Shown here: in pieces, positions 1-64,000 of the stretch
Layout: the number at the start of each line of letters is the position of its first letter
Position numbering within the stretch: position 1 is the stretch's first letter
Assembly (NCBI GenBank): GCA_965223905.1
Contig: CBDCXV010000010.1
Coordinates: forward strand, 896,001 to 960,000
DNA length: 64,000 nt
Direction: 5' to 3'
Source of the DNA: Candidatus Latescibacterota bacterium
Lineage (GTDB): Bacteria > Latescibacterota > UBA2968 > UBA8231
Translations under genes and position numbers: made by a program
Notes under the pieces: model-generated
Seen by the model: the letters and a program-made list of their open reading frames with translations, nothing else
Told to the model about the DNA's origin: nothing
Database searches by the model: none

Positions 1-573
1 AACGACTTAATACAGGTATCTCTGCGACGAGACGAGACACTAGTTCCAAGGTCATCCAGAATCGGGCCGTCTACGGTGCGGGCAATCGCCTCGTAATTCT
101 GAGCTTGCCCCTTGGCATCCAGCCACTCTTCCGGTGACGAACTGTTGTTACCACCTGCACCTCCGCTGTGGTCCCCGTCGATGGCCAGGGAGATAATGTC
201 ATATGCACGCATAGGACCTACCCACGCTGTTGTCGTGGTTGTTCTTGTACAGGTCGTCGCTGGCTATGAAGGCCACAAAGAAACGGGCCGGGTCGTCGTG
301 CCAGGCCAGCCAGATGCGGAAGTCGAGATCGGACGGATCGAGTGCCCGGTCATCTACCTCTCTGAAATCCAGCAGGGTCATGGAGGGCTCGCCGATCAAC
401 TCCTGCCATTCCTCCACCGAGCCGTCCTTGAGATCGATCTTTTCCAGCATCTCGTTGCTGAGATAGGAGATCGGGTACACGCGGTCGCCCGTGTGGGCGC
501 CGGCCGAGACTGCCAGCAACAGGACGAGGCCCAGGGCGGCGCAGCACTGCTTCTTGATTCGCACACCCGTCAT
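1..573 (-). pseudogene. Secreted 'SWGRIK'-family paralog B; frameshifted near 200 and running off the window edge
   Basis: Signal peptide (CAALGLVLLLAVSAGA), then DPSDLDFRIWLAWHDDPARF. After the stop at 199 another frame continues DIISLAIDGDHSGGAG...YEAIARTVDGPILD, homologous to paralog A. Confidence 0.7.
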
Positions 574-584
574 CGCTTTCCTCC

Positions 585-1542
585 TTACTCCATCTCAAGG
601 GAGGCCTTGATCCGGCCCCAGGAAACCGACTCGACCGCGCTGTCTTCCCCGGATTCCGCCTCGGCGGGGGGCAGCAGCAGGCCGTCGAGATAGCCGTCGG
701 CTTGCAGGTCGAAAATGCCATAATAGTGGTCGGCAGGTTGCGAGGCTTCGACCCAGGGCGCCCCCCATTCGTCTTCGGGAGGGTCCTCCTCATACACCAT
801 GACCCCGAAGCCGATTATTTTGTTTGGGGCCAGATCGCTGACCGCGCTCCCCTCGATGTCGTCCCACGCCCAGCGGTCGAACGGGGTGACGTACAGCTCG
901 ATCACGCTGATGATCGGGTTTTCTCCGGCCCACCCCCCCTCCGCCGTCCCCGTAAGGGGGCAGGACCGTCCAGGCGAACTCTCCCGACCTGTACCTGGTG
1001 AATGTTTCATCCAGGATCGGCCCTTCAGGGGTGCGAGCGATGGCGAAATATCCCTGACTTCGGTCCCGAATATCCGCCCCCTCTTCTATCGAGCAATTGT
1101 TGTCACAGCCTGCGCCGCACGCCGTGATCTCCGTCGATCACCAGAGAGATACTGTCATGCAGGATCATTAAATCTTGTACGGAAGTTTGGCTGGCATTGT
1201 ATTCGTGGGTGTTCTGGTAGATGTCGTCGCTGGCCACGAAGGCCACGTAGAAACGGGCCGGATCGTCGTGCCAGGCCAGCCAGATGCGGAAGTCGAGATC
1301 GGACGGATCAGGCGCTTCCAAGTCACCTACGTCGCTGAAATCCAGCAGGGTCATGGAGGCTCGCCGATCAGCTCCTGCCACTCATCCACCGAGCCGTCCT
1401 TGAGATCGATCTTTTCCAGCATCTCGTCGCTGAGATAGTGGATCGGGTACAAGCAGTCGCCGATGTGGGCCCCGGCGGAGACGGCCCACAGGACCAAGCC
1501 AAGGGCGGCGCAACACTTCTTCCTGCTTCCGACAGAAGTCAT
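585..1542 (-). pseudogene. Secreted 'SWGRIK'-family paralog A, split by several frameshifts
   Basis: Fragments 1351-1542, 1103-1381 and 585-1010 join into one protein colinear with paralog B and with 26586-27155. Single-base indels are visible, e.g. GGAGGCTC here vs GGAGGGCTC in B. Ends AVESVSWGRIKASLEME. Confidence 0.75.
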
Positions 1543-1747
1543 CTCTTTCCTCCTGCCCGGTCCGTGTCACCCCCGGCAATCGGTTTCACGGCAGCCGGTG
1601 CGCTGCATGAACCTCCCTTCGCAGGCTCAATATAGCCCAACCTGCCGGCGCAACGGCGCGGAAACTGCGCCAGGCAAACCTCTCGCTTCGGTGTAACCCC
1701 CTGCGCCATGCCGTATCTTTGCGGCCACACTCATTCCGGAAAACCAG

Positions 1748-2986
1748 ATGTCAACCACCAGAAAAGGACTGCTGACCGCGGTCGGCCCGGGTATGCTGGT
1801 CGCCGCCACCGGGGTAGGCGCCGGCGACCTCGCCACCGCGGCGCTCACCGGCTCCCGGCTCGGCCTCGCCATCCTCTGGGCGGTCGTGGTTGGGGCCTTC
1901 GTCAAGTTCGTCCTCAACGAGGGGCTGACGCGCTGGCAACTGGCCACTGGCGAGACCCTGCTCGAAGGGGCCATGCGCCGCCTCGGCAGGCCGGCTCAGT
2001 ACATCTTCCTCGCCTACCTCCTCGCCTGGAGCTTCATGGTGGCCGCGGCGCTGATGAGCGCCAGCGGCATCGCCGCCCATGCCATGCTGCCGATCGCAGC
2101 GGATCCCTCCGACGGCAAGATCGTCTACGGCGCCCTGCTCAGCCTGGTCGGCCTGGCGATGGTGCGGATCGGCGGCTACCGCCTTTTCGAGAAAGTGATG
2201 GGCTTCTTCATCGCCGTGATGTTCGCCACCGTGCTGATCACCGCCGTCCTCCTCCAGCCTCCGCTCGGGGCGGTCCTGAAGGGGCTGGCATGGCCGTCGA
2301 TTCCCGATCTCACCGGCAACGGGCTGTCCTGGACGATTGCGCTCATGGGCGGGGTCGGGGGCACGGTGACCGTGCTCTGCTACGGCTACTGGATCCGCGA
2401 GGAGGGACGCGGCTCCGCCGGCGACCTGGCCGCCTGCCGTTTCGACCTCGGCGTCGCCTATGCGGTGACCGCCCTCTTCGGAATTGCGATGGTGGTGATC
2501 GGCAGCGCCATCGAGGCCGACGGCAAAGGGGCGACCCTGGTCATCCGGCTGGCCGACCGCCTCGGGGGTGAGCTCGGGGCGCTGGGGAAATGGGCCTTCC
2601 TGATCGGGGCCTTCGGCGCCATCTTCAGCAGCCTCCTCGGGGTCTGGCAGAGCGTCCCCTACCTGTTCAGCGACCTGTGGGGGATGATGCGTGCCGGCGA
2701 TTCCCCGCCGCCGCCGGTGAGCACCGATTCGGCCGTGTACCGCTGGTTCCTGTACGGGCTCGCGATCCTGCCGATGGCCGGGCTCTGGGTCGGCTTCGCG
2801 AAGATGCAGAAGACCTACGCCGTCTTCGGCGCCCTCTTCATGCCGATGCTCGCCCTGGTGCTGCTGCTGCTCAACGGGCGCTCCGCCTGGATCGGCCGGC
2901 AGTACCGCAACCGGCCGCTGACGACGCTCCTTCTCCTGCTCATTCTCATCTTCTTCGCCGCCGCCGGGTACCTGGCGGTGGCCTGA
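1748..2986 (+). CDS. Nramp-family (MntH-like) divalent metal/solute transporter
   Basis: GPGMLVAATGVGAGDL N-terminal motif, KFVLNEGLTRWQLATGETLLEG, about 11 hydrophobic segments. Confidence 0.85.
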   Translation: MSTTRKGLLTAVGPGMLVAATGVGAGDLATAALTGSRLGLAILWAVVVGAFVKFVLNEGLTRWQLATGETLLEGAMRRLGRPAQYIFLAYLLAWSFMVAAALMSASGIAAHAMLPIAADPSDGKIVYGALLSLVGLAMVRIGGYRLFEKVMGFFIAVMFATVLITAVLLQPPLGAVLKGLAWPSIPDLTGNGLSWTIALMGGVGGTVTVLCYGYWIREEGRGSAGDLAACRFDLGVAYAVTALFGIAMVVIGSAIEADGKGATLVIRLADRLGGELGALGKWAFLIGAFGAIFSSLLGVWQSVPYLFSDLWGMMRAGDSPPPPVSTDSAVYRWFLYGLAILPMAGLWVGFAKMQKTYAVFGALFMPMLALVLLLLNGRSAWIGRQYRNRPLTTLLLLLILIFFAAAGYLAVA

Positions 2987-3003
2987 ACCTGCACGAGGTT
3001 GCG

Positions 3004-3840
3004 ATGAAAACCGCACTGACCCCCGAACAGATCGAACACCACCGCCGCGAAGGCTGGACCATCGTCGAGGGCTTTCTCTCCCCGGAAGAGCTCGCGGAGC
3101 TCAGCGACGCGGTCGACGATTCGGTCGCGCGCATGGGAGACGCCAAGCTGACCGGCGAAGGGAACGAGCGCATCCGAAAGAACGAGGGCGGCAGCGAGTA
3201 CTACGACCGCGTCTTCCTGCAGCGCCTCAACCTCTGGAAGATCGACGACACCATGAGGAAGTACATGCTCTCCCCGGAGCTGGGGGAGATGCTCTGCCGG
3301 CTCGAGGGGATCGACGGCATCCGCGTCTGGCACGACCAGACCCTGCAGAAGGGCCCCTGGGGAAACCCGAGCTCCTGGCATATCGACGTGCCGAGCTGGT
3401 CCTTCCGTTCGCCGCACGCGATCTCGATCTGGATCGCCCTCGACGACGCCACCATCCAGAACGGCTGCATGTACTACATCTCCGGATCCCACCGCGAGGC
3501 GGTGTACGAGAAGCGAGGGGGATTCGGGCCCAACGTCGGCGCCATTTTCGAGGAGTATCCCGAGTGGCGCGGCCGCGACCCGGTCGCCGTCACCCTGAAG
3601 GCGGGGGACGCCGCCCTCCACAACGGGCTGATGGCGCACGCCGCCGGCCCCAACATGACGCCGCGCTCCCGCCGCGCCATGACCTGCGCCTACATGCCGG
3701 ACGGGGCCACCTTCAACGGCAACCAGAACATCCTCTCCGACGCGCAGATAGCGAAGCTCGAGATCGGGGACCTGCTCGATGACGAGAGCCAGGTGCCGCT
3801 GGTCTGGTCGAAGGAGACGGCCGCGGCCGGCAGCCGGTAG
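3004..3840 (+). CDS. Phytanoyl-CoA dioxygenase (PhyH) family Fe(II)/2OG oxygenase
   Basis: WHID (HxD), IWIALDDATIQNGCM, distal H in HAAGPN, RRAM. ATG at 3004 follows a GAGG RBS. Confidence 0.9.
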   Translation: MKTALTPEQIEHHRREGWTIVEGFLSPEELAELSDAVDDSVARMGDAKLTGEGNERIRKNEGGSEYYDRVFLQRLNLWKIDDTMRKYMLSPELGEMLCRLEGIDGIRVWHDQTLQKGPWGNPSSWHIDVPSWSFRSPHAISIWIALDDATIQNGCMYYISGSHREAVYEKRGGFGPNVGAIFEEYPEWRGRDPVAVTLKAGDAALHNGLMAHAAGPNMTPRSRRAMTCAYMPDGATFNGNQNILSDAQIAKLEIGDLLDDESQVPLVWSKETAAAGSR

Positions 3841-3891
3841 CGCCGCCGGCCGGGCCGGGTGGGGCGTATCCACTCGCGGACGAGAGGCCAC

Positions 3892-4598
3892 TCAAGGCAT
3901 TCCAGAGCCGTCCGGCATTCTCGCACCGGTCAGGTTTGCGTCTGTCAGGTCGGCACCAGCCAAATTGGCGCCTTGCAGGATCGCAACAGTCAGGTTCGCA
4001 CCTCGAAGGTTCGCATCCGTTAGGTTGGCACCACGCAGATCCGTGTCTTCCAGATTGGCACCTTCCAAGTCAGCTCCACGAAGAGTTGCACTACTTAGGT
4101 TGGCCCCTTCCAGGTTGACACCTTCCAGATTTGCCCTGGTCAGGTTTGCCGCGATCAAATCCACAGCAACCAAGGTCGAGCCGCGCAGGTTCGCCTCTGT
4201 CAAATTCGCCTCCGTCAGGTTCGCTCCGCTTAGATTGGCCCCGCCTATTAGAGTCGCACAGTACATGTTCGCACGGGAGAGGTCTGCTAAGTTCAGACGC
4301 GCGGAAATAAGCTTCCCGTAGGGTAGGTTTGCGGCGGTCAGCTTTGCGCGGGTCAGGTCCGAGTTGCTCAGATCCGCGCTATCCAGCTTCGCCCTTTCCA
4401 AATCGGCACCTCTCAAGTCCGCACCTCTCAAGTCCCTACCTACCCAATTTATTGGTTCTTGTATTTTCCCTTTTCTTGGGTATCCGATCCTCGCGGTTCA
4501 GATTTTAAACTTTGGCATTGGTTAGATTCAGTGTCGCAGCCAAAGTTTAAAACCAAGGTCGCGGCGACCGCTGCGGCCGCGCGTTGTAGAGTCGTCAT
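3892..4598 (-). pseudogene. Pentapeptide-repeat protein, probably a lipoprotein; leader out of frame with the repeats
   Basis: A(D/N)Lxx repeats over 3892-4431. Upstream ATG 4598 gives MTTLQRAAAAVAATLVLNFGC (lipobox-like) but stops near 4450 in another frame. Lower GC than the flanks. Confidence 0.65.
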
Positions 4599-4745
4599 GG
4601 GCATCCTCTCCAAGTTAGAAATTAGAAGAATCCAGGGACCCGTTCCGTCGGAAGTTTCATCGAACCCCGCCGGGACTACGGGCGGCCCCTAGAATTCCCT
4701 GACAGCCCGGGCCTCCCGGGGCCCGCTTCTTTTCATTGACCCGAA

Positions 4746-5549
4746 TCAGCCGGCCGAGGACTGCTCCGCGTCATCCACCACTCCCCCGGCTGCCGCCCAC
4801 TCCTCGTATTCCCGCAGGCCCACCTCGTCGAACGGGTAGTACCTCGACAGGGCGCCCCCCTGCTGCAGCTTCATGCGCACGAAAACTTCCTTCTCGTCGC
4901 GCGAGCCCCCGATCTCGAGGATCTTCGGAATCAGCCGCGGCGGCACCGCGATGGCGCCGCCGTCGTCGGCCATGATCACGTCCCCTGGATGGACCTGCAC
5001 CTTGCCGCAGGCGATCGGCAGGTTGACGTCGGCCGGGAACATGTTGAGGTGGCCGGCCCCACCGGTGGTCACCCCGACAGACCAGACCGGCACCTTGAGG
5101 TCGTTGAAGATCGGCGCGGAATCCCTTATCGCCGCGTCGATCACCACGCCGGCTCCTCCCCGGGCCTTGAAGTAGGTCATCAGCATCTCGCCGAAGCAGC
5201 CGGTCGCCAGGTCCCCGCGGCCGTCGACTACGATGACGTCTCCTTCCTGGACGTAGTCGAACACCTCCCACAGGGCGGTGCGCTTTTCCCCTTCCTCCTC
5301 CCCTTCGACGACGGACGTGGCCTGATCTTCACCCGGGACCTGGTACCCCTTCATCAGGTCCTCGCGCATGGGCAGGAAGCGCAGGGTCAGGGCCGGGCCG
5401 GCGATCTTGCTGCCGGGAACCCGGGCAACCGGTCCTTCCATGAAGGTGCGGCGCACGCCGAGGCCCTCCATGGTCGAGGTGACGGTGTCAACGCCGATCC
5501 TGCCCAAAGCTTCGACCACTTCCCGTGGGGGCCGCACGATGTCATTCAT
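4746..5549 (-). CDS. RraA-family / HMG-CHA aldolase-like protein
   Basis: GPALTLRFLPMRED, GDVIVVD, FGEML, IRD, VHPGDVIMADDGGAIAVP. ATG 5549 follows AGGAGGAGG. Confidence 0.85.
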   Translation of the reverse strand: MNDIVRPPREVVEALGRIGVDTVTSTMEGLGVRRTFMEGPVARVPGSKIAGPALTLRFLPMREDLMKGYQVPGEDQATSVVEGEEEGEKRTALWEVFDYVQEGDVIVVDGRGDLATGCFGEMLMTYFKARGGAGVVIDAAIRDSAPIFNDLKVPVWSVGVTTGGAGHLNMFPADVNLPIACGKVQVHPGDVIMADDGGAIAVPPRLIPKILEIGGSRDEKEVFVRMKLQQGGALSRYYPFDEVGLREYEEWAAAGGVVDDAEQSSAG

Positions 5550-5654
5550 TTCCCTCCTCCTTCGGTTTGTGCCCGGTGGTTTCCCTGCCAATATTGAGCC
5601 GCGCAAAAAAAGACGCCGATCACGACTCGCACACAACCTTCCCGGAGACATCCC

Positions 5655-6476
5655 ATGAGAATCGCACGTATCGCCGACGCCGACCTGAGGGCGGCCGAAA
5701 ACTGCCACGGCGGAGCCGGCCACCTCGACTACGCCCGCCATTGGGGCAGGAACGACTTCGAGACCCCCTGGTATTTCGTCCATTGCGGCTCGATTCCCCC
5801 GGGGGGCGGCATCGGCCATCACCGCCACGTCAACTGCGAGGAGATGTTCGTCACCTTCGACAACGCCGCCCAGTTCACCCACAACGGCCGCACCGTCGAG
5901 GTCGATGGGGGCGCCTGCGTCCCCTGCCGCAAGGGGGAGTCGCACGGCATCTACAACCACACCGCGAAGCCGACCCGGTGGATGAACTTCTGCGTCGCCG
6001 ACCCGGACGACGGGTACGACGCCGACGACTTCGGAGACGACCGCGTCGGCGCGCCCCTGGAGTCGGCCGACCGCATTCCTCTGGGGCGCTTCGACAGGTC
6101 GCTGCTGACCGGCCACAGCGAGGTGCACAAGGGCAGGGGGGAGATCGGCATCCGCAACATCTGGCAGCACTCCGACTTCCGCACCAACTGGCATTTCGTC
6201 GCCCACGTCCTGATGCCCCCGGGAACCTCGATAGGATACCACCGCCACGACGCCCTCGAGGAGACCTACGTCGTCATCGACGGCTGCGGGCGCATGACGG
6301 TCGACGATGAAACCGAAGAGGTGTACGCCGGCGCCTCGATCCCCAACCGGCTCGGCGGTTCCCACGGGATATTCAACCACCGGCAGGAAGACCTCGAGCT
6401 GTTCATCATGGCGGTGACCCTGGAGCCCGGAGCGGCCGACAGCGAGGACCTCGGCGACGACCTCGTGAACCGCTGA
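5655..6476 (+). CDS. Bicupin (two cupin domains)
   Basis: Twice IG(H/Y)HRH..(C/L)EE and ..HGI(Y/F)N motifs. Confidence 0.85.
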   Translation: MRIARIADADLRAAENCHGGAGHLDYARHWGRNDFETPWYFVHCGSIPPGGGIGHHRHVNCEEMFVTFDNAAQFTHNGRTVEVDGGACVPCRKGESHGIYNHTAKPTRWMNFCVADPDDGYDADDFGDDRVGAPLESADRIPLGRFDRSLLTGHSEVHKGRGEIGIRNIWQHSDFRTNWHFVAHVLMPPGTSIGYHRHDALEETYVVIDGCGRMTVDDETEEVYAGASIPNRLGGSHGIFNHRQEDLELFIMAVTLEPGAADSEDLGDDLVNR

Positions 6477-6553
6477 AGTTCCGGTCCGGCAACCGCCGCG
6501 TGCCTCACCCCTGAACGGGGCCGCGGCCTGCTGCCCGGCTTCCGATACTCTCC

Positions 6554-7303
6554 ATGGCCCAGAAGTGGGACCCGGAACAGTATGAGCGGGAGGGCGGCTT
6601 CGTCGCCGACTACGGGCGCGGGGTCGCCGGGATGCTCGATCCGCAGCCGGGGGAGCGCATCCTCGATCTCGGCTGCGGCGACGGCAGGTTGTCGGAGTTC
6701 CTGGCGAAATCCTGCTGCCGCCTGGTCGCCGTCGACTCGAGCCCGGAGCAGGTCCGCGCGGCGCACACCCGCGGCCTCGACGCCCGCGTCATCGACGCCG
6801 GCAGGCTGCCGTTCCGGGAGGAGTTCGACGCCGTCTTCAGCAACGCCGCCCTCCACTGGATGAGGCGACCCGAGGCGGTCGCCCGCGGGGTCTTCGCCGC
6901 CCTCAGGCCGGGGGGCCGCTATGTCGGCGAGCTCGGGGGCAGGGGAAACATCGCCGCCATCCGCGGCGCCCTCGCCGCGGCCCTGCCTGCCTACGGACTC
7001 GATTTCGACGACCTCGACCCGTGGTATTTCCCCGGGGAGAAGCAGTACTCCGCGCTCCTGCAGGCTGCCGGGTTCTCCGTCGACCGCATCGAGCTGTTCG
7101 ACCGGCCGACGCCGCTGCCGGGCGGCATCGCCGGGTGGCTGCGCACCTTCACCCGGGGCTTTCTCGAACAGGTCCCCGAGGCGGATCGCGAGGGATTTCT
7201 CGCCGGGCTCGCCGCCTCCCTGGAGCCTGCGCTGCGGCGCGAGGACGGAGAGTGGTTCGTAGACTATGTGCGGCTGCGCTTCGCCGCGACGAAGCCCGCC
7301 TGA
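6554..7303 (+). CDS. Class I SAM-dependent methyltransferase (Tam-like)
   Basis: ILDLGCGDG, FDAVFSNAALHW, DYVRLRF. Confidence 0.9.
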   Translation: MAQKWDPEQYEREGGFVADYGRGVAGMLDPQPGERILDLGCGDGRLSEFLAKSCCRLVAVDSSPEQVRAAHTRGLDARVIDAGRLPFREEFDAVFSNAALHWMRRPEAVARGVFAALRPGGRYVGELGGRGNIAAIRGALAAALPAYGLDFDDLDPWYFPGEKQYSALLQAAGFSVDRIELFDRPTPLPGGIAGWLRTFTRGFLEQVPEADREGFLAGLAASLEPALRREDGEWFVDYVRLRFAATKPA

Positions 7304-7361
7304 CGGAAGCAACCGGCACCCCACCGATTCCCGATCCCGATTCCGACCAGGAGGCAGGGCA

Positions 7362-8912
7362 ATGGCCGACCGCCGCTCCAAGGTCCCGCAGCGGACCTAC
7401 GCTACCACCCTCGACGAGCAGCTGAGACAGCTCGATACCGATCCGCTGCTGCAGCGGTTCCAGGCCTCGCGGGAACGGCTCTCCAGCGATCCGCACCGGC
7501 CCGTCTACCACTACGTCAACCCCGAGGGCAACCTCAACGACCCGAACGGGTTCTGCTGCTGGCAGGGGCGTTACCACCTTTTCTACCAGGCGTACCCGCC
7601 CGAGGACGTCCGCCAGCACTGGGGGCACGCCTGCAGCGAGGACCTCGTGCACTGGCGCGACCTGCCGCTGGCGATCTACCCCGACCCGGAGGACAAGTGC
7701 TTCAGCGGCTCCACCCTGGTCGAGGAGGACCGCGTCCTCGCCTGCTACCACGGCATCGATGAGGGCACCATGATCGCGGCCTCCTCCGACCCCCTGCTGC
7801 TCAACTGGGAGAAGCTGACCGGGAAAGCCGTCATCCCCGACGTCGAGCCGGATGCCGCGGGGAATCCCTACCGCGTCGGCGATCCCTGCATCTGGCGGGA
7901 AGAGGACGGCTACTACTCCCTCTCCGGGGGATACGTCGATGGTGCCATCTTCGAGGACTGCCGCATGGCGGAATTCCTCTTTCACTCGCAGGACCTCGAG
8001 CGCTGGATCTACCTGGGCCGTTTCGTCGAGAACGACATCTTCACCGCCCCGGGGGAGGACGGCGCCGTCCCCTACTTCTGGCCGATCGGCGACCGGCACA
8101 TCCTGCTGTTCGCCAGCCACCAGCGCGGCTCCCAGTACCTGATCGGCGACTACGACAGGCTGCGCCGCCGCTTCCGGGCCAGCGGCCACGGCCGCTTCAA
8201 CTTCGGACCGCTGCGCAACGGCGGCGTGCACGCCCCGTCGGCCTTTCCCGACGGCGACGGCGGCATCCTGCTGATCCACAACATCAACCACGGCCGCAAC
8301 ACCGAAGGCTGGAACCACATCATGTCCCTGGTGCGCAGGCTCACCCTCAACGGCGACGGCTCCCTGCGGGTCGAGCCGGTGGCGGCGATAGAGGGGCAGC
8401 GCGGCGAGCACCGGCGCCTCGACGCAACCACACTGCTCCCGAACCGGGAGTACGTGCTGCCCGGGATCGAGGGGACCGCCCTGGAGCTGTCGCTGGCGCT
8501 CGATCCGGGCAGCGCCCGCGAGCTGAGGATCGAGGTGCTGCGCTCCCCCGACCGCCGGGAGCACACCTCGATCCGCTATCTCAGGGAAGGGGGGCTGGCG
8601 CAGAGTCCGGGCGACTACCGCTGGAAGGGGGACGCCCTGGTGATCGACAACGCCTGCAGCTCCTTCTCCCCGGGGGTGCTGGCACGGCCGCCCGAGACCG
8701 CCCCGTTCCAGCTCGCCGAAGGAGAGCTTCTCGACCTGCGCATCTTCGTCGACAAGAGCGTCGTCGAGCTGTTCGCCAACGGCCGGCAGGCCATGGGCCT
8801 GCGCGCCTACCCCGACCGCGAGGACAGCGTCGGGGTGTCGATCACCGCGGTCGGCGGCCAGGCCTCCATGCTGTCGCTCGACGCCTGGCAGATGCGCAGC
8901 ATCTACTCCTGA
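7362..8912 (+). CDS. Glycoside hydrolase family 32-like protein
   Basis: HRPVYH, NDPNG, HWGHA.SEDLVHW, CFSGS, GDP, and C-terminal LRIFVDKSVVELF beta-sandwich. Confidence 0.88.
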   Translation: MADRRSKVPQRTYATTLDEQLRQLDTDPLLQRFQASRERLSSDPHRPVYHYVNPEGNLNDPNGFCCWQGRYHLFYQAYPPEDVRQHWGHACSEDLVHWRDLPLAIYPDPEDKCFSGSTLVEEDRVLACYHGIDEGTMIAASSDPLLLNWEKLTGKAVIPDVEPDAAGNPYRVGDPCIWREEDGYYSLSGGYVDGAIFEDCRMAEFLFHSQDLERWIYLGRFVENDIFTAPGEDGAVPYFWPIGDRHILLFASHQRGSQYLIGDYDRLRRRFRASGHGRFNFGPLRNGGVHAPSAFPDGDGGILLIHNINHGRNTEGWNHIMSLVRRLTLNGDGSLRVEPVAAIEGQRGEHRRLDATTLLPNREYVLPGIEGTALELSLALDPGSARELRIEVLRSPDRREHTSIRYLREGGLAQSPGDYRWKGDALVIDNACSSFSPGVLARPPETAPFQLAEGELLDLRIFVDKSVVELFANGRQAMGLRAYPDREDSVGVSITAVGGQASMLSLDAWQMRSIYS

Positions 8913-9393
8913 ATCGGCTGCACCTGCTCCGCAGCCCCTACCGGGCTGTTGCTTCGGAGACCTGCGGCTCATCCCCGCGTTTCCTCGCAACCCCCGGTGC
9001 GGGAACGTTGCCGCGTTCTCCGCATCGACCCGCCCCTGGAAGCGGCCGCATGCCCGGCACCGGCCGAGGCGGAATCCACGGTCGACTGCGGCCGTCCATC
9101 GCCCGCTTCTCCGCACATCGCAACGAGCGCCGCGGTCTCGGGGGTCGCGCCTGCCCTCCGGCACCGTCAGCAGAAAACTTCCTGCAGTGTAGTACTGTTA
9201 GCCCCTTCCATCGTCTATAACGACATCCGGCCATATTCCGGCATTCCCCGGTATCCCGAGTCCGGGCCGGATTCTCCGGTGCCGCGGATCCGCTGTTTCC
9301 GTACCCTGCATCGGGCTATCTTCGGTCGAACAGCGTATTCGGGCGGTCCCGCGGGAAGGCTGCGGGCCCATCACCAACCGAAGGAGACGCCTC

Positions 9394-10116
9394 ATGGAAA
9401 ACACAACCTCGCAGTCCACTCAGCCCGGCCTGATCGGCCGCATGATCCGGGTCTTCTACGCCCCCCGGGAAACCTTCGAGGCGGTCGCGGAGTCGAGAAC
9501 GGCGATCGACTGGGTGGCGCCGGCCGCGGTCTCCGCCATCGTCGCCCTCGCCGCCGCGGTGGCGATCGTGCCGCTGGCAATGGAAGAGGGGGCCCGCGTG
9601 ATGCAGGAACAGATGCAGGGGCAGGAGATCAACGACGATCAGCGCGAGATGATGGAGAAGATGGCAGGGGCCGGGCAGACCGTCGGCATCGTCATGGCCC
9701 CGGTCGTCAGCTTCGTCGTGCTGTTCATCTCCGCCCTGCTGCTGCTCGGAGCAGGAAGGATCGCAGGCGCCGGCATCGGCTACTCGGGGATGCTGACCGT
9801 GAGCGCCTACTCGTCGCTGGTGCAGGCGCTGAAAGGGATCATCGTCACTCCCCTGATGCTCGCCAAGAAGAGCATGGTGGTGCATACCGGTCTCGGACTC
9901 CTGCTCCCCGGAGAGATGATGAACACCTTCGCCGGCCGCTTTCTCGCCGGCATCGAGATCTTCATGCTGTGGCAGATCCTCATCGTCGCCGTCGGGATCT
10001 CCGCTCTCGGCAACGTCGACATGCGCAGGGCCCTCGTTCCGGTGGTGCTGCTGTGGCTGATCTTCCTGCTGATCGCCGCAGGCTTCGGAGGCCTGCAGCA
10101 GATGGGAGCCCGGTGA
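9394..10116 (+). CDS. Yip1-family membrane protein (YknW-like)
   Basis: 'P.ETFE' start, multiple TM helices, directly upstream of an MFP-ABC cassette. Confidence 0.8.
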   Translation: MENTTSQSTQPGLIGRMIRVFYAPRETFEAVAESRTAIDWVAPAAVSAIVALAAAVAIVPLAMEEGARVMQEQMQGQEINDDQREMMEKMAGAGQTVGIVMAPVVSFVVLFISALLLLGAGRIAGAGIGYSGMLTVSAYSSLVQALKGIIVTPLMLAKKSMVVHTGLGLLLPGEMMNTFAGRFLAGIEIFMLWQILIVAVGISALGNVDMRRALVPVVLLWLIFLLIAAGFGGLQQMGAR

Positions 10117-10197
10117 CCGCGCTCCTCTGGAGGACGGCCGCGGCCCGGATGAAGCAAGCACCGAACCCGCTGTTCCCGGGACCGGGAGGCTGAAACG

Positions 10198-11868
10198 TTG
10201 GCGGCAACCGCGCGCCGACGGCGCCGGCGTTCGCCGTGGCTCAGGCTGCTGGTCCTGGTCTTGTTGGCGGGGGCCATCGCAACCGTCGTCTACCTCAACC
10301 TCGACAAGGAGACCCCGGTGGAGACCTTCGCCACGGTCTCCGTCGAACGCCGCGACCTCGTCGACAAGCTCGCCGAGACCGGCAGCATCGAGCTGGTGCG
10401 CACGGTCGAGGTGAAGTCGACCACCTCCGGGGTGATCCGGTCGCTCCACTTCGACACCGGCGACGGGGTCGACCGCGGCCGGCTGATGGCCGTCATCGAG
10501 CCCGACCCCAACCAGACCCTGCAGCTTTTCCAGAAGCGCTCCGCGGCCGAGAACGCCCGCATCAGCCTCCACGAGCAGGAAAAGGACTACTCGCGCAAGA
10601 AAACCCTGTTCGAGAGCGGCATGCTGCCCAAAAAAGGTTTCGAGGATGCCGACCGCGCCCTGACCCGGGCCCGGAACAGCCTGCGGCTGGCCGAGCTCGA
10701 GCTCGAGATCCTCGAGACCAAGGCCAACCTCAGCGTTGCGGGACAAAGCCGGGACTCCGAGCTGGACGAGGTCCGCGTTCTCGCCCCGATCAGCGGGGTC
10801 GTGATCAAAAGGGAAGTAGAGACCGGGGAGATCGTCGCCTCCGGAACCTCGCTGTCCGGAGGCACCGTGCTGTTCGAAATCGGCGACCCGAGCCAGATGA
10901 TCGTGCGCGCCGACATAGCCGAGATCGACATCGGCGACCTCCGCACCGGACAGGAGGTCGACATCGTCGTCGACGCCTTCGCCGACACCACCTACCGCGG
11001 CACGGTCCGCTGGATCGCCCCGGTCGGCGAGAAGAAGCAGGGCAGCACCATCGTGACCTTCGACGCCGAGATCGACATCCTCGACCGCGAACCGCGCCTG
11101 CGCCAGGGCATGTCGTGCGACCTCGACATCATCTTCCTGCGCCGCGAGGGCACCCTCAGCCTTCCAGTGGAGGCGGTGCTCGAGCTGTTCGACGAGGAGG
11201 AGGAAGAGCAGTCCGAGGTGAAGGGGCGCCGCGGCCGCTTCGTGACCTATCTCTACACCCCGGCCGACTCGGCCGCGGCCGGAGGCGACGGCGATGGCCG
11301 GCCGGAAGCGGAGGGTACGCCGGTTGCCCCGCACGATTCCGTTGCAGATACGAGCGAAGGCCGCCTCGGCGACACCCCCGAGGCGGTCCCAGGTAGCGCC
11401 CCTGCCGACAACACCACCGCCCGGGACTCGGCGACAGACCCGGGGGCCTCCGGTGCGGTCCGCTCCGGCGCCGGCGACACCATCTCCCCCGGTACGGACG
11501 CCGACCCGGCGGGCGGCAGCGATTCCCTCGTGGCGGCCCCAGGTAGCGCCCCTTCCGGCAGCAGCACCGCCCGGGACTCGACGACAGACCCGGGGGCCTC
11601 CGGAGCCGACTCCCCCGACACCGCTTCCACAGACACCGCCGCGGCGAAAGCGGACTCCGCCTCGGGGAAGCCCGCCCCTCCCCAGGTCCCGCTCGACGAG
11701 TTCACCGAGGTCGAGCTGCGCATCGGCCTGGAGACCTCCACGCGAATCGAGGTTCTCTCCGGACTGGGTGAGGGGGATTGGGTCGCCGCCGACCCCGAGG
11801 CGATCCGGCGGAAGCTGAAGATGAACGAGGGGCCGCCGGAAGCCGAAGGCCGGGGCCGCCGCTTCTGA
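10198..11868 (+). CDS. MacA/YknX-like periplasmic adaptor (membrane fusion protein) with a low-complexity insert
   Basis: N-terminal TM, TGSIE..VEVKS, APISGVV, LRQGMS, GLETSTRIEVLSGLGEGD. Confidence 0.88.
   Translation: MAATARRRRRRSPWLRLLVLVLLAGAIATVVYLNLDKETPVETFATVSVERRDLVDKLAETGSIELVRTVEVKSTTSGVIRSLHFDTGDGVDRGRLMAVIEPDPNQTLQLFQKRSAAENARISLHEQEKDYSRKKTLFESGMLPKKGFEDADRALTRARNSLRLAELELEILETKANLSVAGQSRDSELDEVRVLAPISGVVIKREVETGEIVASGTSLSGGTVLFEIGDPSQMIVRADIAEIDIGDLRTGQEVDIVVDAFADTTYRGTVRWIAPVGEKKQGSTIVTFDAEIDILDREPRLRQGMSCDLDIIFLRREGTLSLPVEAVLELFDEEEEEQSEVKGRRGRFVTYLYTPADSAAAGGDGDGRPEAEGTPVAPHDSVADTSEGRLGDTPEAVPGSAPADNTTARDSATDPGASGAVRSGAGDTISPGTDADPAGGSDSLVAAPGSAPSGSSTARDSTTDPGASGADSPDTASTDTAAAKADSASGKPAPPQVPLDEFTEVELRIGLETSTRIEVLSGLGEGDWVAADPEAIRRKLKMNEGPPEAEGRGRRF
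11388..11603 (+). repeat. In-frame direct repeat (about 66 bp, period 150 bp) inside the adaptor gene
   Basis: CCCAGGTAGCGCCCCT..CACCGCCCGGGACTCG.CGACAGACCCGGGGGCCTCCGG at 11388-11453 and 11538-11603. Confidence 0.9.
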
Positions 11869-11899
11869 CCCGGGCCGCACCCCGAAGCCCCGGCACCGC

Positions 11900-13129
11900 A
11901 TGGTCATCTACGAGCCCATCGCCGTAGGCCTGGCTCAGCTCAGGGCGAACAAGCTCCGCTCCCTGCTCACCCTGCTCGGCATCGTCATCGGCGTCGCTTC
12001 CGTGATCGGCATCGTCTCCCTCGGCGGCGGCCTGCGGCGCACCGTGATGGGAGAGTTCGCGCGCGAGGGCGGAGCCGCGGCGATCACCGTGGGCCCCCCG
12101 AACCCCTGGGAGCGGGTCGACGGCCGCTGGGTGCAGCGCCACTGGGCCGAGCACCTGACCTCCGGCGACCTGCGCGCGATCCGCGCCGAGACCGGCCTCA
12201 TCCGCACGGCCGTGCCCACGGTTTCCGCCAGCGCCGAGCTGCGCTACCGCAAGACGACGGCGAACGCCGGCGTCACCGGCACCTCCGAGGAGTACGGCCC
12301 CGCCTTCCACTGGGGCGTCGCCGCGGGCCGCCACCTGAGCGCCGACGACGTCCGCTTCAACCGCAAGGTCTGCGTCCTGGGGGCGAAGGTGCGCGAGGAC
12401 CTCTTCGGCGACGCCGACCCGGTCGGGGAGGAGGTCAAGCTCAACGGCGACCGCTACACCGTGATAGGCGTGCTCGAGCCGCGGCTGCGCTTCGGGCGCG
12501 AGCAGGGCCGCGCCGTCCTCATTCCCTACACCACCGCGCAGAGGCGCTTCACGGGGGAACGCCGGCTCGGCGAGATCTCCCTGTTCGCCGCGGAGATCGA
12601 GGACGTCCCGGCGGTGGCCGCAGCAGCGCACCGGGTGCTGCGGCGGCGCCACGAGCACGGCGACGATTTCCGGGTCGAGACCAACAGGGAACAGATCGAG
12701 GACGCCAACAGCGTCATCGGCACCATGCAGAAGATCGCCGGCGGCATCGCCGGCATCTCCCTGCTGGTCGGGGGCATCGGCATCATGAACATCATGCTCG
12801 TATCGGTGACGGAACGGACCCGGGAGATCGGCATCCGCAAGGCGATCGGGGCGCGCTCCGGGCAGATCCTGTTCCAGTTCCTCGCCGAGGCCGTGGTGCT
12901 CGCCTTCGCGGGCGCCGCCCTCGGGATCGCCTTCGGCGTCGGCTTCGGCGCCGCCATCGAGGCGGTCATACGCTGGTTCGCCCCGGGATCCCCCTTCTCC
13001 AGCGTCGTCACCCTTCCGTCCGTGCTCTGGGCAGTGGGGGCCGCCTGCGGCATCGGCGTCTTCTTCGGCGTCTACCCCGCCTTTCGCGCCGCGCGCATGG
13101 ATCCGGTCGAGGCCCTGCGCTACGAATGA
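11900..13129 (+). CDS. MacB/FtsX-family ABC permease
   Basis: [57 protein letters not shown]. Confidence 0.93.
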   Translation: MVIYEPIAVGLAQLRANKLRSLLTLLGIVIGVASVIGIVSLGGGLRRTVMGEFAREGGAAAITVGPPNPWERVDGRWVQRHWAEHLTSGDLRAIRAETGLIRTAVPTVSASAELRYRKTTANAGVTGTSEEYGPAFHWGVAAGRHLSADDVRFNRKVCVLGAKVREDLFGDADPVGEEVKLNGDRYTVIGVLEPRLRFGREQGRAVLIPYTTAQRRFTGERRLGEISLFAAEIEDVPAVAAAAHRVLRRRHEHGDDFRVETNREQIEDANSVIGTMQKIAGGIAGISLLVGGIGIMNIMLVSVTERTREIGIRKAIGARSGQILFQFLAEAVVLAFAGAALGIAFGVGFGAAIEAVIRWFAPGSPFSSVVTLPSVLWAVGAACGIGVFFGVYPAFRAARMDPVEALRYE

Positions 13130-14349
13130 TCCTGCTCGAGTCGCTGCGCATCGCCTTCGGCCAGGTCTGGGCCCACAAGCTGCGCTCCATGCTCACCCTG
13201 CTCGGCATCCTGATCGGGGTCGGCTCGGTCGTCGGGATCGTCTCGATCAGCGAGGGGATGCGGCGCATGGTGATCGGCGAGTTCGGCAAGATCTTCGGCG
13301 ACAGGATCCTGCAGGTCCGGCCGCGGGAGTTCGTGCTCAGGGACGGACGCTGGGTGCGGAACCACCGGTTCCGGCCGATGGCGATGGAGGACGTCGCGCT
13401 TGTGGAGGAGGTTTCGGACCGCATCGAGGCCACCCTGCCGATGCTGACCGCCAGCGCGCAGATGCGCTACGCCAAGGCGACCTGGAACGGCCAGCTCGAG
13501 GCCACGGTGCCGGCCTATGCGGAGGCCTACGACTGGCGCGCCGGCAAGGGCCGTTTCCTCCTGCCCCGGGACGTCAGCGCCGCCCGCAGCGTCTGCGTTC
13601 TCGGCATGCAGGCGAAGGAGGCGCTGTTCGGCCGCGCCCCCGCGGTCGGGCGGGAGGTGAAGCTCAACGGCGAGCGCTACGAGGTGGCGGGGGTCATGGA
13701 GGAGCGCACCCTTTTCGGCCAGGAGTGGAGCAGCATCGTCTTCGTGCCGGCGACCACGGCGATGCAGCGGCTGTTCGGCACCCGGGAGATCTCCGGGGTC
13801 GTCGCCGTCGCCGCCTCCGCGGAAGAGGTGCCGCGTCTCAGCGCCGACATCGTCGCGGCCCTGCAGGAGAAGTACGGCGGGCGGATGCAGTACGAGGTCG
13901 ACAGCCCCGGGAGCTTCGTCAGCCAGATCGAGCAGACGATCCTGATCATGAAGCTGGTCAGCGGGGGCATCGCCGGCATCTCCCTGCTGGTCGGCGGCAT
14001 CGGCATCATGAACATGATGCTGGTGTCGGTCACCGAGCGCACCCGGGAGATCGGCATCCGCAAGGCGATCGGCGCCAAACCCTCCGCGGTGCTCCTGCAG
14101 TTCGTCATCGAGGCGATCGTCCTCAGCCTCTTCGGCGGGCTGCTGGGGATCGCCGCGGGATTCGGGATCGGCGAGGGGATCTCCGCGGTGATCGGGCGCT
14201 ACTCCGACATCCCCTACCCCAGCGCGATCTCCCCCGCCTCGATCGCCATCGCCCTCGGCATCTCCTCCGCGGTCGGCCTCTTCTTCGGCATCTACCCGGC
14301 GGCCCGCGCCTCGAAGCTCGACCCGGTCGCCGCCCTCGGCTTCGAGTGA
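13126..14349 (+). CDS. MacB/FtsX-family ABC permease (second paralog)
   Basis: Same MacB motifs; ATGA overlap with the upstream gene. Confidence 0.93.
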
Positions 14350-14356
14350 TTCGGCG

Positions 14357-15058
14357 ATGCTGATCGAGCTGAAAGGGATCGAGAAGGTCTACGAGATGGG
14401 GGCCGAGGACGTCCGCGCCCTGCGCGGCGTCGACCTCGACATCGAACGGGGGGAATACGCCGCCATCATGGGTCCCTCCGGGTCGGGCAAGTCGACGCTG
14501 ATGAACATCGTCGGATGCCTCGACACCCCGAGCGCCGGCACCTACCGCCTCAACGGCACGGACGTGTCGGAGATGAACGCCAACGAGCTCGCCGACGTGC
14601 GCAACCAGCAGATCGGCTTCGTCTTCCAGACCTTCAACCTGCTGGCCCGCTCCAGCGCCTTCCACAACGTCGAGCTGCCCCTGGTCTACGCCGGGACGAG
14701 GCGGGGGGAGCGCCGGGAAAGGACCGAGGCCGCCCTTGAGCGCGTCGGCCTGGCAGACCGCATGGACCACCGGCCCGCGGAGCTGTCCGGGGGGCAGAGG
14801 CAGCGCGTGGCCATCGCCCGGGCCCTCGTCAACGAGCCCTCGCTGCTGCTCGCCGACGAGCCGACGGGCAACCTCGACAGCCGCACCGGTGAGGAGATCA
14901 TGGGGCTCTTCGACCACCTGCATGCCGAGGGGAACACCGTCATCCTCGTCACCCACGAGCAGCATGTCGCCGGCCACGCCCGGCGCAGGATCGCCATCCT
15001 CGACGGCCTCGTGGCTTCCGACGAGAGGCGGGAAGGTCAGCCTGCCGACGGCTCCTGA
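14357..15058 (+). CDS. ABC transporter ATP-binding protein (MacB/LolD type)
   Basis: [30 protein letters not shown]. Confidence 0.95.
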
Positions 15059-15321
15059 GGCCCGGCCCCGAGCTTGGCCAGGACGAAGTCGGCGATCGCG
15101 TCGGAAGTCTCGAACAGCTCGATGCGCAGCTCCTCGTCGTCGATCTCGAAGCCGAACTCCTCCTCCAGGCCGGCGATCAGCTCGAGCGATGCGACCGACG
15201 TGGCGCCCCCCTCACCGAAAAGCGGCTCATCGTCGGGAATCTCCTCCGGATCGACGTCGAGCCCGAGGGTTGCGGCGATCGTCCGCTTAACCCGCTTCCT
15301 CGTCTCCTCCCGCTCCAACAT
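15037..15321 (-). CDS. Acyl/peptidyl carrier protein
   Basis: Acidic 94 aa; [31 protein letters not shown] resembles the GxDS phosphopantetheine site with Ser retained. Confidence 0.8.
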
Positions 15322-17269
15322 CCTCCTGCTCCGGGTTCCGTGAAAAATGCGCGACCACCGCCTCGACCAGGCGGTCCTCCCCCGCTCTCGAAAGGATCGC
15401 CGCCGCGGGAATGCCGAAGCGGTCTTCGAGGCGGCGCAGGTTCCTGTCGATCTCCTCGCCCGACATCTGGCGCGGGGTGATCCAGCTCCGTCCGTAGGCG
15501 GCGCGGATGTGCTTCTCCTTGTCGCTCATGGCCAAGGCGATGGTCGGGGCCTTCGCCAGTCCGCGCAGGCAGGCGATGGTGTCCTCGATGTACTCCTCGG
15601 GGTCGATGCTGTTGACCACCAGGACGACGGCGTCCGGCCTGGTTCCGAGCAGGAAGGCGAGCGAGGTCATGGTGTGGGTCGCCGGGTGTTCGATGGCGTA
15701 GGGAATCGTCCCGGACTGACACCCCACCAGGATGATGTCCGGGCTCCGGAGATGGGCGATCTCCCGCATCTTGGCGTCGAGAAACGGGGCATACCACTGC
15801 AGCGGCAGCTCGAGCGGCGACGCGTACCCCATCGGGAAGGCGAAGTCCATGCCGAACAGGGCGGAGTGGTGCTCGGTGCCGACCTGGCCGACCGCGTATC
15901 CCGCCTCCTGCAGGCGCCGCCGAAGGGCCAGCTGCAGGGTGAACTTCCCCTGCTGCGAGCTGGTCCCGAACACCCCGAGCACCGGGACGTCGACGGCGCC
16001 GTACCGGCTCGACCGGCGCAGCAGCCCCTCGACCTCGGCGTTGTCGACCTTCGGGCTGGCGATCTTCAGGTTGCGGCGCCTGGCCTCGGCGTGCAGGTCT
16101 CCGTACTGCCCCGGGGGGACCGGAAGAAAGCTGAAGACGTGCAGCCCCGCGGCCAGGGCCGCGGCGACCGACTCCCGCAGGACGTCCCGCTTGCCGATGC
16201 GGCCCAGCTCGTCGACGTACCCCAGGATCAGCGTGTCCGCTCCGCGCAGGGCCGCCCCCAGCTTCGGGGAGATGCGGATCCCGACCGCAGGCAGCCCGAG
16301 GGCCTCGCCGGCATCCCCGCCCGCCAGCCCCTTGCCGGCGGGATCGGCAATGCCGACGACCTCGAAGTCGAGGTGTTTCAGGTGCCGGACCAGGCTGTGC
16401 ATCTCCTTGTTGAAGGGGTACAGGGCTGCCTTGCGGATCCAGCCCGGGAGGCCGCCTTCCCGGGGGCGCGGCGCCTGTTCCCGGGGGGCCGGTACCGGCC
16501 TTGCGCCCGCGGTTTCGGAAACGCGGGAGGCTCCCCTTTCGGCCAGAGCGTTCGCCTTCAGGACCTCGCGCACCTCCTCGATGCCTACTCCCGGGGAGGC
16601 TTCCCTTATGAGGGCGACGATGCCGCTGATATGGGGAGCGGCGAAGCTTGTCCCCGAGGTCATCACCTCGCGCGGCTGCAGCCAGCAGAGCCGCTGCTCG
16701 TCGCCGCGGGCGACGCACTCGATCGGCTTCCCTTCCCTGTAGTGATACCCGTAGCGGCCGCCGACCTTGCCGCCGGCTACCCCGATGACGTCCGGCAGGA
16801 CGGCCGGGTAGCTCTCCAGCCCCTCGTTGTGCTCCGCAGACACCAGGATGACGCCTGCGCCGGCCGCCTCCCTGGCCGTCTCGGCGAGAGGGCGGCGAAA
16901 GCTCGGGTCCGTGGTTCCGAGGCTGAGGTTGACGACGTCCATCCCCTCGTCCAGGCACCATCGCAGGGCCGCGACCAGGGCGCTTCCGTCGGCGCTGAGG
17001 GATTCGTCGAAGATGCCCACGCTGTAAATGGACGCGGCCGGGGCCTTCCTGAGGATGATCCCGGCGCAGGCGGTACCGTGGCCGGCCTTGTCGGCGACCT
17101 CCGCGGCCTGCTCGATCCCACCGTCCCCGCGGACCGACAGGGCGACCCCGCCGGCTACGCGGATCAGCGGATGCGTCGGGTCGACCCCGCTGTCGACGAC
17201 CGCAACCCTGATCCCGGCGCCGGTGAGGCTTTCGAAGGACAACTGCAGAGAGCTGGGCGGTGATGTCAT
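15287..17269 (-). CDS. S8 subtilisin-like peptidase fused to a DUF1611-like P-loop domain
   Basis: Triad VAVVDSG / GHGTACAG / SGTSFAAPHISG; C-terminal GTSSQQGKFT P-loop and DIILVGCQSG...FLLGTRPDAVVL. Confidence 0.85.
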   Translation of the reverse strand: MTSPPSSLQLSFESLTGAGIRVAVVDSGVDPTHPLIRVAGGVALSVRGDGGIEQAAEVADKAGHGTACAGIILRKAPAASIYSVGIFDESLSADGSALVAALRWCLDEGMDVVNLSLGTTDPSFRRPLAETAREAAGAGVILVSAEHNEGLESYPAVLPDVIGVAGGKVGGRYGYHYREGKPIECVARGDEQRLCWLQPREVMTSGTSFAAPHISGIVALIREASPGVGIEEVREVLKANALAERGASRVSETAGARPVPAPREQAPRPREGGLPGWIRKAALYPFNKEMHSLVRHLKHLDFEVVGIADPAGKGLAGGDAGEALGLPAVGIRISPKLGAALRGADTLILGYVDELGRIGKRDVLRESVAAALAAGLHVFSFLPVPPGQYGDLHAEARRRNLKIASPKVDNAEVEGLLRRSSRYGAVDVPVLGVFGTSSQQGKFTLQLALRRRLQEAGYAVGQVGTEHHSALFGMDFAFPMGYASPLELPLQWYAPFLDAKMREIAHLRSPDIILVGCQSGTIPYAIEHPATHTMTSLAFLLGTRPDAVVLVVNSIDPEEYIEDTIACLRGLAKAPTIALAMSDKEKHIRAAYGRSWITPRQMSGEEIDRNLRRLEDRFGIPAAAILSRAGEDRLVEAVVAHFSRNPEQEDVGAGGDEEAG

Positions 17270-17731
17270 GGGGGCGAGGGCTCCTTCCGGCGTAGTGGAA
17301 TGACGCCGGCCGCCTGTGGAGACGGCCGTTCCCGCGTCTCCTTGTAGACGTGCAGGCCGCGGAAACTGCTAGCGCCTGAGCGAGTCGTACCGAGGGTGTA
17401 CGGCGAGTGAAGGCAACGCCGTGAGCCGGGATGGATCGGCGTCCCAATGTCGCTGATGGATAGCGCTCATCGAAATCCATCCGCTGCGGAGGGGATCCCC
17501 CTGCCGGAAACCGCCGTACTGCCGCTCAACGAAAATCCGCCGGTGAGAGAGTATCTCCGAGTTCTATTTTCGGGAGAACCTCCTGTCGGCGCCGCCACTT
17601 CATGCACGGTTGAGCAACGTCGAGTCGAACAGGGTCTGGCTGGTCCGCTACTATGGGAGCACAGGAAGGTCATGGTGTAGCGGCTGGAGTCGAGAGGAAC
17701 GGCTACCTCGAACCCTCGCTGGCCCTTTCGG

Positions 17732-17779
17732 CCCGCTACCGGGAAATCGAGGCCCGGGCCTCGATTTCCCGGTAGCGGG
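17732..17779. repeat. Perfect 48-bp spacerless palindrome
   Basis: CCCGCTACCGGGAAATCGAGGCCC|GGGCCTCGATTTCCCGGTAGCGGG. Confidence 0.95.
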
Positions 17780-17798
17780 AGCAGGCGCCGGCCTTGCG

Positions 17799-18449
17799 CT
17801 ACTCCGGAGATCCTCCGTTCATCCTGCCGTTTCCCCCCTCCCTTTCCCTGCGCAGCAGCCAGCGCGGAATTCTCCGCAAAGACGTCATGATCTGCTGCAG
17901 CAGCCGCTGATGGCGGGCCTTGCTGACGGTCAGCTCCGCCAGCTTGATCCAGGGGGCGCGCTCCCGCACGTGACCTTCCGCCCTCGACAGATGCGCCCTC
18001 ACCGACTCCTCGGCAAGGCCGAGAAAGCGCGCGATCTCCTCGCAGGAGCTCCCCTCGATATGGAAGAGCACGAAAATCCGGCGGCTTTCCCGGGGAATCT
18101 CGTCCAGGAGGTTCCAGAGTTTCGCCGGCACCTCGACCCTTTTCTCCGAATCCTTGTCCTCCGGGGGGCGCGGCGCTCCCTCCATGTAGGCGTGGACGCG
18201 CCCATCCGGCTCATTCCCCGCCTTTCCCGAGCCCTTCGCCGCGCAGCGGCTGACGGACCCGTTCACAGGCCAGACAAACAGGGCAACGAGCTCCCGCAGG
18301 AAACGGCGGGCTTCCTCTTCCAATGTCTGCACCATCTCCGCAGCAGGCTCCTGCAACGGAACGGCGCGGCAGCTTACGGGTTCCGCCCGAACGAGGCCGA
18401 TGCGGCCTTTTTCATCGTTGCGGATTTTCAGGTCTCTCATGCTCAACAT
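17799..18449 (-). CDS. Sigma-70 region-4 (ECF-like) HTH protein; region 2 not recognisable
   Basis: LLDEIPRESRRIFVLFHIEGSSCEEIARFLGLAEESVRAHLSRA; start uncertain. Confidence 0.65.
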   Translation of the reverse strand: MLSMRDLKIRNDEKGRIGLVRAEPVSCRAVPLQEPAAEMVQTLEEEARRFLRELVALFVWPVNGSVSRCAAKGSGKAGNEPDGRVHAYMEGAPRPPEDKDSEKRVEVPAKLWNLLDEIPRESRRIFVLFHIEGSSCEEIARFLGLAEESVRAHLSRAEGHVRERAPWIKLAELTVSKARHQRLLQQIMTSLRRIPRWLLRREREGGNGRMNGGSPE

Positions 18450-18666
18450 GTCGTTTGTTCGTCTCCCATGGCTATTCTCAACGGCTTCACATATCTGACG
18501 GCAATGAACAGCGAAGTACTATGTGGCAGAATGGGTTGTCCCCGACAACGTGCGCAGCTCCCCCCCCTTCGCCACCCCCGGACCGCCTGGCGGCAGTCGT
18601 TGCGGATAGATGGAACACGGGACCTAGTGCTGCTCGGCACAAATGAGCCACTTCACTTTATTACTA

Positions 18667-19887
18667 TCAGGCCATCAGGGCCTTGCCCGTGGAGGTCCAT
18701 TTGAACGGCTTGGCCAGGGTGCGGTTGAAGTATTCGATGAAGGCCCGAACGCGCTCTTTGAGCTGGTCCACCGAGGCGAAGCTGGCGCGTTTGAGCAGGC
18801 GCCGGACCAGGATGCTGAACCACAGCTCCATTTGGTTGAGCCACGAGGCGCGTTTGGGCGTATACACGAACCGAATACGGTGCCCGGGATCGGCCAGGAA
18901 GGCAGCGCGGGAGGCTTTCGAGCGCAGAATCCCGGAGCGCCCCTTCTTTCCCAGATCCTGATCAAGGTCGCACAGAACCGCCACCAGATGCACCCGGGAT
19001 TCGGACTGATGCGTGTTGAGGTTGTCGACGATGAAGATCCATTCGCCCTCCCGATCGGTCCTCAGCGTCTGCAAGAAGTGGTTGGCGAAGTCCTCTTCGG
19101 TGCGCGTCGGGGCCAGGATACGACCGGTGGCGACCTCGAAGTTGGCGATCAGACACTGCGGGCCGTGGCGGATGTAGTGCTCCTCCCGGCGCTCGATATA
19201 TCCGGGAATCGCCGGCGTGGTAGGATGCAGGCGCTCCGTTGCCTGCCGGTCTTCTCGTCGCAGCAGATCAAATGCACCCCGTGCTCGTGGAGCGTCCGGG
19301 CTTGCTCATACAGGGAACAGACCGTGGCCACGTTAGGGCCAAAGGAGTCCGCCTCCTCGGACGCCGGATTGAGCCAAGACCGGGGCCGATGCGGCTTGAG
19401 GTCCGCCTGCTTTTAAAAAACGACCCACCGTACGGGTCGATATGGGAGCCACGATGTTTCGTTTCACCGCCTCTTCGGCCACCTCTCGGGCCGTCCCGTG
19501 GCTCACCGGGCGTTGCGCGTCCTGCGGCAGCTCACAGGCGAGGGCGATAATGGCGACGATTTGCTCGGGGGTGAACACCCCCGGCCAGCCCGCGCGTGGG
19601 GCATCTACCAGAGTCTCGGTGATGCAGCGGCTCACGTCCGACCGGCAGGCGCGGTGTTCGGCCGCGTGCAAGCGCTCCTGGGCCGCCGCCCAGCGTCGGC
19701 GCCACCGGCCCACCGTCCCCACATCCACCCCCAGGTCCCGGGCCAGATCCCGGTTGAGCCCCCTCGGGCCGCGGCCAGCACGATGCGCGCCCGTCGGGCC
19801 AGACGCTGCGCCCCCGTGGAACGACGAACCAACCGCTCCAAATCTCTTGCTGTCGAGCGCTGAGCTCGAGGGCCGGAGCGATTCGCA
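18667..19887 (-). pseudogene. IS630 transposase, multiply frameshifted
   Basis: Fragments ARRARIVL, TVGRWRRRW..DAPR.G, CDEKTG, VDNLNTH, YTPKRASWLNQMELWFS, AKPFKWT. TTTTTTAAAA slippery-like run near 19410. Confidence 0.9.
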
Positions 19888-19948
19888 TGGGGTTGACGTA
19901 CTCCTTTGGTGTATCGTACGGGGAGGCCGTCGTGGGAAGAAAGGGCAA

Positions 19949-20020
19949 TCAGGGGGGACAGCCCTTGTACTCAGGGGGGGACAGCCCTTGTACTCAGGGG
20001 GGGACAGCCCTTGTACTCAG
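19949..20020 (+). repeat. Tandem repeat, 3 x 22-23 bp, inside the IS630 leader
   Basis: TCAG(6-7)ACAGCCCTTGTAC units at 19949, 19971 and 19994, plus a partial TCAG. Confidence 0.92.
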
Positions 20021-20072
20021 CCTCGAAGACCTACTCAAGGATAATAAATAGCTACAATTGTGCCGCAGGACA

Positions 20073-21125
20073 CTAGATCCAGCCGTGGTCGATGGTGGTG
20101 GGTGAGCCCGTGGTCTGGTGGCTCCACCCCAGGCCGCTGTCGAGAAGGACGTCCCGCCCGGTGATCGCCGACTTCTCCGCGGCGAACAGGATCTCCATGA
20201 TGTGGCGGCCGTACTCTCCGTGCGCGGGGGGCTCGATGCCGCTCTCGATCGCCTCGACGAAGCTCTTCCACTCGTTGTGCATTTCGTGCGGGGTGTCCTC
20301 GAACGGCACGTCCTCCCACCGGTCTCCGCGGCCGACCCTGACGTACTTGCCGTCCGCCCCGTGCTGGTTGAAGCGCAGGGTTCCGTTGGCGCAGATCACC
20401 TGGCACTCGAGGTTCGGCGCCCCGTCGGCGAAGCCCACGGCGACGGCGACCCCGCCCAGGCCGTTCTTGTAGCGGATGAAGGCGGTGGCCGAATCGTCGG
20501 CCGCCTGGTAGTGGGCGCGCGTCCCGATCGCCGCCGACACCGAGACCGCCTGCGAGGCCATGACCCAGGTGAGGCGGTCGACGACGTGGACGCCGTTGGT
20601 CAGCCACATGCCGCCGCCGTGGAAGCGGCTGCGGTACTGGGGCCGGCGCGACGGACCGCTCCAGTTCTTCGACATGTAGCTCACCGCGGTGACGAGCTGC
20701 CCCAGCTCCCCGGAGTCGAGGATCTCCTTCGCCTTGACGCTGGTGGCGTAGAAGTGCTGCGACAGGCCCACCATCAGCTTGACGCCGTTGGCCCGCGCCG
20801 CTTCGACCATGTCGTCGCACTGCGGCAGGGAGATCGCCATCGGCTTCTCGACCAGCACGTGCTTGCCGGCGTTGCAGGCGTCGACGGTCAGCCGGTGGTG
20901 GAGCTGGTGGCCGAGCACGACCGCCACGGCGTCGACCTCGTCGTCCTTCAGCAGTTCCGTATGCGAGGAGTGGCCGCGCGGGATGCCGTACTTCTCCATG
21001 AACTCGGCCCGCTTCTCCTCGAAGAGGTCGGCGACGGCGACGGCCTCGACGCCGTCGAGGCCGGAGATGGCGTCGCAGTGCGAGGTGGCGATGCCGCCCA
21101 GACCGATGATCCCTACCCGTACCAT
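20073..21125 (-). CDS. Gfo/Idh/MocA oxidoreductase
   Basis: RVGIIGLGGIA, GKHVLVEKPMA, GGGMWLTNGVH. Confidence 0.92.
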   Translation of the reverse strand: MVRVGIIGLGGIATSHCDAISGLDGVEAVAVADLFEEKRAEFMEKYGIPRGHSSHTELLKDDEVDAVAVVLGHQLHHRLTVDACNAGKHVLVEKPMAISLPQCDDMVEAARANGVKLMVGLSQHFYATSVKAKEILDSGELGQLVTAVSYMSKNWSGPSRRPQYRSRFHGGGMWLTNGVHVVDRLTWVMASQAVSVSAAIGTRAHYQAADDSATAFIRYKNGLGGVAVAVGFADGAPNLECQVICANGTLRFNQHGADGKYVRVGRGDRWEDVPFEDTPHEMHNEWKSFVEAIESGIEPPAHGEYGRHIMEILFAAEKSAITGRDVLLDSGLGWSHQTTGSPTTIDHGWI

Positions 21126-21162
21126 AAATCCGATTACTCCCTGGTGTGTGCCGCCGCGGCCG

Positions 21163-22488
21163 TCACCCGACCTCCGCCAGCGCCCTGCCGAAGGCCTCGA
21201 CGAAGCCGTCGACATCGGCGGCCTGCGTCGGCAGCGAAACGGCGTTCATGCCGAGGGGATGGCAGAGGAAATACCCCTGGTTCAACAGCGACAGGAACAT
21301 CGGGTTGTTGAGCTCCTTGTCGCAGCGCGACAGGCTGCGATACGAACGCGGCTGCTCGGCGCTGAAGTAGATGCTGAACACCGAGCCGTTGCGCACCGCC
21401 CTGCCGGGGATTCCTGCGCGCTCGAGCTCCTCCTCCACCCCGGAGCACAGCCTCGCGGTCAACCCGTTCACGTGGGCGAAGGCCTCCGGGGTCAGCTGGT
21501 CGAGGGTGGCCCTGCCCGCGGCCATCACCAGGGCGTGGCCGCTGTGGGTGCCGCTCTGGAAGACCGGCGCCGGCCCTGCGGAGTTGTCGGTAAGGTCCAT
21601 GATGTCGCGCCGGCCCCCGAACGCCCCGACCGGGAAGCCGCCGCCGACGATCTTGCCGAAGGTGCTGAGGTCCGGCCGGATCCCGAACTGCTCCTGGATT
21701 CCCCCGGTGCCGACCCGGAAACCGACGATCTCGTCGCACAGGAGAATGAGGCCGTGCCTTCTCGCCGTTGCCTCGACGGCGCGGGCGAACTCCGGCCGCT
21801 GCGGCATGACGCCGGCCTTGGGGTCGAGCATGATGCAGGCCAGCTCGCCGGCGTGGGCGGCGACGATCCGCTCCACCGCGTCCTCGTCGTCGTAGGGTAG
21901 GATGACGACCGCATCGGCGGCGTTGGGGGCCATGCCCCCGGCCCCGGGCACCGCCACCGGCGCCTCCGCGGGCCCGGCCCGGTCGAGCGGTGGGGCGACG
22001 CTGATCTCTACGCCGTCGTGGTTGCCGTGGTACCCCCCTTCGAACTTGGCGATCTTCGGCCTGCCGCTGAACTCGCGCGCCAGGCGCACGGCGTGCAACG
22101 TCGCCTCGGTTCCGGAATTGCAGAAGCGGATGCTGTCGAGGGAGGCGACGCGGCGGCACATCTCCTCCGCCATCTCGACTTCGTTCCCCATGCTCGCCCC
22201 GAGGGCGACCCCCCGTTTCACCTGGCTTGCGATCGCCGCCATGACCGCCGGGTGGTTGTGCCCGAGCACCTGCGCGGTGTGGTGATTGGCGAGATCGAGG
22301 TAGCGGTGGCCGTCGGCGTCCCACACGAACTGGCCCTCGCCACGTTCCAGGGACAGCGGAAACGGGGGGTGGTAATAGGCCCCTTTCACACCGCCCGGCA
22401 TCACTTTTCGGACGCGCTCGAACAGCGCCCGGGAGCGCGGATGGGCGGCGCTGTAACGCTCGGAAACCGCTTCGAATTTCGGGTTCAA
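21163..22488 (-). CDS. Class III PLP aminotransferase (glutamate-1-semialdehyde aminomutase-like)
   Basis: RFCNSGTEAT, KFEGGYHG, DEIVGFR, TFGKIVGGGFPVGAFGG; TTG start inferred from the RBS. Confidence 0.88.
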   Translation of the reverse strand: MNPKFEAVSERYSAAHPRSRALFERVRKVMPGGVKGAYYHPPFPLSLERGEGQFVWDADGHRYLDLANHHTAQVLGHNHPAVMAAIASQVKRGVALGASMGNEVEMAEEMCRRVASLDSIRFCNSGTEATLHAVRLAREFSGRPKIAKFEGGYHGNHDGVEISVAPPLDRAGPAEAPVAVPGAGGMAPNAADAVVILPYDDEDAVERIVAAHAGELACIMLDPKAGVMPQRPEFARAVEATARRHGLILLCDEIVGFRVGTGGIQEQFGIRPDLSTFGKIVGGGFPVGAFGGRRDIMDLTDNSAGPAPVFQSGTHSGHALVMAAGRATLDQLTPEAFAHVNGLTARLCSGVEEELERAGIPGRAVRNGSVFSIYFSAEQPRSYRSLSRCDKELNNPMFLSLLNQGYFLCHPLGMNAVSLPTQAADVDGFVEAFGRALAEVG

Positions 22489-22890
22489 AGTTCCTTTTCC
22501 TCTTCTTCGGAGACCGCCGCGGGCCGGAAAATCCGGTCGCCGGCTGCTTGGGCGGCAAGTGTATGGATATCCCTCGGCGACTGTCAATTTGGGTTCCGGG
22601 CGGGGAACCCTTTCGGCCTCATCGACCGCATTCCCCGGGCACAGGACCAGCGGAACCCGCCGCCCACAGGTGCGTCTCGTTCTGGACGGAAGTCTTTGCG
22701 ACCGGCTCCCTGACCTTACCACTCACCCCGATACTCTTCACCCCAATCCTGGGCGGAAACCGACCCTTCCGGGCGGTTTCAAGAGGCGCGCGCATCTTCA
22801 TATATGGTTACCTTGCGCTGTTCCTGGCACACCCTGCCGAATCGCCCGCACACCGGAATTTTCCACGCCAACCCAAGGAAAGGCACGCCA

Positions 22891-24606
22891 ATGAGATCCT
22901 TTTCAAGGCTAACCTGCCTTTGCCTCTTCTGCGCCGCCGTGACCGCGGCCGCAGCCCGGGGCGAGACCTCTTCCCCGCTGCTGCAGGCCATGCAGGAGGA
23001 ACTGAACCGCTCCTTCAGCCTGCTCCAGGAGCAGCCGGTCCCGCCCTATTACCTCAGCTACGAAATCACCGAGACGCAGAGGGTCAGCGTCCGGGCTTCC
23101 TTCGGGGTGCTGACCTACAGCGACGAATGGCATGGCCGCCAGCTCGATATCGACCTGCGCGTCGGGGACTACGCCTTCGACAATACGCACCAGGTCCGCG
23201 GCAGCCCCACCAATTGGTCCGACCGCTACTCGATGATCGAAGTGCCCGTCGAGGATGATCCGGACGCCGTCCGCAGCGTGCTCTGGTACCACACCGACAA
23301 GAAGTACAAGCGCGCCATCGAACAGCTGACCACGGTCAGGACCAACGTCCAGGTCAAGGTGGAAGAGGAGGACCAGTCGGACGACTTCTCCCGGGAGCCG
23401 GTCGAGCGCCATGTGGAAGAGGTCGCATCCTCCGACATATCCCGCGACGAATGGGAGGCCAGGCTCGGGAAATACACCGCCCCGTTCGCCGAGTACGGCG
23501 ACATCTACGAAGCCAACGCCAGCCTCCGCGCCGATATCTCGACCCGCCGCTACGTCAACAGCGAGGGCAGCGAGATCCAGACCTCGCAGGTGCTCTACCG
23601 CCTATTCATCTACGCCTTCACCAAGGCCGACGACGGCATGGAGCTGCCGCGCTACGAATCCTTCTCCGCCTTTACCCCGGAGGGCCTGCCCGGCGACGAC
23701 GAGGTCCTCGCCCTCGTGGAGGACATGATCGCCGACCTGCACGCCCTGCGCGACGCCCCGGTGGTCGCCCCTTACACCGGTCCGGCGATTCTCTCGGGCC
23801 GCGCCAGCGGCGTGCTCTTCCACGAAATCTTCGGACACCGCATCGAGGGCCACCGCCAGAAACGGGAGGACGAGGGCCAGACCTTCAAGAAGAAGGTGGG
23901 GGAGAAGGTCCTGCCCGAGAGCTTTTCCGTTTACTTCGATCCCACCCGGGGGAGCACCGCCGGCAAAGACCTGGTCGGGGCCTACAAGTACGACAACCAG
24001 GGGGTCAAGGCGCGGCGGGTGGCCGTGGTCGAGAACGGGATTTTCCAGCGCTTCCTCATGTCGCGCTCGCCGATCGAGAACTTCCCCCACTCCAACGGCC
24101 ACGGGCGCAAGCAGTCCGGCTACGCCCCGGTGGCGCGCCAGTCCAACCTCATCGTCGAGACCTCGGAGCCGCTGACCCGGGACCAGCTCAAGGAAATGCT
24201 GATCGAACAGTGCCGCGCCGAGGACAAGGAGTTCGGTCTCTATTTCGAGGACATCCAGGGGGGGTTCACCATCACCGGGCGCACCATCCCCAACGCCTTC
24301 AACGTGCTTCCCATCATGGTCTACCGGATTTACACGGACGGACGCGAGGAACTGGTGCGCGGAGTCGACCTGATCGGCACGCCGCTGACCGCCTTCAGCC
24401 AGATCGCCGCCGGCGACGACCGGATCGGGGTGTTCAACGGCATATGCGGTGCCGAGTCGGGAGGGGTGCCCGTGGCCGCGGCCTCCCCCGGGATCTTCAT
24501 CTCGCAGATCGAAGTGCAGAAGAAATCCAAGTCCCAGGAACGCCGGCCCATCCTCGAAGCTCCTTTCTCCGAGTCCCCTGAAGAAGAAGCGGACGACGTC
24601 CTCTGA
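22891..24606 (+). CDS. TldD-like metalloprotease with an N-terminal signal peptide
   Basis: FHEIFGHRIEG, SNGHGR...ARQSNL, ELVRGV.LIGTP, CGAESGGVPV. Confidence 0.85.
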   Translation: MRSFSRLTCLCLFCAAVTAAAARGETSSPLLQAMQEELNRSFSLLQEQPVPPYYLSYEITETQRVSVRASFGVLTYSDEWHGRQLDIDLRVGDYAFDNTHQVRGSPTNWSDRYSMIEVPVEDDPDAVRSVLWYHTDKKYKRAIEQLTTVRTNVQVKVEEEDQSDDFSREPVERHVEEVASSDISRDEWEARLGKYTAPFAEYGDIYEANASLRADISTRRYVNSEGSEIQTSQVLYRLFIYAFTKADDGMELPRYESFSAFTPEGLPGDDEVLALVEDMIADLHALRDAPVVAPYTGPAILSGRASGVLFHEIFGHRIEGHRQKREDEGQTFKKKVGEKVLPESFSVYFDPTRGSTAGKDLVGAYKYDNQGVKARRVAVVENGIFQRFLMSRSPIENFPHSNGHGRKQSGYAPVARQSNLIVETSEPLTRDQLKEMLIEQCRAEDKEFGLYFEDIQGGFTITGRTIPNAFNVLPIMVYRIYTDGREELVRGVDLIGTPLTAFSQIAAGDDRIGVFNGICGAESGGVPVAAASPGIFISQIEVQKKSKSQERRPILEAPFSESPEEEADDVL

Positions 24607-24635
24607 GCCCTTTCCCATCCGGCAGGAGCCATCCC

Positions 24636-26408
24636 ATGCGAACAAGGACCTTCATCCATTCTCTGACGGCCGCTGCCCTCCTGGGGTTCTCCGCCGCCCA
24701 CGCGGAAGACGACACCCTGCAGCGCGCCCTGCGCGACGAGCTGGCGCGCTCGATGCAGCAGCTCCAGCTCGAAGACCTCGAGCCGCCCTACTTCATCTCC
24801 TACCTCGTGCGCGAAGTGAAATCCAGGAGCAGCTCGGCGACCTTCGGCAGTCTGCTCAACAGCGGCGAGGGCCACTCGCGTACCCTCGCTGTCGAAGTGC
24901 GGGTAGGCGACTACGCCCTCGACAACACCAACTTCCGTTCGTTCTCCTTCGGCGGTTCGGGAGTTGTGCGCATGTACGGGGGCAGCATGCGCTTGCCCCT
25001 CGAGGACGACTACGACGAGTTGCGGCGCAAGATCTGGCTGGCCACCGACGGCGCCTACAAGAAGGCGCTCGAGGACCTGGCCAAGAAGCGGGCGGCCCTG
25101 CAGAACAAGACCCGCACCGAGGAAATCCCGGATTTCAGCAGGGAAGAGCCCACCACCGAAGTGGACGAAACCCCGCCCGCGGTGCTGGATCTCGACCTCC
25201 TGGACCGGCGCGTGCGCCAGCTTTCGGGCCTGTTCCGCGAGATGCCCGACATCCATACCTCGCGGGTCGGCTTCAACGGATCCAACACCTCGGTCCGCTA
25301 CCTCAACAGCGAAGGCTCTTCCTTCATCCGGCGGAGCTCCTCCCTGGCCTTCACCGCGGTCGCCGCCACCCAGGCCCCCGACGGCATGCCGCTGGAGGAC
25401 TTCGTCGCCGTGTACTCCCGTTCACCGGAAGAGCTCCCCGGGGACGAGGAGCTGGCCGCGCAGGTCGATGCCATGGGCGAGCGTCTGAAGCAGCTGCGCC
25501 AGGCGCCCCTGGTCGAACGCTACACAGGACCGGTGGTCTTCTCCGGCCAGGCGGCCACGGAGCTGTTCAACCAGGGATTCGTCCCCTCCATGCTGGCGAC
25601 GCGCCGGACCCTGAGCGACAATCCGCAGTACGAGCGCTTCTACCCCCAGAAGAAGGAGAACCCATTCCTCGACAAGATCGGCGTGCGCGTTCTGCCGGAA
25701 TTCCTCGCAGTGCGCGCCGAACCGCTATTGGACGCCTATGAAAAGCTGCCCTTGTTCGGCGGCTACGGGGTTGACGACGAAGGGGTGCCGGCGCGCCGGA
25801 TCCACCTGGTGCGGAAGGGGGTGCTGGAGACCCTGCTGACCACTCGCACCCCCGTGCGCGGCATCGACCGCAGCACAGGAAGTCGCCGCGGTCCGGGAGT
25901 CGCTCCCGGCAATATCCTAGTCGAGGCCGAGAAAGGCCTGAGCGAAAAGAAAATTCGCAAGGAATTCTTCAAACTGATCAAAAGGCAGAAAAAACAGTTC
26001 GGTTACATCGTCACCCACATCGCCAACCCCTCCTACAAGGCCGGCGAGTCCCAGGTTTTCTTCTATTCCTCCGCTTCGGACAACGAGGAGAAGAAGCTGG
26101 AAAACGCGATCTTCGTTTACAAAGTTTTCCTCGACGGCCGCGAGGAGCTGGTGCGCAACGCCGAGTTTGCGGGAATCGGCCTCCATACCTTCAAGGACAT
26201 CGTGAAGGTGTCCAAAACGCACGCAGTCAACACCGTCCCCTTTCGCTCGCAGGATAATTCCTCTCCCTTCGGCGGGGGGCAGGGGGATGAAGTACTCGTG
26301 AGTATCGTCACACCACGCATGGTCCTGTTCGAGGACATCACCCTCAAGCCGCCGACCGGGGAGATCCCCAAGGCGCCCGTGTCGATGCATCCCTACTTCG
26401 ACAAGTGA
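24636..26408 (+). CDS. PmbA/TldE-like partner subunit with a signal peptide
   Basis: Paralog of the upstream gene (PYFISY, RVGDYALDNT, YTGPVVF, DDEGVPA) lacking HExxH. Confidence 0.8.
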   Translation: MRTRTFIHSLTAAALLGFSAAHAEDDTLQRALRDELARSMQQLQLEDLEPPYFISYLVREVKSRSSSATFGSLLNSGEGHSRTLAVEVRVGDYALDNTNFRSFSFGGSGVVRMYGGSMRLPLEDDYDELRRKIWLATDGAYKKALEDLAKKRAALQNKTRTEEIPDFSREEPTTEVDETPPAVLDLDLLDRRVRQLSGLFREMPDIHTSRVGFNGSNTSVRYLNSEGSSFIRRSSSLAFTAVAATQAPDGMPLEDFVAVYSRSPEELPGDEELAAQVDAMGERLKQLRQAPLVERYTGPVVFSGQAATELFNQGFVPSMLATRRTLSDNPQYERFYPQKKENPFLDKIGVRVLPEFLAVRAEPLLDAYEKLPLFGGYGVDDEGVPARRIHLVRKGVLETLLTTRTPVRGIDRSTGSRRGPGVAPGNILVEAEKGLSEKKIRKEFFKLIKRQKKQFGYIVTHIANPSYKAGESQVFFYSSASDNEEKKLENAIFVYKVFLDGREELVRNAEFAGIGLHTFKDIVKVSKTHAVNTVPFRSQDNSSPFGGGQGDEVLVSIVTPRMVLFEDITLKPPTGEIPKAPVSMHPYFDK

Positions 26409-26585
26409 ATCAGTGTCGATCCAGGGAAATACATCTTGATCCCCCTCCCGGCCTGCGGTAGTCTCACAGTCTGAGATACTACCCGGGCAGACCGGCCGCC
26501 CCGCATCAGCACCCCGGGGGCAGTCGGCGTCCTCTCCATCTGCACCGCAGCTCCAGCCGGTGTATCCATATGGAGGATTCCTGTC

Positions 26586-27155
26586 ATGCGAGCCCCGAAC
26601 GTGGACGGCGACAACAGCGGAGGAGGGTTACGGGACCCGGAAGGCCATGATGCAGAAAAACCGTATGATATGGTGCAGGCACAGGAGTATTATGCGTTTG
26701 CGAGGACCTATGACGGACACAGCAACGTCGCTTTGAGCGAGGTGAGTTATTACCTCGCGGACTGGATGCACCGGGAACCCTACGCCGACGGCGGCGGGGG
26801 CATAGTCGACAGTCAGCCGATCCATGCGGTGGTCGAGTTTTACGTCACCCCGTTCGATCGATTCATCTGGGACGATCCGGAGCAGAGCGTCATCTCCGAT
26901 CTTTATGTCGACAAGATCATTGGGTTTGCGTTTGGAATGGGAGACACGGACACCGATGCCGAAGGCGGGAACCAAACGTTCGCATGGCACGGCCTGTTCG
27001 GACCGGATGCGTCCTACGATCTGCCCTTCGAGCAGTTGTATTGGGCATCCGACCTGTGGGCCCGGGGTATTCTTCTGGGCTCGGACATCAATTCCGATGA
27101 CACCGGTGTAGAAAGGGTCTCATGGGGCCGCATCAAAGCCAGTCTGAAGGAATAG
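26586..27155 (+). pseudogene. C-terminal half of a third 'SWGRIK'-family paralog
   Basis: DGDNSGG, ARTYDG, PYADGGGG, EFYVTPFD, KIIGF, VERVSWGRIKASLKE; no signal peptide or N-terminal half. Confidence 0.65.
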
Positions 27156-27170
27156 ACCTCCGGCCCCAAC

Positions 27171-29261
27171 TCACCAGCTGACTACGAGGTTCCCGAACCC
27201 GTCGACCTCGGCGGCAAACTCCGGGTGGATGACCGTCGTCGAATCCTTCTCCTCCACCACGCACGGCCCCTCGACCACGCACCCGGCTCCCAGACCGTAG
27301 CGGTCGTACACCGGGCAGTCCACGAATCCCCCGCTTTCGGCGAAGTACACGGGCCTGCTCTCCTTCCCTGCCTTCGAAGGGTCGCTGCCGCCCCCCTGCC
27401 ATTCCCGCAGCCTCGGCTTGGCGATCCGTCCGGTCGCCGTCAGTCGGTGGGCGACGAACTCGACCGGTTCCTCCGGGGCGCTGAAGCCGTAGGCCCGGTC
27501 GTGTTCGCGGTGGAACTCCTCGAGCACGCCGGAGATCCCGGCATCGTCGAGCTTCCCCTCCGGCAGGGGCAGGGTCAGCTCGTAGCTCTGCCCGACGTAG
27601 CGGATGTCCGCCTGGCGCAGGTAGCCGGTGTCCCCGGCAGGAATCCCCTCGCGTTCCAGGGCTTCCCGTCCCTGCGCTTCCAGCCCCGCGTACACCGCCT
27701 CGACCGCGGACAGGTCGAGCCGGTCGGCGCGCTCGATCCGCGTCGTCGAGTAGTCCCGCTTGAGATCGGTGACCAGCAGCCCGGTGGCCGAGAAAGTGCC
27801 CGGGCTCGCGGGGATGACGGTGACCGGTATCTCCATCTCCGCGGCCAGGCGGCAGGCGTGCACCGGGCCGGCCCCTCCGAAGGCGACGAGGGCGAACTCG
27901 CGGGGGTCCCAGCCGCGCTGGATGGAGACCAGCCGCAGGGCGTTGACCATGGCGGCGTTGGCTATCTCGACGACGCCGTGGGCCGCCTCGACGGGATCCA
28001 TTCCCAGGGGCTCGGCGCAGCCGATCGCGACCGCCCGCCTGGCCGCCTCGACGTCGAGGGGGATCTCCCCGCCGAGAAAGAACCCGGGGTTGAGCCGCCC
28101 CAGGAGCAGGTTGGCGTCGGTCAGGGTCGGCTCCCGACCCCCCTGCCCGTAGCAGGCGGGGCCGGGGTCGGCCCCGGCGCTGCGCGGCCCGACGCGGAGC
28201 CCTCCGCCGGCGTCCACCCAGGCGATGGAGCCCCCTCCGGCGCCGATCTCCACCAGGTCGATCACCGGGGTCCGTATCGGGTAGCCCGATCCCCGCGAGG
28301 CCCCCGCGGCGCTGCGGGCGGCCGCTCCGACCTCGTAGTCCTTGGTCACCGACGGAGCGCCGTTCTGGATCAGCCCGACCTTGGCGGTGGTCCCGCCCAT
28401 GTCGAAGGAGATGACCTCCCCGCGGCCGAGGGAGTTGCCGAGCCAGGCGGCCGCGGTCACCCCCGCGGCCGGCCCGGACTCCACCATGAACACCGGCTTC
28501 TCCCTCGCCGCGGCGAAGCTGAACACCCCGCCGCTGCTCTGCATCACCAGCAGCTCCGCGGCCACCCCGGCGGCGCGCAGGCGCTCCTCGATACGCCTGA
28601 GGTACTCGGCGACGACCGGGCGGATGCAGGCGTTGATGACGGTGGTGCTGGCCCGGAAGTACTCGCGGAACTCCGGGGCGACCTCCGACGACAGCGATAC
28701 CATGGCCCCGGGAAAGCGCTGCCGCAGGATCTCGCCGGCGCGGCGCTCGTGCTCCGGGTTGGCGTAGGCGTGGAGGAAGCAGACGGCGATCGCCTCCACC
28801 CCTTCCCGGCGCAGCCGGTCCGCAGCCTGCAGGACCGCCTCCTCGTCCAGCGCCTCGAGGATCTCGCCGCCGGCCCCGAGCCGCTCCGGCACGCCGACGC
28901 AGAGGTGCCGGGGCACCAGGGGCCGGGGCTTCTCGAAATGCAGGTCGTAGAGGGAGGGGCGTATCTGGCGCGCGATCTCCAGCATGTCGCGGAAACCGGC
29001 GGTGGTGACGAACCCGGTGCGCGCCACCTTCCCCTCGATGATGGCGTTCGTCGCCACCGTGGTCGCGTGCATGACGTAGGAGACGCCGCCGGCGTCGACC
29101 CCCTGCTCGGCGAGGATGCGGCGCGCCGCCTCGCTGAATCCGGCGGCCGGGTCCCCCGGGGTGGTCGGGACCTTGGCGGTGCGCACCTCGCCGGTCGCCT
29201 CGTCGACGAGGTTGGCGTCGGTGAAGGTGCCGCCTATGTCTATACCCAGTCTATGCGCCAC
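27171..29261 (-). CDS. Hydantoinase A / 5-oxoprolinase subunit
   Basis: GIDIGGTFTD, TTVATNAIIE, ESGPAAG, DMGGTT, IGAGGGS, GPRSAGADPGP. Confidence 0.93.
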   Translation of the reverse strand: MAHRLGIDIGGTFTDANLVDEATGEVRTAKVPTTPGDPAAGFSEAARRILAEQGVDAGGVSYVMHATTVATNAIIEGKVARTGFVTTAGFRDMLEIARQIRPSLYDLHFEKPRPLVPRHLCVGVPERLGAGGEILEALDEEAVLQAADRLRREGVEAIAVCFLHAYANPEHERRAGEILRQRFPGAMVSLSSEVAPEFREYFRASTTVINACIRPVVAEYLRRIEERLRAAGVAAELLVMQSSGGVFSFAAAREKPVFMVESGPAAGVTAAAWLGNSLGRGEVISFDMGGTTAKVGLIQNGAPSVTKDYEVGAAARSAAGASRGSGYPIRTPVIDLVEIGAGGGSIAWVDAGGGLRVGPRSAGADPGPACYGQGGREPTLTDANLLLGRLNPGFFLGGEIPLDVEAARRAVAIGCAEPLGMDPVEAAHGVVEIANAAMVNALRLVSIQRGWDPREFALVAFGGAGPVHACRLAAEMEIPVTVIPASPGTFSATGLLVTDLKRDYSTTRIERADRLDLSAVEAVYAGLEAQGREALEREGIPAGDTGYLRQADIRYVGQSYELTLPLPEGKLDDAGISGVLEEFHREHDRAYGFSAPEEPVEFVAHRLTATGRIAKPRLREWQGGGSDPSKAGKESRPVYFAESGGFVDCPVYDRYGLGAGCVVEGPCVVEEKDSTTVIHPEFAAEVDGFGNLVVSW

Positions 29262-31029
29262 GGTCGCCCCCTTCCGCGGCAGCGGCGCGCAGCCTCGCAG
29301 TCTCCTCCTCGTCCACCCGCCAGGCCTCCGCGTCGATGGCGACGCCGTACACGTCGCCGGCGCGTTCGAGACCGACCTTGCCCTCGCGCACGTCGGCGAG
29401 CACCGCCAGCGGATCGCGTTCGTGCGGCGGCCCGTACCCGCCCCCGCCGCAGGTGCGGTAGCTCATCACCTTCCCCGGCGCCAGGTCGAAGGTCACCTTC
29501 GAGCTCAGCTCCTCGGCCTCGCCGTCCGGGTCCAGCACGTAGCTCGCCTTGCGGCCCGGCTCGCCCCCGAACAGGCCGTGAGGCCCCCAGCGGTCGCGGT
29601 CGGCGAGCACGGTGAAGCGGACCTCGTGGCCGTAGAAGCGGTAGTCCCGCCGCAGCCCCAGGCCCCCGCGCCAGGTGCCGGCCCCGTCGGAGTCCTCGAC
29701 CAGCTCGTAGCGCACGATCCGCAGCGGGTAGTTCATCTCCGTCTCCTCGATCGGCGCGTTCTCCGTGTTCTGCCCGTGCGTCTGCACGGCGTCGGGGCCG
29801 TCGCTTCCGGCGCGGCCGCCGAAGCCGCCGGCCAGGGTCTCCAGGTAGCAGTAGTACTCGCCGCTGCGCGGGTCGGTGCCGCCGAAGCCGGCGTGGCACT
29901 GCATCGCCTTGGTTCCCGCAGGCATGCGCTCCGGGAGGGCCGGGGCCAGGGCCTTGAACATCACGTCGGTCAGCCGCGTCTGGGTCTCCCAGCCGCCGAC
30001 CACGGCCGCGGGAGCCCTGCAGTTCACCACGGTGCCCTCGGGGGCGTTCATGCGCACCTGGCCGTAGAAGCCGGCGTTGACCGGCACGTCCTCGTCGATC
30101 AGGCACTTGAGCACGAAGGCGCAGGCCGAGAAGGTCTGGGCGTAGGTCGAGTTGACCGGGGCCCGGCGCTGCGGGTCGCAGCCCTCGAGGTCGAACAGCA
30201 CCCCGTCGTCGCCGATGAGGATGCGGGCGGCCAGGGCCACCGGCTCGCCGCCGAAGCCGTCGTTGTCGATGCAGCCCTCGGCGCGGAACTCCCCTTTCGG
30301 CAGCCGGGCGAGGTCGGCGCGGGTGCGCCGCTCGGTGTAGGCGATCAGCTCGCCGGTGTAGAACGCCACTGCCTCCGCCCCGACGCGGGCGACCAGGTCG
30401 TTGACGCGGCGGATCCCGGTGTTGTTGGCGGCGATCTGGGCGCGCAGGTCGCCGGCGGTCTCCCGCTTCGAGCGGATCTGCGCCAGCACCAGCCGGAACA
30501 GGTCGGGCTCGATCTCCCCCGCCCGCACCAGCTTGACCGCGGGGATGATCACCCCCTCCTGAAACACCTCCTGGAAGGCGCCGACGCTGGCCGGGGCGCC
30601 GCCGCCGACGTCGACGTGGTGGGCGATGTTGGCGGCGTACCCGAACAGCTCGCCGCCGCAGAAGACCGGCGAGATCAGGGCGATGTCGTTGAGGTGGACG
30701 CCGCCGGCGTGGGCGTCGTTGGTCAGGATGGCGTCCCCCGGGCCGAGGTTCTCCGCCCCGTACTTCCGGACCGCCTTGGGCACCAGCTCGACCATCGACC
30801 CGAGGTGGGTGGGCTGGGCGAAGCACTGGGCCACCGCCCGCAGGTCGCGGTCGAACAGGACGCAGGAGAAGTCGGCCCGCGTCTTGATGTTGGTCGAGTA
30901 CGCCGACCGCCTGAGGGCGACGGCCATCTCCTCGGTCGCCTCCACCAGGGCATTGCGGATCACCTCGAAGGCGATGGGGTCGACGCGGCGATTCGGGGGA
31001 TTGGGACTCGAAAGCTCTGCAGCCGACAT
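29251..31029 (-). CDS. Hydantoinase B / 5-oxoprolinase subunit
   Basis: RSAYSTNIK...DFSC, HLND, HHVDVGG..P.S, QEG, GGGGYGPP.ER. Confidence 0.93.
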   Translation of the reverse strand: MSAAELSSPNPPNRRVDPIAFEVIRNALVEATEEMAVALRRSAYSTNIKTRADFSCVLFDRDLRAVAQCFAQPTHLGSMVELVPKAVRKYGAENLGPGDAILTNDAHAGGVHLNDIALISPVFCGGELFGYAANIAHHVDVGGGAPASVGAFQEVFQEGVIIPAVKLVRAGEIEPDLFRLVLAQIRSKRETAGDLRAQIAANNTGIRRVNDLVARVGAEAVAFYTGELIAYTERRTRADLARLPKGEFRAEGCIDNDGFGGEPVALAARILIGDDGVLFDLEGCDPQRRAPVNSTYAQTFSACAFVLKCLIDEDVPVNAGFYGQVRMNAPEGTVVNCRAPAAVVGGWETQTRLTDVMFKALAPALPERMPAGTKAMQCHAGFGGTDPRSGEYYCYLETLAGGFGGRAGSDGPDAVQTHGQNTENAPIEETEMNYPLRIVRYELVEDSDGAGTWRGGLGLRRDYRFYGHEVRFTVLADRDRWGPHGLFGGEPGRKASYVLDPDGEAEELSSKVTFDLAPGKVMSYRTCGGGGYGPPHERDPLAVLADVREGKVGLERAGDVYGVAIDAEAWRVDEEETARLRAAAAEGGDRGA

Positions 31030-31249
31030 TATTGACCTTTCTGCTCGCGGTGGCCGCGAGAATCGATGCGCTGATCAGGTTTCCGGCAACGTACTTTCGT
31101 CAGCTGCAAACGCCAACCCGCAATGGAGGAACCGTGCCCTTGGAATCCTCACGCGTGAGTTATCACCGTGTCCGCCATCACTGCCCCGAGACGGCCGCGG
31201 AATTGGGGAGCGGCAACGCGATACCGGGTTTCCTGCTGGAGATGAAACC

Positions 31250-32458
31250 ATGACGGTTCCCAGGGTTGCCGTCGTCGGCATGGGGGGGTTCGCCGCGGAC
31301 CACCGCTCCTGGGCGCGCGAGCTCGACGGGAAGGGAGCCATTCGGCAGGTCGCCCAGGTCGCCCCGCCCTTCGACCACCGGCCCTTCGCCGCCGACATCG
31401 CCGCCCTGCGCGAGCGCGGCGTCGCCGTGTACGACAGCCTGCGGCAGATGCTGGCGGAGCAGCGTCAGGAGATCGACCTCGTCACCATACCCACCGGCAT
31501 CCACCTGCACCGGCCGATGACGGTCGCCTGCCTCGAGGCCGGCTGCCACGTCCTGGTCGAGAAGCCGGCCTCCGGCTCGATCCAGGATACCGACGCCATG
31601 ATCCGCGCCGAAGAGCAGTCGGGGCTGCGGGTCACCGTCGGCTACCAGCACCTGTACCGCGACGATGTCGCCCGGCTCAAGGAGTGGATCTGCGCCGGCC
31701 GTTTCGGGGCGGTGCGGCGGATCAAGGCGTTCGGGAGCTGGCCGCGCGGCCTCGTGTACTACGGCCGCAACCGCTGGGCAGGCCGCTACGGCGTCGGCGA
31801 CCGCTGGGTTCTCGACGCCCCGCACCAGAACGCGATGGCCCACGCCGTCAACCTCATGTGCTACCTCGGCTGCGAGCGCCCGCGGCAGTCGCTGACCCCG
31901 GAGTCGATCCGGGCCGAGCTCTACCGCTGCAACGCCATCCGCAGCGCCGACTCCGTCTCCCTGCGCATGCGGTCCGCGGAAGGGGCCGAGGTCTTCTTCG
32001 CCGCCAGCCACTGCACCGACGAGCTACTCGACACCGTCTTCGTGCTGGAAGCGGAGAAGGCGACGATCACCCTCGAGTACGAGGGGGGCGGCGCCATCGA
32101 ATGGTCCGGCGGCGGGCGGGAACCGCTGCCGGTTCCCGAAGCCGCGGTCACCGACGTGCTGGAAAAGGCGGCGGCCCTCGCCACCGGCGGGCTCGACCTG
32201 CCTCCCTGCCCGCTCGCCGTCGCCAGGGCCCAGACCCTGTGCACATGCGGCAGCTTCGAGTCCTCAGCGGTACACGAGCTGCCCGGCCGCGAGCTGCGTG
32301 AAGGCACCGTCGTCTTCCCCGGAATGAAGGAGGCGGTGCTGCGGGCGTTCGCGGAAGCGGCGCTGTTCTCGGAGCTGTCCCTGCCCTGGGCGCGGGCCGG
32401 CGACGAGGTCGACCTGCGGGGGTACGGGTACTACCCGGCCTTTCGCCCGCCTCCCTGA
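31250..32458 (+). CDS. Gfo/Idh/MocA oxidoreductase
   Basis: VAVVGMGGF, IPTGIHLH, HVLVEKP, YYGRNRWAG. Confidence 0.9.
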   Translation: MTVPRVAVVGMGGFAADHRSWARELDGKGAIRQVAQVAPPFDHRPFAADIAALRERGVAVYDSLRQMLAEQRQEIDLVTIPTGIHLHRPMTVACLEAGCHVLVEKPASGSIQDTDAMIRAEEQSGLRVTVGYQHLYRDDVARLKEWICAGRFGAVRRIKAFGSWPRGLVYYGRNRWAGRYGVGDRWVLDAPHQNAMAHAVNLMCYLGCERPRQSLTPESIRAELYRCNAIRSADSVSLRMRSAEGAEVFFAASHCTDELLDTVFVLEAEKATITLEYEGGGAIEWSGGGREPLPVPEAAVTDVLEKAAALATGGLDLPPCPLAVARAQTLCTCGSFESSAVHELPGRELREGTVVFPGMKEAVLRAFAEAALFSELSLPWARAGDEVDLRGYGYYPAFRPPP

Positions 32459-32646
32459 GTCCTCCCTCCCTCACCCCCTGCGGGCCGGACAGCAGGGGCG
32501 CTGCCATTGCATCCCCGGTGGACCGTTTCAGCAACCCGCCCACCGCGCGGGGCAGGCTCCAAGGCTGACATCCGGCCGACTCTGGACAGGAACCGTGCCG
32601 TTGGCATATGTTGCCGGCCTATGCTTCCAACGACGGAGAGAACCGC

Positions 32647-32880
32647 ATGACCATCGAGCGACGCGTCAGGCTTTTCAGGAACGGACGCAACCAGGCGGTG
32701 CGCATCCCCAGGCAGTTCGAGCTGCCGGGGAAGGAGGCCGTCATGCGCAAGGAAGGGGACTGCATCATCATCGAGCCGGCAGCGAAACGATCCTTGCTGG
32801 AGATCCTGGCCGGACTCGAGCCCCTGAGTGAGGAGTTCCCGCCGGTAGACGACCTCCCTCCCGAAGGGGTCGAACTCTGA
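32647..32880 (+). CDS. vapB: AbrB/MazE-fold antitoxin (VapB/VagC-like)
   Basis: LFRNGRNQAVRIPRQFELPG; 1-nt overlap with the PIN toxin. Confidence 0.88.
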   Translation: MTIERRVRLFRNGRNQAVRIPRQFELPGKEAVMRKEGDCIIIEPAAKRSLLEILAGLEPLSEEFPPVDDLPPEGVEL

Positions 32881-33278
32881 TGCCCTACCTGCTCGACACC
32901 AACATCCTGTCCGACCTCGTCCGCAACCCACAGGGCCGTGTTGCCGAGCGCATCGGGGAAGTGGGAGACTCCGAAGTCTGCACGAGCATCGTCGTCACGG
33001 CAGAACTCCGCTACGGCGCCGCCAGGAAGGGGTCTCAACGGCTTGCGACCCAGTTGGAAGCCGTGCTCGGAGCGCTGGAGGTATTGCCGTTCGAGGCCCA
33101 CGCCGACGTCACCTACGGCCGGCTGCGCTGCCGGCTGGAAGCCAGGGGGCAGCCGATCGGGGGCAACGATCTGCTGATCGCCGCACAGGCCCTTTCTTCC
33201 GGGCACATTCTCGTCACCGACAACGAACGGGAGTTTTCGCGCGTAGACGGCCTGCTGCGGGAGAACTGGCTGCGGTAG
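32880..33278 (+). CDS. vapC: VapC PIN-domain toxin
   Basis: YLLDTNI, ELRYG, IGGNDLLIAAQA, LVTDNEREFSRV.GL..ENW. Confidence 0.92.
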   Translation: MPYLLDTNILSDLVRNPQGRVAERIGEVGDSEVCTSIVVTAELRYGAARKGSQRLATQLEAVLGALEVLPFEAHADVTYGRLRCRLEARGQPIGGNDLLIAAQALSSGHILVTDNEREFSRVDGLLRENWLR

Positions 33279-33314
33279 GCCGGCGTCCTCGCGGTCTTCC
33301 CGGGCCCCTCCCGG

Positions 33315-35813
33315 TCAGTGGGGCAGGCCGAGCTTGTGCATGCGCCGGTGGATGGCCTCGCGCGCCTCGGCGAACGGCCGCTCGAGGTAGGCGCCGTGAT
33401 CGGCTTCGCCGTGGTGGTGGGTCGCCGTCCCCACCTCGTGCTGGCGGCTGGTGTTGCGGATGTACTCGATGCAGCCGTCGACCAGGGTCAGCATGTAGGT
33501 CGCCGTCTCCTGGTCGAACATCCACCATTCCCCGCCGCAGGCGACGTAGACCGGGGAGGTGTGCGCGAAGATGCCGCGGCCCCAGCCGTCGTAATGCGGC
33601 ACCGACTGGTACCCCGGGCCGGCGACCCGCGCCGCAAGCCAGGAGTGGCCGTTGATCTCCGCCTTCCCCCTGAGGGTGAGCCGGCGCGCGCCCTTCGGCT
33701 CCGACGCCTCCGCCACCACTCGCCCCTCCTGGACCACCTGCAGGCAGTGGACGGGGAAGATGCACTCCGCCTCGGCCTCGAACTCCAGGGTGCCGCCGTT
33801 GCCCGGCAGCTCGACGGTGTCGCCGATCTCGCGGCCGTCGACGCGGAACTTCAGCATCGGCCCGCCGCTGTGGACGGTGCGGCCCGCGGCCACCGCCCGG
33901 CACCAGTTGTCGTAGGTGAACTCCTCCCCTTCGCCGAGCCTTGCGTAGGTGCGGTAGATGCCGACCGGAACGTCGCTCGACATCTTGTCGGTGCCGCCGA
34001 CCAGGGGAAGCTTGTAACCGCAGTTGAGGTAGCGGTAGTACTCGTGGTGGTTGAACTCGGCGTGGCGCAGCATCTCGACGGCGTCCGCCCTGCCGGTGGC
34101 AATCAGGGCCGCGGGCTCGCCGTTGGGGTTCGGCAGGTGGGGAATCACCACCGTCCCTCCCTGCGCATGGGTGCGGTCCGCCCAGTCCGACATGGTCACC
34201 TCGAGGGTGCCGCCCATCTCCGCCTCCCCGGGGCCGTCCGAGCACCAGGGCATGACCGGCTCCTTGAGGCCCCACAGAATCAGGTGGCCGAGGAAGTGCT
34301 GCCTGTTCTCCTGCGACACGTAGACGATGCTGTTGCCGTCGTCGGAGACGCTGGGAGCGCCGGTGAACTCCTGCTTGTCGGTGAACAGGGTCCCCCACTG
34401 CGACTGCAACATGTTGACGACGTTGAGGTCCTCGGCGTTGGCCTCGGTGTGGCTCCCCTGGGCCGACAGGAAGTGGACGTGGGAGTCGCCGCTGTACCAG
34501 CCCTCGGCGTTCATGTGGCACCAGCGCTTCAGGCGCAGCTCCAGCTCCCGCTGCCCCGGTTTCAGCTCGAGCCTGCGCCGGATCGGCTCGTACTCGAACC
34601 CCCGCGCCACATCGACGATCACCTCCCCGCGCGGCAGCCAGCCCTGGCAGGTGCCGTCGATGTAGGCGTAGGAAGCCTGGCCGAGGCGCAGGTCGCCGCC
34701 GACGTCGAAGTGCCAGGTGCCGTTGTTGGAGTTGACGTGGGCGTGGTGCCCGTGGGGGGCGTACGCCACCCCGCGCGGCGAGCGGAAGTGGATGCGGCAG
34801 GGGACCGGCCGCCCGGTGTCGTCGTCGATCACCCGGGTGTGCACCCAGTTGCGGCCATCGTCGACGACCTCGACGCGGACCCTCGAACCGGACTCCGCCC
34901 GGCCCTCGGCGAGCACCTTCCCCCAGTTGACCTCTCCCAGGGTCTCCTCCCCCTGCTTCACGGTCACCGTCGCCGAAGGCGAGGCGGCGATCTCGACCTG
35001 GGACGGACTGCTCTTCTCGTTCTGCGGCTCCCCCCACCCCTTGCGGTCGCCGGCGACGAACTCGCCGGCCGGCTTCTCGGGCAGCGGGTACGGGTAGGTC
35101 GCCACCCCGCGGTCGACCCCGACCTCGAGATCGAACGGCTTTTCCGCGTCCTCCGGCTGTGGCAGGGTGACGACGACGTCGCGCAAACCCTGGCGGCAGA
35201 CCGGCTCCTCGTCTGCGCGGCTTGTGGTGATGCCGCCGACGGCGAGGACCCGCGGGCCCGGAACCACCTCGATCGCAACCAGCTCCTTCTCCGGGGAGGG
35301 GTTCTGCCACCACCAGAGGACGAACCAGCGCGGCGACGCGCGCTCCACCTCGGTCTGGCGGCGCCCGGCGTCGCTCCAGCTTCCCTCCCAGCGCGGCAGC
35401 AGCTGATCGCCGCAATCGGGAACGGCGAGAAACGGGGAGCCCCCGTCCGGCGGCACCGTGCAGATCTCGAAGCGCTCCCGCACGGGAACGGCGTGCGATT
35501 CCCCGCCGGCGAGGTGGAAGACGTAGGAGCCGACCTCCTCGCCGACCGGACCGCCCGCGGAGATCCTCGATTCCACCAGGCGGTGGGCGAAGACGACGTA
35601 GCGCGCCGGGCTGCCCACAGGTATCGAGACCGGCTCGGTCGCGTGCCCGGGCCCGGCGGCCAGCAGGCAGCTGGCCGGCTCCGCGCCGGTGCCGCCGATG
35701 GAGAACGGCAGCCCTTGGAAGGTCCGGTCCCCGGCCGGAAAATCACCGCCTCCGAAAAGGTCCGCCCCTGCGTTCCGCACCCCTGCCAGGTCGATCGGTT
35801 CGTAGTCCCTCAT
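33315..35813 (-). CDS. CehA/McbA-family PHP metallohydrolase
   Basis: RGFEYEP, GWYSGDSHVH, QENR...GH, YYRYLNCG..LP.VGGTD, AHTSPVYV. Confidence 0.82.
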   Translation of the reverse strand: MRDYEPIDLAGVRNAGADLFGGGDFPAGDRTFQGLPFSIGGTGAEPASCLLAAGPGHATEPVSIPVGSPARYVVFAHRLVESRISAGGPVGEEVGSYVFHLAGGESHAVPVRERFEICTVPPDGGSPFLAVPDCGDQLLPRWEGSWSDAGRRQTEVERASPRWFVLWWWQNPSPEKELVAIEVVPGPRVLAVGGITTSRADEEPVCRQGLRDVVVTLPQPEDAEKPFDLEVGVDRGVATYPYPLPEKPAGEFVAGDRKGWGEPQNEKSSPSQVEIAASPSATVTVKQGEETLGEVNWGKVLAEGRAESGSRVRVEVVDDGRNWVHTRVIDDDTGRPVPCRIHFRSPRGVAYAPHGHHAHVNSNNGTWHFDVGGDLRLGQASYAYIDGTCQGWLPRGEVIVDVARGFEYEPIRRRLELKPGQRELELRLKRWCHMNAEGWYSGDSHVHFLSAQGSHTEANAEDLNVVNMLQSQWGTLFTDKQEFTGAPSVSDDGNSIVYVSQENRQHFLGHLILWGLKEPVMPWCSDGPGEAEMGGTLEVTMSDWADRTHAQGGTVVIPHLPNPNGEPAALIATGRADAVEMLRHAEFNHHEYYRYLNCGYKLPLVGGTDKMSSDVPVGIYRTYARLGEGEEFTYDNWCRAVAAGRTVHSGGPMLKFRVDGREIGDTVELPGNGGTLEFEAEAECIFPVHCLQVVQEGRVVAEASEPKGARRLTLRGKAEINGHSWLAARVAGPGYQSVPHYDGWGRGIFAHTSPVYVACGGEWWMFDQETATYMLTLVDGCIEYIRNTSRQHEVGTATHHHGEADHGAYLERPFAEAREAIHRRMHKLGLPH

Positions 35814-35932
35814 TTGTCCATCTCCTGTCGTATCATCGGTTTCATTGCATGAATGTCTCAGGCGCCGGGATGCCCCGGCCACTGGCCGCGGCCACAGGCC
35901 GGCCCCCATTTGCCTGCTCGTGCGCCCGGCCG

Positions 35933-36661
35933 CTACAGGCCCGCCTGTTCCAGCATGTGCCCGACCAGCTCGACCGAGCGCTCGATGCAGTCGCGTCCGT
36001 GATCCGCGGTGGCGTCGCGCGGGTCCTCGCCGCCGACCCCCTGGGGCCAGACCTCGCGGTCGGGATCCAGGGCCCCGAGGTCGACGAGCTCGGGCCGCAG
36101 GGCCATCACCAGCGACGTCTCGTTGCGGGCGGCGTGGTCGATCTGGCTCTTCCACTCCCCGGCCACCTCTTCGGTGACCCCGAGCAGCTCGAGCCCGAAG
36201 CGCGCCTTGCGCTCTTCGAGGTGGGTCACCCAGGAGCGGCGCGAGGGGCCGTGGCCGTCGGCGAAGACCGCCTTGAAGCCGGCCCGCTTCACCTGCTCGA
36301 GGACGGCGTCGACGAGGGCGAGGAACAGCCCCTGCGAGACCCAGTAGCAGCTGCCGTCGAGCTGCCGGTTCGGCGCCGTCGCCCCGGCCATGTCCATCCC
36401 CTGCAGGAAGCTGCCGTCCTGCTGCCGCGAAGCGCGGTCGGGTCCCAGGTGAATCGGCGGCAGCACGATCCCCCCGAAGCGGCGCGCGCACTCGCACATC
36501 ACCCCCTCGCTGATGATGGCGTCGCTTCCGAGCGGCAGCTGCTCGCCGTGCCACTCCAGGGTTCCCAGCGGCAGGTAGGCCAGGGGCCGCTGCGCCAGGC
36601 GTTCGCGGAACTCCTGCGGCCGCAGCTCGGCGTAGCGCACCTTGTCGGACACGCTCATCAT
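35933..36661 (-). CDS. Creatininase-family amidohydrolase
   Basis: YLPLGTLEWHG..LPLGSD, GHG, DHAARNETS. Confidence 0.88.
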   Translation of the reverse strand: MMSVSDKVRYAELRPQEFRERLAQRPLAYLPLGTLEWHGEQLPLGSDAIISEGVMCECARRFGGIVLPPIHLGPDRASRQQDGSFLQGMDMAGATAPNRQLDGSCYWVSQGLFLALVDAVLEQVKRAGFKAVFADGHGPSRRSWVTHLEERKARFGLELLGVTEEVAGEWKSQIDHAARNETSLVMALRPELVDLGALDPDREVWPQGVGGEDPRDATADHGRDCIERSVELVGHMLEQAGL

Positions 36662-38529
36662 CCCTCCTCGCTGACGCGGGCGAAGCCATCGGGCGCCCTC
36701 ATGTTCGCGGCGGCGGCGCGGATCCAGGCGCCGGAGCGGACGCGCTCCTCGACCCGCAGGTGGACGACCTCGCCGTCGAGGCGGCTGCAGCCGTCGAGCT
36801 CGCCGACCTGCACCCCGGCGCCGCTGGCCGCAAGGTCTCCCTTTCCCTTCGCGGTCGCCGCGAGCCGTCCGTCGATGTAGAGCCGCGCCTCCCCGCCGTC
36901 GTACACCCCGGCGACGTGATGCCACCCCGGCCCGGGGTTGCCGTTGGCGCGCGCGCTCACCGGACCGGTCTTGGTGTTGACGGTGAACACCGGGCCGGGC
37001 AGCGAGGCCCCGAGGCCGCCGTTGTGGCCGCAGTCCATGTACTTGAGCAGGAACCGCGCCCCGTCGCCGGCGGTGTCGTAGCGCAGCACCTGCCCGTGCG
37101 GAAAGATCGTGCCGTCCCCGGTCGGGTCGCCCGGCTCCCCGTCCTTGCGCCACGGCGCGAAGTAGAGGAAACGGCCGTCGAAGGCGCCGCCGTTGAAGCC
37201 GCCGGGATTGGGGGGCGCCAGCAGCGAGCCGTCCGCGGCGCTCCAGGCCTCCCCGTCGGCGAAGCCCTTGCTGGTGTCGTAGCGCAGCAGCTCGCAGTGG
37301 AAGCCGCTCTCGTCGGCGCCGCCGTTGTAGAACGGGACGAAGTACACGTAGCGGCCGTCGAACAGGGCGCCGTCGAAGCCGCGGCAGTCCAGGCCGGAGG
37401 TCCCGGCGACGTCGCGCGACTCCCAGCTCGCCCCCGCATCGAACGGGGCCTCGGTGTCGAAGCGCACCACCGCGGTGTTGTCGCCGTAGGGCACGTAGTA
37501 CACGTGGCGGCCGTCGAACACCGCCCCGTCGTAGCAGGAGCAGGCCACGCCGCCGGTATCGCCGGCGTCCCAGGTCTCGTAGCTGCCCGCCTCGGCGAAC
37601 GGCGCCGTGGTGTCGTAGCGGATCACCAGCCCGCTGCCGCCGCCGCCGTCGCCGTCGTATCCCGGGACGTAGTACACGTAGCGGCCGTCGAAGGCGCAGC
37701 CCTGGGAGGAGCGCGCCACCCCGAGATCGAAGGCCGACCACGCCGCCGGATCGCGGAAGTCGCCGTTGCCGGCATCGTAGCGCAGCATGACGCTGTGGAG
37801 CTTCCCGGCGCTGTTGTGGCGCGGCGCGTAGAAGACGTAGCGGCCGGTGCAGGCGACCCCGTAGTACCCGGTCGTGTCGAGCCCGGAGGTCCTGCCGGCG
37901 TCGTACGCCGACCAGCTTCCCGGGTCGTCGAAGCCGCCGTGGGTGTCGTAGCGCAGCGCCGTTCCGTGGCGCCCCGCGGTGTTGCACTGCGGCGAGAAGT
38001 AGACGTAGCGGCCGTCGCACATCGCCCCGAAGAACCCCCGCGTCTCCAGGCCGTCGGTGGCGCCGGCGTCGTAGGTGGCGAAGCGCTCGAGAGCGGCGGC
38101 CAGCGGCCACTGCGAGGCGATCACCTGCATCTGTTCGGCACGGGACTCCCCGGCGTGGATCCAGGATTCGACGGTCAGGGCGCTGCCGCCGCGGTTTCCG
38201 TCGCTCGATTTGTCCGTCGCCTGCGGAGATTCTTCTGAAACGGGGAACCGGCAGCTCCGGGTGAACGGGTCTTCCCGGCCTCCGGAACCGCTGCCCCCGG
38301 GCGCGGCGAAGAAGACGGTGTCGGCCGCCGCGGTCACCTCGGGCAGGAGCACCCGGACCAGGGATTCCCCGGGGGTTCCGAACGGGACGCTCGGAAGCTC
38401 CCTGCCCTGTGAGTCGGTGAAGGTGAGGCCGCCTGCCGCCGCGGCCTCCGGCAGCCTGACGACCACCGGGAAGTCCGCCAGGTCCGCGGCCACGGCCCCC
38501 GCGGCGATGGTGATGCGCAGCCGCTTCAT
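36658..38529 (-). CDS. LamG/concanavalin domain protein with an inserted kelch-like beta-propeller
   Basis: LTVESWI ... WHHVAGVYDGGEARLYIDG flank six (F/C)DGRYVY(F/Y)xP...RYD(T) repeats. Confidence 0.75.
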   Translation of the reverse strand: MKRLRITIAAGAVAADLADFPVVVRLPEAAAAGGLTFTDSQGRELPSVPFGTPGESLVRVLLPEVTAAADTVFFAAPGGSGSGGREDPFTRSCRFPVSEESPQATDKSSDGNRGGSALTVESWIHAGESRAEQMQVIASQWPLAAALERFATYDAGATDGLETRGFFGAMCDGRYVYFSPQCNTAGRHGTALRYDTHGGFDDPGSWSAYDAGRTSGLDTTGYYGVACTGRYVFYAPRHNSAGKLHSVMLRYDAGNGDFRDPAAWSAFDLGVARSSQGCAFDGRYVYYVPGYDGDGGGGSGLVIRYDTTAPFAEAGSYETWDAGDTGGVACSCYDGAVFDGRHVYYVPYGDNTAVVRFDTEAPFDAGASWESRDVAGTSGLDCRGFDGALFDGRYVYFVPFYNGGADESGFHCELLRYDTSKGFADGEAWSAADGSLLAPPNPGGFNGGAFDGRFLYFAPWRKDGEPGDPTGDGTIFPHGQVLRYDTAGDGARFLLKYMDCGHNGGLGASLPGPVFTVNTKTGPVSARANGNPGPGWHHVAGVYDGGEARLYIDGRLAATAKGKGDLAASGAGVQVGELDGCSRLDGEVVHLRVEERVRSGAWIRAAAANMRAPDGFARVSEEG

Positions 38530-38563
38530 GGTATCGGTGCCGCGGACCGGGTGGCCGGCTCCC

Positions 38564-39556
38564 TCAGCCCCCGACCGCCCGCATGAGAGTCTCCTGGACC
38601 AGCAGCTCGTGCTCGTACGGCCGGTCAGGCTCGCGCTCGCCGGAGATCGCCGCCAGGAAGGCGACCAGCTCCTCGTCGTAGCAGCCCTGGCGGTCGCGGC
38701 CCTCCATCTCGACGACCTGGGCTCCCTTGCGGAAGCCGCCGCGGTCCTCGTCGAGACAGAGCCGCACCCGGTCCCCCGGCTCGAACGGCTCGACGATGAT
38801 GGCGCTGCCCCGGGTGCCGTAGACCTCGAAGCGGCGCGCCATCGGCGCCGTCTCCATGGCGGCGATGTCGACTACGGCGACCGCCTTCTCGAACTCGTAC
38901 ACGCCGACGGTGTTGTCGCTGAATTCGGGGACCTCGCCGCTGTCGTTGCGCAGGAAGGCCGTGACCCTTTCCGGGCGGCCGAGCATCCAGACGATCTGGT
39001 CTAGCATGTGGCCGGCCAGGTCGTAGTGGACGCCGCCGCGGTGAGCCGCGGCGATGCGCTCGCGCGCCTCTGCCGGAACGCTCGTCGACATGTGGGCCCG
39101 CACCGAGAAGACGTCGCCGAGAAACCCCGAGCGCGCCCACTCCGTCACCTGCCGGAACAGCGGATTGTAGCGCAGCATGTACCCCATCTGCACCACCAGG
39201 CTGCCGGCGCGCGCCGCGGCGATCACGCGCTCCCACTGCCCGTAGTCGTCGCCGGCCGGCTTGTCGTACCAGACGTGCTTGCCCGCGTCGACGATCTGCC
39301 CGGTCTGGCCGAGGCTGTTCGAGTTGCGCCCCTCCGAGGCGACGGCGGCGACGCTGTCGTCGGCGAGCATCTCCTCGGCGCTTTCGTACCAGTGCAGGCC
39401 CTCGTACTCCGGGTTGCCTGAGAACATCCGGCGCTCCTCTTCATCCGGCTCGAAAACCCCGGCAACCTCGACGCCGTCGTTCGTCCTCATCGAACGCATC
39501 TTGCCGGCGGCGTGCCCGTGCCCGATGCCGAGCTGGGCCATGCGCACTTTTCCCAT
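38564..39556 (-). CDS. Gfo/Idh/MocA oxidoreductase
   Basis: QLGIGHGHA, GKHVWYDKP, QMGYMLRYNP, DLAGH. Confidence 0.9.
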   Translation of the reverse strand: MGKVRMAQLGIGHGHAAGKMRSMRTNDGVEVAGVFEPDEEERRMFSGNPEYEGLHWYESAEEMLADDSVAAVASEGRNSNSLGQTGQIVDAGKHVWYDKPAGDDYGQWERVIAAARAGSLVVQMGYMLRYNPLFRQVTEWARSGFLGDVFSVRAHMSTSVPAEARERIAAAHRGGVHYDLAGHMLDQIVWMLGRPERVTAFLRNDSGEVPEFSDNTVGVYEFEKAVAVVDIAAMETAPMARRFEVYGTRGSAIIVEPFEPGDRVRLCLDEDRGGFRKGAQVVEMEGRDRQGCYDEELVAFLAAISGEREPDRPYEHELLVQETLMRAVGG

Positions 39557-39562
39557 GTCCTT

Positions 39563-39720
39563 CTACTCTCCCTGTGTGTCGATCAGAACCTTCATCAGCT
39601 CGCCGCCCGCCTCGATCTCCTCGAAGACGCCCTGGAGGTCGCCGAGCCCCCGGCGCGCCGAGATCAGGCGCTCGAGCGGCAGCTCGCCGGAGGCGACCAT
39701 CGCTATGGCGGCGTCGTAGT
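39563..39720 (-). pseudogene. 3' part of a Zn-dependent alcohol/sugar dehydrogenase split by the transposon
   Basis: YDAAIAMVASGELPLERLIS...MKVLID continues in frame from the 5' part at 46720-47589 once the element and one TSD copy are removed. Confidence 0.93.
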
Positions 39721-39819
39721 GGAACTTATAACCCCTACTACAATCTGCTGAACGCAGAGATTTTGTGCGGGTAGCGGTTATAACTTCCGGTCGTTCTGTC
39801 AATCCCTGTTGAGCTGTTC

Positions 39820-40026
39820 TTATTCTTCCGTATCTTCTTTGTCCTTGGAATTATCGGTTAGCTTGCGTAAGGCTATCGGACCGCCGACAGCTACAGCTAC
39901 GAAAGCGGTTATGCCTAATCCGATAAGTAGTCGATCCGGCTCGCTGGAATTCCAGCTGATGTCGAAACCTGGGACTTTGAAGGAAAAGCCTTCCTCCTTC
40001 TTGAAAGCGTTCGTGAAGTCGATCAT
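39820..40026 (-). CDS. Small single-TM hypothetical protein (68 aa)
   Basis: LLIGLGITAFVAVAVGGPIAL followed by a charged tail; start uncertain. Confidence 0.55.
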   Translation of the reverse strand: MIDFTNAFKKEEGFSFKVPGFDISWNSSEPDRLLIGLGITAFVAVAVGGPIALRKLTDNSKDKEDTEE

Positions 40027-40269
40027 GACGTGTTTCTCGTGGCGAAGGATGTAGGTAGTTCGATAGGGTGCGGTTCGGCATCCCATCGAATGAAATCTTC
40101 GAGTATACGGAAAGATTCGAGAATTCGCAAGGCAGGGATTGACAGCTAAAAAGAACAGGGACAATAATCTATCCCTGCTCTTTTAGTCAGCGTTTATTGC
40201 CAAAGTGATTGAGCACTATCTGGATCAGCTCAAGACTAACCTCCAGCAGAATCGCGACCCACTTCGGTA

Positions 40270-40566
40270 TCATTGCCCACCTCCTTTCTTGTGAGGGTCA
40301 GTTTCCTCGCCTTTCTCGGAGTGATCCCCGTTTTTTGTGAACCTGCCGTTCTCGTCGCGTTTTTGCGCTTCCTGTCGCCGGGTTTCGTTGGGATCGACGC
40401 CGTTTTGTATATCTTCCTGCGCTTCCCTGAAATCCCGCTTCACGACATTCAGCTTGGACCGCAACCTCTCGGTGAGAAATCTTTCCACCGCAAAGCGTAT
40501 CGCGTAGACCCCGGCTTCCTTGACAACAAGAACGCCTACGGTCATGAGTATTGGCTTCCACGACAT
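40270..40566 (-). CDS. Hypothetical protein, phage-like (hydrophobic N-terminus, RDENGRF motif)
   Basis: AAAGGGGG RBS before the ATG; 98 aa. Confidence 0.6.
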   Translation of the reverse strand: MSWKPILMTVGVLVVKEAGVYAIRFAVERFLTERLRSKLNVVKRDFREAQEDIQNGVDPNETRRQEAQKRDENGRFTKNGDHSEKGEETDPHKKGGGQ

Positions 40567-40701
40567 GATTTACCCCCTTTCATAGGAGTTTGAGAATGAA
40601 CAACAGACTACCAGACGATTTCAGAGACGAAATCGCCAAGAAACAGAGACAGGAGACTCAGAGACTACGGAAGGAGAACGCGGAGCTACGTAAGCAGGCA
40701 C

Positions 40702-40747
40702 AAAAAACCCCCGGCTCACAAGAAACCGGGGGCGGTTGTTTTTTTTT
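40702..40747. terminator. Bidirectional intrinsic terminator
   Basis: A-run, CCCCCGG-loop-CCGGGGG stem, T-run. Confidence 0.75.
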
Positions 40748-40766
40748 CTCTGGTGGGGAAGGTGAG

Positions 40767-40997
40767 TTAGGGATTGGCCCTGGCTTTGAGCTGGCTTCTC
40801 AAAGATTCGATTTGATACTCAAGGGCGTCGAGGTCGTTTCTCTTGAAATTGATCTTCTTGATGAGGTTATCACAGAGCTCGTCGATTACTGTAGGGCTCG
40901 GGGATTGATCGATTAAATGCTTTTGTATATCATCTCTAAGCTCTGATTTTATCTTTTCTACCTCTTCTTCGAAGGCATCCCAGTAATTTCTTGTCAC
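40767..40997 (-). CDS. Small coiled-coil hypothetical protein
   Basis: Purine-rich RBS, GTG start, followed by the terminator. Confidence 0.55.
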   Translation of the reverse strand: MTRNYWDAFEEEVEKIKSELRDDIQKHLIDQSPSPTVIDELCDNLIKKINFKRNDLDALEYQIESLRSQLKARANP

Positions 40998-41019
40998 CTT
41001 TGCTTTCCCTTTCTTTGGG

Positions 41020-41115
41020 TTATCCTGCTAAGATTGCGGTTAGTCCGACGATTCCACAAAAAATTATGAATACCCATAAAATGCAAGCCAGTATCCAGCC
41101 AAGGAACCGTAACAT
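41020..41115 (-). CDS. 31-aa hydrophobic peptide (not in the ORF track)
   Basis: MLRFLGWILACILWVFIIFCGIVGLTAILAG*; starts 2 nt after the upstream stop, with GGAG upstream. Confidence 0.6.
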   Translation of the reverse strand: MLRFLGWILACILWVFIIFCGIVGLTAILAG

Positions 41116-41117
41116 TG

Positions 41118-41714
41118 TTACCTGGCTCCGCTTTCAATCAGTAGCCTTATTATCTCATCATGAGTATCGGGACCACAATTTGAGCTTACCCAAGTGTAAG
41201 CTTGGCTGAATTCTAATAGCGAGAATTCTAATTTCCTTGAATCGCTTCCTGGGAAGTCGATCCGCAAGACTGCCGTATCGTTTGAACTTTTCAAGTGCTC
41301 TATTAGCTCTTTGAATTTTCGATTGTCTATGTTTTTTTTGTGGCGCTCCCATCTGTCCTTGTCTCTGAGTAGTTCAACTCTTGCAACTCCAATAGGGGAA
41401 ACAAACCCCTTGAAAGATTTTGTTTCCGACCCAGACGTTATTTTGAATACAACCGCCTCATCTGTTTCAGACATATATATCGGTCTTGTTGGATCTTTGC
41501 GGTTATAGGTGAACGACATCCACTGTCCAGGCCAGCTTTTATGATATTCGCACTGTATCCACAATTCAGGGCTTTTTTTGTTGGTCATTGTGACGGTTAA
41601 CCTGGTTTTTCCCCATGTATTCATCCTTAGATTCCATGATTCATTAGATGGCCCTTTAAATTCATACGCGGAAGATGCAACAGTAGACAGTAGTAGCAGA
41701 GACAGTAACAGCAT
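41118..41714 (-). CDS. Secreted hypothetical protein (198 aa)
   Basis: Signal-like MLLLSLLLLSTVASSA; AT-rich. Confidence 0.7.
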   Translation of the reverse strand: MLLLSLLLLSTVASSAYEFKGPSNESWNLRMNTWGKTRLTVTMTNKKSPELWIQCEYHKSWPGQWMSFTYNRKDPTRPIYMSETDEAVVFKITSGSETKSFKGFVSPIGVARVELLRDKDRWERHKKNIDNRKFKELIEHLKSSNDTAVLRIDFPGSDSRKLEFSLLEFSQAYTWVSSNCGPDTHDEIIRLLIESGAR

Positions 41715-41935
41715 AGCAGACTTTCCCCGCGTCGAAGAATGATAGAATTCGACTAACCCTGTAGCTCCCCAGGGTAGCCGGGTTCAGTCAACTTCCACGT
41801 AAGATTTCGGGAAAGTCTGCCTTATTTGCCACATTCGGGGGGAGATCAAACCCCCTGAACAGGAAAGTCTGGCTATTGTATTCGGGCAGGGACCCGACAC
41901 GAGAGGTTCCTACGTGAAGCTGACTAACGGGAAGA
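41715..41935 (-). promoter_or_regulatory. Structured leader resembling phage C4-type antisense control
   Basis: 41716-41727 complementary to 41809-41820 (and 41862-41871); 41786-41801 complementary to 41911-41925; TGTCGGG..GAATACAA motif. Confidence 0.55.
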
Positions 41936-41946
41936 ATACGAACTGC

Positions 41947-41974
41947 TTGACATTACCGCAAGGGATATTATCTT
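41947..41974 (+). promoter_or_regulatory. sigma70-type promoter, probably giving a leaderless mRNA
   Basis: TTGACA-16 nt-TATCTT; ATG 6 nt downstream with no SD. Confidence 0.6.
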
Positions 41975-41980
41975 ACCAAC

Positions 41981-42226
41981 ATGATTGATAGAATAGTCAG
42001 ACAGACACTGCGCAAACTGCGCGGCCAGGGCATAGACAAGGAAGCTGAAAAGCTGGCTGCCACCTTCTTTGAGCCCGTGAAAAGTAGTGCTAATATGTGT
42101 AGTAAGTGCGGTGCTCGTCCTGCGTTCAAGGGCAATGATTACTGCGTTGAATGCGCTTCTACACAGTCAACTATGTCGCCACAAGTGCATCCGTCAGAAG
42201 TAGAATCAAAGGCAACGCCGGATTAG
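41981..42226 (+). CDS. Small Zn-ribbon protein
   Basis: CSKC...YCVEC; own promoter; hairpin directly after the stop. Confidence 0.6.
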   Translation: MIDRIVRQTLRKLRGQGIDKEAEKLAATFFEPVKSSANMCSKCGARPAFKGNDYCVECASTQSTMSPQVHPSEVESKATPD

Positions 42227-42342
42227 CCGGGGAGAGAAAATATCCCGGCTGTATAAGAGCACGGCTGGAAACTGGGTGATTCCGAGAGTCAGTTCCCACT
42301 TGCGGGGGTTAGGAGGCCCCACCGTGCCATACAATACTACGC

Positions 42343-43332
42343 CTACCGTTCCCGTATCACAAGGTCACAGTATTTCAACCGCTTACCGATCATTCGGCGG
42401 AATAGGTGTTTCATCTGTTCGTCGGTATCCTCGTTACGGATGTTCGCCTTCCCAACAAACTCGTCAAGATATTTTTGAGCATGTTCTAACGACCACTTGT
42501 AATAGGTGCCGTGGTATGCTCGCTTGACGTGCGCCCAGAAATTTTCCATCCCGTTCGTATGTGACTTGCCGTTCACCCACTGCCTTGCAGTGTGGTTGAC
42601 GTATTCGTTTTTCCGTATCCAGTCAAACCCTATGTAGGCTGTTGCGCTATCGCTGTATAGGGTCCCCTGTCGTCGCATATGTAGCTTTGCGAACGCTTGC
42701 AGTGTTTCCGCATCGTCATTTTCGATGACTTTGACGACGAACTTGCCGGTTTTCCTGTCCTTCATGCCTACGACAAGTGATTTTCCCTGTCGCCAGTCAC
42801 CGCGAAGACGCTTTTTTGAGTGCTTGTTTCCTTCCAATCCGCCGAAATACGCCTCGTCAATCTCGGCTGCTTTGCTCTTGAGCTTATCTTGATCTTCCCA
42901 CCCCTTGCGGATTCGGTGCAGCATGAACCATGCCGTTTTCTGTGACACGTCGATGTCCCGGTGTAGTTTCATCGAGCTTATGCTCTTCAGGCTGGATAGG
43001 TGCAGATAGATCGCAATCACCCATTTTTGGAGCGGAATGTTCGTCCCTTCCATTACGGATTTTGTTCTCACGCTGAAGTATCGGTGACAACCGCCGCACC
43101 AATACGGCATAGGTCGCCGGTTTTTCCGCTTGTGAACGTCGTCCATACTGCCACAATGGGGGCAATACATTCCGATTTCGCCCCATCGCACTTGCTCGAA
43201 CCACTTTTCTGCTGCTTCTTCATCAGGGAATCGTCTGAACAGTTCCGGCAGGGAGATACCCTTACGGGTGCTCTTTCCCGGACCTTCCGGTTTACGATTA
43301 CCGACGTTCGACCACTTACCAAGAAACTTCAT
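42343..43332 (-). CDS. IS1595-family (ISXO2-like DDE) transposase, intact
   Basis: Zn ribbon CPHCGS..CGGC, SSMKLHR..VSQKTAWFMLHRIR, EIDEAYFGG, YSD, VNH, HTNGMENFW, YLDEF. Confidence 0.95.
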   Translation of the reverse strand: MKFLGKWSNVGNRKPEGPGKSTRKGISLPELFRRFPDEEAAEKWFEQVRWGEIGMYCPHCGSMDDVHKRKNRRPMPYWCGGCHRYFSVRTKSVMEGTNIPLQKWVIAIYLHLSSLKSISSMKLHRDIDVSQKTAWFMLHRIRKGWEDQDKLKSKAAEIDEAYFGGLEGNKHSKKRLRGDWRQGKSLVVGMKDRKTGKFVVKVIENDDAETLQAFAKLHMRRQGTLYSDSATAYIGFDWIRKNEYVNHTARQWVNGKSHTNGMENFWAHVKRAYHGTYYKWSLEHAQKYLDEFVGKANIRNEDTDEQMKHLFRRMIGKRLKYCDLVIRER

Positions 43333-43364
43333 TCTCAATTTCTCCTTATTAGGGATTGAGGGTG

Positions 43365-43408
43365 ATAGGGGAGAGGGTTTCGTTTGGATGCGGCCCTCTC
43401 CCCGCTAT
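43365..43408. promoter_or_regulatory. Strong hairpin upstream of the transposase (attenuator-like)
   Basis: GGGGAGAGGG...CCCTCTCCCC stem. Confidence 0.55.
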
Positions 43409-43439
43409 TCATTAGATATAGGTGCGGCACGAAACGGCG

Positions 43440-43655
43440 TCAAAACCCCTGTCCGTCTGACTTGTAGGCCAGGACAAGACCCCTTTCCTGGTGGTGAATG
43501 ATCGCTCCCATCAGACAGAGATACCTTTCGGGCATCGCTCGTTTCCCCTTCTCCCATAGGCATATCTCCGCCTCACTGACCCCAAGGGCGACCCCCAGCT
43601 CCCATTGCTTCATGCCGACAGCATCGCGGGCACACTTCAACTGCGATTGTTCCAT
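43440..43655 (-). CDS. XRE/Cro-like HTH regulator
   Basis: LKCARDAVGMKQWELGVALGVSEAEICLWEKGKR. Confidence 0.85.
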   Translation of the reverse strand: MEQSQLKCARDAVGMKQWELGVALGVSEAEICLWEKGKRAMPERYLCLMGAIIHHQERGLVLAYKSDGQGF

Positions 43656-43785
43656 TTGACACGTCCTTTCTGAATGACTATGATGCTGAAAAGGGGACAG
43701 GGAGGACCGGAATCGTCCCCCCTGTCCGAGCGGAATCCGTATTCACAAACCCGGTATTTGTGACAGAACAGGACCCGCTTTCTTT
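43656..43785 (+). ncRNA. Candidate antisense sRNA with a near-consensus promoter
   Basis: TTGACA(43656)-17-TATGAT(43679); downstream hairpins GGACAGGG..CCCTGTCC and AGCGG..TCACAAA..TTTGTGA..CCGCT, then TTCTTT. Confidence 0.55.
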
Positions 43786-43791
43786 CGGAGG

Positions 43792-44001
43792 CTACTTCCC
43801 ATCGCACCTAATCCAGCCTTCCGGCTTTTGAGATACGGTCGTGATTTCTGACAGCCTGAACACCAGCTCACGTATCGTCCCGCCGTGCTCCTGGCGGTGC
43901 TGCGTTGCTTCGGGCAAGGTCTCAAAACGGTGCACCTTGCTTTCTTTTACTACAATCCACCGACGTATTACCCAGCTCGGTAGGTTCACTTCATCGGGCA
44001 T
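43792..44001 (-). CDS. Small phage-like hypothetical protein
   Basis: AAGGAG RBS; 69 aa. Confidence 0.65.
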   Translation of the reverse strand: MPDEVNLPSWVIRRWIVVKESKVHRFETLPEATQHRQEHGGTIRELVFRLSEITTVSQKPEGWIRCDGK

Positions 44002-44147
44002 TAGACACTCCTTTCTATTGGGGTTATGTGGCGCAGTTCTTGTGCTGGCTATGGCTGCACAATTGGCGACAGCCCATAAAGATGAAGTGTCTTGGGCACT
44101 CGGTCTGGACCTACCGGTGAAAACATTTTAATTGCGGCTGATTAACA

Positions 44148-44360
44148 ATGGAAGAATTAATAGCAGGTGGTTCTTTTTTAATAGCTCTTATTGGATTGGT
44201 GTGGCAGATTAGATCCGGAAACAGAAAAATAATCGAGCAAATTAACACGAGTAATGTGATAATAGAGGTTCGCAATACGTCTACTGAGAAAAAGGGAGGC
44301 AATCTAAGTGCCAATATACAAGCAGAAACAGTTCATATCTATCAGGGGGGGGTATCCTAA
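44148..44360 (+). CDS. Small protein with an N-terminal TM helix
   Basis: LIAGGSFLIALIGLVWQI; AT-rich; abuts the next ORF. Confidence 0.6.
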   Translation: MEELIAGGSFLIALIGLVWQIRSGNRKIIEQINTSNVIIEVRNTSTEKKGGNLSANIQAETVHIYQGGVS

Positions 44361-44822
44361 ATGAGCCACTTATTTCACATAGTTTTAAATACAGGGTCAG
44401 TGTCTGTTTCTACCAAGTACGAAGATATAGAGGTAATCGGAAAGATTAATCCTTGTTCTCAAGTTCAGATAGAAAACCTACAATTCGAGGGGTCATCTTT
44501 TTTTAGCTGGTTCCAAGAGAAAAATGTATTGTCGTTTGATTTGAGATTGCGCGGCAAATGTGTTGGAAACTGTTGGTGTGTTCAGAAAAAAGGGACTCAT
44601 ATAAGGAGGGTATTAGATGACATCAAACAAGCTCATCCAGGATCCTATACAGATAAGTTAGTTGACTTGCCTGTCCCTTGGATTGCTCTATGGCTGATTC
44701 AGGAAAATTGGGATAAGGCCGAAGATGCGTTCCTGATTTCTCCTTATATGTTGCGAGAGGTGCGCGACTGGATTGACAACAGAAGACGTTCGGTTAGGGA
44801 GGAGGTAGTAACTCATGATTAG
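44361..44822 (+). CDS. Hypothetical protein (153 aa)
   Basis: GGGGG RBS; start immediately after the upstream TAA; AT-rich. Confidence 0.7.
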   Translation: MSHLFHIVLNTGSVSVSTKYEDIEVIGKINPCSQVQIENLQFEGSSFFSWFQEKNVLSFDLRLRGKCVGNCWCVQKKGTHIRRVLDDIKQAHPGSYTDKLVDLPVPWIALWLIQENWDKAEDAFLISPYMLREVRDWIDNRRRSVREEVVTHD

Positions 44823-44852
44823 TGCGGCTGATTAGCGAAACTCCCCCTTTTC

Positions 44853-44936
44853 TGGTATAATACTATAGAGGATCACGTTTAGAACGCGGTTCTCTGTTTT
44901 GCTACCTTCGATTTTTCTAACCGTCAGGTGTATAAT
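44853..44936 (+). promoter_or_regulatory. Two TATAAT -10 boxes (one extended TGn) upstream of the cargo gene pair
   Basis: TGGTATAAT 44853-44861; TATAAT 44931-44936. Confidence 0.55.
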
Positions 44937-45014
44937 CGTCCCTCTAATATTACGGATAAATGGTGTAGAGCGAACCTCAGTAGGCAGGTCCCCAGGTAGG
45001 ACTCGACTTCCCCT

Positions 45015-45554
45015 ATGAATGGCATAAGGTCTTATTTATCTGAGGTTTTTTGGAAAACACCTGGGAGGTTTATTTTTCTTGCAACTGCTGTCATTACAAT
45101 TGGCCAATGGTTTATTGACATTGGAGATACCTGGACGCTTGAAAGAAAGGCATTCTCATCGGCAATTTTATTCTTGGGAGTTCTGAGTTTTGGAACGGTT
45201 CGTGCATCCTATTCGATGCACACAAGAACGAATCAGATTTTGTCTGCACAAGAGACAGCTGCCTACTTGCCTGTAAAAACCATAATCTCTGGACCGTTTC
45301 GTGTTGCGGTTATTTTGGATACAAGTGATACAGTGTTTATTGGAGATGTATTAAGCATATTTAATACTATTGGAGATGCAGAGTTTCCTGTCTGCGTTAT
45401 ATCAATAGATGCTGTCACCGACAAAGGATTTCTGCAGGGGTCATTGGTTCCCCCACAAAGCGATGAATCCCTGTCTGAATTTTTAAACGAACCGGAAAGA
45501 TTAACAGCGAAACGCAGTATAACCATAAGAGATATAGAATGCCTCAACGCATAG
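45015..45554 (+). CDS. 2-TM membrane protein with a C-terminal beta-rich domain
   Basis: FIFLATAVITIGQWF and FSSAILFLGVLSFGTV; overlaps the next gene. Confidence 0.75.
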   Translation: MNGIRSYLSEVFWKTPGRFIFLATAVITIGQWFIDIGDTWTLERKAFSSAILFLGVLSFGTVRASYSMHTRTNQILSAQETAAYLPVKTIISGPFRVAVILDTSDTVFIGDVLSIFNTIGDAEFPVCVISIDAVTDKGFLQGSLVPPQSDESLSEFLNEPERLTAKRSITIRDIECLNA

Positions 45555-45967
45555 ATGTAAGACACGACGCTGTTGTTGCAAAGGCTTTAAATAATGAGCG
45601 TCGAGTTGTGCTCAATAAAGGATCAAATGATGGGATTCAAAAAGGAGATGATTTTATTGTATTCGGCTCTGGAAATGAAATTGTTGATCCAAGCACAGGG
45701 ATAAGTCTCGGCATTCTTGAAGAAATTAAGGGGAAGGGTAGGGTTATACATGTTCAAGAAAAAATGTGCACTATTGAAACTTATGAATATGATAATGAAA
45801 TTGTTTCTAACTCCCTTGGGGTATATTCATTTTTTGGCCCAAGAAAAGTTAGAGTTTATCGAGATTTTGAAGACATAGAAGTTGGCGACTTAGCTCGAAA
45901 AATTAGATATAAAACCTCCCCGAAGCAGTTGGCCACAGTGGCGGCTACTACGACTCAGGAAGATTGA
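45539..45967 (+). CDS. FlgT C-terminal-like domain protein
   Basis: VVLNKGSNDGIQKGDDFIVF..G.EIVDPSTG.SLG.LE..KG..RV..VQEK...IEVGD. Confidence 0.75.
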   Translation: MPQRIDVRHDAVVAKALNNERRVVLNKGSNDGIQKGDDFIVFGSGNEIVDPSTGISLGILEEIKGKGRVIHVQEKMCTIETYEYDNEIVSNSLGVYSFFGPRKVRVYRDFEDIEVGDLARKIRYKTSPKQLATVAATTTQED

Positions 45968-46001
45968 ATTGCCACGTATTAAACCTTCTTCAGTATCTCA
46001 A

Positions 46002-46048
46002 TTATGACGTATAGAATTCAGGCTCTTATGACGATAGAATTCAGGCTC
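46002..46048 (+). repeat. Tandem duplication 24/23 bp
   Basis: TTATGACG(T)ATAGAATTCAGGCTC x2. Confidence 0.9.
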
Positions 46049-46149
46049 TTTCTCTTTCGCGTAGGATCGTTTATGTCGGGTTCCTGGCTGAATACAACGG
46101 GTGGCTGGCGGTGGTGTTAGAACTAACGCTTGAACTGATACGAATTATA

Positions 46150-46630
46150 TTTAATCGGTGAAGGTAGGGGAGACGCCGCAATGGACGCCTCCCCGTTGGT
46201 GACCCCTTTCATTTCCTCGCTCTACGGGAGCGCCTAACCCGGAGGCAATGGTTGGGTCTGTTGCATGCAGGATGCTGCGGCTGGGATTCTGAGGCATTAA
46301 TTTCCAGAGAGAAGCGAGCTGCTTCCCTACTGGGATCTTGGCGTTTTTGTAGGAACGTGCACAAGTATCTTGTGCTGGGGTTGATGCCTCTTCCCCCGCA
46401 GTGTCTTGCATACAAAGGTCATACATACATATCTGCTTTGTGCGGGTATGTCAACTAACAACGTAGGCGAGCGATGAAGCGGCTTCAAACCGCGTTAGCC
46501 ACCTACAGCGGGCAACTGAGATACATCAACCGAGCGGGGATTTGCGGTCCCCGGATGCCTCATAGCCTGCCATAGCGGAAGTGTTCGGGGAAGGGCTAAA
46601 CCGGCGGACTCTGGACACTGAAACAGCTAC
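46150..46630 (+). ncRNA. Candidate large structured ncRNA at the transposon right end
   Basis: Nested long helices rich in G-U pairs on the + strand (46261-46280/46396-46415; 46291-46307/46375-46390; GTAGG/CCTAC; GCGGGC/GCCTGC; GTGTTCGGGG/CTCTGGACAC); no credible ORF. Confidence 0.6.
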
Positions 46631-46719
46631 CCTATCTGTGACTGGATTTCGTCAAAAATCCACCGTCGCGGGTGCAAAATCTCTGCGTTCAGCAGATTGT
46701 AGTAGGGGTTATAAGTTCC

Positions 46720-47589
46720 GTCGTAGTCCTCCGGCTCGTACACGCGCACCCCGCACAGCCTCAGCTCGCGCCAGAAGAAGCGGAACAGGTCGATTTTCGG
46801 GGGATCGGCAAAAATGGCGACGACGACGATGCGACCGCGCGTGCGCACCAACTCCGTCATCACCCGGGCCCCCTCCTGGGTGCCGGAGACCTCGAACAGC
46901 ACGTCGGCGCCACCCGGGCTGTGCTCCTCCACGGCCCCGGCGAGATCGCGGGCGCGCGGGTCCACCGTCTCGAAACCGAGATCGCGGGCGAACTGCACCC
47001 GGTACGGGTTGACCTCGGCCAGCAGCACCTCGGCCCCGGCGTGGCGGCAGACCAGGGCTACCAGGGTTCCGATCGGGCCGCCGCCGATGACGACCGCCCG
47101 CTCCCCCGGTTTCACCTCGCCGAGACGGACGTCGTGGCAGGCCACGGCCAGCGGCTCGATCAGGGCCGCCAGCTCCATCGAGATGCCCTCGGGCAGCCGG
47201 TGCAGGGTGTGCGCCGGCACCGTCCAGGAGGCCTGGAAGGCCCCGGGGCTGTCGATGCCTATGAAGTTGAGATTCTGGCAGATGTGCTCGTGGCCGCGGC
47301 GGCAGGCCGGGCAGCCATGGCACGGCTCCAGCGGGCGCACGACGACCCCGTCCCCCGCGGCCCAGCCGCCGACCCCGGGACCGGTCTCGGCGATCGTCCC
47401 GGACATCTCGTGACCGATCACCAGCGGCGTGCTCACGCGCTGATCCATGTGGCCCTGGAAGATGTGCAGGTCGGTCCCGCACACGCCGCACCAGGCGACG
47501 TCGACGCGGACCTGTCCGGCCCCCGGGGCCACCGGCTCACACGGCCCCACTCCGATCTTCTTGCCGCCCTCGTAGAACGCCGCTTTCAC
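46720..47589 (-). pseudogene. 5' part of a Zn-dependent alcohol/sugar dehydrogenase
   Basis: GVCGTD, GHE, CHGCPACRRG..HIC, GGGPIG; native frame ends at VYEPEDYD at the TSD. Confidence 0.93.
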
Positions 47590-47751
47590 GGTTGCCCCTC
47601 TCCTTGCGAAACCCCTGCGGCGACTCCGCGCCGCCGCAGGGGCAGATAATAGCGACGACGCCAGATGGTCTCAATCGGGACCCGGGTCCCTGGGGACCCG
47701 GCAGGTTGCGGCCCCTGTCCTGCTGCCGCAGCCGGTCCGCAGGGCAGGTAC

Positions 47752-47786
47752 AAAAAAAACAGGGGGCAACCAAGGTTGCCCCCTGT
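47752..47786 (-). terminator. Intrinsic terminator
   Basis: ACAGGGGGCAACC-TT-GGTTGCCCCCTGT followed by a T-run on the minus strand. Confidence 0.85.
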
Positions 47787-48050
47787 CAGGGAAAAGAAGC
47801 CGGACGGGGGAGAAAATGTCCGTCCGGCGAAGGGCATCCGGCACGAGGCGACCCTGCCGGACGCCCACCACCCGTTTCCGGGTGGAATCGGCGCCAGGAT
47901 CGCTCCCGGCGTCGATGTGGGGATGGGCAAATCCTACGAAGCGGACCGGTGAAAGTCAAGCAAAAGAAAGGCCGACAGGATCGCCTCTGTCCTGCCGGCC
48001 CGGAACAAAGCTCGGCACCCGAAAGGGTGACTGGCTTTATGTTTGGAACA
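47752..48050 (-). ncRNA. Candidate ~300-nt structured RNA of unrecognised family
   Basis: Own promoter and terminator, at least six hairpins, GCGA and GAAA tetraloops, G-U pairs, complementary loops GAGGCGA/TCGCCTC. Confidence 0.72.
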
Positions 48051-48055
48051 GCCCA

Positions 48056-48084
48056 ATACTACTTGCATCCCGCTTTCTTGTCAA
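48056..48084 (-). promoter_or_regulatory. sigma70-type promoter
   Basis: TTGACA(48084-48079)-17 nt-TAGTAT(48061-48056). Confidence 0.75.
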
Positions 48085-48146
48085 GCGAAAATCTAGGCCT
48101 AGGTCTTGTTTTTTATGCGGTTGTACCCTGTCGGTTCAAGCTGGAG

Positions 48147-48779
48147 ATGAGCGGAACCGTCTTCTACATCGGCGATCCGATGTGCTCCTGGTGCTGGGGA
48201 TTCGGCCCCGCCCTCGCCGCGGTCGAGGCGGGGCTGCCGGCTGAAGTCCCCATGCGCTACGTCATGGGCGGCCTGGCCCCCGACTCGGACGAACCGATGG
48301 CGCCGGAGGTGCGCGCCTACGTGCAGGAGAACTGGCGCGCCGTCGAGGCCGGGACCGGGGCTTCCTTCAACTGGGATTTCTGGGAGCGCTGCCTCCCTAG
48401 GCGCTCCACCTACCCCGCCTGCCGGGCGGTCCTCGCCGCCCAGCTGCAGGACGCGGGGCCGGCGATGTTCCGCGCCGTCCAGAGAGCCTACTACACCGAG
48501 GCGCGCAATCCGTCCGACCTCGAGACCCTCACATCCCTGGCCGCGGAACTCGGGCTCGACGCCGCCCGCTTCGAGCGGGATATCGCCTCCCCCGAGGTCG
48601 AAGCGCTGCTGCAGCGGGACTTCGAGACGCGCCGCCGGCTGGGAGTCCGCGAGTTTCCCACCCTGCTGATCGAATCCCCGGCAGGCTCCGGGAAGAAGGT
48701 CCTGCTCGCCCGCGGCTGGGCGGAGCCCCGCGCCGTCCTCGCCGCCCTCCGCAGGGCCCTGGGCGCCGCGGCTGACTGA
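48147..48779 (+). CDS. DsbA-family (FrnE-like) thioredoxin-fold protein
   Basis: DPMCSWCWGF, RRSTYPACRAV, GVREFPTL. Confidence 0.9.
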   Translation: MSGTVFYIGDPMCSWCWGFGPALAAVEAGLPAEVPMRYVMGGLAPDSDEPMAPEVRAYVQENWRAVEAGTGASFNWDFWERCLPRRSTYPACRAVLAAQLQDAGPAMFRAVQRAYYTEARNPSDLETLTSLAAELGLDAARFERDIASPEVEALLQRDFETRRRLGVREFPTLLIESPAGSGKKVLLARGWAEPRAVLAALRRALGAAAD

Positions 48780-48966
48780 GGGGCCGCGGCGGCTTATGTT
48801 CCCCTCCCGCCGCCAGCGGCAGGGCGCATCCGCGCTCCGCCCCTCCGGCGGGCCGGTCTCAGCACTGAGCCGCCACCCGGTCCGGATCGACCTGGTCGGC
48901 ACCGGTCGTTCGGCCTCGCCTACAGGGGGGGTTCCCAAGGCTGGCGAATTCTCCGGGAGTGGAGAG

Positions 48967-49956
48967 ATGAGCTCTGAAAGATTCCTGATCACCGGCGCCT
49001 ACGGCTGCGTCGGAGCCTGGGCCGCGCGCCTCCTGGTCGCCGAGGGGGTCCCGGTCTGGACCTACGACCTGGGCGGCGACCCGCATCGCCTGCGCCTGGT
49101 GATGGGGAACGACGAGATGGCCGCGGTCCACCTCGATACCGGCGACATCACCGACGCGGCCGCCTTCGACCGCGTCGTCGCCGACAACGGCATCACCCAC
49201 ATCGTTCACCTCGCCGCCCTGCAGGTCCCCTTGGTGCGCGCCGACCCGGTGGCCGGGGCCGCGGTCAACGTCGTCGGCACGACGGTCGTCCTCGAAACCG
49301 CCAGGCGCCGCGCCGACCAGGTGCGCGGCGTCGCCTTCGCCAGCTCCTTCGGAGTGTACGGCGACCCCGGGAACTACCCGCCCGGACCGATCGCCCACGA
49401 CGCGCCGCTGACGCCGCCGACCTTGTACGGGGTCTTCAAGCAGGCGAACGAGGGGACCGCGGCGGTGTACTGGCGCGAGAACGGGTTGCCGTCGATCGGG
49501 CTGAGACCCTGCGTCGTCTACGGCCCCGGCAGGGACCAAGGCTGGACCTCGACGCCGACCAAGGCGATGCTCGCCGCGGCGCTCGGCCGCGACTACCGCA
49601 TCACCTACGGGGGAACCCTCGTCTACCACCACGCCGAGGACGTCGCCGCGGCGATGATCCTGGGGGCGCGCACCCGGCTCGAAGGGGCGCCGGTCTACAA
49701 CCTCGGGGGCAGCACCGCCCACATGCGGGATATCGTCGCCGCCATCGAGGAGGCGGTGCCCGACGCCAGGGGCAGGATCAGCTTCGATCCTGCTGCCCTG
49801 CCCCATCCCTCCGAAGTCGACGACTCGCAGCTCAGCGCCGACATCCCCGGCATCCGCTGGCGCTCCCTCGGCGACGGGGTGCGCGACTCGGTCGAGCTCT
49901 TCCGCAGGGCGGTTGCCGCCGGCCGCATCGACGTCGAGCGCGCCCTCTCCCAGTAG
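48967..49956 (+). CDS. NAD-dependent epimerase/dehydratase
   Basis: ITGAYGCVG, HLAALQ, ASS, YGVFK, VVYGPG. Confidence 0.9.
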   Translation: MSSERFLITGAYGCVGAWAARLLVAEGVPVWTYDLGGDPHRLRLVMGNDEMAAVHLDTGDITDAAAFDRVVADNGITHIVHLAALQVPLVRADPVAGAAVNVVGTTVVLETARRRADQVRGVAFASSFGVYGDPGNYPPGPIAHDAPLTPPTLYGVFKQANEGTAAVYWRENGLPSIGLRPCVVYGPGRDQGWTSTPTKAMLAAALGRDYRITYGGTLVYHHAEDVAAAMILGARTRLEGAPVYNLGGSTAHMRDIVAAIEEAVPDARGRISFDPAALPHPSEVDDSQLSADIPGIRWRSLGDGVRDSVELFRRAVAAGRIDVERALSQ

Positions 49957-49968
49957 GCCCCCCGGCTT

Positions 49969-50847
49969 TCAGTCCGTTGCGATCTTGTAGGAGGTCCGCC
50001 CGATCACCTCGTGATCCGAGGCTCGCGCCCGCTCCAGGGCGCGCCCGGTGACCGGGAAGTAGTAGCGGGTTTCCGCCGACATCTTGATGAACCCCTCGGC
50101 GTAGGCGCAGCCCCCCGCCTGCCCGAAGGCGCCGTCGGTGGTTTCGATCCGCTTGCGCGCGTAGGCGCCGCCGTACCCCTGGCTGACCAGGGCGTCGAGG
50201 GCGGCCAGCTTCTTGTCGACGACGTCGGTGATGTCGATGAACAAGTCGTTATAGTACCCCCCTTCGGAGCCCCAGACGTCGCGCGGCAGGGAAGCGCCCC
50301 CGCAGCCGAAGAAGAAGACCTGGGCCACCTTGTGGGGCGGCCGCCGGTCCCCCGGGTCGACGCCGGCGGCGTGGGACAGCGCGTGCAGGACGATCTGCCC
50401 GGCGGTGGCGTGGGCGTTCGTTTTGCCGTCCCCCTCCCGGGGAAAGTGGGTCAGCACGACATCGGGTTTGAGCTCCCGGACCAAGCGGGCCACAGTCCGC
50501 ACCGACTCCTCGGTCACCATCAGCACGGCGTCGTCGATCCCGAGGAAGCGGACCTCCTCGACCCCGAGAGAGCGGCAGGCCCGGCGCACCTCCTCCGCCT
50601 TGACCTCGGAGCGCTCCGCCATCAACTGCTTCAGGTCCTCGGCCTCGGGGACCTCTTCGCGGTGGAACATCTCGTCGCTGACCACGGCGTCGTGCACGCG
50701 GGCGCCGTGGGTCAGGACCACGCATCCCACCCAGTCGCCGCGCGCCGCGTGGTGGGCCATGGCGCCCCCGGACTGGTCGAAGATGTCGGCCGGGTGGGCG
50801 CCGATCGACAGGATGCGCAGGGGTTCGGCCTTCTTGTCGGCGCTCAT
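49969..50847 (-). CDS. PIG-L family deacetylase-like protein
   Basis: IGAHPAD, LTHG, KPDVVLTH, IDITDVVDKKLAAL..SQ. Confidence 0.8.
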   Translation of the reverse strand: MSADKKAEPLRILSIGAHPADIFDQSGGAMAHHAARGDWVGCVVLTHGARVHDAVVSDEMFHREEVPEAEDLKQLMAERSEVKAEEVRRACRSLGVEEVRFLGIDDAVLMVTEESVRTVARLVRELKPDVVLTHFPREGDGKTNAHATAGQIVLHALSHAAGVDPGDRRPPHKVAQVFFFGCGGASLPRDVWGSEGGYYNDLFIDITDVVDKKLAALDALVSQGYGGAYARKRIETTDGAFGQAGGCAYAEGFIKMSAETRYYFPVTGRALERARASDHEVIGRTSYKIATD

Positions 50848-51830
50848 GACCGCTCCAGGGGAATCGGGATGCGGACGTTGCCCCGGACCTGCGACTGCAG
50901 GCAGGCGAGCATCATCTCGACCACCGCCAGGCCGTCGCGGCCCGTGCAGGAGAGCTCCCCCTCGCCGTCGAGAACGCGGACCAGCTCATGGACCCCCGCC
51001 TGGATCTCCTTCACCTCCCACTGCGGCGCCGCAACCGGTTCGCGTCGCTCGCCGCGGTCGAGGAAGGCGTTCTCCCCCGCGATCAGGAGGCGCCCCTCCG
51101 TGCCGCTTACCGTGAACTCGGTCCGCCGCTGGGCCCGCTTGTCCCCCTGGTACACCCCGCGCACTCCGTTGTCGAAGCGAATCAGGGCGTTGGCGCTCGG
51201 TTCGGTGGCCGGATCGTGGCCGCCGTCCCCGCGGTACTCGCCGTAACCCTCGTACCCGTCCTCGAGCTCGGCGACGACCCACTGCGGGCGGCCGCCGGCG
51301 AACCACATGATGGCGTCGAGCATGTGAGTGCCGTTGCGGAACAGCATCGAGCGGGCGCTGTGGAACAGCAGCACGACGCTGCGCACCTCCCCTATGGCTC
51401 CGTCGGCGACCAGTTCGTGGCAGCGGTGCCAGAGGGGGTACCAATGGCGCGTGTGGTCGACGGACAGCAGGGTTCCGTTGGCCTCCGCGGCGGCGACCAT
51501 GCGGTCGGCATCCTCCAGCGTGGTCGCCAGCGGCTTCTCGCAGAAGATCCCCTTCACCCCCGCTTCGGCCGCGTCCACGGCCATGTTCGCGTGGGCGTTG
51601 TCCCCGGTTGCTATGGTGACGATGTCGGGCTTCGCCTTGTCGAGCATCTCGCGGTAGTCGCCGTACATCTCCAGGCCGGGATTCGTCGGCCGGAACTCCT
51701 CCTCGAAGCTTCGCCGCTGCTCTTCGACGAGGTCGCAACCGGCCACCACCTCGGCGTTGGCCAGCCCGTCCGCGCCCTGGGCGTGGCGGTTGCCGATCCC
51801 CCTGCAGCCGATGACTCCTACTCTGTACAT
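50844..51830 (-). CDS. Gfo/Idh/MocA oxidoreductase
   Basis: RVGVIGCRGIG, IFCEKP, NGTHMLD. Confidence 0.92.
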   Translation of the reverse strand: MYRVGVIGCRGIGNRHAQGADGLANAEVVAGCDLVEEQRRSFEEEFRPTNPGLEMYGDYREMLDKAKPDIVTIATGDNAHANMAVDAAEAGVKGIFCEKPLATTLEDADRMVAAAEANGTLLSVDHTRHWYPLWHRCHELVADGAIGEVRSVVLLFHSARSMLFRNGTHMLDAIMWFAGGRPQWVVAELEDGYEGYGEYRGDGGHDPATEPSANALIRFDNGVRGVYQGDKRAQRRTEFTVSGTEGRLLIAGENAFLDRGERREPVAAPQWEVKEIQAGVHELVRVLDGEGELSCTGRDGLAVVEMMLACLQSQVRGNVRIPIPLERS

Positions 51831-52102
51831 GGTCTCTCTCCTTTGCTGTGTGCGGCGAAACCGCCGGTCGCGGCGCCGCGGTTGATTTGGCTCACTCTTC
51901 GAGTCTGCTGCCGGTCATCCCCCCGACGCCGGTTTCGTCCACCGTCCCGGCCGACATCGGGAAAGACCCACATGGATGCCCATCCTGCCTGCCGCCGACG
52001 TACTTTTCCGACCATGAAAGATGGCCATATCCGGCTGCCGAGGGGCTCTCGTTCGCACCTCACGTACCCACTCATGCCCCCGCAGCCGCGGACTGCTCTG
52101 CC

Positions 52103-54484
52103 TCACTCTCTTTCAAAACCACTTCCACCACCGGCTTCCAGGCGGTCGAGCTCTGCCAGCAGCTGCCGCCGCGCTTCCATGAACTCGCCCGGATCCGCGG
52201 TGAAGTCCGTGAGCGAGCCCATCAGCCGGTCGCACAGCCTCCGGCCCGCGGCGCCGGCGTCCCCCTTCCGCAGGCTCAGCATCTGCAGCAGCTCGAAATC
52301 CTCGATGCCGTCGCGGACGTTCTCGAACCGGAGCGACGACACCGGGCCGTTCTCCCCTGCATATATCAGGCAACCGTCGCCGTTGGCGGTCCCGAACGAG
52401 GCTGGATTCCAGCCGGTCCTGTTCGATCCCGGGGCAGTGCGCAGCGGCGCCTCCTGGTTGGGCCAGCGGTTGAGGGTGTAGTAGAGAAACCCGGTCACCC
52501 CCCGGCGCCAGGTCATCCACCAGAGCAGCCGCGCCTCGAGCAGCGGGTACTCGATGAACCAGTTGGCGAACGGATGCGTGGGCCCGATGCAGATGTACCA
52601 CCAGACCTCCTTTCCCCGGGCGCGCGCGGCCGCGGCCGCTCCCTCGTCGTAGAACGCCGTCAGCGGCACCCAGATATCGACGACGTCGTCGAGGCCGCTC
52701 TCCAGGCCGTAGCTCGGGTCCTTTGCCGTCGTCGCCGTCTTCACGTCCGGGAAGCGCTGTTTCATGTACCCGAAAGCCCCCCGGAGATTCTCGAAATCCG
52801 CGACCGTCGCCTCGTCGAAGCCGTAGATGAAGGCCCGCGGCAGCAGCCCCCGGGAGCGCAGGAACCGCACCGTCGGTTCCAGGCTGTCGGCTATGGCCGC
52901 CAGCTCCTGCTCGGTGTAGTCGCCGGTTCGCAGGTTGACGAGGTTGGCGGCGTTCAACTGGCGGCGCGCCGCCAGCTCCACCAGCTCCGGACCGTCCGGC
53001 GGCGAGCGGCGGTACAGATGGGTGACGTTGAGCCGGTGCGCGGCGATGAAGTCGCGGAATTGTAGGTAAATCGCCTGCCCGCGGCGACTGCGGCGCCCCT
53101 CCCGGAACTCCGTTCCGTACACCTTCTCGAGCATGTTTTCATAGAGCGAGAAGGCGGTGCGGACGGTCGTCGAATCGGGCAGCACCGGATGGTGCACGGT
53201 CACCTGCAGGGGAACGGAGCCGGCCGGTTGCCCGTCCGCGGAGATCTCGACGGCACCGCGGTACACCCCCGGCGCCGTCGTATCCGAGGTCGCAAACGAC
53301 AGCCAGAGCGGCGTCGCCTCCCCTGCCCTGGCGGCGACCCTGGATACCGGCAGCAGGGGATCCGGCCACCAGCCGGCGAAATCGACGGCGTACTCCTCGG
53401 GGGCCTTCGTTTTCACGTACCCCACCAGGTCGATGCGGCAGCCCCCGGAAGGAAAGAGGGTCTGGCCGTCGGCGTGGAGCAGCTTGCCCACCGCTGCCTT
53501 CAGCTCCGCCTGCCCCCGGCTCAGCAGCACCAGCTGCGCCGATTCCCGCTCGTTTCCCGCCAGGTCGACGCGCAGCGGCGGGGCGCCTTCCGCGGGCGGG
53601 AACTCGTACACCTCCCGACCGATGCCGGGCCAGCTGTGCAGGAACAGCTTCTCCACCGAACTCGCCGCCCAGGCGGCCAGCAGCGGGCGTCCGGAAACCG
53701 GGCGCGCCCTCACCTCTCCGAGTGGGTTCTCGATCACCTGCCCCCCGGCGCTGTCCGCGGCCTCCAGCCACACCGTGTAGGTCTGGGGCGAAGCCTCGGG
53801 GGCCGGCTCCCACTCGTACTCGATCTCCGTGTCGCGGGCGCGGGAGTACCCTGCCGGCACTCCCCGCTCATCGCGGACGACGACCTCGATCGCCGCCCGG
53901 CGGTTGAATTTCGCGGCGACGCGCAGCCTCCCCGATGCCAGGGGATCGCGGCTCGCTTCGAGCTTGAGAAGCTCGAGCGGCCCGGCTTCGAGGCGGATGT
54001 CGTCGATCAGGAGGGCGCGGTCCCGGGAGGGCTGCCTCATGTACAGGTCGATCAAGCGCACGCGGCGGGTGTCGATCTCGCCGCCGATACCGGCGACGGA
54101 GACGGCGCAGGTGGTGGTGGTATCGGCGGAAACCGCGAGGATGCGGACGGCGCGGCGCCCCTCGGCGTCGTCGATGCGCAGCCTGAGATGGGCGGTTCCG
54201 CCGAGCTGCGACCGCGCCTCGAACTTCAGCGAGGAGAAGACGCTCCAGTCGCCGTCCCGGAATTCCCCGTCGCCGAAATGCAGGCGCGCCGAGGGCCACT
54301 TGCCGGCCCCCCGGGTCCAGCGGGGATACTGGATTCGGGCCGCGGACCCGGGGCCGGGATCCGCCGCCACGAGGTCCAGGCTCGCCTGGCGCAGCCGCCA
54401 ATGGCCGGCGCCGCGGTCGAAATCCTCCAGGACGCGGACGCGATCAGCCGGAGCGGAGGCCGCGGCGACAGCAAAGCCGAGCAT
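52103..54484 (-). CDS. DUF4091/GH123-like glycoside hydrolase with N-terminal beta-sandwich domains
   Basis: NERESAQL, WPDPLLP, YGFDE, VWWYIC, GFLYY, GDGCLIY, SSLRFENVRDGIEDFELL; start uncertain (ORF open to 54652). Confidence 0.78.
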   Translation of the reverse strand: MLGFAVAAASAPADRVRVLEDFDRGAGHWRLRQASLDLVAADPGPGSAARIQYPRWTRGAGKWPSARLHFGDGEFRDGDWSVFSSLKFEARSQLGGTAHLRLRIDDAEGRRAVRILAVSADTTTTCAVSVAGIGGEIDTRRVRLIDLYMRQPSRDRALLIDDIRLEAGPLELLKLEASRDPLASGRLRVAAKFNRRAAIEVVVRDERGVPAGYSRARDTEIEYEWEPAPEASPQTYTVWLEAADSAGGQVIENPLGEVRARPVSGRPLLAAWAASSVEKLFLHSWPGIGREVYEFPPAEGAPPLRVDLAGNERESAQLVLLSRGQAELKAAVGKLLHADGQTLFPSGGCRIDLVGYVKTKAPEEYAVDFAGWWPDPLLPVSRVAARAGEATPLWLSFATSDTTAPGVYRGAVEISADGQPAGSVPLQVTVHHPVLPDSTTVRTAFSLYENMLEKVYGTEFREGRRSRRGQAIYLQFRDFIAAHRLNVTHLYRRSPPDGPELVELAARRQLNAANLVNLRTGDYTEQELAAIADSLEPTVRFLRSRGLLPRAFIYGFDEATVADFENLRGAFGYMKQRFPDVKTATTAKDPSYGLESGLDDVVDIWVPLTAFYDEGAAAAARARGKEVWWYICIGPTHPFANWFIEYPLLEARLLWWMTWRRGVTGFLYYTLNRWPNQEAPLRTAPGSNRTGWNPASFGTANGDGCLIYAGENGPVSSLRFENVRDGIEDFELLQMLSLRKGDAGAAGRRLCDRLMGSLTDFTADPGEFMEARRQLLAELDRLEAGGGSGFERE

Positions 54485-54774
54485 CAGCGCCGCGACCGCC
54501 CGATTTACCCGATGCGGCAACTCGGACCCGCACCGGAGCAACAAAGATGGACTTCCACATCGAGTCCAGTAATGAAATGAGGAGCAACCTTCTTCGCAGA
54601 CGTCCCGCTGTTTCATTTTGCTCGGCAGGATACCATTCAGGCAGCTGTTCACAGGCGCTGACCGTCTAACATGTTGTTGCCCTCAATACTCCTCATCTTG
54701 AAATTTCCATCAAGACAACCCGTCGATACGGATGGAAAGCCGGCTTTGATGAAGCCCGGCATCCGTCAGGAGCA

Positions 54775-56139
54775 ATGGATATGCTGAACCACCTCAAAAT
54801 CGCAAATTTCAAGGCTTGGAAGGAAGCGGATCTGACGCTCGGAAAAGTAACCGGGTTCTTCGGACCCAACAGCGCCGGAAAGAGCAGCCTTCTCCAGTTT
54901 CTCCTTTTGCTAAAGCAGACCCGAAACGCCACGGACCGAGGCTTGGTCCTCGATTTCGGGGGGCCTGGGGACATGGTGAATCTCGGGACCTTCAAGGACG
55001 TGGTTCACCAACAAGACGAACAGACGCGCATAAGCTGGGACCTCGACTGGACCCTGCCGGAGAAGCTCGAAATAAATGACCCTACGGGACCCAGAGGCAG
55101 CCTGCTGTTCGAAGGCGATCGCCTTCGAACCCAGTGTGAGGTCGGCTTGAGACAGACACGCCTGTGGCCGCACGAGCTGGCCTATCGGTTCGCCGGAGTG
55201 GATTTCAGGCTGCAACCCGAGGATGGCTCGGAAACGGAATTCGATCTGGCCGACACCGTAGAATTCGAGTTCATACGCAACCGGGGCCGTCCCTGGCGGC
55301 TCCCGCATCCGGTAAAGACCTACCGATTTCCCGATGAGACAAGGATCTACTATCAGAACGCGAACTTCCTTGGTGACTTTGAACTTGCCTATGAAAGACT
55401 GATGGATTCCATCTTCTATCTCGGTCCTCTGCGGGAGCATCCCAGGCGGGAGTATCACTGGGGAGGTTCGAGTCCGGAGGATGTCGGGCAGCGGGGGGAA
55501 CGCACCGTAGACGCGATACTGGCCGCTACTCGTGACGGAGAGACGAGGAGTCTCGGTCATCGGAAAAGGAGGAAGTCGTTCCAGGAGATGGTCGCCTATT
55601 GGCTGAACGAGCTTGGGCTGATTCGCGATTTCCGTATCGAGGAGATCGCAGAGGGAACCAATCTGTACCGGGCGATGGTCAGGACTTCCGTGTCGAGCGT
55701 GCCGGTGGCGCTGACCGACGTCGGATTCGGTGTATCCCAGGTTCTGCCGGCCTTGGTCTTGCTCTACTACGTCCCGGAAGGTTCGGCGGTGCTGTTGGAG
55801 CAGCCGGAAATCCATCTCCATCCAGCCGTGCAGAGCGGATTCGCGGATGTCATGTTGAAGGTCGCCGAGACTCGAAGGGTGCAGATCATCCTGGAAAGTC
55901 ACAGCGAGCACCTGATGCGGCGTCTGCAACTCCGGGTGGCTGAAGAGGAAATATCCTCCGACCACGTCAAGCTGTATTTCGTCTCGACGAATCGAGGCGT
56001 GGCGAACGCTTCTGATCTTGCCCTTAACGAGTGGGGCGAGATCGAAAACTGGCCTCACCAGTTCTTTGGCGACGAAATGGGTGAGATCGCGGCGATCACC
56101 AAGGCTTCCTTGAGAAGAAAGATGGAGCAGTCCGCATGA
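54775..56139 (+). CDS. ABC/AAA_15-type ATPase with a C-terminal DUF3696-like domain
   Basis: NFK, GPNSAGKS, YLGPLR, DVGFGVSQ, LLEQPEIHLHP, ESHS, GEIENWP..FF. Confidence 0.88.
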   Translation: MDMLNHLKIANFKAWKEADLTLGKVTGFFGPNSAGKSSLLQFLLLLKQTRNATDRGLVLDFGGPGDMVNLGTFKDVVHQQDEQTRISWDLDWTLPEKLEINDPTGPRGSLLFEGDRLRTQCEVGLRQTRLWPHELAYRFAGVDFRLQPEDGSETEFDLADTVEFEFIRNRGRPWRLPHPVKTYRFPDETRIYYQNANFLGDFELAYERLMDSIFYLGPLREHPRREYHWGGSSPEDVGQRGERTVDAILAATRDGETRSLGHRKRRKSFQEMVAYWLNELGLIRDFRIEEIAEGTNLYRAMVRTSVSSVPVALTDVGFGVSQVLPALVLLYYVPEGSAVLLEQPEIHLHPAVQSGFADVMLKVAETRRVQIILESHSEHLMRRLQLRVAEEEISSDHVKLYFVSTNRGVANASDLALNEWGEIENWPHQFFGDEMGEIAAITKASLRRKMEQSA

Positions 56140-56630
56140 CGGCATTCGTCGTGGATACCAACGTCGCGATAGCCGCGAACGCAAGAGCAACTCACGCCGA
56201 TATGCCATGTCAATCGGTCTGCATAGAGAGGCTGGAACATGTGGTTGAACAAGGGGTTGTAGCCGTCGACGACACGGGTTCCATCCTAGATGAATATGGG
56301 AATCACCTGCAGTTCTCCGGACAGCCGGGGGTGGGCGATGCATTCTTCAAGCACGTATTCGACAACCAGCATCGGGGCGGCCGGGTGCAAAGGGTCGCGG
56401 TGACGCCGTCCGATGACGATCGGAAGGGATTTGAAGAGCTGCCCGACAATACTTTCGACCCGTCGGACCGGAAGTTCCTGGCGGTCGCGGTGGCTGCGGA
56501 GGCTGTTGTTCTGAACGCGACCGACAGCGACTGGGGCGAGCACCAGGCGTTGATGGACGAACTGGAGGTGGATGTCGATCAACTCTGTCCGCAGCACGCC
56601 TTCAGGAATTCCGCGCGGAGCCGCTATTGA
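56136..56630 (+). CDS. PIN-like domain ribonuclease
   Basis: VVDTNV, ILDEY, DPSDRKFLAVA, NATDSDW; ATGA overlap with the ATPase. Confidence 0.78.
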   Translation: MTAFVVDTNVAIAANARATHADMPCQSVCIERLEHVVEQGVVAVDDTGSILDEYGNHLQFSGQPGVGDAFFKHVFDNQHRGGRVQRVAVTPSDDDRKGFEELPDNTFDPSDRKFLAVAVAAEAVVLNATDSDWGEHQALMDELEVDVDQLCPQHAFRNSARSRY

Positions 56631-57301
56631 ACGTGGAGCCGCTGTTTGACGCCAAGTATCCCAGGACCCCGTACTGGCCCTGGTCGCCGTTCATTGGGCG
56701 TGACGACGCCGTGCATCCGGACCCCCGTCGATTCGTCAGCGAGCCCGTGGTGGTGACGGAGAAGTTGGATGGCGGCAACACGCTGCTTCACGCAGGCGAG
56801 GTATATGGGCGCAGCGTGTCGGCCCCTTGCGCAGGCAAATGGATGGCGATGGTGAAGAAACACCACGCCTGGAAAGTGAGGGAGCCAGATCGGTATCTCT
56901 ACGGCGAGGATATCTACGGGGTGCACAGCATCGCGTACGGCCCCGTGCCGGAGAACCGGACCTTCTTTGCCTTTGCGCTCAGGGGCGGAGACGGCGCATT
57001 CGCATCCTTTTCGGAAGTCGAAGCCTACGCCAAGCGGCAGGGCATCCCGGTCGTCCCGGTCCTGTTCAAGGGCCGCTTCCGGTCGTTTGCCGAGATACGT
57101 GCGTTCCTGGAGCGCGCGCACGGGGAAGCCTCCCTGCTTGGAGGAGAGCGGGAGGGCGTCGTACTACGGCTGGCCCGCGGGTTCCCCGCGGCGGAATTTC
57201 AGCACAGTGTCTGCAAGAGCGTCCGCCCGGGCCACGTGCAGAGCGAAGAACACTGGACCAGGAACTGGGTCCCGTGCAAAATCGCACGGGACCCTGGATG
57301 A
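56627..57301 (+). CDS. ATP-dependent RNA ligase family (Rnl2-like nucleotidyltransferase)
   Basis: KYPRTP..PWSP, TEKLDGGN (motif I), LYGE, REGVVLR, K.VR.GHVQ..HW; TTGA overlap (alternative GTG at 56633). Confidence 0.85.
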   Translation: MNVEPLFDAKYPRTPYWPWSPFIGRDDAVHPDPRRFVSEPVVVTEKLDGGNTLLHAGEVYGRSVSAPCAGKWMAMVKKHHAWKVREPDRYLYGEDIYGVHSIAYGPVPENRTFFAFALRGGDGAFASFSEVEAYAKRQGIPVVPVLFKGRFRSFAEIRAFLERAHGEASLLGGEREGVVLRLARGFPAAEFQHSVCKSVRPGHVQSEEHWTRNWVPCKIARDPG

Positions 57302-57354
57302 GGGATCTTCGCTCCTTCCGGGATGCCAGGATTGCCCCCGCGAAGGCCGGGCAC

Positions 57355-58350
57355 TCAGCGAATTGCCAGGGGCCGGCCGGGAGAGCCGGTCCCGCCCTTG
57401 AAGCGGATCGGAGTGAACACGAACAGGAACTCGTAGACCTCGTCCTCGACCAGCCCGTCGAAGACCATGTTTTCGAGGTTCCAGATTCCGTGCTTGCAGA
57501 TGAGCTCGGTGTGCACGGGGAAACCCAGGCCCGCATCGGGGTTCGGGGTCACCTCGCCGTTCCACTGGTCGGACCCCCACATCGAGGCATTGCGCTCGGC
57601 GACCCAGGCCGCCACCTCGAGACCGATTCCGGGTGGGTTGGTGTTGTACTTGTCGGTGTCGGTCCAGTACTTCGACCACCCGTAGCGGAAGAAGAGGGCG
57701 TCCCCGTCCTTCAGATCCTGCTCCGACATCCCCTGGCGCTCGAGGGCCGCCCTCACGTCGGCCACGGTCACCTCGTAGCTGTGATCGAGCGCTTCCACCC
57801 CCTTTTGGCCGGCGATGTCGATCAATATTCCCCGTGTCAGGTACGGCTTCACATGCTCGATTCCGAGCTTCTGCAGGCCGTAGGATCCCTTCATCTCGCT
57901 GACCGGGGTTCCGTTGTAGAACAGATCCTGCACCGAGCCGTCACCCATGGTGGTGCGGATGCCGATGTGTCCGGGGCCGTCGAACTGGGTCCCGACCTGT
58001 CCGATCTCGGCGGTCAGGATCTCGTCGTGGTAGACGAGCCCGTTCTCTCCGAACGGGCCGCCCGTTGGGGAACCCGGGATGAACATCGAGTAGGTGCGGT
58101 CTCCGAACAGCGGCATGCCGCGCTCGTACACCTGCCCGATCTCGTACACCTTGCCCGTCTTCACGAGCTGTACCGCCTCGAGGACCTTCTCCGGGGTAAT
58201 CCAGTTCGAGCCTCCCGCCTGATCCTCGGCCCCCCACAGCGGGTGCGGCCACCACGGCCCCTTTTCGCGCGTCTGCGCGAAGCAATCGCCGGCTAGAGCG
58301 GCGATGGTGACGGCGCAGGCCAGTGCCAGAGTCAGTTGACGCAGTTTCAT
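57355..58350 (-). CDS. Cyclase-family (kynurenine formamidase-like) protein, secreted
   Basis: Signal peptide, WGAEDQAG, GTQFDGPGH, TRGILID, PGIG, GGTGSPGRP. Confidence 0.87.
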   Translation of the reverse strand: MKLRQLTLALACAVTIAALAGDCFAQTREKGPWWPHPLWGAEDQAGGSNWITPEKVLEAVQLVKTGKVYEIGQVYERGMPLFGDRTYSMFIPGSPTGGPFGENGLVYHDEILTAEIGQVGTQFDGPGHIGIRTTMGDGSVQDLFYNGTPVSEMKGSYGLQKLGIEHVKPYLTRGILIDIAGQKGVEALDHSYEVTVADVRAALERQGMSEQDLKDGDALFFRYGWSKYWTDTDKYNTNPPGIGLEVAAWVAERNASMWGSDQWNGEVTPNPDAGLGFPVHTELICKHGIWNLENMVFDGLVEDEVYEFLFVFTPIRFKGGTGSPGRPLAIR

Positions 58351-58609
58351 GGTTGTCCCTCCTGTCTGAAGTGGGCGCCAAGTACCGCCAAACCGGGGGA
58401 GTCCGTCAATATCCGCGCTTCCCCGACCCTGTTCCTCAGGGGGACGCCGGGGGCACTCCGCTCTTCCGCCCCTTATATTTTGCGGCTCGGAAAAACGCTG
58501 GAAATCCAGATACGAGCACCTCAACAAAGTACCGATCCTTCGCTGCCATCGGCACCTGCCAGCCCGGAATCTTTCGGCCGGCTGAAGGATCGGTCGCAGA
58601 AAGAACCGG

Positions 58610-59473
58610 ATGCCTGAAATAGGAACCCGCGTCCTGGGCCGGACCGGCATGACGCCGAAGGCCCTCGGTTTCGGCTGGGCCCACCTCGAGACGGAATCCG
58701 ACGCCGTCGAGGCAGTGCGCGGCGCCATCGAGCTCGGGGTCGACTACATGGACACCTCTGCCGGGTACGGCGACAGCGAGCGCCTGCTCGGCCTGGCGCT
58801 CGCAGGGGGGTGGCGCGAGCGGGTCTACCTGCAGACGAAGACCGGCACCCACCCCGACAGGCGCGGGGATTACTCCGCGGCGGGAACGCGCTGGTCCGTC
58901 GAGAACAGCCTGCGGCAGTTCGGGACCGGCTACCTCGACGCGGTCCTGATCCACGATCCCGTTGACATCGAGCCGCCGCTGGCCCCCGGGGGCGCCCTCG
59001 ACGAGCTCTGGCGCATGAAGGAGGAGGGGGTCATCGGACACGTCGGCCTCGGCTGCCGCCCGCAGCCCTTTCATCGCCGCGCCATCGAGACCGGCCGGGT
59101 GGAGATCGTGCTCACCTTCCTCGACTACAACCTCATGACCCAGTCGGCGGCGGCGACGACCTTGCCGCTGGCCCGGGAACGCGGGGTCGGGGTGATCCTG
59201 GCGAGCGCCCTCGGCCTTGGCCGTCTCACCGGGATCGAGCCCGACCGCAATGCCGAGCCGCTTGCCCACCGCATGTGGCTGTGGTGCCGCGACCGCGGCG
59301 TCAACATCCGCCACCTCTCGATGCAGTTCTGCCTCGCCGCGGACATCGAGGGGATCGTGCTGGCCGGGCCGAAGGACCGGAAGCAGGTCGACGACGCCCT
59401 GGAGGCCGCGACCGCGGAGATCCCGCCCGAGGTCTGGGCCGCTTTCAAGGCGGAGTTCGGAGTGGGGCTGTAG
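58610..59473 (+). CDS. Aldo/keto reductase
   Basis: LGRTG, DTSAGYGDSE, TK, SVENSL, YLD.VLIHD. Confidence 0.9.
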   Translation: MPEIGTRVLGRTGMTPKALGFGWAHLETESDAVEAVRGAIELGVDYMDTSAGYGDSERLLGLALAGGWRERVYLQTKTGTHPDRRGDYSAAGTRWSVENSLRQFGTGYLDAVLIHDPVDIEPPLAPGGALDELWRMKEEGVIGHVGLGCRPQPFHRRAIETGRVEIVLTFLDYNLMTQSAAATTLPLARERGVGVILASALGLGRLTGIEPDRNAEPLAHRMWLWCRDRGVNIRHLSMQFCLAADIEGIVLAGPKDRKQVDDALEAATAEIPPEVWAAFKAEFGVGL

Positions 59474-59814
59474 GGCCATTCCCTGCCGGCTCGCGGCTGG
59501 TACGGTCGAAGGTGCGACCGGGGCCATGCCGGATCAGGGACGCATTCCGCTTTCCCGAAACCCGCGGCGAGAGGCCACTCCGATACAGCAGGCACGCTCG
59601 GGCCCTGCCCCCCCCCGTATTCCCCAGATTGCAGTATCTACGGCTCTTCCGGCACCGGGCTCCCTGCCCATGAAAGGTCCCCCGCGAAGCCGGACCCCGA
59701 TATCACAGGAAGCTTGCGGCCCGGCAGCGCTATGGATGCGCGACAGGGTTCCGGCCTGCTGCCCCCGATCGGGAATCGGACGTAGGAATCAGGGTAACTG
59801 ACCCGGCGTTCCCC

Positions 59815-60771
59815 TCACGCCTGCGACTGGAGGATGTACTGCTCCACCTCGTGGTCGAAGGTCTCCTTGAAGGTGCGGCCTTCGAACAGCTCTACGAGGG
59901 GGATGCGTTCGTCGGGGTCGACCTGCGAGTTGGCGCTGGGATCCAGGTTGGCTCCGATGAGCTGTTTCTGCACCGGGCTGCACATCTCCGCGGCTTCGGG
60001 CGACACCTCGTTGCGGTCGCTTAGCCGGGCCCACCAGGGGCCGTACACGTAATACAGATTGCGGCGGTACACGTCCGAGGTGTTGCGTGAGACGGCGTGG
60101 AAGAGGGCGTTGTGAAAGACGACGGCGTCTCCCCTTTTCAAGGTGATCTGCAGGGCACCGGGGCAGCCTTCGCAGATATCGTCGAGCTCCTGGTACGAGG
60201 CGAAGGAGGTCAGCCTGAGGACGTGGTCCAGGCCCGCAGGGATTTTCGGAAACCCCAGGCGATGGCTTCCCGGAATGACGCAGAAGTTGCCCATGTCCGG
60301 CTCGGGCATGTCGGTGAGAAACCAGCCGATCCGGAACTGCTGCAGCGGCAGCAGGCCTCCCGCGGCCGGAAATCCGTAGGGGGCCATGGTATCGCGGTGC
60401 CAGCGGCTCTTCGGCCTGGGGTCGGGAGGGCGAATCATGACCTGCGTGGCGAGGGCGTGGACGGCCGCCCCCATCAGGCCGCAGACCAGCCCGAGGTGGT
60501 TGCGGTGGTCGAGCAGATCGATGAAGACCCGGTTGGGCCGGGTGGGAAGCGGGGTGTTGCCGTTCGACCGGTCGATGGTGCGGTCGACGATGTTCATCAG
60601 GTCGAGGTAGGTGCCGGCCTCGCGCCCGTGCCGCCGGGAGAGCTTGTCGCAGCGGTCGATCTCCGCGTCGATGGCGGCCATCTCCGCCTCGGTCAGCGCA
60701 TCCTCGACGATGAAATAGCCGTCGCGCTCCCACTGCTCGCGTTCGCTGTCGGTCAGTCGGCGGAAGTCCAT
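59815..60771 (-). CDS. Phytanoyl-CoA dioxygenase (PhyH) family
   Basis: WHRD, WFLTD, VIPGSH, GDAVVFHNALFH, RR. Confidence 0.88.
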   Translation of the reverse strand: MDFRRLTDSEREQWERDGYFIVEDALTEAEMAAIDAEIDRCDKLSRRHGREAGTYLDLMNIVDRTIDRSNGNTPLPTRPNRVFIDLLDHRNHLGLVCGLMGAAVHALATQVMIRPPDPRPKSRWHRDTMAPYGFPAAGGLLPLQQFRIGWFLTDMPEPDMGNFCVIPGSHRLGFPKIPAGLDHVLRLTSFASYQELDDICEGCPGALQITLKRGDAVVFHNALFHAVSRNTSDVYRRNLYYVYGPWWARLSDRNEVSPEAAEMCSPVQKQLIGANLDPSANSQVDPDERIPLVELFEGRTFKETFDHEVEQYILQSQA

Positions 60772-60842
60772 ACCGGGTATCCCCCCTTTTGCAACTGAAA
60801 CGGGTATTTGTCGATTCCGTCCGACGGTTCCCCGCAAGGCCG

Positions 60843-61901
60843 TCAACCGGATGCCGGCGGGTCCGGTTCGGTGGCCTGCGGCTCTCTTTCCGAGGTCCGT
60901 ATCAGCGCGCGCATGTACCCCAGGTCGAAGGCGTTGGTCTGGCGGAACTCCCCGTCCCCGTCGACCCGGGGCCAGTGCGCCGGAGCGAGGTGGGCGCCGG
61001 AGCCGGCCCTGTTGAGGGAGCGGATGACGGCGAGGAGATCGCAGTCGCCGAGGTCGAGGAAGGTCTCCCCGAAACTCGGGACAGTGCCGTTGACGGCCTG
61101 CACGTGGCCCATGAAGATCCTCTCACCCCCCAGGGAGCGGATCGCGTGATCGAGGTCGATCCCCATCGCCTGCCAGTTTCCCAGGCACATGTTGATCCCC
61201 CACATCTCGCTGCCGCCGATCTCCAGTGCGCGCAGGTGTCCCTCGAGGTCGTGGAACAGCCTCGGCACCCCTCCCATGCTCGCCACCGGCGGGTCGTCCG
61301 GGTGCACGGCCATCCTCACCCCCGCCTCTTCGCATACCGGCACGATCCTGCGGGCGAAGTACTCGTAGTTGTCCCACATCTCCTCGCGGCTGTACTCGCG
61401 GCCCCGGAACAGGGGCAGCGGCTCCAGCCTGTCCATGTCGATCCGGGACAGCAGCGCGCCCCCGCGGCCCCGGACTTCGTACGAATGGCGCCAGGATGCG
61501 CTGACCATCGTCGGGGGGTTGACCATCCAGTGGTAGGCCATCAGGGTGACCCCCGCCTTTCCCGCCAGCCGGATGTTGTGGGCGAGATTGTCGATCTGCC
61601 GGTCGCGCAGTTCCCCGCCGAGCCAGATGTGCTCCATGGCCGATGCTTCGGCCTGGCCGGCCAGCTCGAGGGTGCCCAGCTCCATGCCGAGGTCGCGGAT
61701 CTCGTTGACGAGGTTCACCAGCCTCAGGTAGTCCCAGCGCAGGCCCGGCTTGCTTCCCCCGGTCTTGCCGCCGGGATTGAGACTGGGGTCGATGCAGCTG
61801 ACGATGACCTTGTCGACGCCGAACTGGGCGAGCGACCGCAGGAGGGTCTTGTCTTTCATCACAGGCTCGAACCGGGCGTACGCCCCGAGACAGACAGGCA
61901 T
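60843..61901 (-). CDS. Mannonate dehydratase (UxuA)-like protein
   Basis: IRLAGKAG, WDNYEYF..IVPVCEEAGVRMAVHPDDPP, F.ETFLD.GD. Confidence 0.8.
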   Translation of the reverse strand: MPVCLGAYARFEPVMKDKTLLRSLAQFGVDKVIVSCIDPSLNPGGKTGGSKPGLRWDYLRLVNLVNEIRDLGMELGTLELAGQAEASAMEHIWLGGELRDRQIDNLAHNIRLAGKAGVTLMAYHWMVNPPTMVSASWRHSYEVRGRGGALLSRIDMDRLEPLPLFRGREYSREEMWDNYEYFARRIVPVCEEAGVRMAVHPDDPPVASMGGVPRLFHDLEGHLRALEIGGSEMWGINMCLGNWQAMGIDLDHAIRSLGGERIFMGHVQAVNGTVPSFGETFLDLGDCDLLAVIRSLNRAGSGAHLAPAHWPRVDGDGEFRQTNAFDLGYMRALIRTSEREPQATEPDPPASG

Positions 61902-61926
61902 GGAGTTCCTCCTCAGTTTCTCCGCA

Positions 61927-62439
61927 TCAGGCGGACCGTCCCCTGGCTGCGAGCACGGACATCTCCGCCAGGCGGCGGCCGAGCCGGGCCGCCCAGGCCG
62001 CGGTGTTCTCATCCAGCTGTTCGACGATGACGCCGCCGACGAAGTCGGAACCGCCGGCTTCCGGAGTGCCCTGTCCGATCACTGCCATGTTGTAGAGCAG
62101 GAACGAACGCAGGATCACCTCGATGACGGGCTCCTGGCCCCCGAAGGAGCCGTGCGAACCGGAAAATGCGGCGCCGACCTTGTAATGGAGCTGCTCGCGG
62201 ATTTCGGACATTCTGCCGATCAGTGCGCCAATCTCGGGAGAGACGGTGTGCCCCGGCATCTTCGGCGAGCCGATGGCGATGCCGCCGGCCCTGACGAGAT
62301 CCTCGTCGCTCACCCCGGAGACCGGCTTGACCGTAACCGCGGCGCCGTCGACCTCGGCGGCGCCGACGCGAATCCCCTCGGCGAGGCGCCCGACGGGGCC
62401 GTCTCCGTACGTGTGGTAGATGATCAGCACCTCGACCAT
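61927..62439 (-). CDS. Flavodoxin-like / WrbA-family protein
   Basis: VLIIYHT.G, IAIGSP, KVGAAF, GGQE, ARLGRRLA. Confidence 0.8.
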   Translation of the reverse strand: MVEVLIIYHTYGDGPVGRLAEGIRVGAAEVDGAAVTVKPVSGVSDEDLVRAGGIAIGSPKMPGHTVSPEIGALIGRMSEIREQLHYKVGAAFSGSHGSFGGQEPVIEVILRSFLLYNMAVIGQGTPEAGGSDFVGGVIVEQLDENTAAWAARLGRRLAEMSVLAARGRSA

Positions 62440-62529
62440 GGCTACATTCCATCCCCTCTTCGCCGGACGCCGAAGAGCCCGCTTCGGGGCCTGTCAGCGA
62501 CCGCGGCGCAATTATAGAGGAACCCCCCC

Positions 62530-63990
62530 GTGATGCAAACCGGATCGCCGTTCAGCCTCAAGGGCCTGCTGGTCGGCACAGCACTGTCGGTCTTCATCGG
62601 CCTCGTCGGCACCTACGGCATGATGCACGCCTACGCGGAGATCGGGTTCAACCCTTCCTCACCCGCGGCCATCTTCCTGTTCCTCCTCGTCACCCTGTTC
62701 GTCAACAGCGTTCTGCGGCTCGCGGCGCGGCCCCTCGCCCTGTCGAGGGCGGATCTCGTCCTCGTGTACGCGATGATGCTGATGTCGCTGACGGTTCCGA
62801 CCTGGGGGTTCCTCTTCTTCCTGTTCGGAACAATGGTGTGGCCCTTCTACCACGCCACTCCGGAGAACCGCTTCGGCGAGATCTACCTCGACTGGATTCC
62901 CGAGTGGATCGCCCCCCACGACCTCACAGCGATCAAGCATTACTACGAGGGGCTCCCGGAGGGGATGCCGCTGCAGTGGAACGCCTGGCTGGAGCCGCTG
63001 GCGAACTGGTTCCTCTTCTTTCTCGTCATCGGCTTCATGCTGATCTGCCTGAGCGCGATCTTCCACCGCCAGTGGTCGTCCCACGAGCGCCTGACCTACC
63101 CGATGATGCAGCTGCCCGAGCGGATGATCGAGGACGGCGGCGGGCTGATCGCCCCGTTCTTCCGGGACAGGACGATGTGGATCGGGTTCTCCATCCCGTT
63201 CTGCCTGTTCAGCCTCGCCGGGCTGCACCATTTCCATCCGGTGATTCCGGCCTTTCCCTTCCACCACGCCCACATACCGCTGGCCGGCCCAACCGTAAAC
63301 CTGCCGATCGTCTTCAGCTTCGCCTGGGTCGGTTTCTTTTTCCTCGTCAACCTCGACATCACCTTCAGCATCTGGTTCTTCTTCGTCCTCTTCAAAATCG
63401 AGAAGGCGGTCTTCACCACCCTCGGGATCGCCGGCAGCGAGGTGCTGAGCGCCTACGAGGGGGGAGGGCACGAGACCGACATCACCCACCAGGCGACCGG
63501 GGCGGCGATCGTCTTCGTCCTCTTCGTCGTCTGGAGCGCGCGCCGCCACCTCAAGGAGGCCGCGCTCAAGGCCTGGTCCGGGGCCCGCGACCCGGCCGAT
63601 GCGGATGAGCTGATGAGCTACCGCACCGCGGTCGCCGGCTTCGCCGCGGGGATGGTCTTCTTCGCCCTGTGGCTCTGGCGCACCGGGGTTCCGGCCGTGA
63701 TCATCCCGATCGTCCTGTTCGTCGGACTGTGCTGGTACGTCTTCATCACGCGGGTCGTGACCGGCGCAGGGGTCGCCTCGGCGCGGGGGCCCCTGGTGCC
63801 GGAGTTCTTCGTCATCTCCGGGTTCGGCACCGGCATTCTCGGCGCCAGGGGAATCGTGGCGCTCAACTTCACCCTGGTCTGGCAGGGAGAGATGCGCCAG
63901 TCGCCGATGATCGCCTGTTCCAACGCCCTGAGGCTGGCCGAGCGTGTCCGCGGATGGACGGACCGGCCGGAGTGGCCGCTGAGGCGGTAG
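62530..63990 (+). CDS. Polytopic membrane protein, DUF6785-like; possibly 3'-truncated
   Basis: YHATPEN, YYEGLP...W..W..PL..W, RQW..HERL.YP..QLP, many TM segments. Confidence 0.7.
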   Translation: MMQTGSPFSLKGLLVGTALSVFIGLVGTYGMMHAYAEIGFNPSSPAAIFLFLLVTLFVNSVLRLAARPLALSRADLVLVYAMMLMSLTVPTWGFLFFLFGTMVWPFYHATPENRFGEIYLDWIPEWIAPHDLTAIKHYYEGLPEGMPLQWNAWLEPLANWFLFFLVIGFMLICLSAIFHRQWSSHERLTYPMMQLPERMIEDGGGLIAPFFRDRTMWIGFSIPFCLFSLAGLHHFHPVIPAFPFHHAHIPLAGPTVNLPIVFSFAWVGFFFLVNLDITFSIWFFFVLFKIEKAVFTTLGIAGSEVLSAYEGGGHETDITHQATGAAIVFVLFVVWSARRHLKEAALKAWSGARDPADADELMSYRTAVAGFAAGMVFFALWLWRTGVPAVIIPIVLFVGLCWYVFITRVVTGAGVASARGPLVPEFFVISGFGTGILGARGIVALNFTLVWQGEMRQSPMIACSNALRLAERVRGWTDRPEWPLRR

Positions 63991-64000
63991 GCGATTCCCA

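What the first reader, a model, noticed from the sequence alone, without database searches (positions are those of the whole stretch)
39713..46727. 7-kb IS1595 cargo transposon with phage-like regulatory architecture, freshly inserted in a dehydrogenase gene
Seen: perfect 45-bp TIRs, an exact 8-bp TSD, and one centrally placed intact transposase. Removing the element restores a 339-aa ADH (..VYEPEDYD|AAIAMV..). Established: IS1595 members make 8-bp TSDs and some carry passenger genes. Unusual here: the long TIRs, a transposase about 2.6 and 3.4 kb from the ends, and a cargo of about 12 small ORFs (Cro-like HTH upstream of tnp, Zn ribbon, TM peptides) interleaved with several structured non-coding segments. 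Inference: a possibly undescribed class of RNA-regulated IS1595 transposons that shuttle defence or accessory cassettes.
Basis: partly seen in the sequence, partly recalled or inferred. Interest (0 to 1): 0.85.

Follow-up and report, generated by a model that had tools for sequence, protein, structure and literature searches.

The report
Cargo-carrying IS1595 transposon in dehydrogenase gene
A 7-kb jumping gene of a known type (an IS1595-family insertion sequence that carries extra genes) recently landed in an alcohol dehydrogenase gene; it is real and complete, but it is a new member of a described kind, not a new class.

Summary
A 6,999-bp low-GC element (39721-46719) has perfect 45-bp inverted ends and an exact 8-bp duplication, GTCGTAGT. 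It carries one intact IS1595-family transposase and splits a zinc alcohol dehydrogenase. Two genomes of the same genus, and contigs of three other sequencing studies, hold the uninterrupted site with one copy of the 8 bp.

IS1595 elements with passenger genes ("transporter IS") are already described. Of 80 relatives, 48 sit in bounded 1.8-6.2-kb elements with 8-bp duplications. RNA regulation is not supported: Rfam finds nothing above threshold, and strong folds are not clearly commoner than in host DNA.

No cargo protein of this element matches a defence family. Most ORFs are orphans. One pair, a 2-TM protein plus a small beta-barrel protein, recurs in other bacteria and is predicted to bind; its function is unknown.

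New context: the same genome holds three sister elements of 4.6, 10.7 and 25.9 kb, with related ends and exact 8-bp duplications. Two of them carry SIR2, TIR and PD-T7-4-like genes. A small XRE regulator gene is found in this genus only and recurs in these elements. Verdict: a new member of a known kind, of moderate interest.

The parts
39713..39720 (.). Left copy of the 8-bp target-site duplication, GTCGTAGT
   Evidence: a single copy stands at the empty site in G002 and G001
39721..39765 (+). Left terminal inverted repeat, 45 nt, begins with GG
   Evidence: 100% complementary; 0 in 100 shuffles
39771..39788 (-). Subterminal inverted copy (16 of 18) of the terminal 18 nt; present at the left end only
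   Evidence: its function was not tested
39820..40164 (-). ORF of 114 aa with no family and no paralogue; it may not be a gene
40270..40566 (-). ORF of 98 aa with a hydrophobic N-terminus. Paralogues in sister element E4 (41% over 115 aa) and on contig C9
40574..40777 (.). Block 82% identical to sister element E4. It holds the start of a small charged ORF (40590, +) and a hairpin with T-runs on both strands (40707-40737)
40767..40997 (-). ORF of 76 aa, coiled-coil-like, with only weak sub-threshold Pfam matches
41118..41714 (-). ORF of 198 aa with a hydrophobic signal-like N-terminus; an orphan
   Evidence: found only itself; no informative cluster
41716..41820 (.). Imperfect 105-nt hairpin that ends 2 nt before the ATG of the 198-aa ORF and holds its purine-rich stretch in the 3' arm
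   Evidence: z -6.2 on +, -5.3 on -; a counterpart in E2
41777..41924 (.). Non-coding block 71% identical to sister element E2, where it lies just downstream of that element's HTH gene
41981..42226 (+). ORF of 81 aa with CxxC...CxxC; zinc-ribbon matches are below the cut-offs
42343..43338 (-). IS1595-family DDE transposase, 331 aa, full length. The conserved columns D161, D230, E265 and K272 are present
43368..43403 (-). GC-rich 10-bp stem-loop between the HTH stop and the transposase ribosome-binding site. A second small stem covers the AAGGAG
43440..43655 (-). XRE-type HTH gene, 71 aa, upstream of the transposase and in the same direction. Multi-copy, found only in this genus among genomes searched, under purifying selection
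43688..43727 (-). Terminator-like hairpin (13-bp stem) plus UUUU after the 69-aa ORF
43792..44001 (-). ORF of 69 aa with two paralogues in E4 (68% and 82%)
44148..44360 (+). ORF of 70 aa with a hydrophobic N-terminus. Only short weak matches to holin-like or type I toxin peptides
44361..44822 (+). ORF of 153 aa; an orphan
   Evidence: found only itself
45015..45554 (+). 179-aa protein: two hydrophobic helices plus a C-terminal domain. First gene of a conserved pair
   Evidence: (12 other cluster representatives at E <= 0.001)
45539..45967 (+). 142-aa small beta-barrel protein; second gene of the pair; its start overlaps the first gene
   Evidence: (pLDDT 82)
45968..46674 (.). ORF-poor right arm, about 700 nt. 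It holds a perfect 17-nt direct repeat at 46011 and 46034 and one unsupported 91-aa ORF (46151-46426, -)
46675..46719 (-). Right terminal inverted repeat, 45 nt
46720..46727 (.). Right copy of the 8-bp target-site duplication, GTCGTAGT
46720..47589 (-). N-terminal 290 codons of the interrupted zinc alcohol dehydrogenase
   Evidence: ADH_N 7.4e-30, ADH_zinc_N 5.2e-20
39563..39712 (-). C-terminal 49 codons of the same dehydrogenase

Best explanation
This is an autonomous IS1595-family transporter IS (tIS), that is, a small transposon.

Shown:
- its boundaries, the 8-bp duplication and the empty sites;
- the family and intactness of the transposase;
- membership of a clade whose elements share related ends.

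Inferred mechanism. The single Zn-ribbon/DDE transposase binds the GG-initiated 45-bp ends. It moves the whole 7.0 kb and inserts it at cuts staggered by 8 bp. Here that disrupted a zinc alcohol dehydrogenase after codon 290. The insertion is recent: the ends are identical, and close relatives lack it.

Inferred regulation, about even odds. The XRE-type HTH gene sits directly upstream of the transposase and reads the same way, with a strong stem-loop and a masked ribosome-binding site between them. It most likely keeps transposase expression low.

Cargo. It is a mosaic of small, mostly orphan genes. The only module with outside support is a membrane-anchored 179-aa protein plus a 142-aa beta-barrel protein. 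The two are predicted to bind each other; their function is unknown.
For: Boundaries.

Transposase family. Conserved D161/D230/E265/K272 columns across 88 transposases.

Empty site. In G002 the flanks are 96-99% identical and overlap by 9 nt; the same holds in G001 at 91%. A contig joint 39711->46719 that skips 7,007 nt, with 9 letters fitting both sides, is seen in runs X3, X5 and X9, from three other studies.

Foreign composition: GC 0.38-0.55 against at least 0.70 in the flanks.

Cognate ends. Elements E2, E3 and E4 in the same genome start GGGA/GGGG, share ..TAY..ACTAC-like termini and have exact 8-bp duplications. Their transposases form one clade with this one (SH-aLRT 96, quick tree). 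E2 (10.7 kb) also has an empty site in G002, with an 8-nt overlap.

Wider relatives: 48 of 80 loci are bounded elements of 1.8-6.2 kb with exact 8-bp duplications; a flank-swap control gave 0 of 80.

HTH. There are 18 copies in the three genomes of the genus. Differences fall mostly on third codon positions: 442/182/1248. By my comparison of the coordinates, each of the five transposase copies in G001 has an HTH copy 3-9 kb away.

Gene pair. 66 of 80 metagenome loci have an adjacent upstream ORF of 90 aa or more, but these loci form only 9 clusters at 85% identity. Complex model: score 0.63, best of 3 controls 0.08. That mark was reached by 58 of 80 solved complexes and 2 of 110 mismatched pairs. 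The three runs agree in at least 90% of contacts and partner pLDDT is at least 78. My own alignments were used, so those counts hold only roughly.
Against: - There is only one copy in this genome, so activity is inferred from a single insertion.
- No circle or excision junction was seen, and the runs are kept as contigs, which cannot show rare forms.
- The occupied junctions are not bridged by the listed short-read contigs, which break at the repeats (table 8). The join rests on the assembly itself and on the duplication.
- The HTH match to Pfam is below the cut-offs. No operator was found, and its upstream regions are not conserved between copies. Its role in transposition is therefore a guess. 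Sister element E3 has no copy.
- The two closest outside relatives (L011 and L012, 46-49% identity) showed no flanking inverted repeats.
- The tree is the quick one; the careful search did not finish.
Confidence: 0.8

Rival explanations
1. One reading: a new class of IS1595 transposon whose movement or cargo is controlled by structured RNAs and which exists to shuttle defence cassettes.
For: - One very strong hairpin (41716-41820, z -6.2) abuts the start of the 198-aa ORF. Its right arm and the next 100 nt are 71% conserved in sister element E2, where a different left arm again pairs with it.
- Sister elements carry SIR2 (PADLOC 8e-18), a TIR domain (Pfam 1.3e-8) and a PD-T7-4-like protein (4.8e-9).
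- Among 86 neighbours of the 179/142-aa pair in 11 other loci are PD-Lambda-1, PDC-S01, PDC-S20 and PtuA/AriA-like proteins.
Against: - Rfam gives nothing above threshold.
- Folds with z < -2.5 number 17 of 230 in the element against 6 of 160 in host DNA, and host DNA also reaches z -5.4.
- Terminator-like and promoter-like sites are at the shuffle expectation.
- No cargo protein of this element other than the HTH, plus one weak Zn-ribbon match, hits PADLOC.
- Passenger-carrying IS1595 elements are already described.
- Only two sequences of the hairpin exist, so covariation cannot be tested.
Confidence: 0.12
2. The element is non-autonomous. The 45-bp ends belong to another transposase, and the IS1595 gene inside is a passenger or a nested IS.
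For: - The transposase is central, unlike 43 of 48 bounded relatives, where it starts within about 110 nt of an end.
- In sister element E2 the HTH and the conserved non-coding block are adjacent. Here they are separated by the transposase and the Zn-ribbon ORF. This could mean that the transposase module was inserted there.
Against: - No IS-like inverted repeats flank the transposase. The best flanking pair is 13 nt at 92%, does not start with GG, and lies inside neighbouring ORFs.
- No other transposase family was found among the element's ORFs scanned.
- The end sequence occurs nowhere else in the genome.
- The GG start and the 8-bp duplication are the family's hallmarks (passage in PMC8101967).
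- Sister elements with same-clade transposases have related termini.
Confidence: 0.06
3. Assembly artefact or contaminant: foreign low-GC DNA joined by mistake into a high-GC contig.
For: - The genome is rated 5.1% contaminated.
- The element's GC differs strongly from the host's.
- In run X1 the short contigs break at both ends of the element, and the element's depth (9-16) is below that of the flanks (24-52).
Against: - A misjoin would not produce perfect 45-bp inverted ends bracketed by an exact duplicate of 8 bp that is single-copy in relatives.
- Pieces of the element (HTH, 69-aa ORF, 98-aa ORF, transposase) have paralogues on three other contigs of the same genome and in both other genomes of the genus.
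- Breaks at a 45-bp repeat are expected for short-word contigs.
Confidence: 0.02

Closest known systems
Transporter IS (tIS) of the IS1595 family (Siguier, Gagnevin & Chandler 2009, cited in the papers I read; subgroup names ISNwi1, ISNha5 and others)
   Same: - One Zn-ribbon + DDE_Tnp_IS1595 transposase.
- Inverted ends that begin with GG.
- An 8-bp duplication.
- Passenger genes between the ends, among them a transcription regulator. PMC11891212 (passage seen) names regulators as the passengers of ISNha5.
   Different: - The transposase is at most 35% identical to any IS1595 transposase on the plasmids searched. It is 32-49% identical to the 80 best genome relatives and lies on a long branch with its paralogues from the same genome.
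- The transposase is central, not next to an end.
- The ends are 45 bp and perfect.
- Sister elements reach 10.7 and 25.9 kb. By my recollection, not checked, the largest ISfinder entries are about 8 kb.
- The E...K spacing (E265, K272) fits the 'DDEK' signature that I recall for the ISNwi1 group. This was not checked against ISfinder.
The 'GGCAATAATATACTTGAC' group of IS1595 elements found here in Acidobacteriota, Planctomycetota and other MAGs
   Same: - The same transposase family, at 32-38% identity.
- GG ends, exact 8-bp duplications and extra DNA beyond the transposase in all 48 bounded cases.
   Different: - They are smaller: 1.8-6.2 kb, median 2.9 kb.
- The transposase starts within about 110 nt of the left end in 43 of 48.
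- The terminal sequence differs.
Eukaryotic Merlin transposons (relatives of IS1016/IS1595)
   Same: The DDE_Tnp_IS1595 domain, terminal 5'-GG, 8-9-bp duplications and long inverted ends of 24-462 bp (passage in PMC8101967).
   Different: Merlin elements are eukaryotic, lack the Zn-ribbon domain and carry no bacterial cargo.
Composite (compound) transposons
   Same: Several kilobases of cargo are moved between inverted ends.
   Different: There are no IS copies at the ends: one transposase gene sits in the middle and the ends are only 45 bp. Sister E4 comes closer to this kind: its ends are about 540-bp inverted repeats, one of which continues into a transposase.

Membership tests
IS1595 family | C-terminal DDE_Tnp_IS1595 catalytic domain | tested here: met
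   Pfam PF12762, E 3.4e-29, 102 bits (cut-off 27). NCBIfam NF033547, 150 bits (cut-off 75). D161, D230, E265 and K272 lie in columns at least 97% conserved among 88 transposases. Assigning them to the catalytic triad is my inference.
IS1595 family | N-terminal Zn_Tnp_IS1595 zinc ribbon (present in all groups but IS1016) | tested here: met
   PF12760, 28.6 bits (cut-off 25.4), residues 38-86. C59, C62 and C81 are conserved.
IS1595 family | 8-bp target-site duplication | tested here: met
   GTCGTAGT on both sides. A single copy stands at the empty site in two genomes of the genus.
IS1595 family | Terminal inverted repeats (a GG start as in the Merlin/IS1016 relatives) | tested here: met
   45 of 45 nt, starting with GG.
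IS1595 family | A single transposase gene | tested here: met
   One DDE ORF among the 10 + 6 ORFs of the element scanned against Pfam.
Transporter IS (tIS) | An IS-like structure that also holds passenger genes unrelated to transposition | tested here: met
   About 6 kb of non-transposase DNA lies between the ends. At least the 179/142-aa pair, the HTH, and the 69-aa and 98-aa ORFs have homologues elsewhere.
ISNwi1 or ISNha5 subgroup of IS1595 | Clustering with ISfinder reference transposases and the subgroup's end sequence | not testable with these tools
   No ISfinder sequences are on hand. The DDEK-type spacing is a recalled criterion.
Anti-phage defence island or cassette | Cargo proteins that match known defence families | tested here: not met
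   In PADLOC, 0 of 8 non-HTH, non-Zn-ribbon cargo ORFs matched. The HTH matched only HTH parts of models; the Zn ribbon gave E 0.018. The criterion is met in sisters E2 and E4.
Prophage or phage-derived element | Phage structural, replication or lysis genes, or DNA similarity to phages | tested here: not met
   PHROG matches were obtained only for the HTH, plus three weak ones. There is no blastn match in 50,697 phage records. The end motif is absent from viral contigs.
Known RNA families (Rfam 15) | A match at the family's gathering score | tested here: not met
   The only match is symR, 23 bits against 61, E 0.77.

The most novel reading that the evidence does not exclude
The element and its sisters form a lineage-restricted branch of IS1595 that has grown from insertion sequences into true multi-gene transposons of 7-26 kb, with ends up to about 540 bp. 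On this reading they use a dedicated XRE repressor as an on/off switch and act as vehicles for anti-phage genes. The 179-aa membrane protein and the 142-aa beta-barrel protein carried here would then be an undescribed two-component membrane defence or toxin-antitoxin-like module.
Probability: 0.2. Interest if true: 0.6.

Novelty: new member of a known kind. Interest (0 to 1): 0.38.

Why it matters
**As a case.** It is a clean, datable example of a passenger-carrying IS1595 element. Both ends are identical, the empty site is known in sister genomes, and the disrupted gene is identified. That makes it a good substrate for the first transposition assays of this little-studied clade.

**As context.** One bacterial lineage holds IS1595-type elements from 4.6 to 25.9 kb, and some carry SIR2, TIR and PD-T7-4-like genes. 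A family usually thought of as plain insertion sequences can therefore move defence genes in blocks of 10 kb or more.

**The gene pair.** The conserved 179/142-aa pair occurs in unrelated bacteria, often beside mobile or defence genes. It is a concrete candidate for functional testing.

Nothing here overturns current views.

Tried and rejected
**Searches that led nowhere**
- PADLOC, PHROGs and NCBIfam on the cargo ORFs gave nothing beyond HTH-type matches and weak short hits.
- The word-indexed protein search found only the query itself for the 198-aa and 153-aa ORFs.
- The Atlas gave only 'hypothetical' clusters for the 179-aa and 198-aa proteins.
- The fold search of the 142-aa model gave only generic small beta-barrels: FlgT, MreC and TsaP-like, TM 0.3-0.47. 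No function follows from that.
- The element has no DNA match in plasmids or phages, and the end motif is absent from viral contigs.

**Inverted repeats and empty sites not found**
- No inverted repeats were found around the closest outside relatives L011 and L012.
- None were found within 10 kb on either side of five transposase copies in G001. Those copies sit in mosaic contexts sharing blocks of 82-97% identity.
- Empty sites for E3 and E4 were sought in G001 and G002. There was no match for the E3 flank, and only repetitive matches of 68-90% for the E4 flank. Nothing can be concluded for these two.
- A fifth candidate element, C2:~484078-492286, has related ends but no matching 8-bp duplication. 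I did not count it.

**Sequencing runs**
- In run X1 the skip joint (depth 25.3) has only 21 letters on its shorter side. The tool warns that sides under 30 often come from other organisms. So 'polymorphic within the source sample' is a weak hint only.
- No circle junction was seen, but contigs cannot show one.
- Parts of the element without cover in X3, X5 and X9 say nothing.

**Papers**
- I saw passages of PMC8101967, PMC11891212, PMC3129680 and bioRxiv 10.1101/2021.05.26.445724, and search listings.
- Siguier et al. 2009 and the ISfinder size tables were not available. The figures I give for them are recalled.
- Supplementary files were not consulted. The group table in the supplement of PMC8101967 might have helped with subgroup assignment.

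**Other limits**
- The neighbour tallies do not say which loci hold which family, and no background rate was computed.

Full report
**What is there.** The window has a perfect 45-nt inverted repeat at 39721-39765 and 46675-46719. The pattern occurs exactly twice in the window and never in 100 shuffles. Directly outside both arms stands GTCGTAGT. The 6,999 bp between the ends have GC 0.38-0.55, against at least 0.70 in the flanks.

The only large ORF, 42343-43338 on the minus strand (331 aa), is an IS1595-family transposase:
- DDE_Tnp_IS1595, E 3.4e-29;
- Zn_ribbon_IS1595, above its cut-off;
- NCBIfam transpos_IS1595, 150 bits against a cut-off of 75.

Its residues D161, D230, E265 and K272 fall in columns conserved in at least 97% of 88 aligned transposases.

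The flanks are two parts of one zinc alcohol dehydrogenase. The 290 N-terminal codons carry ADH_N and ADH_zinc_N, and 49 further codons lie on the other side.

**The insertion is real and recent.** Two other genomes of the same genus hold the dehydrogenase uninterrupted, at 100% and 94% protein identity over the 290 residues. When the window is aligned to them, the left flank ends and the right flank begins with a 9-nt overlap. That is one copy of the 8-bp target plus one chance base.

I also laid public contigs on the region. A joint from 39711 to 46719 that skips 7,007 nt, with 9 letters fitting both sides, appears in runs of three other studies (X3, X5, and X9, which is an RNA library). It also appears in X1, the run that holds the element itself, but with only 21 letters on one side. 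So the empty allele is common among relatives. Whether the source population is mixed remains a weak hint. No circle junction was seen, and contigs could not show one.

The element is single-copy in its genome. It has no DNA match in the plasmid or phage collections, and the end motif is absent from viral contigs.

I found no IS-like repeats hugging the transposase and no relic ends inside the element.

The genome holds seven other full-length paralogues at 40-57% identity. Around them I found three more bounded elements, each with an exact 8-bp duplication:

| Element | Place | Size | Duplication |
|---|---|---|---|
| E2 | C2:410023-420751 | 10,729 bp | GCTGAAAC |
| E3 | C11:1961238-1965811 | 4,574 bp | ATCGAGGC |
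| E4 | C11:1182940-1208810 | 25,871 bp | AACGCCAC |

Their ends start GGGA or GGGG. They share with this element a GGRA..TAY...ACTAC-like first 25 nt or so. The inverted repeats extend to 86-88 nt in E2 and E3, and to about 540 nt in E4.

In a quick maximum-likelihood tree the transposases of all four elements form one clade (SH-aLRT 96). Its sisters are a fifth paralogue and two MAG sequences, and a long branch separates it from the rest. The careful search did not finish.

E2 also has an empty site in a genome of the genus, with an 8-nt overlap. So at least 10.7 kb has moved as one unit. For E3 and E4 no orthologous site could be found.

**How unusual is cargo in this family?** A scan of one genome per species found 358 relatives, and the best 80 were kept (32-49% identity). 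I required GG...CC ends, at least 17 of 24 matching arm positions and an exact 8-bp duplication.
- 48 of the 80 loci passed; a control with swapped right flanks gave 0 of 80.
- Among the 54 loci with enough flank, 37 passed.
- All 48 are longer than a bare IS: 1.8-6.2 kb, median 2.9 kb.
- In 43 of 48 the transposase begins within about 110 nt of the left end.
- Their ends read GGCAATAATATACTTGAC or close to it.

The literature fits this. [quoted passage not shown] They name transcription regulators as passengers of ISNha5 (PMC11891212). They list 8-bp duplications, the Zn finger, the DDE domain and, for the eukaryotic relatives, GG termini and long inverted ends (PMC8101967).

So the kind is known. 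What is particular here is the central position of the transposase, the perfect 45-bp ends, a size above all 48 bounded relatives, and membership of a deep, lineage-restricted clade. The closest plasmid-borne IS1595 transposase is 35% identical.

**The regulator.** The 71-aa ORF at 43440-43655 lies directly upstream of the transposase on the same strand. Its HTH matches are weak: Pfam below the cut-offs, PHROG regulators at 3e-5 to 1e-3. It is nevertheless a real gene.
- 18 copies occur in the three genomes of the genus (5, 6 and 7 copies). None occurs in 118 other genomes of the class at E <= 1e-8.
- Similarity starts at the ATG and stops near codon 60, and the flanks cannot be aligned.
- Among 12 copies, differences by codon position are 442, 182 and 1,248. 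There are 1,020 synonymous against 420 non-synonymous codon differences.
- Copies lie in E1, E2 and E4 (two copies). In G001, by my comparison of the coordinates, a copy lies 3-9 kb from each of five transposase copies.

Between its stop codon and the transposase start lie a 10-bp GC stem and a small stem over the AAGGAG. I read this as an element-encoded repressor plus leader structures that keep transposase expression low. That reading is inference.

**The cargo.**
- *Left of the transposase:* a Zn-ribbon-like 81-aa ORF, a secreted-looking 198-aa orphan, a 76-aa coiled-coil ORF, a small charged ORF inside a block 82% identical to E4, a 98-aa hydrophobic protein with paralogues, and an unsupported 114-aa ORF.
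- *Right of the transposase:* a 69-aa ORF with paralogues in E4, then a plus-strand row of 70-, 153-, 179- and 142-aa ORFs, then about 700 nt without a convincing gene.

Only the last two genes of that row have outside support.
- The 142-aa protein has 22 homologous clusters at 31-61% identity, none of them named. Its model (pLDDT 82) is a small beta-barrel resembling ring-building domains of FlgT, MreC and TsaP, with low TM scores.
- In 66 of 80 metagenome loci its homologue is preceded, often with overlap, by an ORF of 90 aa or more. These are mostly 164-180 aa with two hydrophobic helices. Most of the 14 exceptions lie at contig edges.
- The 80 loci collapse to 9 clusters at 85% identity, and one gut element accounts for 63 of them.
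- The 179-aa protein has 12 other cluster representatives at E <= 0.001 among 1.84 billion.
- A complex model of its C-terminal domain with the 142-aa protein scored 0.63, against 0.08 for the best of three controls. That mark was reached by 58 of 80 solved complexes and 2 of 110 mismatched pairs. The runs agree in at least 90% of contacts and partner pLDDT is at least 78. My own alignments were used, so those counts hold only roughly. The interface uses the invariant SLGxLE stretch of the small protein.
- Among 86 neighbouring ORFs in 11 representative loci there are XRE regulators, IS66 transposases, RecT/YqaJ and a few strong PADLOC matches: PD-Lambda-1, PDC-S01, PDC-S20 and PtuA/AriA-like proteins. 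No background rate was computed.

The function of the pair remains unknown.

**Defence genes in the sisters.**
- E4 encodes a SIR2-domain protein (Pfam 7e-11, PADLOC SIR2 8e-18). It also holds WD40, SWIB+DnaJ, DUF3102, DUF1232 and a UPF0236 transposase-like protein.
- E2 encodes a TIR-domain protein (1.3e-8) and a DUF4145/PD-T7-4-like protein (4.8e-9).

So the idea that this clade can carry defence genes has support at the family level, but not for the element in the window.

**RNA.** Rfam gives one sub-threshold match. Promoter-like sites (8, against 8.3 expected) and terminator-like sites (10, against 8.0 expected) are at the shuffle expectation.

In 120-nt windows, 17 of 230 strand-tests inside the element had z < -2.5. 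In host DNA on both sides 6 of 160 did, with a minimum of -5.4. Step and number of shuffles differed between the two runs. That is at most a twofold excess.

One structure stands out, an imperfect 105-nt hairpin at 41716-41820 (z -6.2). It ends 2 nt before the ATG of the 198-aa ORF and holds the purine-rich stretch before it. Its right arm and the following 100 nt are 71% identical to a block next to the HTH gene of E2, where a different left arm again pairs with it. This may be a translational leader. With two sequences it cannot be tested, so I leave it as unexplained.

**Verdict.** The element is an intact, recently inserted IS1595-family transporter IS. It is a new member of a known kind, in a clade that reaches unusual sizes. 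The claims of a new class and of RNA regulation are not supported.

Noticed in passing
G000 contig C11:1182940-1208810 (outside the window; loci L192, L193): A 25.9-kb element has IS1595-type ends, inverted repeats of about 540 bp and an exact 8-bp duplication, AACGCCAC. It holds two IS1595 transposases, two copies of the small HTH gene, a SIR2-domain protein, and WD40, SWIB+DnaJ and UPF0236 proteins. If it moved as one unit it is far larger than the IS1595 elements I know of.
   Followed up: partly
G000 contig C2:410023-420751 (locus L194): A 10.7-kb sister element with 88-nt imperfect ends and the duplication GCTGAAAC. G002 holds its empty site. It carries two transposases, the HTH gene, a TIR-domain protein and a PD-T7-4-like (DUF4145) protein.
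   Followed up: partly
G000 contig C11:1961238-1965811 (locus L195): A 4.6-kb sister element with the duplication ATCGAGGC. Its transposase ORF matched in two overlapping pieces in tblastn, so it may be frameshifted. A DUF772 transposase fragment lies inside it.
   Followed up: partly
G001:C3, five places (loci L187-L191): A genome of the same genus has at least five copies of a transposase 57-59% identical to this one. They are embedded in mosaic regions that share reshuffled blocks of 82-97% identity. No ends were found within 10 kb on either side.
   Followed up: partly
window 42693-42953: This part of the transposase gene has very high summed contig depth in three metagenome runs (71, 253 and 113, against 0-25 in the neighbouring bins of the element). 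Those communities therefore hold many related IS1595 copies.
   Followed up: no
window 46011-46050: A perfect 17-nt direct repeat, ATAGAATTCAGGCTCTT, occurs twice 23 nt apart in the ORF-poor right arm of the element.
   Followed up: no
window 39771-39788: An inverted copy (16 of 18) of the terminal 18 nt lies 50 nt inside the left end only. It may be a subterminal binding site that makes the two ends unequal.
   Followed up: no
G000 contig C2:~484078-492286: An IS1595 paralogue is flanked by ends like those of E3 and E4 but without a matching 8-bp duplication. It may be a rearranged or decayed element.
   Followed up: no
G000 contig C10:637827-638270: A 35%-identical paralogue of the 142-aa beta-barrel cargo protein lies elsewhere on the window's own contig. 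Its neighbours were not examined.
   Followed up: no

Follow-up and report, generated by a model that had tools for sequence, protein, structure and literature searches.

A recently inserted transporter insertion sequence of the IS1595 family with a mosaic non-coding tail

The window analysed here, a stretch of 64,000 nucleotides (64 kb) of bacterial DNA, carries an IS1595-family transposition unit of 6,999 bp (39721–46719) with cargo genes. The unit is bounded by a left (39721–39765) and a right (46675–46719) terminal inverted repeat of 45 bp each, which are perfect, 100% complementary copies, and reading the flanks directly revealed an 8-bp direct target duplication, GTCGTAGT, with copies at 39713–39720 and 46720–46727. 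Contigs in two sequencing runs (X5 and X6) connect 39711 straight to 46719 and so omit 7007 bp, the element plus one copy of the target duplication; close relatives of the host therefore have a vacant site. Over ~39700–46720 the G+C content drops to 38–55%, against ~72% in the window around the site and 64% in the genome overall. The G+C island, the perfect repeats, the duplication, and the empty site together establish one 6,999-bp transposition unit and a genuine insertion. The insertion struck a host gene for a zinc-type alcohol dehydrogenase in its 3' end: the frame of the host ORF (46627–47589, minus strand) now crosses the right repeat and stops at 46627, and the original last ~50 codons of the dehydrogenase, again read directly, lie left of the element, displaced by the insertion. 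We conclude that the element is a well-delimited, recently inserted 7-kb transporter IS. Its left and right ends have nothing in common past the 45-bp repeat when compared with each other, and the non-coding sequence next to the right repeat is thereby ruled out as a set of transposase-binding repeats.

The transposase gene (42343–43338, minus strand) lies in the middle of the element and encodes a DDE protein of 331 aa. It combines the IS1595 DDE catalytic domain (PF12762; 102.3 bits against a cut-off of 27, E = 3.4e-29) with an N-terminal zinc ribbon (PF12760; 28.6 bits against 25.4, E = 1.4e-6), both above the curated cut-offs, and is the sole transposase in the element. At least nine further ORFs lie between the repeats, some of them left of the transposase. 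Upstream of the transposase gene is an ORF for a small Xre-like helix-turn-helix protein of 71 aa (43440–43655, minus strand), whose match to HTH_31 (E = 0.005) falls below the curated cut-off and which has four paralogues in the same genome at 75–86% amino-acid identity. Beside its start sits a putative sigma-70-like promoter on the plus strand, TTGACA-17-TATGAT (43656–43684), a consensus match alone, at 11 of 12 positions, that faces right toward the cargo genes and the non-coding tail. The -35 hexamer beside the helix-turn-helix start is kept in one paralogous locus (on contig C2), and ORFs are found on the same side of the helix-turn-helix gene in all four paralogous loci.

To the right of the promoter-like site, a 69-aa ORF on the minus strand (43792–44001) has two paralogous copies on contig C11 at 76–80% DNA identity, and a putative rightward transcript from 43656–43684 would be antisense to it. 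An apparent long inverted repeat on C11 that resembles 43858–44030 proved to be inverted copies of this 69-aa gene. Four cargo ORFs of 70, 153, 179, and 142 aa follow on the plus strand (44148–45967), none of which reaches the curated cut-off of any Pfam family or matches PADLOC, and the last of them stops where the tail begins. This tail, 45968–46674, is the 707 nt that fill the element up to its right repeat. No terminator-like site was found in 45823–46800, the two nearest being at 45292–45311 and 45810–45822. Pfam detected no TnpB, IscB, reverse transcriptase, or IS110-type recombinase among the element's ORFs. A preliminary description of this DNA had placed the tail inside an IS1595 element encoding no TnpB, IscB, or reverse transcriptase, and both statements hold, the first by virtue of the perfect repeats, the duplication, the empty sites, and the transposase domains.

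Membership of the IS1595 family follows from the DDE domain with its zinc ribbon, the terminal inverted repeats, and the 8-bp duplication; inverted repeats and an 8-bp target duplication are reportedly a trait of this family, as Siguier et al. are said to have set out in 2009. The passenger genes inside the repeats mark the element as a transporter IS (tIS), a concept in which passenger genes are dispensable for transposition and which a passage of PMC11891212 illustrates with ISNha5, an element with a transcription regulator as passenger. Our element resembles the tIS of the IS1595 family in its transposase architecture, repeats, and duplication, and its small helix-turn-helix regulator recalls the passenger that the same passage gives for ISNha5. 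It differs from them in its unusually long and perfect 45-bp repeats, in the position of the transposase in mid-element, in its 700-nt non-coding tail, and in the divergence of its transposase. Among 358 relatives in species-representative genomes, the nearest transposases are 49% and 46% identical; identity is at most 40% among the metagenome-contig matches listed (at least 580) and at most 37% to relatives in viral contigs (15 loci). The host genome holds 13 more transposase matches, at 27–57% identity. Complete elements of 2.1–4.3 kb with 8-bp duplications were recovered for distant relatives (20 entries, three of them identical, giving 17 distinct elements); they sit at unrelated sites, and none carries the tail sequence. 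The transposase is thus isolated, and the element is a new, isolated IS1595 transporter IS with a mosaic non-coding tail.

The tail matched no known RNA. Rfam, searched with a set that included HEARO, ROOL, GOLLD, OLE, group I/II introns, ribozymes, and riboswitches, returned no match to any family at gathering thresholds across the whole 64 kb, and relaxing the limit to E values up to 10 over 45500–47000 gave a single chance-level match (mir-877; 16 bits against a gathering threshold of 47, E = 8.4). ARAGORN predicted no tRNA or tmRNA. We found no homologue of 46150–46674 in the host genome, in 301 other genomes searched as DNA, in 160 transposase-relative loci, or in plasmids and phages. Within the host genome the tail region matched itself alone, besides the left repeat, which was matched by the 45-bp repeat in the query, and no block within 46150–46680 has a second copy. 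The tail was likewise not found in 60 relatives, in the two genomes with the closest transposases, or in the orders of these two (0 of 55 and 0 of 78), and searching 168 genomes of the phylum, the host's own included, gave three matches of 25–34 nt (E = 1.7e-4 to 0.0088) that we took as chance. Viral contigs contained no exact match to patterns taken from the repeat or the conserved block described below. In the 160 transposase-relative loci, which are the best 80 of 358 from genomes and the best 80 of at least 580 from metagenomes and lie apart from the 15 viral-contig loci, neither blastn nor nhmmer detected the tail, and a single-sequence covariance model (R2) found none, its only other match having E = 0.51; a further covariance model (R1), applied to the host genome only, showed a single copy.

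We judged the significance of folding as a z-score against dinucleotide shuffles, with 20 shuffles for the whole tail and 100 for each of the four sub-windows into which it was split. The whole 707 nt fold to -267.1 kcal/mol on the plus strand (z = -4.13) and to -232.2 kcal/mol on the minus strand (z = -3.72), with none of 20 shuffles as good in either case. The proposal of a large structured RNA of ~700 nt is therefore borne out in that the tail as a whole beats dinucleotide-shuffled controls on both strands, but the signal is not spread along it. Nearly all of it comes from one branched hairpin of 160 nt (46258–46418), in which a long outer stem encloses three small hairpins; the corresponding window, 46255–46420, reaches z = -5.56 on the plus and -7.39 on the minus strand. 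To its left, 45968–46150 is an unstructured spacer (z = +0.62 and -0.38) with two exact 17-nt direct repeats (46011–46027 and 46034–46050), and 46150–46260 gives z = +0.11 on the plus strand and -2.36 on the minus strand, on which a GC-rich hairpin at 46164–46198 folds better. To its right, 46455–46680 gives z = -2.70 on the plus strand (1 of 100 shuffles as good) and -0.48 on the minus strand.

The individual pairings listed in the preliminary description are real. Checked base by base, its 20-bp helix (46261–46280 with 46396–46415) has exactly three G-U pairs and one C-A mismatch on the plus strand, and the helix nested within it, the GCACAAG-TAT-CTTGTGC hairpin, and the three domains that follow are all present in the minimum-energy folds. 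Its alternative pairing of TGAGGCAT (46290–46297) with ATGCCTCA (46555–46562) exists too, but an 8-mer complement is expected by chance in 700 nt, where we estimate a few per region.

What the folds say about strand differs along the tail. The branched hairpin folds at least as well on the minus strand, and so gives no direction, and it remains significant with DNA parameters (46271–46420; z = -3.68 and -4.27). A conserved block on the plus strand at 46463–46596 is no more stable than its shuffles (z = -0.04 and -0.46), and structure therefore leaves its conservation unexplained. Beyond and partly overlapping it, two G-U-rich hairpins, at 46580–46618 and, touching the right repeat, at 46633–46674, are stable as plus-strand RNA only: window 46578–46620 gives z = -3.51 on the plus strand, +1.00 on the minus strand, and -0.22 as DNA, and window 46630–46676 gives -3.70, -0.90, and -1.95, with the borders of both hairpins picked after folding. 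A fixed 160-nt sliding scan finds the right end unremarkable on the plus strand (46441–46600, z = +0.54; 46521–46680, z = -1.51); the z-scores of the two hairpins therefore depend on those post-folding borders. The excess of plus-strand G-U pairs on which the preliminary description drew is present, the branched hairpin having 10 G-U pairs and 2 C-A/A-C, and the right end 11 and 1, but these ratios are inflated by minimum-energy folding and by a plus strand rich in G and T. The RNA-level reading of the plus strand, which that description had applied to the whole region, finds support in the 46455–46680 part beside the right repeat but not in the big hairpin, which is equal on both strands and significant as DNA. 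Overall, the strand figures appear to favour plus-strand RNA for the last 100 nt. No T-run follows any hairpin of the tail, and none of them is therefore an intrinsic terminator.

Comparison with other sequences resolved the tail into at least three modules, each with its own history, and not into a single coherent large RNA. The stretch 46463–46596 is matched at ~95% (6 differences, 1 gap) by contigs from the sponge metatranscriptome runs X3 and X4 (277 and 248 nt); these contigs represent a relative with ~5% difference and not this element, they show neither strand nor ends, and RNA libraries such as these can carry DNA. In each of these RNA runs just two pieces of the element, this block among them, are matched at 95–99%, the second in X3 being 42290–42331; the other seven of nine pieces fall below 95%. 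In both contigs the block is linked to 43754, omitting 2708 bp with the cargo ORFs and the big hairpin, so that it adjoins 43727–43754 just downstream of the promoter-like site; the sides of this joint are short, at 28 and 18 nt, and X3 and X4 come from the same study. Since the contigs of relatives keep the block but omit the big hairpin, these two pieces differ in history. In run X5, a 171-nt contig matches 46456–46621 with 23 differences and 10 gaps, and a contig of run X6 connects 46009 back to 44831; parts of the element that the contigs of X3–X6 leave uncovered are no evidence of absence. With 290 unstructured nucleotides at its 5' end, and with contigs of relatives that hold 46463–46596 alone and skip the hairpin, the tail does not bear out the single large multi-domain RNA that had been proposed.

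Islands on contigs C2 and C11 also share other parts of the element piecemeal, at a DNA identity of 71–86%. A 43-nt motif in the tail spacer (46056–46097) recurs inverted at 41876–41918 (minus strand) and again on C2 (417310–417357), there beside a helix-turn-helix paralogue. We considered whether the inverted pair at 41876–41918 and 46056–46097 delimits a nested inner IS, and rejected this: there is no duplication at the borders, and the homology with C2 extends past the motif. The 160-nt hairpin was similarly considered as a miniature inverted-repeat element and rejected, being single-copy and having no clean duplication at 46258 or 46418.

Our preferred, if tentative, reading is that the 707 nt are the untranslated tail of a rightward cargo transcript and contain RNA hairpins. 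The transcript would start at the sigma-70-like promoter (43656–43684) and run rightward through the cargo genes, and the tail would form its untranslated 3' end; we infer this direction because the promoter-like site faces right, 45823–46800 has no terminator-like site, and ORFs lie on the corresponding side in the four paralogous helix-turn-helix loci. The modules of the tail are a spacer that contains repeated motifs but does not fold significantly (45968–46254), a branched hairpin that is part of the cargo segment (46258–46418), and ~210 nt of subterminal sequence adjoining the right repeat (46463–46674). Working as RNA, the 160-nt hairpin and the G-U-rich pair beside the right repeat may form 3'-end structures, which would either stabilise this transcript or hinder read-out into the host's DNA. 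Several observations sit uneasily with a cargo tail. The RNA-library contigs, the sole hint of expression, stem from a relative; the promoter is a consensus match whose transcript would be antisense to the 69-aa ORF; and the hairpins are followed by no T-run, the big hairpin is directionless, and the conserved block has z = -0.04.

That directionless hairpin suits an explanation at the level of DNA, where the features would act or be mere relics: the hairpin would be a palindromic insertion or recombination scar at a module border, and what remains of the tail would be decayed spacer that does nothing as RNA. The hairpin's z-scores are significant on either strand alike and also under DNA parameters, the contigs of other runs place module borders at 46009 and 46463, further long palindromic hairpins lie between modules of the element, and the whole element is mosaic, with pieces in common with other genomic islands. 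Yet three independent inner hairpins make the structure a branched one and no simple inverted repeat; its single copy and want of a clean flanking duplication make it fail as a miniature transposon; and, with ends that share the 45-bp repeat alone, the tail does not serve as a transposase-binding repeat set. The two hairpins by the right repeat, moreover, are weak as DNA. We regard scars and relics as a somewhat unlikely account of the tail. The same two hairpins, specific to the plus strand and to RNA parameters, would suit one or more discrete small non-coding RNAs beside the right repeat (~46456–46674, plus strand) that regulate the element, for example as antisense or titrating RNA directed at the transcript of the helix-turn-helix and transposase genes. 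In favour of such an RNA, the block at 46463–46596 is one of the two pieces at 95–99% in the contigs of the RNA runs, directly follows 43727–43754 downstream of the promoter-like site in X3 and X4, and has a more distant copy in X5. However, the whole block has z = -0.04, the joint that brings it to the promoter-like site has sides of just 28 and 18 nt in two runs of one study, the contigs reveal neither strand nor ends, we found no local promoter, and the block here lies 2.8 kb from the start of the transposase operon and overlaps no transposase message. A small regulatory RNA is accordingly unlikely in our judgement, and we doubt still more its fullest form, in which 46456–46674 (~165–220 nt, plus strand) would be a transposon-borne non-coding RNA expressed from a helix-turn-helix-controlled promoter, conserved at 80–95% in sponge-associated datasets, and tuning the transposition of an IS1595 clade.

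The region could instead encode small proteins or be a decayed gene, a candidate being the 33-codon ORF at 46474–46575 (plus strand) within the conserved block: the block begins 11 nt before its ATG and stops 21 nt past its stop codon, and open frames of 96–99 codons run across the big hairpin on both strands. But Pfam has no match in three frames across the big hairpin, the 99-aa and 43-aa frames have no homologue among 5.8 billion proteins, and the contigs that match the block carry a 1-nt gap (X3 and X4) or 10 gaps (X5). Coding sequence is very unlikely, and the earlier statement that the tail contains no credible ORF fits with our finding no family or homologue for any tail ORF. Least probable of all, and in our view hardly tenable, is a single large structured RNA that serves as a transposase cofactor or guide, or as a ribozyme. 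The z of -4.13 for the whole region speaks for it, as does the fact that no known family accounts for the tail. Against it, the 5' 290 nt are without structure, relatives keep only the 134-nt block, 17 distinct distant elements with 8-bp duplications exist without the tail sequence, and no RNA requirement is known for DDE transposases of the IS1595 family. A guide role, which had been suggested, also lacks the expected pairing: no 8-mer of the tail matches or is complementary to the terminal repeat, and against a 60-nt model of the empty target the tail has four complementary 8-mers, two of them overlapping as one 9-mer in a linker (46569–46577), where ~1.3 8-mers are expected by chance, a level of target complementarity that we take as chance and that is judged on one insertion.

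Several known RNA systems invite comparison with this tail. SeekRNA (IS1111) and omega RNA (IS200/IS605) are guide RNAs encoded by the element itself, and these and the bridge RNA of IS110 resemble our locus in that one end of the IS carries structured non-coding sequence. Unlike these guides, the tail has no Rfam match, and the insertion made an 8-bp duplication. Such a duplication is typical of DDE cut-and-paste. Omega RNA has TnpB or IscB adjacent, whereas the element here has no such domain; bridge RNA lies beside an IS110-family recombinase, of which there is none here, and has loops complementary to target and donor, which are not found here beyond chance. The position of the tail at the element end nevertheless counts toward a large RNA, as bridge RNAs take a like position in IS110 elements according to PMC11208160. 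A different model is RNA-OUT of IS10, which our locus would resemble if it made a short, stable, outward stem-loop RNA near the terminal repeat. RNA-OUT is an outward antisense RNA that overlaps the 5' end of the transposase message, whereas the helix-turn-helix and transposase genes here start at 43655 and 43338, 2.8–3.0 kb away, with no overlap. In following the last co-directional gene, and in having counterparts between modules, the hairpins of the tail are also like the stabilising or terminating 3' stem-loops of bacterial operons (REP-like sequences and intrinsic terminators), but they lack a T-run and are not repeated elsewhere in the genome; at 160 nt, the branched hairpin also greatly exceeds the usual size of such stem-loops.

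The main result is thus a correction: in place of the apparent large multi-domain RNA, the analysis finds a non-coding tail of mosaic make-up, whose features of note are the 160-nt branched hairpin and a conserved block with plus-strand hairpins by the right repeat. A full-text literature search described no RNA for the IS1595 family in the titles and abstract openings by which it was judged, in agreement with the earlier remark that no large RNA was known for this family. If the subterminal block were a real RNA, IS1595 elements could be counted among the few DDE insertion sequences regulated by an RNA, the family would gain its first described RNA component, and the block could be used to track the clade of the element in sponge-associated microbes.

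Hairpins comparable to that of the tail also lie between other gene modules. An element-wide sliding scan detected long hairpins at 41715–41864 (z = -6.39 on the plus and -6.02 on the minus strand) and at 40040–40189 (z = -5.35 on the minus strand). Direct comparison led us to reject homology between the hairpins at 41716–41820 and 46258–46418, and the recurrence of such structures is consistent with a general role at the borders of gene modules.

Low-G+C islands elsewhere in the same genome (C11:1184500-1210000 and C2:411000-422000) have pieces in common with the element in the window, and carry several more IS1595-type transposase genes, whose products are 44-57% identical to the element's transposase. 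Five small helix-turn-helix genes within this one genome form a single family with 75-86% amino acid identity, located at window 43440-43655, at C2:417034-417246 and, on C11, at 1162261-1162467, 1201708-1201857 and 1203610-1203807. On the divergent side of the helix-turn-helix gene, ORFs follow in all four loci outside the window. Both in the window and in C2, a palindrome lies between the putative promoter (in the window at 43656-43684, + strand) and the helix-turn-helix gene and is a possible operator. A 69-aa ORF (window 43792-44001) is conserved, has no assigned function and has two paralogues, at C11:1195506-1195650 and C11:1196247-1196418; inverted copies of this ORF mimicked a long terminal repeat on C11, a candidate that we rejected.

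Because a contig from another sequencing run, X6, joins position 46009 to 44831, our analysis suggests that two-gene cargo modules have been shuffled among relatives. The word TGCGGCTGATTA occurs twice (window 44124-44144 and 44814-44834), each time directly after an ORF stop. For the 70-aa ORF at window 44148-44360, the Pfam score against a holin-like toxin family stayed below the cut-off (19.5 vs 23.3 bits); judged from the protein sequences, this ORF may encode a membrane protein paired with that of ORF 45015-45554.

A long, 105-nt hairpin closed by a 12-bp stem (window 41716-41820) separates the left cargo from the transposase side; part of this hairpin is homologous to C2:417358-417456. 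Compared with shuffled sequence, the folding energy of the segment spanning it (window 41715-41864) gave z = -6.39 on the + strand and -6.02 on the - strand. On the - strand at window 40150-40189, A- and U-runs border a perfect 15-bp hairpin that resembles a terminator of the 98-aa ORF at 40270-40566. Immediately inside the left repeat is an inverted copy of that repeat's outermost 13 nt with one mismatch (window 39775-39788), which has no counterpart at the element's right end.

Insertion of the element, flanked by its target duplication (39713-39720 / 46720-46727), severed approximately the last 50 codons of a zinc-type alcohol dehydrogenase gene (window 46627-47589), and the present end of this ORF falls within the element. 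Empty-site contigs, which do not contain the element, were found in two other sequencing runs.

What the first reader, a model, noticed from the sequence alone, without database searches (positions are those of the whole stretch)
47752..48084. Stand-alone ~300-nt RNA with promoter, GNRA loops, kissing-loop complement and terminator
Seen (minus strand): TTGACA-17-TAGTAT, then hairpins at 48000-47970, 47916-47887 (GCGA loop), 47885-47868 (GAAA loop), 47866-47832 and 47828-47799, and a terminator at 47786-47752. The loops of the first and fourth hairpins are complementary over 7 nt (GAGGCGA/TCGCCTC), stems use G-U pairs, and linkers are C/U-rich. It lacks hallmarks of tRNA, tmRNA, RNase P, SRP or 6S. 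Inference: a new ncRNA class with tertiary structure, or a riboswitch/attenuator controlling the ADH-Gfo-propeller-creatininase operon that starts about 160 nt downstream.
Basis: partly seen in the sequence, partly recalled or inferred. Interest (0 to 1): 0.8.

Follow-up and report, generated by a model that had tools for sequence, protein, structure and literature searches.

The report
Two tandem small RNA genes
The region holds two neighbouring small regulatory RNA genes, not one 300-nt RNA; the pair is conserved in one family of uncultured bacteria, matches no known RNA family, and has two invariant hairpin loops that could pair with each other.

Summary
The unit is misread. The first hairpin (48000-47970) is followed by a U-rich tract, and a second sigma-70-like promoter follows it (47959-47931). 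So there are two genes: sRNA1 (~88 nt, ~48050-47962) and sRNA2 (~172 nt, ~47924-47752).

Covariance models find sRNA2 in 19 of 132 genomes of the class, all in 7 genera of one family. The public records found are labelled Candidatus Latescibacterota. sRNA1 lies directly upstream in 14 of those 19. In the other 5, sRNA2 stands alone with its own conserved promoter.

Stems covary while the unpaired motifs stay fixed. Flanking genes differ between loci and three downstream genes are convergent. That argues against a leader of the ADH operon. The GNRA hairpins occur in one genus only. Rfam gives no match at gathering score.

Most likely sRNA2 is a C/U-rich base-pairing regulator. sRNA1 is probably its partner or decoy, binding through GAGGCG:CGCCUC loop pairing. 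The pairing, the targets and the transcript ends are not shown.

The parts
48093..48114 (-). Upstream element of promoter 1: A-tract AAAAAACAA (48114-48106) and the palindrome CTAGGCCTAG (48102-48093), ending 8 nt before the -35. Probable binding site of a transcription factor.
   Evidence: The A-tract is kept in all 13 sRNA1 loci aligned, and 11 of the 13 keep a full CTAG-NN-CTAG palindrome (L012 and L035 have degenerate versions). CTAG is rare in this genome (0.28 per kb). CTAGNNCTAG occurs only 4 times in 7.9 Mb. Binding is inferred, not shown.
48056..48084 (-). Promoter 1: TTGACA, 17 nt, TAGTAT
   Evidence: 10 of 12 consensus positions. TAGTAT is kept in all 13 sRNA1 loci; the TTGAC of the -35 is kept in 12 of 13 (the alignment gaps L037, whose raw sequence reads TTGGCT at the 17-nt spacing).
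47962..48050 (-). sRNA1, about 88 nt; both ends are predicted, not mapped. It has a 5' hairpin (about 48037-48007) and a terminator hairpin (48000-47970) with a 9-nt loop CAGAGGCGA (47989-47981), followed by CUUUCUUUU.
   Evidence: Model R1 matches 13 of 76 family genomes at E <= 1.6e-6. In the terminator stem 99.4% of cells pair and 6 of 12 pairs show compensatory change. The loop core GAGGCGA is invariant.
47931..47959 (-). Promoter 2: TTGACT, 17 nt, TAGGAT
   Evidence: The pattern TTGAC[AT]-N17-TAnnnT is present in 19 of 19 sRNA2 loci, with variable spacer sequence. This includes the 5 loci that have no sRNA1.
47752..47924 (-). sRNA2, about 172 nt; both ends are predicted. In order: 5' single-stranded CCAUCCCCA (47926-47918); genus-specific GCGA and GAAA hairpins (47916-47868); hairpin B (47866-47832) with CGCCUC in its loop (47850-47845); hairpin C (47828-47799) with loop ACAUUUUCUCCC; linker UUCUUUUCCCU (47798-47788); terminator (47787-47752).
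   Evidence: Model R2 matches 19 of 132 class genomes. Over 45 pairs, 88.9% of cells pair and 30 pairs show compensatory change; 0 of 500 shuffles reach this. A 183-nt contig of a metatranscriptome run covers 47793-47975 without a difference.
47646..47674 (-). Not part of the RNAs. Third promoter-like site (TTGAGA-17-TATTAT) upstream of the Zn-ADH gene, whose GTG start is at 47589.
   Evidence: It gives the ADH operon a possible promoter of its own downstream of the sRNA2 terminator.
48147..48779 (+). Not part of the RNAs. Divergent DsbA-like thioredoxin-fold gene that bounds the intergenic region.
   Evidence: Pfam Thioredoxin_5 at 8.3e-19 and DSBA at 1.1e-13.

Best explanation
The locus holds two adjacent, separately promoted and separately terminated small RNA genes.

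sRNA2 (about 155-225 nt across genera) is a trans-acting base-pairing regulator. Its stems vary and covary. Four unpaired C/U-rich motifs stay fixed: 5'-terminal CCAUCCCCA, loop CGCCUC, loop CUUUCUCCCCC, and linker UUCUCCCUA. Such motifs resemble the anti-Shine-Dalgarno end of 16S rRNA. They would pair with G-rich ribosome-binding regions of several mRNAs and block translation.

sRNA1 (about 85-110 nt) is transcribed from a promoter preceded by a rare CTAG palindrome, which is probably a regulator's binding site. It displays an invariant GAGGCGA in the 9-nt loop of its terminator hairpin. That loop can pair with the CGCCUC loop of sRNA2: 6-7 bp in all genera, extendable to 16 bp in this genus. 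I infer that sRNA1 binds sRNA2 as a partner or decoy (anti-sRNA) and tunes its activity when its own promoter is switched.

Shown: the two-module anatomy, conservation, covariation, single copy, variable neighbours, and no match to a known family.
Inferred: transcript ends, the base-pairing mode of action, the sRNA1-sRNA2 contact, and the regulator at promoter 1.

My odds:
- Two independent sRNA genes: about 0.8.
- sRNA2 acts by pairing through its C-rich motifs: about 0.5.
- sRNA1 pairs with sRNA2: about 0.35.
The confidence given for this explanation (0.45) is for the picture as a whole.
For: Anatomy:
- Three promoter-like sites and a terminator-like hairpin after each RNA.

Conservation:
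- R1 (promoter 1 plus sRNA1) matches 13 of 76 family genomes at E <= 1.6e-6.
- R2 (sRNA2) matches 19 of 76 family genomes at E <= 2.5e-15, and 19 of 132 in the class with 0 of 56 outside the family.
- Two further copies came from a metagenome scan.

Independence of the modules:
- Promoter 2 is kept in 19 of 19 loci.
- 5 genomes carry sRNA2 alone, directly after a PIG-L family gene, and R1 finds nothing in them (0 of 5 at E <= 10).
- The spacer between the modules varies from about 10 to about 100 nt.

Structure:
- sRNA2: 45 pairs, 88.9% of cells paired against 36-54% when partners are slid; 30 pairs with compensatory change; 0 of 500 shuffles as high.
- sRNA1 terminator stem: 99.4% paired, 6 of 12 pairs compensatory.
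- The unpaired motifs are invariant or nearly so.

Trans action:
- The 10 loci scanned have 5 downstream gene families plus one locus with none, in both orientations.

Loop pairing:
- It is the best perfect helix after an accessibility correction in 9 of 12 genomes and within 0.2 kcal/mol of the best in a tenth.
- A complement of 7 nt or more arises in 24 of 1260 (window) and 20 of 1260 (L032) composition-preserving permutations of the loop.
- In this genus the complement is a 16-nt inverted repeat.

Anti-SD idea:
- The 16S 3' end reads CACCUCCUUUCU.
- Complements of the C loop and the linker are about 1.5-1.7 times commoner in crude start-codon regions than inside genes.
- No Hfq gene was found. 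The C-rich, Hfq-independent sRNAs NfeR1 and RoxS work this way (passages of PMC10746234; abstract of PMC8216469).
Against: - No transcript ends are known. The only RNA data are assembled contigs of metatranscriptome runs. These may contain DNA and show neither strand nor ends.
- Those contigs run 16-50 nt upstream of the predicted sRNA2 start, across promoter 2. That fits read-through from promoter 1, or DNA, better than a clean promoter-2 start.
- The sRNA1 part has no RNA contig.
- Both loop cores are invariant, so there is no covariation between them.
- Cognate sRNA1/sRNA2 pairs are not better matched than non-cognate ones.
- At the 6-nt core conserved in all genera, the complement is only weakly unlikely: 96-148 of 1260 permutations.
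- In the window's own genome the accessibility-corrected score does not rank the loop pairing among the top three.
- The CGCCUC loop is equally invariant in the 5 genomes without sRNA1. It must therefore have another partner.
- Its complement is not enriched at start regions: 706 there against 898 in controls.
- No convincing mRNA target was found. The best candidates proved to lie inside coding sequence or at mis-called starts.
Confidence: 0.45

Rival explanations
1. Two independent sRNA genes that do not touch each other. The loop complementarity is a relic of an inverted duplication of one hairpin, or arises because sRNA1 resembles a target site. Each RNA has its own mRNA or protein partners.
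For: - The CGCCUC loop stays invariant in the 5 genomes that lack sRNA1.
- There is no co-variation between the loops, and cognate pairs are no better than non-cognate ones.
- The 6-nt core complement is reached in 8-12% of loop permutations.
- In this genus hairpin B looks like a reverse-complement copy of the sRNA1 terminator hairpin (I2).
Against: - sRNA1 is never found away from sRNA2: 14 of 14 genomes, always directly upstream.
- Both loops are invariant while the adjoining stems change.
- A complement of 7 nt or more is reached in only about 2% of permutations.
Confidence: 0.25
2. This is the first reader's unit: one primary transcript of about 300 nt from promoter 1. It reads through the first hairpin, possibly is processed there, and the two loops kiss within one molecule.
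For: - Three contigs of RNA libraries from two studies cover sRNA2 and continue upstream across promoter 2. All three stop at about 47975-47981, in the 3' arm of the first hairpin.
- The U-tract after the first hairpin is interrupted (CUUUCUUUU here, CUCUUUCUAUG in L036), so termination may be leaky.
Against: - The promoter-2 hexamers and the 17-nt spacing are kept in 19 of 19 loci while the spacer sequence drifts.
- sRNA2 with this promoter stands alone in 5 genomes.
- The distance between the modules varies by about 90 nt.
- The RNA-library contigs may be DNA: neighbouring genes are covered at similar depth (3.8 against 8.1), and contigs cannot show ends.
Confidence: 0.15
3. One or both RNAs act by binding a protein. 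For example, they could sequester an RNA-binding regulator through the invariant loops, rather than pairing with RNA.
For: - Invariant loops on covarying stems suit protein recognition just as well.
- No mRNA target was found.
- No Hfq and no 6S RNA match turned up in this genome, so its RNA-protein circuits may be unusual.
Against: - No repeated GGA-type motif array of the CsrB/RsmZ kind is visible in the sequence (read; the CsrA motif is recalled).
- sRNA2 lacks the rod-with-bubble shape of 6S RNA.
- No candidate protein is linked to the locus: neighbours vary.
Confidence: 0.08
4. A cis-acting leader, riboswitch or attenuator of the downstream ADH-Gfo operon.
For: A Zn-ADH gene follows on the same strand in the window, in its near-identical relative, and in one other genus (L013). 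In L013 it starts about 30 nt after the terminator.
Against: - Among 10 loci scanned, the downstream gene is ADH in 2, PhyH (convergent) in 2, Gfo/Idh/MocA in 3 (one convergent), sulfatase in 1, amidase in 1, and nothing in Pfam in 1.
- The RNA ends in a strong terminator (13 bp plus 8 U). No competing antiterminator appears in the predicted folds.
- The ADH gene has its own promoter-like site.
- No riboswitch family matches.
Confidence: 0.03

Closest known systems
alpha-r14 / NfeR1 and related anti-SD sRNAs of alpha-proteobacteria (AbcR1/2; MmgR = Rfam suhB RF00519)
   Same: - Several hairpins whose stems differ between species, while identical C/U-rich motifs sit in the unpaired parts.
- The motifs resemble the anti-Shine-Dalgarno sequence.
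- NfeR1 is Hfq-independent and is controlled by transcription factors bound at its promoter (passages of PMC10746234 read).
- Rfam's weak sub-threshold matches fall exactly on the C-rich linker plus terminator of sRNA2.
   Different: - Scores lie far below the gathering scores: suhB 24.1 against 41, ar14 20.2 against 58.8, BjrC80 27.1 against 80.
- The motifs are different (CCAUCCCCA, CGCCUC, CUCCCCC rather than CCUCCUCCC) and are not copies of one another.
- The phylum is different.
- sRNA2 has a dedicated neighbour RNA complementary to one of its loops.
RoxS (C-rich sRNA) and its sponge RosA in Bacillus subtilis
   Same: A C-rich regulator is paired with a second sRNA that binds it and is under separate transcriptional control, in a setting where no Hfq-type hub is known (abstract of PMC8216469).
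   Different: - There is no sequence relation.
- My recollection that RosA and RoxS are not adjacent genes comes from memory, not from a call.
- Here the two genes are always adjacent, and the contact would be a loop-loop kiss of 6-7 bp.
- Nothing has been tested experimentally here.
Loop-loop (kissing) antisense pairs of plasmids, such as CopA/CopT and RNAI/RNAII (recalled, not looked up)
   Same: GC-rich complementary hairpin loops of 6-7 nt. In the window's genus the pairing could spread into the stems (16 nt).
   Different: Those pairs are transcribed from opposite strands of one locus and are fully complementary. Here the two RNAs are tandem, on the same strand, and complementary only at one hairpin.

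Membership tests
Any Rfam 15 family | Covariance-model score at or above the family's gathering score | tested here: not met
   0 matches in the 64-kb window and 0 in 13 homologous loci. The best sub-threshold matches are ylbH 29.5/50 (wrong strand), BjrC80 27.1/80, suhB 24.1/41 and ar14 20.2/58.8.
alpha-r14 (NfeR1) family | [quoted passage not shown] | tested here: not met
   The motif is absent from all 19 sRNA2 sequences. The unpaired motifs differ from one another.
Trans-acting base-pairing sRNA (general kind) | Own promoter and intrinsic terminator, conserved as a unit | tested here: met
   Promoter 2 is present in 19 of 19 loci. The terminator stem has 98.7% of cells paired, with 8 of 12 pairs compensatory (helix 5). 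For sRNA1.
Trans-acting base-pairing sRNA (general kind) | Conserved unpaired seed regions on covarying stems | tested here: met
Trans-acting base-pairing sRNA (general kind) | Genomic neighbours not conserved (not a leader of one gene) | tested here: met
   5 downstream Pfam families plus one locus with none among 10 loci; 3 convergent.
Trans-acting base-pairing sRNA (general kind) | Discrete transcript of the predicted size and strand | tested here: inconclusive
   Contigs of 3 metatranscriptome runs cover sRNA2. They may be DNA, give no strand or ends, and cross promoter 2.
Trans-acting base-pairing sRNA (general kind) | Identified mRNA targets complementary to the seeds | tested here: inconclusive
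   A crude scan of 3930 guessed gene starts gave only about 1.5-1.7-fold enrichment for two motifs, none for loop B, and no credible single target.
sRNA sponge / anti-sRNA (RosA-like) | Complementarity to a functional region of the partner sRNA | tested here: met
   A GAGGCG:CGCCUC core in all 12 genomes tested, 7 bp in 8 of them, and 16 nt in this genus. Chance level is about 2% for 7 nt and 8-12% for 6 nt.
sRNA sponge / anti-sRNA (RosA-like) | Physical binding, and an effect on the partner's level or activity | not testable with these tools
   This needs gel shifts, an RNA interactome or genetics.
Riboswitch / transcription attenuator | Constant association with one downstream gene or pathway | tested here: not met
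6S RNA | Match to RF00013; long irregular duplex with a central bubble closed by the 5' and 3' ends | tested here: not met
   No RF00013 match anywhere in the genome. sRNA2 folds as a row of separate hairpins with free ends.
REP-like dispersed repeat | Many copies per genome | tested here: not met
   One copy in 7.9 Mb.

The most novel reading that the evidence does not exclude
A hard-wired two-RNA switch. A transcription-factor-controlled anti-sRNA (sRNA1) is always encoded directly upstream of its partner. It captures the multi-seed C-rich regulator sRNA2 through a conserved kissing loop, possibly triggering cleavage at the hairpin where the RNA-library contigs stop. In this way it would gate a post-transcriptional regulon in an uncultured lineage where no Hfq was found and for which no regulatory RNA turned up in the papers I searched.
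Probability: 0.3. Interest if true: 0.65.

Novelty: new member of a known kind. Interest (0 to 1): 0.45.

Why it matters
I found no paper on small RNAs of this candidate phylum. The search 'Latescibacterota' + 'sRNA' returned 0 papers. The search 'Latescibacteria' + 'small RNA' returned 1 paper, unrelated by its title and abstract. Supplementary files were not consulted.

The locus offers two well-defined RNA families with strong covariation, ready to be curated. It also offers a testable pair in which one sRNA may control another. This arrangement, a regulator and its candidate decoy fixed side by side, would make sponge-type control easy to study by synthesis and in vitro binding, even though the organisms are uncultured.

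It also corrects the original claim. There is no sign of a large RNA with tertiary structure, and none of a riboswitch.

Tried and rejected
- BLAST alone reached only 4 genera, so covariance models were needed.
- Dropped matches. After looking at the sequence I dropped G018 (inside a coding region, no promoter), G059 (a terminator only) and G081 (a terminator after a gene). G026 (L014) was printed and left out without further analysis. G063, G053, G073, G022 and G041 were weak (E from 0.003 to 0.16) and were not examined.
- The 'order' search covered the same 76 genomes as the family and added nothing.
- The genome contigs pattern scan gave only 3 records, but it supplied the organism labels.
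- The metagenome scan gave 6 contigs. By eye, 4 look the same as genome loci already held and 2 are new. Both loops are unchanged in all six, so the hoped-for loop covariation test was impossible.
- Cognate against non-cognate duplex energies showed no co-evolution signal.
- The target search used my own rough gene calls: 3930 ORFs covering 53% of the genome, with starts chosen partly by an SD score, which biases the result. It gave no credible target. The best loop-B candidates were a mis-called start and a site inside a hydantoinase-like coding sequence.
- An array of GGGAGAAAA repeats complementary to the C loop (contig C9, about 262519) reads through in frame with the sequence on both sides by my own reading, so I take it as a protein repeat; no translation or Pfam scan was run.
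- A 22-25-codon ORF starting in GGAAUGACG of sRNA2 exists in some genera. It has no counterpart in the window's genus or in the sRNA2-alone group, so I judged it non-coding (read).
- A second possible contact (sRNA1 UGGGG with sRNA2 CCCCA, 5 bp) appears in some genera only.
- RNA runs. sRNA1 had no cover in the RNA-library contigs, and sRNA2 was covered only in part. Absence of cover is no evidence.
- Hfq and 6S searches were negative in a genome estimated 93.6% complete. This does not prove absence.
I added the field and one sentence explaining it, and sent the same report again.
Full report
**What is in the sequence.** The finding lies in a 557-nt gap (47590-48146) between two diverging genes. 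On the plus strand a DsbA-like gene starts at 48147. On the minus strand a zinc alcohol dehydrogenase gene starts with GTG at 47589.

The stretch folds far better than shuffled copies (z = -8.8). The consensus scan finds three promoter-like sites where 0.1 is expected, and four terminator-like sites where 0.9 is expected. ARAGORN finds nothing. Rfam gives no match at gathering score in the window. The region is single-copy in its 7.9-Mb genome.

**The unit is two genes, not one.** The first hairpin (48000-47970) is followed by CUUUCUUUU. Ten bases further on stands a second promoter-like site, TTGACT-17-TAGGAT (47959-47931). This gives two genes:
- sRNA1, about 88 nt: promoter 1, then a 5' hairpin, then a terminator hairpin whose 9-nt loop reads CAGAGGCGA.
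- sRNA2, about 172 nt: promoter 2, then 5' CCAUCCCCA, two small hairpins, hairpin B with CGCCUC in its loop, hairpin C with a C/U-rich loop, the linker UUCUUUUCCCU, and a strong terminator.

A third promoter-like site (47674-47646) lies between that terminator and the ADH gene.

**Relatives.** The records that share the sRNA1 loop pattern are titled 'MAG: Candidatus Latescibacterota bacterium' in 2 of 3 cases and 'Gemmatimonadetes bacterium' in 1 of 3.

BLAST found the region in 5 relatives from 4 genera. I then built two covariance models.
- R1 covers promoter 1 plus sRNA1. It matches 13 of 76 family genomes at E <= 1.6e-6. Two further weak matches were set aside.
- R2 covers sRNA2. It matches 19 of 76 family genomes at E <= 2.5e-15. 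Four weak matches were set aside. In the class it matches 19 of 132 genomes, all within the one family (7 of its 18 genera). None of the 56 genomes of the other three families matched. The GTDB order equals the family.
- A metagenome scan added two new copies.
- Rfam finds nothing at gathering score in 13 of these loci.

**Independence of the two modules.** sRNA1 lies directly upstream of sRNA2 in 14 of the 19 genomes. Thirteen come from R1; in G087 the contig starts inside sRNA1.

In the other 5 genomes, a subgroup of one genus, sRNA2 follows a PIG-L family gene with no sRNA1. R1 finds no copy elsewhere in them: 0 of 5 at E <= 10.

The pattern TTGAC[AT]-N17-TAnnnT precedes sRNA2 in 19 of 19 loci, with drifting spacer sequence. 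Where no earlier CCCC run confuses the count, the -10 box ends 8 nt before the CCCC of the 5' motif. The spacer between the sRNA1 terminator and promoter 2 ranges from about 10 to about 100 nt. These are the marks of two transcription units.

**Structure.** On the 19-sequence alignment of sRNA2, a four-hairpin structure has 45 pairs. Of all cells, 88.9% form standard pairs, against 36-54% when partners are slid. Thirty pairs carry compensatory changes, and 0 of 500 shuffles reach these values. One caveat applies: the alignment was fitted to a model, and the structure was taken from one member.

In the sRNA1 terminator stem 99.4% of cells pair and 6 of 12 pairs are compensatory.

By contrast the unpaired motifs hardly change:
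- GAGGCGA in the sRNA1 loop.
- CCAUCCCCA at the 5' end of sRNA2.
- CGCCUC in loop B.
- CUUUCUCCCCC in loop C.
- UUCUCCCUA in the linker.

Elsewhere a single UUCG-type hairpin, or other hairpins, takes their place.

**Cis or trans.** Pfam scans of the flanking genes of 10 loci gave these downstream genes:
- Zn-ADH on the same strand in 2 loci.
- PhyH, convergent, in 2.
- Gfo/Idh/MocA in 3, one of them convergent.
- Sulfatase in 1.
- Amidase in 1.
- Nothing in Pfam in 1.

The upstream genes were a DsbA-like gene, an epimerase, a beta-lactamase-family gene, a xylose-isomerase-like gene, a GNAT and a PIG-L gene. A leader or riboswitch of the ADH operon is thus very unlikely.

**The two loops.** The GAGGCG:CGCCUC core is present in every pair. 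It extends to 7 bp on one side or the other in 8 of 12 genomes. In the window's genus it extends to 16 nt, including 2 G-U pairs.

With a simple accessibility correction it is the best perfect helix between the two RNAs in 9 of 12 genomes and lies within 0.2 kcal/mol of the best in a tenth. It is not among the top three in the window's own genome, where loop B is predicted partly closed.

Permuting the loop letters gives a complement of 7 nt or more in about 2% of cases, and of 6 nt or more in 8-12%. Neither loop varies, so covariation cannot be scored. Cognate pairs are no better than non-cognate ones. The contact is therefore plausible but not shown.

The CGCCUC loop is just as invariant where sRNA1 is missing. 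That fits a picture in which the loop has other targets and sRNA1 imitates them.

**Mode of action.**
- The 16S rRNA ends in CACCUCCUUUCU, so C/U-rich motifs could pair with ribosome-binding sites.
- In a crude scan, complements of the C loop and of the linker were about 1.5-1.7 times commoner near guessed start codons than inside genes. The complement of loop B was not enriched. No single target was convincing.
- No Hfq gene was found.
- The nearest parallels are NfeR1 and RoxS/RosA. NfeR1 is Hfq-independent and has identical anti-SD motifs on variable stems (passages of PMC10746234). In B. subtilis the sRNA RoxS has a separately regulated sponge, RosA (abstract of PMC8216469).

**Promoter 1.** It is preceded by an A-tract and by the palindrome CTAGGCCTAG (CTAG-NN-CTAG). 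Eleven of the 13 sRNA1 loci keep a full palindrome, and some genera have a second palindrome further upstream. CTAG is roughly eleven times rarer than base composition predicts in this genome. The double site occurs only 4 times. A dedicated DNA-binding regulator is the simplest reading. This is inferred.

**Expression.** Three metatranscriptome runs, labelled sponge metagenome by the tool, hold parts of the region as assembled contigs.
- One 183-nt contig covers 47793-47975 without a difference. Its depth is 8.1, against 3.8 for contigs on the ADH gene.
- Two contigs of a relative (90-95% alike), from another study, cover the same RNA.
- All three continue upstream across promoter 2 and stop near 47975-47981, in the 3' arm of the sRNA1 terminator hairpin.

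Contigs cannot show ends or strand, and RNA libraries can carry DNA. So this is only a weak hint. It is compatible with transcription of sRNA2. It is also compatible with read-through or processing at the first hairpin, which keeps the single-transcript rival alive.

**Verdict.** This is a real and so far undescribed pair of small RNA genes, restricted to part of one family. sRNA2 is most likely a C-rich base-pairing regulator, and sRNA1 its neighbour and possible decoy. The claims of a single large RNA with tertiary structure, and of a riboswitch, are not supported.

I found no paper on sRNAs of this phylum.

Noticed in passing
whole genome G000: CTAG is strongly avoided: 2189 copies in 7.9 Mb, or 0.28 per kb, roughly eleven times fewer than base composition predicts. 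CTAGNNCTAG occurs only 4 times, one of them at promoter 1. Another identical CTAGGCCTAG lies at contig C10:713296.
   Followed up: partly
whole genome G000: No Hfq (PF17209) and no 6S RNA (RF00013) match in a genome estimated 93.6% complete. Either they are missing or they are too divergent for these models.
   Followed up: no
window 47612-47642, minus strand (pair I5): A perfect 11-bp hairpin (CCCCTGCGGCG / CGCCGCAGGGG, 9-nt loop) sits in the ADH leader just upstream of its AAGGAGAGGGG ribosome-binding site and downstream of the third promoter-like site. It could be a separate regulatory hairpin of the ADH gene.
   Followed up: no
window 47975-47981: Three contigs from RNA libraries of two studies end within 6 nt of each other, in the 3' arm of the sRNA1 terminator hairpin. 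This could be chance at low coverage or a processing site.
   Followed up: no
L031 and L042 (genome G085, contigs C279 and C262): One genome bin carries two different sRNA2 copies on two short contigs, each with an sRNA1 terminator upstream. They are either paralogues or two strains binned together.
   Followed up: no
L034 (genome G083): This sRNA2 lacks the whole C-loop hairpin (a deletion of about 30 nt) but keeps the 5' motif, loop B, the linker and the terminator.
   Followed up: no
L052-L057 (genomes G084, G019, G089, G090, G091): In the five genomes without sRNA1, the C-loop motif reads CUUUCUCCUAC and the linker UUUCUCCAUAG, in place of CUCCCCC and UCUCCCUA. Loop B is unchanged.
   Followed up: no
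genome G000, contig C9 about 262519-262575: Four tandem GGGAGAAAA units, exactly complementary to the UUUUCUCCC of the sRNA2 C loop. They read through in frame with the sequence on both sides, so I take them as a protein repeat, probably a coincidence; no translation or Pfam scan was run.
   Followed up: partly
L032, L036 and relatives, inside sRNA2: An AUG in GGAAUGACG opens a 22-25-codon frame through hairpins B and C in three genera. It has no visible ribosome-binding site and is absent from the window's genus and from the sRNA2-alone group.
   Followed up: partly
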